Positions 1-6,445 of a stretch of DNA of 6,445 nucleotides are shown here, piece after piece. Position numbers and translations under genes: made by a program. The DNA lies in contig MTSL01000138.1 in assembly GCA_002794465.1 (NCBI GenBank), positions 1 through 6,445 of the forward strand. Reading direction: 5' to 3'. Source of the DNA: Paramicrosporidium saccamoebae KSL3 (taxonomy: Eukaryota; Fungi; Cryptomycota). The notes beneath the pieces are model-generated. The model ran no database searches and was not told the DNA's origin. It saw only the letters and a list, made by a program, of their open reading frames with translations. Position 1 is the first letter of the stretch. Each line of letters starts with the position of its first letter.

Positions 1-88
1 TAGATCAAGGTAGCATTATGAATTTAAACAAGGCAACCACTTTACATATTATGTGTGTGTTCTCTCTCGTCTATTAGCTAATCCGCCC

Positions 89-94
89 TTTATT
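89..94 (-). terminator. Candidate polyadenylation signal AATAAA overlapping the MGA2 stop codon
   Basis: Plus strand 89-94 is TTTATT, so the minus strand reads CAA TAA A. The hexamer contains the TAA stop. Confidence 0.45.
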
Positions 95-2336
95 GGACCA
101 GTATTTGGGACGTGTCTGTCCAGGAGGACACGGTGTGCACAACATTGGAGCCAAGATCAAAGTACCAGACGAGGACCACTGCAATGAGGATGGGAATCCA
201 GAAATACATAAAGAGGAAATCTCTAGATTTTTGCCTCACTGGCTGGGACTCGACAAAACTCTGGTACAGCCTGTCAGTGGCAGACTGGGTAATGGAGGCG
301 GTGCCAAAAGTGTCCAAGTAGTACTTTTTAACCGACTCTTCTGACGTCAGCTTTCTCCAAATGACATTCTTTAACCGGTTCATGTGATTTTTCATGCGGG
401 CCGGCCGCTTCCGTAGCCGCGTAGTGGCATCACTGAGCAGAGTCAGGAGGGAGGAGGGCTGCTTTTGCGAGCGCTCCCTCGCACGGCTTTGGATGAGACG
501 ATACCGCCAAAGAATGTCGGCGTCGTCACCGACGGGCTCTTCCTCGTCGCTGTCATCAAGACCAAGGGTCACTAGAAACTCGCGGCGTCCCGCAAGAAGA
601 TAATGGTCTATGGGAGTAAAGCCGTTATTATCCACCGACTCGAGAAGACGACCATTTCTCATGCCGGACAGATATTCAAACAAGTGGTCATAGTGACTCA
701 GGGCAGCCAGATGGAGCAGATTTTGACCACCCGCAGTCTGAACCTTCATGACGTCTTTTGCATCAAACCGCACTCCGCCGGTTCTTTCGGTGGCGGCCAG
801 ACAGGTGATGAGGACGCGCTGCAGATTGCCTGAGGACTGACTGCCGGATTGGGAGCCGGCACTGGTACCGGGGGAGAATTCGTTGATGATTCTCATGGCA
901 ATGTCGCAGGCGTCATCGACACGGCCGGTCATTTTCATCCCGATGAGCTGCAAAGCGAGCTCCATCATGGCACGGTCCAAGTCGTTTTTGTAGTTGAACA
1001 GGGCGTATTCGTCCACAGCAACGGATCCGGCAGTGATGACAGGGACCACTCCTGCGGTATGTGACGGGGGCAGTCTGACCACGACAGTGGATGTGCTGAT
1101 AAAGTTGACAATGGTAGCTGGGAATTGTCCAAACATGAGAATTACGTGTTCAGAAAGGTTTTCGCCCAGCACAGTCACTTCAATGCCGCCATACATGGGA
1201 CCCTCGGCGGGGATGACTTTGAGAATGCGCGGCTCTGCTTGACGGGGCGCAATAGGAATAATTGGTATAATGGGAGCAATAAGCTGCGTGGGAGTGATAA
1301 GCGGCGTGGGAGCAATAAGCGGTGTGGGAGCAATGGGCATAATGTGTGCAGAGTGTGCAGAGTGTGCAGAGTGTGTAGAGTGTGTAGAGTGTGTAATGTG
1401 TGGTTCTGACTTTGTCTGACGTACCACCCTTTTGTGGTCATCGGTAATGAGAATGGGAGGAGAATAGGCACAGCCAACCAGACGATGGTGACTGTTAAGC
1501 AGCTCCAGTTTTACACGGAAGCCAACTCGCTCGTCTACGTGGCGACAGTAGCAGGTGAGACGTATAGGCAACATGACATCGCCACGGAGAAGTTGGATTT
1601 GTTCGTTCTGACTGGCAAAAATGACGATGCGTTCGCGGTCTTGCTCCGTTTCCTTTTCCATTGCGTTGGACATGAAAGATTCGCCTTTGAAGCCTTCATC
1701 GTCTGACTTTACGCGTTTCCGAAATTCCTTTTTCCTTTCGCGGAGGATGCAAGAGTAGCAGGCATAGACGCGTTCGTCAGAGTCTGACTTGACCACGCGG
1801 GCACGGACAAAGAGCGTCTCCGTTCCCGTTTCGACCGGCGAGTCTCCGGCTGAGACGCTGCATCTCCGGGAAGCCAGCTGGTGTTTTGGCAGGACGAGCC
1901 ACTTGGCCGGAGACGTCCCGGCACGGGGAACGACGTGCAGAATCAACTTTACTTGGGTTTCGGTGCGGGAGCGGGCTCCACTTTCGGGGATTCCGAGGAT
2001 GCTTGCATCGTAGAGTCCGGCCTCTTCAACGGACGTGTCAAAATCCCCAATAGGGGTGTCGAAAAAGTCGCCAATACTGTCGATATAGCAGGACGCTATG
2101 GGGTGCTGTTCCATGTCGGTCATGGGCGGGGAAATGGTTGCTTCGCTGATGGACTGAACATGAGAAAAGAAAAGATTTTCTACCGATTCTGTAGAGGTGT
2201 CGCCGTAGGCCGCACCAAAGAGCGCAGTCCTCATTTGGAGAACCTGGGACTTTGAGTGCTCGCCCCCATTACCGCTGTCTTCCTGTTGCACGCGCTGAAA
2301 GGCGCCGAAAAGACCGCCTGGATCAATAAAACTCAT
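90..2336 (-). CDS. MGA2: SPT23/MGA2-family membrane-bound transcription factor (ER-anchored regulator of fatty-acid desaturase OLE1); 748 aa
   Basis: ATG at 2336-2334 with an in-frame TGA just upstream; TAA at 92-90. Family motifs appear in the expected order: CYSCILRERKK, RLTCYCRH (1539-1562), PILITDDHK (ITDDHK 1431-1448), IPT/TIG domain starting PRILKVIPAEGPMYGGIEVTVLGENL (about 990-1232), ankyrin repeats GQNLLHLAAL...DNNGFTPI (about 565-735) and C-terminal TM helix FLFMYFWIPILIAVVLVWYF (159-218). I cannot tell SPT23 from MGA2, which are budding-yeast paralogues. Confidence 0.93.
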   Translation of the reverse strand: MSFIDPGGLFGAFQRVQQEDSGNGGEHSKSQVLQMRTALFGAAYGDTSTESVENLFFSHVQSISEATISPPMTDMEQHPIASCYIDSIGDFFDTPIGDFDTSVEEAGLYDASILGIPESGARSRTETQVKLILHVVPRAGTSPAKWLVLPKHQLASRRCSVSAGDSPVETGTETLFVRARVVKSDSDERVYACYSCILRERKKEFRKRVKSDDEGFKGESFMSNAMEKETEQDRERIVIFASQNEQIQLLRGDVMLPIRLTCYCRHVDERVGFRVKLELLNSHHRLVGCAYSPPILITDDHKRVVRQTKSEPHITHSTHSTHSAHSAHSAHIMPIAPTPLIAPTPLITPTQLIAPIIPIIPIAPRQAEPRILKVIPAEGPMYGGIEVTVLGENLSEHVILMFGQFPATIVNFISTSTVVVRLPPSHTAGVVPVITAGSVAVDEYALFNYKNDLDRAMMELALQLIGMKMTGRVDDACDIAMRIINEFSPGTSAGSQSGSQSSGNLQRVLITCLAATERTGGVRFDAKDVMKVQTAGGQNLLHLAALSHYDHLFEYLSGMRNGRLLESVDNNGFTPIDHYLLAGRREFLVTLGLDDSDEEEPVGDDADILWRYRLIQSRARERSQKQPSSLLTLLSDATTRLRKRPARMKNHMNRLKNVIWRKLTSEESVKKYYLDTFGTASITQSATDRLYQSFVESQPVRQKSRDFLFMYFWIPILIAVVLVWYFDLGSNVVHTVSSWTDTSQILVQ
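1245..1334 (-). repeat. Coding tandem repeat: about 3.5 x 18 bp (IAPTPL) grading into 9-bp units (IAP/IIP)
   Basis: Plus-strand units tgggagcaataagctgcg (1271-1288), tgggagtgataagcggcg (1289-1306), tgggagcaataagcggtg (1307-1324) and tgggagcaat (1325-1334); 9-bp units gggcgcaat/aggaataat/tggtataat at 1245-1271. Together they encode IAPTPLIAPTPLITPTQLIAPIIPIIPIAP. Confidence 0.85.
1344..1402 (-). repeat. Coding 9-bp tandem repeat (about 6.5 copies) encoding H-S-[T/A] tripeptides
   Basis: Plus strand gtgtgcaga x3, gtgtgtaga x2, gtgtgtaat, gtgtg; encodes HITHSTHSTHSAHSAHSAH in the MGA2 frame. Confidence 0.92.
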
Positions 2337-2410
2337 TTCCAGTCAGTGTTCCTTGAATCCGGGTCTGGGCCTGGGGTGTTGGGGGCGCCTTCCACAATGC
2401 CTATGGACGG

Positions 2411-2415
2411 CCAAT
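2411..2415 (+). promoter_or_regulatory. CCAAT box (NF-Y/Hap2-3-5 type)
   Basis: GGCCAATAAG fits the RRCCAAT-x-RG flanking preference of CCAAT-binding complexes and lies inside the divergent intergenic region. A single pentamer can occur by chance. Confidence 0.35.
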
Positions 2416-2426
2416 AAGATTCTTAT

Positions 2427-2456
2427 GTGTGGTGTAGTGTAGTTTAGTGTGGTTTA
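2427..2456. repeat. Degenerate pentamer tandem repeat GT(G/T)T(G/A) x6
   Basis: gtgtg gtgta gtgta gttta gtgtg gttta, inside a 45-nt stretch with no C on the plus strand (2423-2467). Confidence 0.75.
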
Positions 2457-2552
2457 GTAGGTTGGATCTATTTGTAGAGGGGGTGCAGTTTTCGTGAGTA
2501 GACCCTTTTTGCTTAATCAATAAATGATACTGGATCATGTGCGGGTGTAGAA

Positions 2553-2831
2553 ATGAGCCTAGTTATCCAGGGCAGGCTTATGGCAGGCCGACCCAAGTTT
2601 TTGACTCGGATTTTGGACACGGCCCATCAGGCGACTGTTATATTCTTGCTTGGTTCCAGCGTTGCTTTGTTGGGGGCCATTGGAGCAAACATGTACAACC
2701 GGAGGAGCTTGCGCTTGGAGAAGCTGCGTGAGGCGCAAGCAGCGGGGTATGATTTGCATGGGACCGAGGGTAGTGTTAGCGGTAGCGGTAGTGGTAGTGG
2801 TGTGTATGAAGCTAAGCGCAATATAGATTAG
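2553..2831 (+). CDS. COX14: Cytochrome c oxidase (complex IV) assembly factor Cox14-like single-TM protein; true start may be ATG 2580 (83 aa)
   Basis: FLTRILDTAHQATVIFLLGSSVALLGAIGANMY aligns with yeast Cox14 as I recall it ([33 protein letters not shown]), sharing TR-x(1,2)-DT-x-H-x-x-TV-x-x-L-x-G, then one hydrophobic helix and a charged tail. Size fits the family. ATG 2580 gives a yeast-like N-terminal length. Confidence 0.8.
   Translation: MSLVIQGRLMAGRPKFLTRILDTAHQATVIFLLGSSVALLGAIGANMYNRRSLRLEKLREAQAAGYDLHGTEGSVSGSGSGSGVYEAKRNID
2778..2801 (+). repeat. Coding 6-bp repeat x4 encoding SGSGSGSG in the Cox14 tail
   Basis: agcggt agcggt agtggt agtggt. Confidence 0.85.
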
Positions 2832-2921
2832 ACAACACACGCCGTGTATAGGAAATGTTCGCGTCATAAAGGATTCATTTTACGAGTTACATGCATCTAT
2901 TTTGATGACTAGGGATTGGTC

Positions 2922-5900
2922 ATGTCTACGAGGTTTCTTGTGGACCACTTGAATGCTCCCCTTGGTGCTGCACTTGGTCACAAGCAGGAATTGCTAAAGA
3001 GCGTCCAGTTGAGCAGCGATGGACACTTTTTGACTGTACATTCATCCACAAGTCCAGCCATTGTTTTGCATACTCTCAGCAGTTCCTGTCTGAAGAGAAG
3101 GTGGAATTTTCGTGCGGCTAGAATCAAGGCCTTTAGACCGGTGCTCTTGTGCAAAGAGTCTACAGAATCTGCGGTTATAATTTATGACGGGAGGCATTTT
3201 TCTCTATGGTTCCCTGAACGCAATGATATTGAGCACTTGCCGCTCAAAGTCGAAGAGAATGTCGTCGACATGAGGGTTTGCTGTTTCTCCTGGTGTGATG
3301 ATGACGGAAACCAGAAATTTGTCCAGGTCCTGGTGGTGGTTACAGAATGCGGACTTGTCTATGCTCTTCCATTGACTTTTGGTCAGGACAGCGAAGCAGT
3401 CGCGTGTCTGCGGATTAGACTCCCCATGAGCGACATTTGCCATGTGCAATTCCACCGTGATTCCAGCGACATGATTCTCATGGGCATTTCAAATCCGGAT
3501 ACTTTTATAATGGCCGAGCTGCCATCAGACTGTTCCCTGAATATTCTTGCCACCATTCCTCTTGAAACTAATGTTATCAATGTACACGTTTTGGCAAAGC
3601 TGGACTCTGGAATTTATCAAATTTGCCGTGTACAGAAGGATGGCTGGATTGATTCAGAGTATCACGTCGAAGAAAAGACATTTAAAGCGTCCAGGTCTAT
3701 TCATCCTGAGACTGCTGACATGGTCTGGAAGGAATCGTCAATTTATCATGGGTGGAACGATCCGATATTGCTTTGCAGGACTAAAGGGCTCTATGTGGCA
3801 TTCAATGCAATTAATGGGACCGAAGTGTTTCGTGAACCAGCGTCAAAGACTGAGGAAATTTACGACTTGTTTATAGATTCCACCCTGCGAGTGTTTCTTT
3901 TGTCGGCTGCTGGCGTAAAATGCATTGATTCAGCAAGCTCTTCTCTGACGTGGCTGCTTTCACTGCCTCGCCAGAAGGAATTTGACTTTTTGGTAGCATT
4001 TGACATTATGCTGCCGTTCCCATTCGACGGAGTATTCACAAACGGCCTGCCGCCACTATTAACTAAACTCTGGACGCTTGTGTCAAACGAGCCTCTGACC
4101 TATCCATTTAAATCGTGGCAGCATCTGCGCAGCATCCTGGACACGATCAATCTTTCCGATTGCGACGTGGAGATTCGACGGATTGTCATTATGTATTTGA
4201 TTTCTCTTGGACAGCCTGGCCGGCTGCACCCCTTCATTCTGCACTATGGCATCAGTGTGGCCGAAGCCATTGAAGCCCAAGCGTATGTAGCGATCGATAT
4301 TGGAGACGCCGAGAGAGCAAAGTATTTATTATCTTTTGTCTCTTTGACACTCTTGCTACAAGACGATATTGACGGTGAATTCCTGTCAGTCCCAAATCTC
4401 GACTCTTTGTCCTGGGGGCAGAGGATCGATGCATTCCTTGAGACGGCTTTGGAGCTTGAAGCCGTCCGAGTTGCAGCTGAATGCACCCCAAGTGCCCGCC
4501 ATGAAATCTTGATCCATTTAATCAGCAAAGCCTCGTCTAATGCAGACTTGTTCAAAGCGCTCTGCACAGCAAGTGGCTTTGATGGTGCCTGTGATGAAAT
4601 GTATGATTTTGCGGTGAACGGCCAGTTGGAAGCGATCAATGAACTTGCCAGAATACTTGTACAAAGGCGGAGATACAAACAAGCGGAGGAGCTTTTAAAG
4701 ATTTCGTCCCAGAATTACGCTGCAGAGATGATGGAGGTTTTTGACACTCTGTGTCCGTCGTATTCTCCGTCTATTGATCTTGTGGAGAATATTTCAGTTT
4801 CGCCAATGGACTGCGATAACAGCCACTTTGACTTTGACTGTCCGGTGGTTGTTCGAAAAAAGCCTGCGACTGTACACGCGTCTTTGGGAACGCCCTCGAC
4901 AGTGCTCATTTCGCGAGCAAGGCCACCTCTTTCTGTCGCCCATCATCCTAAACTGCCCAGCCGACTAGTAAATCTTGTTCAAGCTTCCGACACGTCGCCA
5001 TTTGACACTCCACTCCGATCGAGATTGCCGACGGACGACATGGAGCTGCGGAGCCGATCCATACCATCAAGTCCCAAGAGGTCAGTGTCGCCAAGCTCGC
5101 GAAACACTAAAAGAGCAGTATCACCCAGCCCAAGAAACTTGCAAGGAAACAAACGGTCAATGTCCACGAGTCCGAAAAATGCGAGGAGCCTGGGAAATTT
5201 GAAGAATTCGAAGAGCTTGGGGAGTCGTTCGCGTTCAAGATCGCATAGCCCAGTTAGAGAGGATGCCGATAAAATGGAAAAGACGGCACACTTGTCCAGT
5301 CCTCGGCGCTCTGAACGGATATCGGCCAATACTCCTAGGAAGACGCCTGAGATGCCAGTGGAAATGCCGGTGGAAATGCCGGTGGAAAGGCCGACTGAGG
5401 TGCCGGTGGAGGTGCCGACTGAGGTGCCAATAGAAACACCTGTGAAATCGCCGATGAAGACGCCCGCAAAAACACCTGTGAAATCGCCGATGAAGACGCC
5501 CGCAAAAACACCTGTGAAATCACCGATGAAGACGCCCGCAAAAACACCTGTGAAATCACAGATGAAGACGTCCACAAAAACACCTGTGAAATCACCGATG
5601 AAGACGCCCGCAAAAACACCTGCGAAAACGCCTGCAAAGTCACACACAAAAACACCTGCAAGGTCACCCAAAAAGACGCCCGCGAAAACACCTGTAAAGT
5701 CGCCTGAAAAAGCACCCAAAGAAACACCCGCAACAACACTCACAAAAACACCTGTAAAGTCACCTAAGAAATCGCCAACAAAAAAGCACCCAAGGACGCC
5801 AGCCACTCGAGAGAAACAAACCCCCATAGAGTCTCCCATCTCCAGTCCACGATCAAGCCCTAAATTAGATGTTGCTCCTCAGAACATTACTGTTAGGAAG

Positions 5901-6161
5901 AAGCGGAGGAGACGCAGTAGAAATCCCACTTCAGAAGCTGTTGACAATGCCCAGCCTACGGGTCATTTTTTACGATCGCCCAGTGTCAAAGACTCGGTTC
6001 CTCCAAAACCTTCACATGTACGCACATCTCCGCGGAAGAGGCAATCTCCAGATACCGGTACAATTGGAGCGGATGGGATCTCTAAGCCCAGGAAGAAAAA
6101 CAAGGCGGTTCCTGAACAAATGGTACGCAAAGTGCCACTGACTAAAAAGTCGAAAAAATAA
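2922..6161 (+). CDS. ELYS: ELYS/AHCTF1/MEL-28-like nucleoporin (beta-propeller-like N-terminus + ELYS helical domain + basic disordered S/TPxK tail); 1079 aa
   Basis: The first ATG is 2922 (the track start at 2916 is TTG); TAA at 6159-6161. Three collinear matches to human ELYS as remembered: VLVVVTECGLVYALPL (3327-3374) vs VAAVVTDVGQILLVDL in the propeller; YPFKSWQHLRSILD...IVIMYLI...FILHYGIS...QAYVAIDIGDAERAKYLL (4101-4331) vs YPPASLHAVLD...ITIYLL...FPTVFAIS...QGFWLIDHNDYESGLDLL; and QRRRYKQAEEL (4662-4694) vs QRANYVPALKL. The last roughly 400 aa are S/P/K/R/T-rich and low complexity. Confidence 0.72.
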   Translation: MSTRFLVDHLNAPLGAALGHKQELLKSVQLSSDGHFLTVHSSTSPAIVLHTLSSSCLKRRWNFRAARIKAFRPVLLCKESTESAVIIYDGRHFSLWFPERNDIEHLPLKVEENVVDMRVCCFSWCDDDGNQKFVQVLVVVTECGLVYALPLTFGQDSEAVACLRIRLPMSDICHVQFHRDSSDMILMGISNPDTFIMAELPSDCSLNILATIPLETNVINVHVLAKLDSGIYQICRVQKDGWIDSEYHVEEKTFKASRSIHPETADMVWKESSIYHGWNDPILLCRTKGLYVAFNAINGTEVFREPASKTEEIYDLFIDSTLRVFLLSAAGVKCIDSASSSLTWLLSLPRQKEFDFLVAFDIMLPFPFDGVFTNGLPPLLTKLWTLVSNEPLTYPFKSWQHLRSILDTINLSDCDVEIRRIVIMYLISLGQPGRLHPFILHYGISVAEAIEAQAYVAIDIGDAERAKYLLSFVSLTLLLQDDIDGEFLSVPNLDSLSWGQRIDAFLETALELEAVRVAAECTPSARHEILIHLISKASSNADLFKALCTASGFDGACDEMYDFAVNGQLEAINELARILVQRRRYKQAEELLKISSQNYAAEMMEVFDTLCPSYSPSIDLVENISVSPMDCDNSHFDFDCPVVVRKKPATVHASLGTPSTVLISRARPPLSVAHHPKLPSRLVNLVQASDTSPFDTPLRSRLPTDDMELRSRSIPSSPKRSVSPSSRNTKRAVSPSPRNLQGNKRSMSTSPKNARSLGNLKNSKSLGSRSRSRSHSPVREDADKMEKTAHLSSPRRSERISANTPRKTPEMPVEMPVEMPVERPTEVPVEVPTEVPIETPVKSPMKTPAKTPVKSPMKTPAKTPVKSPMKTPAKTPVKSQMKTSTKTPVKSPMKTPAKTPAKTPAKSHTKTPARSPKKTPAKTPVKSPEKAPKETPATTLTKTPVKSPKKSPTKKHPRTPATREKQTPIESPISSPRSSPKLDVAPQNITVRKKRRRRSRNPTSEAVDNAQPTGHFLRSPSVKDSVPPKPSHVRTSPRKRQSPDTGTIGADGISKPRKKNKAVPEQMVRKVPLTKKSKK
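5352..5807 (+). repeat. Coding minisatellite: 38 in-phase 12-bp units (7 acidic xPxE, then 31 mostly S/T-P-x-K), including five 36-bp higher-order units at 5436-5615
   Basis: 456 bp = 38 x 12. The 36-bp unit acacctgtgaaatc(g/a)ccgatgaagacgcccgcaaaa occurs at 5436, 5472 (identical to the first), 5508, 5544 (diverged, TPVKSQMKTSTK) and 5580, encoding TPVKSPMKTPAK. Confidence 0.95.
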
Positions 6162-6162
6162 A
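6157..6162 (+). terminator. Candidate polyadenylation signal AATAAA overlapping the ELYS-like stop codon
   Basis: AAA AAA TAA A: the hexamer at 6157-6162 contains the stop. A variant ATTAAA lies at 6188-6193. Confidence 0.45.
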
Positions 6163-6206
6163 CGGATAAACGGATGTGAGCGAGTATATTAAACCATAAT
6201 CATAAT

Positions 6207-6213
6207 TATAAAT
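6207..6213 (+). promoter_or_regulatory. TATA-like element (TATAAAT) upstream of the probable downstream gene
   Basis: TATAAAT in an AT-rich intergenic patch, 33 bp before ATG 6240. Depends on that ORF being real. Confidence 0.35.
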
Positions 6214-6239
6214 GCGGAGCAGGAATAACGGGCATTACT

Positions 6240-6445
6240 ATGGTTTCTGGACATTTTCCCCAGGGTGGCACTGTTATGGATTCAAATAACAGCCGACACG
6301 ACTCGAGTCGGCCGCCGGTCCGGGACAAGTGGCTCCAGATAATTTTAAACCCCGCCGACGAAGACCGACCCACAAGAGGAACTGTGTCTGATTCAAGCAC
6401 AATCGCCTCGCCCACAGAGTCCAAACTGTCGACAATGTCGACAAT
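6240..6445 (+). CDS. Probable 5'-partial gene of unknown product (MVSGHFPQGGTVMDSNNSRHDSSRPPVRDKWLQIILNPADEDRPTRGTVSDSSTIASPTESKLSTMST...), runs off the window
   Basis: Open with no stop from ATG 6240 (first ATG after TGA 6177) to the window edge, with an alternative ATG at 6276. It is preceded by TATAAAT and by GGG-N7-ATG, and reads like an S/T-rich disordered N-terminus. No family recognised. Confidence 0.45.
   Translation, partial: MVSGHFPQGGTVMDSNNSRHDSSRPPVRDKWLQIILNPADEDRPTRGTVSDSSTIASPTESKLSTMST

Follow-up and report, generated by a model that had tools for sequence, protein, structure and literature searches.

Paramicrosporidium saccamoebae (Rozellomycota) probably encodes a strongly diverged, long-form ortholog of the nucleoporin ELYS/MEL-28. 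The gene is a single intronless open reading frame (2916..6161, plus strand) on the 11.8-kb contig MTSL01000138.1, whose first 6,445 nucleotides were analyzed here and are referred to as the window. The first ATG of the frame lies at 2922 and opens a product of 1079 residues, without internal stop or intron. Orthologs begin in the same way, with the start pattern M-x-x-[RK]-F-x-x-D-x-[LIV]-N, which supports this ATG as the start. A first-pass annotation of the DNA had proposed a three-part product, and this was confirmed, as a predicted β-propeller, a helical domain and a basic tail were all found within the 1079 residues (Table 1). The succession of propeller, ELYS helical domain and basic disordered tail gives the domain order of animal ELYS and not that of the ~300-residue Ely5. 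In animals, ELYS starts the rebuilding of nuclear pores on chromatin.

Table 1. Features of the ELYS-like gene, in window coordinates.
Feature	Residues	Position	Strand	Basis
Complete intronless coding sequence, ELYS-like nucleoporin, 1079 residues plus stop	1-1079	2922..6161	+	ORF translation; 1079-residue gene call on MTSL01000138.1
Predicted seven-bladed β-propeller	1-335	2922..3926	+	AlphaFold2 with alignment; Foldseek
All-alpha domain of about 12 predicted helices, including the ELYS domain	341-610	3942..4751	+	AlphaFold2; consensus PF13934 match
Conserved linker motif EFDFLVAFDIMLPFPFDG, between propeller and helical domain	353-370	3978..4031	+	Family alignment
Core Pfam ELYS (PF13934) match of the window protein	388-484	4083..4373	+	hmmscan
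Disordered basic tail	654-1079	4881..6158	+	Composition, motif counts
Conserved short linear motif HHPKLPSRLVNLVQASDTSP	674-693	4941..5000	+	Tail alignment
12/24-nt tandem repeat coding (E-M/V-P-V/T)n	~809-836	5347..5428	+	Tandem Repeats Finder, translation
36-nt tandem repeat array, KTPAKTPVKSPM units	~838-937	5434..5733	+	Tandem Repeats Finder
Basic cluster NITVRKKRRRRSR, candidate NLS or acidic-patch contact	988-1000	5883..5921	+	Motif scan

The helical domain and its membership of the ELYS family

Sequence comparison supports the placement of residues 341–610 in the Pfam ELYS family (PF13934) when the test is made at family level. A helical consensus built from nine orthologs matched positions 24–217 of the 220-position profile (E = 9.3e-7, 29.4 bits), passing the curated cut-off of 28.8 bits, and ELYS was the sole Pfam family that it matched. 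All matches of single sequences fell under this cut-off. The window protein scored 19–23 bits in hmmscan, with E values of 4.4e-4 to 1.4e-3 (19–21 bits) when longer queries were used and of 6.6e-5 when the domain was queried by itself. When eight orthologs were tested singly against Pfam, ELYS was the only or the top family for six (E = 6.6e-5 to 0.067), over the same profile region, and gave no match for the other two. Over the helical domain, these six orthologs share only 22–28% identity with the window protein. The first-pass assignment of this part of the protein to the ELYS family was therefore upheld at family level, with the window protein by itself remaining under the threshold.

Comparison with vertebrate sequences gave far fainter signals. 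Alignment with hhalign placed window residues 402–470 on residues 755–830 of human ELYS (the sequence used was confirmed as the PDB entry 'Protein ELYS', 7r5j_T0), and the hhalign comparison with a vertebrate-only ELYS profile was not significant (E = 0.13–0.77). A vertebrate ELYS HMM run against the family returned one marginal, correctly placed match, to L006 (1.6 bits vs. a shuffled maximum of 0.8). Vertebrate ELYS could not be linked to the P. saccamoebae protein by phmmer or by the vertebrate profile, as identity is too low. A profile search of solved structures with the whole family returned nothing beyond WD40 (LST8) noise (E of about 1), and with the helical part nothing at all, so that ELYS was not recovered. 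Word-indexed protein searches produced no matches when queried with the window protein or the family alignment, and the same search with human ELYS found vertebrates only.

AlphaFold2 modeled the helical domain with pLDDT values of 65–89, except for a loop at residues 475–503. Residues 336–387 form a linker bearing a conserved FDFLxAFD motif. In its longer form, FDFLxAFDIxxPF, it is one of the most highly conserved segments in the family, D16, F21 and D22 of the alignment (A4) being invariant.

The predicted N-terminal propeller

Structure prediction with AlphaFold2 used an 11-sequence alignment (A2) as input and gave an overall mean pLDDT of 74.9; prediction from the window protein alone was uninformative (pLDDT 39). 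In the alignment-based model, residues 1–335 formed 28 strands, mostly at pLDDT 80–95. We read these strands as seven blades, with three predicted strands in blade one and with the N-terminal strand at residues 3–5 completing blade 7. The first-pass annotation had described the N-terminal ~390 residues as β-rich; the model and the Foldseek matches point to a propeller there, although the β part is shorter than described, at ~335 residues. Among the checks which that annotation had named, a Pfam ELYS profile match (at family level) and an N-terminal propeller fold were positive.

Using Foldseek, ~320–390 columns of the model aligned to WD40-type propellers with seven blades, Cdc20 and RbBP5 among them, and propeller-plus-solenoid proteins were also returned. 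The top matches for the full model were WDR11, IFT-A subunits and Elp1. Human ELYS (7r5k_T0) was among the matches (E = 5e-7) in only 35th place, with WD40 and coat-like proteins of a generic kind ahead of it, and the ELYS propeller structure 4I0O was not among the top 50. This list would suit a different kind of propeller-plus-helical scaffold (another nucleoporin, a coat-like or a WDR11-like protein) carrying a chance Pfam match, as would the sub-threshold Pfam scores of individual sequences and a weak match of the N-terminal consensus to the NUP159/214 propeller. We consider such an identity very improbable, because the helical consensus matches ELYS alone, over the curated cut-off and along nearly the whole profile, and because the match recurs in six orthologs as divergent as those described above. 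In addition, the structured part of ~610 residues is too short for solenoids of the Nup120/133/155 type or the IFT type, and the tail has no FG repeats.

Sequence similarity to the propeller of animal ELYS was sought at several levels. The corresponding Pfam family, ELYS-bb (PF16687), was matched neither by the window protein nor by any of the 11 family members, and the N-terminal consensus did not match it either, so that the ELYS-bb profile check came out negative. Alignment of the propeller to a vertebrate ELYS-bb profile with hhalign scored 19.4, vs. 16.7 for a reversed control. WD40 and Nup37-type Pfam signals were likewise absent from the propeller, including its consensus. The best Pfam matches of the N-terminal consensus were weak, to the NUP159/214 propeller (PF16755, E = 0.0068) and to Nup88 (E = 0.064). 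Identity as Nup159/Nup214 was rejected, given a PF16755 score of only 16.2 bits against a cut-off of 29.6 bits, a tail with zero FG dipeptides and the ELYS domain downstream. The window protein has VVTECG at residues 139–144 and human ELYS has VVTDVG, a resemblance which the first-pass annotation had read as a shared VVT-E/D-x-G motif. This reading did not hold, since profile-profile alignment does not pair the two positions and the pattern within the family is T-x-[DEN]-G.

Relatives and gene neighborhood

The family is small, with ~10 relatives among 1.8 billion representative proteins, and the three-part layout is kept in ~8 uncultured relatives. The seven relatives examined at contig level share neighbors of the gene. 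A GRASP55 neighbor is conserved in five (L002, L003, L004, L008 and L009), and SPT23 and COX14 neighbors are also kept in the contigs that reach far enough to include them (L002 and L003). In the window the gene upstream is SPT23/MGA2, of fungal type (Pfam E = 1.4e-36), in agreement with the fungal-type surroundings noted at first pass. Bacterial and archaeal contigs scanned with the SPT23 neighbor as query gave no match. The ELYS-like gene evolves fast, with ~25% identity between orthologs vs. 52% for their SPT23 neighbors. One further candidate, P0009 (1362 residues), was discarded as a false positive: it is repetitive and was taken as bacterial, and only a 22-residue stretch matched, nine times.

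Comparison with known ELYS proteins and the origin of the long form

Vertebrate ELYS/AHCTF1 (human Q8WYP5; structures 4I0O, 7R5J/7R5K and 7VCI/7WB4) and C. elegans MEL-28 have the same order of propeller, ELYS helical domain and basic disordered C-terminus. With 1079 residues the P. saccamoebae protein is half the size of human ELYS (2266 residues) or less. The fungal proteins S. pombe Ely5 and C. thermophilum ELYS (~300 residues) share the ELYS helical domain with it. Whereas these short forms consist of the helical domain alone, the P. saccamoebae protein adds a predicted propeller in front and a 425-residue basic tail behind; its length and these two additions ruled out a short ELYS of the Ely5 type. 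The sole published survey of ELYS domain organization that we found reports the helical domain only for fungi, from a sampling almost confined to Dikarya. Another opisthokont outside the animals, Chromosphaera perkinsii, has a long ELYS with propeller and ELYS domain (Shah et al., 2024). The C. perkinsii protein is recognizable by standard orthology methods, whereas that of P. saccamoebae needs a family consensus to reach the Pfam threshold.

This layout could also have arisen by secondary fusion, in which a short, Ely5-type helical domain acquired an unrelated propeller (for example Nup37-like, or of another WD40 type) and its likeness to animal ELYS is convergent. Such a history would account for a propeller that does not resemble ELYS-bb in sequence and for the generic nature of the best Foldseek propeller matches. 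It would also suit a propeller of ~335 residues, which is far more compact than the 494-residue propeller of mouse ELYS, and an inferred intron in three relatives (L002–L004), which lies at the propeller-helix boundary, directly upstream of the FDFLxAFD linker motif. However, the order and direct juxtaposition of the domains are as in animal ELYS, and the missing WD40 and Nup37-type Pfam signals also count against a propeller from those sources. As the gene evolves very fast, loss of the propeller's sequence signal is to be expected. Long ELYS proteins occur in holozoans and a review regards the origin of ELYS as probably ancient, which makes retention the more economical history. On balance we judge fusion rather improbable. 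No sequence relationship of the propeller to PF16687 is detectable, so that domain order is the one ground for preferring retention to fusion. The first-pass proposal that the ancestral opisthokont architecture survives in this lineage thus stands for domain order, which is as in animal ELYS, and fails for the sequence link between propeller and ELYS-bb.

If it is retained, a long-form ELYS in Rozellomycota would make the short fungal form a later loss within the fungi, not a property of the whole kingdom. The gene would also offer a definite starting point, in the form of one protein, for asking what an intranuclear parasite does with the envelope of its own nucleus. Its value is limited in that parsimony would lead one to expect an early branch to retain the ancestral layout, the organism is not tractable and homology of the propeller is unproven. 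We regard it as a helpful, if rather unremarkable, observation, which does not yet tell how P. saccamoebae divides.

The basic C-terminal tail

Analysis of composition agreed with the first-pass description of a basic tail after the helical domain, finding one of 425 residues. It contains 94 K/R and 29 D/E residues (net charge +65), and 62% of its residues are P, S, T, K or R. There are 44 S/T-P sites, and the S/T-P-x-K/R pattern, which corresponds to the full CDK consensus, occurs 29 times. A motif scan for AT-hooks found no GRP or RGR anywhere in the window protein. The tails of orthologs are all basic, disordered and rich in S/T-P, with net charges of +14 to +30 in those that are complete. 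AT-hook cores were seen among the relatives in P0006 only, which has two R-x-GRP at its C-terminus, like animal ELYS.

Most of the S/T-P-x-K sites are supplied by the 36-nt tandem array, which we regard as recent. It comprises 7.3 copies with an 85% match over 5434–5695, and extends to 5733 at a period of 72. No array of this type was seen in the tails of orthologs in the tail alignment, so its expansion is taken to be lineage-specific. In having a tandem S/T-P-x-K array and no AT-hook, the P. saccamoebae tail differs from that of vertebrate ELYS. Linker-histone and sperm-histone SPKK tails likewise carry repeated S/T-P-x-K units in a disordered segment rich in K and P, a compositional analogy for which we claim no homology. 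SPKK-type repeats bind the minor groove of DNA and are CDK substrates.

By analogy with animal ELYS and Ely5, the propeller and helical domain would bind the Y-complex through its Nup120/160 arm, on the nuclear side of the pore. The tail may hold the protein on DNA or nucleosomes through multivalent, electrostatic contacts of the SPKK type in place of AT-hooks, and phosphorylation at its 29 S/T-P-x-K/R sites could switch this binding as the cell cycle proceeds.

Implications for mitosis

The first-pass annotation had raised the possibility of open or semi-open mitosis with chromatin-seeded reassembly of pores, which we treat as speculation. Whether ELYS is long or short has served as a genomic correlate for the type of mitosis, open vs. 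closed, and the long ELYS of C. perkinsii is a marker in that discussion (Shah et al., 2024). A lineage that kept a long, chromatin-binding ELYS might accordingly break its envelope fully or partly and rebuild its pores on chromatin after mitosis. In ichthyosporeans long vs. short ELYS does track open vs. closed mitosis (Shah et al., 2024), and a strongly basic tail dense in CDK-consensus sites is what would be expected of a mitotically switched chromatin tether. Against this, the microsporidia, the closest large group to P. saccamoebae, divide by closed mitosis. The P. saccamoebae genome paper mentions neither mitosis nor nuclear pores, and according to Shah et al. (2024) such differences in gene content, ELYS length included, do not suffice for locating a species between open and closed mitosis. 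We therefore think it unlikely that the lineage divides in this way.

A more specific scenario, which appears distinctly improbable, is that a clade of intranuclear fungal parasites kept an ancestral ELYS that tethers to chromatin, in which a rapidly expanding array of CDK-consensus S/T-P-x-K repeats replaced the AT-hooks, and that this protein is used to re-seed pores on chromatin after at least partial envelope breakdown. If true, Rozellomycota would be fungi that assemble their pores after mitosis in the animal manner, and fungal ELYS would have become short only after this lineage had diverged.

Short motifs and overlapping reading frames in the tail

Two short stretches of the tail have counterparts among the relatives. 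The pattern [HQ]-P-[KR]-[LA]-P-S-R-L-x-x-x-[VI], represented by HHPKLPSRLVNLVQASDTSP in the window protein, is found in seven of the eight aligned tails, with P0008 keeping the S-R-L-A core only. Clusters of the form [VI]-T-x-R-[RK]n, similar to NITVRKKRRRRSR, are present in L002, L003, L004 and P0008, the window cluster not falling in the same alignment columns. NITVRKKRRRRSR is a candidate nuclear localization signal or contact to the nucleosome acidic patch, though sequence alone does not equate it with the RRK motif of vertebrates. Two open reading frames on the minus strand, at 4979..5839 and 5335..5739, were dismissed as by-products of the coding tandem repeats.

Gene structure and orthologues in uncultured relatives

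P. saccamoebae belongs to the Rozellomycota and is an intranuclear parasite of amoebae (PMC5701793). Genes are tightly packed on the 11.8-kb contig MTSL01000138.1, in the order SPT23/MGA2, a small COX14-like gene, the gene for the 1079-residue window protein and, in opposite orientation, GRASP55/65, with ~90 bases between the COX14-like ORF and the ATG of the ELYS-like ORF. The SPT23 protein of the window is identical at every residue to that encoded on this contig (assembly GCA_002794465.1). The orthologues begin at an equivalent site (M-x-x-[RK]-F-x-x-D-x-[LIV]-N), and this ATG is therefore a sound start. Two minus-strand ORFs, at 4979-5839 (286 aa) and 5335-5739 (134 aa), were rejected as genes; their repetitive GVF/GDF translations lie over coding tandem repeats and are by-products of these.

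For a family-level test, relatives were gathered with phmmer from 1.84 billion representative proteins, which gave only 11 matches at E ≤ 0.001. One of these was a false positive, a repetitive protein taken to be bacterial. Of the seven clusters looked up none was named; all trace back to public sequencing runs assembled in Logan, and one is found in ENA as well. Fetched contigs showed that several "short" relatives were matched through first exons; several database matches look like 300-360-aa fragments because gene callers split intron-bearing genes into two "proteins". Five gene models were spliced over short inferred introns (GT..AG, 38-58 nt; one has a TACTAAC branch site), which restored frame and alignment. 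The P. saccamoebae gene is intronless; the single inferred intron of the relatives falls at the boundary between propeller and helices in L002-L004 and, in L006 and L007, inside the propeller around blade 6.

The ELYS-like gene is present in at least seven distinct uncultured relatives, and the public sequencing runs suggest a sizeable unsampled Paramicrosporidium-like clade. GRASP55 adjoins the gene in L002, L003, L004, L008 and L009, with SPT23 and COX14 also present in L002 and L003; the short contigs of L006 and L007 do not extend to named neighbors. Rates differ strongly between neighbors, the SPT23 proteins of the window and L002 being 52% identical and the ELYS-like orthologues ~25%. 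L008 is seemingly far richer in G+C, going by its alanine- and glycine-rich protein.

Features of the window and loci of the relatives compared
Feature	Position	Strand	Remarks
SPT23/MGA2 homologue	90-2336	minus	neighbor gene
9-, 18-, 27-nt tandem repeats	1271-1402	minus	inside SPT23/MGA2 gene; encode HSTHSTHSAHSAHSAH and (IAPTPL)n
COX14-like small ORF	2553-2831	+	92 aa (83 aa in the gene call); COX14 match weak (E 0.0012), under cut-off
6-nt tandem repeat	2769-2801		gives (GS)n repeat in COX14-like ORF
ELYS-like ORF	2916..6161	+	first ATG 2922; 1079 aa, uninterrupted; compared as 2922-6161
[HQ]-P-[KR]-[LA]-P-S-R-L-x-x-x-[VI] motif	4941-5000 (aa 674-693)	+	in 7/8 aligned tails; P0008, a relative's protein, retains S-R-L-A core only
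(E-M/V-P-V/T)n repeat	5347-5428	+	shorter; precedes 36-nt array
36-nt tandem repeat	5434-5695	+	encodes KTPAKTPVKSPM; 7.3 copies, 85% match; source of most S/T-P-x-K/R sites
[VI]-T-x-R-[RK]n basic cluster	aa 988-1000		conserved short motif
Y/H-x-F/L-R-x-S-T/S-V/I-K/R motif	near C-terminus		conserved short motif
L002 orthologue	8791-11626		run SRR28204431
L003 orthologue	10001-12811		run SRR21707646
L004 orthologue	2072-4754		L004/L005: ERZ27237304/SRR13203278
L006 orthologue	800-3024		run DRR438482
L007 orthologue	318-1750		run SRR33465434
L008 orthologue (protein P0006)	138-3347		run SRR32119647
L009 orthologue			run SRR14493015

Assignment of the helical domain to ELYS

PF13934, the Pfam ELYS helical domain, was the best Pfam family of the window protein, but fell under the curated cut-off of 28.8 bits (19-21 bits, E 4e-4 to 1.4e-3, with longer queries; 23.3 bits, E 6.6e-5, with the isolated domain). 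The family consensus of the helical domain matched ELYS and no other Pfam family, over the cut-off (29.4 bits, E 9.3e-7), across profile positions 24-217 of 220. Queried singly, six of the eight orthologues had ELYS as their only or top family (E 6.6e-5 to 0.067), over the same profile region. The ELYS helical match proposed in the first-pass annotation is thus borne out by the family consensus, the single window protein remaining below the cut-off.

Profile alignment with hhalign placed window residues 402-470 on human ELYS 755-830; the human sequence used was confirmed against the PDB as "Protein ELYS" (7r5j_T0; 2261 bits, 975 residues). Weaker tests lent no further support. A vertebrate-only ELYS HMM and profile gave only marginal signals in the right place; this profile is narrow (template Neff ~2), because the homologue search yielded vertebrates only. 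ELYS was not recovered when the family profiles were searched against PDB sequences. Going by sequence comparison, we regard membership of the helical domain in ELYS as established at family level, and consider the ELYS identity of this domain, taken alone, highly likely.

Predicted fold and origin of the propeller

AlphaFold2 was uninformative on the single window sequence (pLDDT 39), and reached a mean pLDDT of 74.9 with an 11-row alignment of relatives. In the latter model aa 1-335 formed 28 strands, mostly at pLDDT 80-95, which we group as seven predicted blades, the first with three strands; the strand at aa 3-5 appears to complete blade 7. About twelve helices followed at aa 341-610, with one low-confidence loop at 475-503, and the linker between the propeller and the Pfam match bears a strongly conserved FDFLxAFDIxxPF. 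A Foldseek search of the PDB gave 658 matches at E ≤ 0.001, led by the seven-bladed WD40-type propellers of Cdc20, RbBP5, Ski8 and WDR4 (over ~320-390 columns) and including among the leaders the propeller-plus-solenoid proteins WDR11, IFT-A subunits and Elp1. The N-terminal propeller that had been anticipated is therefore found, and together with the tail composition described below the model and Foldseek matches make the claimed three-part anatomy real; the beta-rich part, put earlier at ~390 aa, covers ~335 aa in the model.

The comparisons did not show this propeller to be that of ELYS. No family member, nor the N-terminal consensus, matched PF16687 (the Pfam ELYS propeller, ELYS-bb). Aligned by hhalign with a vertebrate ELYS-bb profile, the N-terminal profile scored 19.4 over 18 columns, and a reversed control 16.7. 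Human ELYS (7r5k_T0) was among the Foldseek matches, aligned over both domains but only at rank 35; the isolated mouse ELYS propeller 4I0O was absent from the top 50 of 658. A VVT-E/D-x-G likeness to the human propeller had also been noted, and the string itself is real (VVTECG at 139-144; VVTDVG in human ELYS), but the two sites were unpaired in every profile alignment. The family as a whole shows T-x-[DEN]-G, in which the glycine is invariant; patterns of this kind are typical of numerous propeller blades.

The best N-terminal matches, themselves weak, were other nucleoporin propellers (NUP159/214, E 0.0068; Nup88, E 0.064). The alternative of a secondary fusion of the helical domain with another propeller we judge improbable. 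As sequence and profile tests fail to link the domain to ELYS-bb, the argument for homology to the ELYS propeller is architectural: it consists in the domain order, in the propeller standing directly before the helical domain, as in ELYS of animals and unicellular holozoans, and in the fast evolution of the family.

The basic tail

The predicted basic tail of ~400 aa was confirmed at aa 654-1079, with 94 K/R against 29 D/E and 62% P/S/T/K/R. It holds 44 S/T-P dipeptides, 29 of them S/T-P-x-K/R. All orthologous tails are basic and S/T-P rich, the complete ones with net charges of +14 to +30. The tail alignment showed no such repeat arrays in the relatives, so that the size and charge of the window tail are partly a recent lineage-specific expansion. 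A motif scan found neither GRP nor RGR in the window protein, which therefore lacks the AT-hook that is the hallmark of animal ELYS; where animal ELYS has AT-hooks, the window tail has lineage-specific S/T-P-x-K repeats.

P0006, the L008 protein, has two AT-hook-like R-x-GRP cores (RSGRP and RRGRP) in its C-terminal 30 residues, and K-T-V-S-F at tail residue ~99, which fits the PP1-docking RVxF pattern. Neither is present in the window protein; in P0006 they link the tails of the family to the animal type. The motif at aa 674-693 always lies ~60-70 residues past the helical domain, takes the form HHPKLPSRL-x3-V-x2-SD-x-SP in the window, and matched no known motif class.

The tail would bind DNA or nucleosomes electrostatically, and CDK phosphorylation may modulate this binding. 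We consider it probable that the gene encodes a genuine ELYS orthologue of the long, three-part type, conserved and evolving very fast, this mechanism included.

Long ELYS in early fungi and the mode of mitosis

In the open literature searched, we found no paper joining ELYS with Rozellomycota, microsporidia, Mucoromycota or named chytrid genera. In a supplementary table of Shah et al. (2024), ELYS is scored as present in a column that we read, from accession patterns, as Spizellomyces. One survey of ELYS domain organization gives fungi the helical domain only, with Conidiobolus as the sole non-Dikarya fungus sampled. Long forms are found in holozoans, and according to a review ELYS is probably ancient in origin, so that a long form in an early fungal branch is the parsimony expectation.

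That long ELYS points to open or semi-open mitosis, as had been suggested, is supported by analogy only. Long versus short ELYS is one of several correlates in ichthyosporeans, and such differences are explicitly insufficient to put species on the spectrum (Shah et al., 2024). The Paramicrosporidium genome paper mentions neither mitosis nor pores (PMC5701793).

Repeats and assignments of the neighboring genes

The repeats encoded in SPT23/MGA2 fall between the DNA-binding domain and the IPT/TIG domain. In a BLASTP alignment with the L002 orthologue this stretch was poorly conserved and partly gapped, and the repeats thus look like a lineage-specific low-complexity expansion. The equivalents of the COX14-like gene in L002 and L003 bear a recorded COX14 Pfam match, which supports the COX14 assignment.

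Follow-up and report, generated by a model that had tools for sequence, protein, structure and literature searches.

The window analysed here, a stretch of 6,445 nucleotides, raises the question of whether a dense run of CDK consensus sites in the tail of an apparent nucleoporin is a phosphorylation switch that ties nuclear pores to chromatin, as a sequence-only reading had proposed, or a by-product of repeat growth. The host, Paramicrosporidium saccamoebae, belongs to the Rozellomycota and is an intranuclear parasite of amoebae. The run lies in a gene whose product is identical to the protein called on NCBI contig MTSL01000138.1 (GCA_002794465.1) and has a predicted beta-propeller and a short helical domain ahead of a disordered basic tail of ~440 aa. 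The gene and its folded part were as follows:

2922-6161, plus strand: intronless gene for the 1079-aa protein, with the stop codon at 6159-6161 (ORF list).
2922-3926 (aa 1-335), plus strand: predicted beta-propeller of ~7 blades (AlphaFold2 model).
4053-4751 (aa about 378-610), plus strand: alpha-helical domain (AlphaFold2 and Pfam PF13934).
4083-4370 (aa 388-483), plus strand: ELYS-like core within the helical domain (Pfam PF13934, below the cutoff).

AlphaFold2 on the single sequence gave a pLDDT of 39.6, and a model built with an 11-sequence family alignment was used instead. In it, aa 1-335 were all-beta, with pLDDT 80-95 across most of the segment, and the helices of aa 378-470 had pLDDT of about 75-90.

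ELYS (PF13934, cutoff 28.8 bits) was the only Pfam family matched by the protein, with sub-cutoff scores for the full length (19 bits) and for the helical domain alone (23.1 bits, E 7.5e-5). The relatives P0004, P0008 and P0011 also scored below the cutoff (20.7, 12.8 and 12.8 bits; E 4e-4, 0.11 and 0.11), P0006 had no PF13934 match in the Pfam scan, and the family consensus reached 26.7 bits (E 5.9e-6), higher than the members and still short of 28.8. Since every score lies under the threshold, “ELYS-like” is to be read as probable, not proven: the earlier use of this term is upheld by ELYS being the sole Pfam match and weakened by a score that stays below the curated cutoff throughout. Neither aa 1-660 nor the family alignment gave a match in a word-indexed homologue search, and metagenome scans with the full protein and the back-translated tail motif found nothing. 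The protein might instead be a different basic-tailed nuclear protein made of a propeller and helical repeats, in which case the pore-chromatin tether would be moot. Apart from the low PF13934 scores, this alternative draws on the lack of any match to the ELYS-bb propeller family (PF16687) for members or family consensus, on PDB chain searches, by profile and by single sequence (no ELYS or Ely5 above noise), and on Foldseek with the predicted propeller, whose best 50 matches were generic propellers and included no ELYS. However, the matches of four of the five divergent members all fell on the same part of the profile (positions about 18-125 of 220), the consensus raised the score, the predicted three-part architecture matches that of metazoan ELYS (PMC6371224), and the C-terminus of one relative carries RRGRPS. 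We regard the alternative as unlikely; judged from sequence, the protein is most likely an ELYS-type nucleoporin of P. saccamoebae, and as such would be a member of the NPC.

Synteny supported orthology in three relatives: a convergent GRASP55 gene lies downstream at loci L002 and L003, and L005 has the full gene order SPT23/MGA2 - COX14 - gene - GRASP55. A secreted effector of the host nucleus, an idea prompted by the intranuclear parasitism, was set aside, since the N-terminus (MSTRFLVDHLNAPLG) has no obvious hydrophobic leader by eye and the protein is part of a conserved family of housekeeping type with preserved synteny.

The tail, and two features in it outside the repeats, were delimited:

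4842-6158 (aa 641-1079), plus strand: disordered basic C-terminal tail (composition, charge-hydropathy plot and motif counts).
4941-5000, plus strand: conserved short linear motif HHPKLPSRLVNLVQASDTSP at the tail start (family alignment).
5895-5921 (aa 992-1000), plus strand: NLS-like basic cluster RKKRRRRSR (regex scan), with a conserved TV just before it.

The tail falls in the disordered field of the charge-hydropathy plot and has a net charge of +68, 43 SP/TP dipeptides, 25 K/R-[ST]-P triplets and 29 full [ST]Px[KR] sites. These 29 sites compare with 3.6 expected in the 411-aa tail (p<0.0005, 2000 composition-preserving shuffles), with none in the 668 N-terminal structured residues and with 0-1 in each of the remaining ORFs of the 11.8-kb contig. 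The short motif has counterparts in relatives: RHHPKLPSRLAEQVRVIDTPSP (P0004), RHHPRAPSRLAEQVRIVDTPSP (P0006), VHQPKAPSRLAEQVQMSDAS (P0011) and SSRLAAEIKFSQTPS (P0008). The NLS-like cluster, ~30 residues downstream of the array, has equivalents in P0008 (TVTTRRKKKRNKK) and P0011 (VTVRRRRKG). Motif scans of the window tail found no cyclin-docking RxL or LxF and no PP1-docking RVxF. The PDB matches to the tail (Toxoplasma FLM1, the tail of ribosomal protein L4, an ARID-domain protein) were due to period-4 proline low complexity and not to homology.

The array and the acidic repeat that abuts it were resolved into three parts:

5352-5435, plus strand: acidic xPxE repeat, MPVE three times, RPTE, VPVE, VPTE and VPIE (Tandem Repeats Finder, codon listing).
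5436-5615, plus strand: young array core, five 36-bp units (TPVKSPMKTPAK) (pairwise unit identities, Tandem Repeats Finder).
5616-5807, plus strand: array units 6-10, older and diverged (codon listing, unit identities).

The count of 23 full CDK sites among 31 consecutive tetrapeptides at 5436-5807 proved exact on translation in frame with the 1079-aa ORF: TPVK and TPAK seven times each, SPMK four times, SPKK twice, and TPAR, SPEK and SPTK. The “about six” further sites claimed for the tail were exactly the six motifs listed: TPLR (5007), SPKR (5070), SPVR (5247), SPRR (5298), TPRK (5331) and SPRK (6027). The sites are encoded by a minisatellite (12 nt/36 nt) that stays in frame, with a 4-residue repeat inside the 12-residue one; Tandem Repeats Finder reported 7.3 copies of the 36-bp unit at 5434-5695 with 85% matches. 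The acidic block just upstream runs in the same 4-residue phase (net charge -6; periods 12 and 24 at 5347-5428), so that proline recurs at every fourth residue across 38 units, from acidic xPxE into basic [ST]PxK. Lysine makes up 24% of the array, proline 22%, threonine 20% and alanine 9%. Minus-strand ORFs antisense to the array (4979-5839 and 5335-5739) were dismissed as by-products of a stop-free repeat, since the plus frame runs on from conserved domains. A homologue search with the array alone returned 7 compositional matches, such as KTPAK-tailed wHTH proteins of bacteria and a hypothetical protein of Phytophthora, and no H1 or ELYS among them.

As tandem 36-bp copies, the array sites are not independent events. 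Units 1, 2, 3 and 5 are 97-100% identical in DNA, and 12 of the 23 sites come from them; the density is thus in large part due to a single recent slippage event. In unit 4 two prolines are gone already (SQMK, TSTK), which indicates that single sites are dispensable. Both neighbouring genes also carry coding micro- or minisatellites (1271-1402 and 2769-2801, Tandem Repeats Finder), and slippage therefore looks common in this genome. These observations, together with the absence of the tandem array from every other family member and the membership of period-4 xPxx repeats in a common low-complexity class (as the compositional matches to unrelated proteins illustrate), speak for near-neutral growth: slippage would have enlarged an existing SP/TP-K patch, adding length and charge and no new switch function. 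The older units speak against it. Although only 52-77% identical to each other and to the young units, units 6-10 keep [ST]Px[KR] in 10 of 15 tetrapeptides; at first and second codon positions within the diverged units, the S/T, P and K codons (18 sites in each unit) had 13 changes and the x codon (6 in each) had 17, which is ~4-fold fewer changes per site at the motif codons (binomial p=2e-4).

The comparison of orthologue tails suggested by the sequence-only reading bears on the same point. CDK-site clusters were found in all five family members: [ST]Px[KR] was enriched in each tail (7-12 observed vs. 0.8-1.8 expected, p<0.0005 each), and the window tail without its array still held 6 sites vs. 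1.7 expected (p=0.0045, shuffles). Outside the window species these tails, of family-wide length ~200-450 aa, carry scattered sites and no rod-like repeat. The family-wide enrichment and the constrained motif codons argue against pure drift, and we consider near-neutral growth somewhat unlikely; conserved dense CDK sites in the family and constrained motif positions in the array make phospho-regulation a reasonable inference. The array is best read as a species-specific amplification of a family-wide polybasic module under the putative control of a proline-directed kinase.

No GRP or RGRP AT-hook core was found in the whole window protein, in agreement with what had been stated before. The proposal that the array replaced an AT-hook was not supported by the comparison with relatives: the CDK cluster is present in all five members, including P0006, the only one with GRP (C-terminus ...RSGRPRR...LRRGRPS; p about 0.07 for RGRP by chance, shuffles), and is equally present in the four without it. 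With the cluster family-wide and the array confined to one species and mostly a very recent duplication, what is seen is the amplification of a pre-existing trait instead of a swap.

We tentatively favour, at a little less than an even chance, a CDK charge-switch module in the basic tail of a probable ELYS-type nucleoporin, amplified from family-wide CDK-site clusters. Unphosphorylated, the array (charge ~+30) and the +68 tail would act as a non-specific polycation that keeps the protein attached to chromatin or DNA, both polyanions; once phosphorylated by CDK at many sites, the array would have its charge neutralised or inverted (-4.5 to -16 by charge arithmetic with full phosphorylation), and the protein would be released. 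Published work offers precedents: ELYS undergoes heavy phosphorylation in mitosis, and it is on chromatin in interphase and off it in metaphase (PMC11094025, PMC4920428), phosphorylation of the SPKK serine inhibits DNA binding (PMC9903204), the TPxKK repeats of nucleolin are CDK1 substrates (PMC9064852) and phosphorylation of yeast Nup1 by Cdk1 governs gene-pore tethering (PMC2947477). Fast reversal through PP2A-B55 on CDK inactivation is conceivable, since many close TP sites among basic residues resemble the reported preference of this phosphatase for pThr CDK sites with basic flanks (PMC5004449). For human ELYS itself, the timing of recruitment was independent of B55. We infer CDK as the probable kinase, phosphorylation of the array and chromatin or DNA as the putative ligand. 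Microsporidian relatives of Paramicrosporidium have a closed mitosis; if the same holds here, the protein would have no pore-seeding role after mitosis. The bolder version, that Rozellomycota retain a metazoan-style long ELYS, a form that published accounts find missing in fungi, and that its tail in P. saccamoebae is a 23-site ultrasensitive CDK charge switch that couples and uncouples chromatin and pores, probably under a closed envelope, is in our judgement quite unlikely.

The same phospho-module could have a target other than chromatin, with CDK controlling nuclear import or retention, or the binding of tubulin tails or RNA. The conserved NLS-like cluster so close to the array points this way, as do the succession of an acidic block and basic TPxK repeats, seen also in the N-terminus of nucleolin, whose localisation is affected by CDK1 (PMC9064852), and the presence of MEL-28/ELYS on the spindle and kinetochores (PMC4920428). 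Chromatin binding is, however, what has been documented for ELYS-type tails (PMC4920428). A non-chromatin target is, in our estimate, decidedly improbable. In neurofilaments, the extension of KSP repeats is tuned by phosphorylation, and the array might likewise serve as an entropic brush or spacer, a polyproline-II-like rod rich in proline that binds no ligand. The regular proline spacing and the many K/R-[ST]-P triplets would suit such a rod, but the feature shared by the family is scattered sites, with no rod-like repeat, and we give this explanation a very small chance.

Under the favoured charge-switch reading, the array, 23 near-identical sites with hardly anything besides, would make an exceptionally simple natural model for multisite CDK switches, potentially useful for the effect of site number and spacing on switch sharpness. 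Should the protein indeed prove to be an ELYS, the three-part architecture, hitherto reported from animals, would have been kept by early-diverging fungal relatives, and propeller and tail would have been lost in Dikarya, not gained in animals. If the array is a product of slippage only, it is a routine low-complexity expansion and a caution that counts of consensus sites in tandem repeats overstate the evidence.

Among known systems, the tails of histone H1 and the sea-urchin and hydrozoan sperm histones likewise repeat S/T-P-x-K in a basic disordered segment. H1 tails are Lys/Ala-rich, whereas the array is Thr/Pro-rich and probably less rich in lysine and alanine (K 24%) and less charge-dense, and a full-protein Pfam scan found no match to the linker-histone globular winged-helix domain. 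The SPKK minor-groove motif is defined as S/T-P-[K/R]-[K/R] (PMC9903204); six sites in the whole tail fit it, but only the two SPKK among the 23 of the array, the other 21 having V, M, A, T or E at x. The label “H1/SPKK-like” is therefore not supported.

There is a likeness in layout to metazoan ELYS/MEL-28 (AHCTF1), whose N-terminal beta-propeller, short helical ELYS domain and long disordered basic tail with NLSs (PMC4920428, PMC11094025, PMC6371224) have predicted or candidate counterparts in the window protein. The metazoan tail is heavily phosphorylated in mitosis and binds chromatin in a cell-cycle-dependent manner. The window protein is half the size, is weakly similar in the helical domain only, lacks the C-terminal AT-hook of animal ELYS and carries its CDK sites in a tandem array instead of scattered. 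The short ELYS of fungi (S. pombe Ely5 and C. thermophilum ELYS, about 300 aa) belong to the same candidate family, PF13934, and to hosts of the fungal lineage. As described, fungal ELYS is the helical domain only (PMC6371224, PMC4920428); the window family adds a predicted propeller and the tail, a metazoan-type layout.

Nucleolin is not homologous to the window protein. Its N-terminus has eight [ST]PxK[KA] motifs beside acidic stretches, CDK1 targets that affect localisation (PMC9064852), and the array also directly follows an acidic block; unlike nucleolin, the window protein has no RRM or GAR, its acidic block is short (7 units) and most of its sites end in one basic residue, not KK. In S. 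cerevisiae, a fungus with closed mitosis, Nup1 is a nuclear-face nucleoporin whose phosphorylation by Cdk1 gates cell-cycle gene-pore association (PMC2947477); it is an unrelated FG nucleoporin and, as its abstract describes, is regulated through phosphorylation of this single protein, with no 23-site array. The window tail holds, in a region of predicted disorder, a cluster of full-consensus CDK sites of the kind found in multisite CDK substrates, and its array, which exaggerates a trait common to its relatives, is a plausible charge switch and not a new kind of system.

All 29 full CDK sites ([ST]-P-x-[KR]) of the target gene product fell within its C-terminal 411 residues (3.6 expected from composition-preserving shuffles), with none in the N-terminal 668 residues and 0-1 in the other ORFs of the contig. 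Frame 0 of 5436-5807 (the array) encoded full sites in 23 of 31 tetrapeptides, exactly the count of the sequence-only reading; the roughly six further tail sites it had noticed were located at 5007, 5070, 5247, 5298, 5331 and 6027, and the missing AT-hook was borne out by the absence of a GRP core anywhere in the protein. The genes of the window were as follows:

90-2336, minus strand: SPT23/MGA2-type transcription factor (Pfam SPT23_MGA2_DBD, E 1.4e-36, and a TIG domain)
2553/2580-2831, plus strand: COX14-like small ORF (weak COX14 match, E 0.0012)
2922-6161, plus strand: target gene, 1079-aa product (identical product called on MTSL01000138.1, GCA_002794465.1)

Paramicrosporidium saccamoebae is a rozellomycotan, an amoeba parasite living intranuclearly (genome accession MTSL00000000; PMC5701793). 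The SPT23/MGA2-like gene contained coding tandem repeats at 1271-1402 (minus strand; an 18-bp unit encoding LIAPTP and a 9-bp unit encoding HS[TA]), and its product closed with a hydrophobic segment (FLFMYFWIPILIAVVLVWYF), fitting a membrane-anchored Spt23/Mga2-type factor. The COX14-like ORF contained a GSGSGSGSG repeat (2769-2801). It probably encodes a genuine cytochrome oxidase assembly factor, since the syntenic gene (1404-1640) of L005, a 46-kb SRA contig from an uncultured relative, has a recorded Pfam COX14 match. Two minus-strand ORFs with GVFAGVF... repeats across the array, 4979-5839 (286 aa) and 5335-5739 (134 aa), were not accepted as genes but attributed to the stop-free repeat itself.

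Of the 11 matches in an exhaustive HMMER scan (1.84 billion representatives), one, P0009, was a spurious repeat protein and 10 were genuine relatives, every one found in an environmental or SRA assembly. P0004 (991 aa), P0006 (1069 aa) and P0008 (798 aa) were full-length, P0011 was a C-terminal half and the other six were N-terminal fragments. Synteny was compared for P0004, P0006 and P0011, the downstream gene of P0008 carrying no Pfam annotation. A convergent GRASP55 gene lay downstream of the target gene and likewise of P0004 and P0006, and L005, the P0011 locus, kept the full order SPT23/MGA2 (-), COX14 (+), ELYS-like (+), GRASP55 (-); this synteny supports the putative orthology of all three with the target gene. 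The ELYS-like gene of L005 was split into 361-aa and 541-aa models (the former matching the target N-terminus, E 7e-21), a division that an intron, a frameshift or an error in the models could explain.

The tails of the relatives were each enriched in full CDK sites (8 in P0004, 12 in P0006, 7 in P0008 and 7 in P0011; 0.8-1.8 expected, p<0.0005 each by shuffling), and the target tail without its array kept 6 (1.7 expected, p=0.0045). The orthologue comparison suggested by the sequence-only reading therefore upheld the enrichment but not the tandem array, which was absent from all the relatives' tails compared; P0004 had a small cluster of three SPKK at the array-aligned position. AT-hook-like cores were found in P0006 only, a GC-rich orthologue, at the extreme C-terminus (...RSGRPRR...LRRGRPS before the stop; locus L003, 3255-3347, ...TPRSGRPRRALDGDSPPPGVTLRRGRPS, two GRP cores; chance p about 0.07 for RGRP by shuffling). 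P0004 ended in PPTVNTRRG (locus L002, 3540-3567), and the target protein had no counterpart to the P0006 ending. Since every tail was enriched, P0006 included, the CDK-site cluster is ancestral to the family, coexisting with the lone AT-hook-like ending of P0006; the array is a species-specific amplification and not, as had been proposed, a substitute for a lost AT-hook. An RVxF-like motif of PP1-docking type, with SP before and acidic residues after, was aligned in P0006 (aa 688, SPRKTVSF) and P0004 (aa 715, PPRRSLSF) and missing from the target protein (SPRNLQG at the aligned position), in whose tail a motif scan found no cyclin- or PP1-docking motifs. An interaction between ELYS and PP1 has been reported (PMC11094025).

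Tandem Repeats Finder described a 36-bp unit at 5434-5695 (7.3 copies, 85% matches), with 12-, 24- and 72-bp sub- and super-periods. The 12-residue unit TPVKSPMKTPAK comprises three tetrapeptides with different synonymous codons (ACA CCT GTG AAA / TCG CCG ATG AAG / ACG CCC GCA AAA), which suggests an old 4-residue periodicity later re-amplified as a 12-residue block. The units compared as follows:

Units 1, 2, 3 and 5: mutual DNA identity 97-100%; 12 full sites
Unit 4: 88-91% identity to units 1, 2, 3 and 5; 1 full site, two prolines lost (SQMK, TSTK)
Units 6-10: 52-77% identity mutually and to the young units; full sites in 10 of 15 tetrapeptides

Given the near-identity of the young units, the headline site density is partly a single recent slippage event. 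That neutral slippage made the array is the strongest rival explanation, though a somewhat unlikely one; besides these young units, it draws on the motif decay that unit 4 has begun to show, the array-free orthologues and the coding tandem repeats of both neighbouring genes. When codon positions 1 and 2 of units 6-10 were compared with the young consensus, the x codon, with 6 sites per unit, accounted for 17 differences and the three motif codons (S/T, P and K; 18 sites per unit) for 13, an approximately four-fold deficit in the motif codons (binomial p=2e-4) which argues for constraint on the motif positions in the older part. Seven acidic tetrapeptides (MPVE three times, RPTE, VPVE, VPTE and VPIE) lay directly upstream at 5352-5435, in 4-residue phase with the array, recalling the acidic-then-basic block layout of nucleolin. 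A short RS-type run upstream of the array (GSRSRSRSHSPVR; 5220-5250, aa 767-776) resembled an SR-kinase target patch.

AlphaFold2 with an 11-sequence family alignment (mean pLDDT 69.7; the single-sequence model was unusable) predicted a confident all-beta propeller for residues 1-335; helices followed from about aa 378 and were confident as far as about aa 470. From about aa 641 the tail was Ser/Pro/Lys/Arg/Thr-rich (net charge +68) and plotted in the disordered charge-hydropathy field; it included RKKRRRRSR (aa 992-1000), and an NLS-like cluster of TV-R[KR]n type was common to the family tails. These also shared HHPK[LA]PSRL[AV]EQV..D[TA][ST]P, located in the opening stretch of the disordered tail (4941-5000, aa 674-693; HHPKLPSRL..V..DTSP in the target protein), kept in four relatives (e.g. 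RHHPKLPSRLAEQVRVIDTPSP) and conserved far above the remaining tail; it could be a docking site.

PF13934 (ELYS) was the sole Pfam match of the family, every score being below the cutoff (28.8 bits):

Target protein, full length: 19 bits, E 0.0014
Target helical domain alone: 23.1 bits, E 7.5e-5
P0004 helical domain: 20.7 bits, E 4e-4
P0008 helical domain: 12.8 bits, E 0.11
P0011 helical domain: 12.8 bits, E 0.11
P0006 helical domain: no match in the Pfam search
BLOSUM consensus of five helical domains: 26.7 bits, E 5.9e-6

The single family, the fixed profile region (about 18-125 of 220) and the score rising with the consensus indicate probable genuine remote homology, and the protein is likely to be of ELYS type. 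Independently of the other rivals, it may not be ELYS at all, which the same three points make unlikely; against an ELYS identity, the propeller had no ELYS-bb match in Pfam (consensus included), neither ELYS nor Ely5 turned up among PDB chains searched by profile and by single sequence, and Foldseek gave generic propellers only among its best 50 matches. Fungal ELYS is described as helical domain only, about 300 aa (PMC6371224, PMC4920428), whereas this family, if ELYS, is a long form with propeller and tail, that is, a long, metazoan-style ELYS within a fungal-lineage clade.

The array has 32 K/R and 2 D/E (net +30), and 23 phosphates would shift this to a computed -4.5 to -16. On the preferred reading it would act as a multisite electrostatic module under proline-directed kinase control; a phospho-switch with a non-chromatin target, e.g. 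import control, is quite unlikely, and an entropic spacer most improbable. Microsporidian relatives divide by closed mitosis, and if this applied here a post-mitotic pore-seeding role would be unnecessary and release for segregation more apt. Precedents for such a module come from the literature. Phosphorylation inhibits DNA binding by SPKK motifs (PMC9903204). ELYS is on chromatin in interphase and off at metaphase (PMC11094025, PMC4920428), with >150 phosphosites and hyperphosphorylation in mitosis (PMC11094025); PP2A-B55 prefers pThr CDK sites with flanking basic residues, and human ELYS recruitment is B55-independent (PMC5004449). The TPxKK repeats of nucleolin, adjoining acidic tracts, are CDK1 substrates (PMC9064852), and in yeast the association of genes with the pore is gated by Nup1 once Cdk1 phosphorylates it (PMC2947477).

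The sequence-only interpretation was thus partly supported. Its H1/SPKK-like label suits the protein poorly: 2 of the 23 array sites fit the strict SPKK DNA-binding motif, and the globular linker-histone domain of histone H1 was absent in the Pfam scan. The interest lies chiefly in two possibilities: that Rozellomycota have a long form of ELYS, and that the array could serve as a natural model of a multisite switch. Among known systems, the tail falls with the CDK-site-rich disordered tails of chromatin-facing nucleoporins, or with H1- or nucleolin-like phospho-regulated basic regions.
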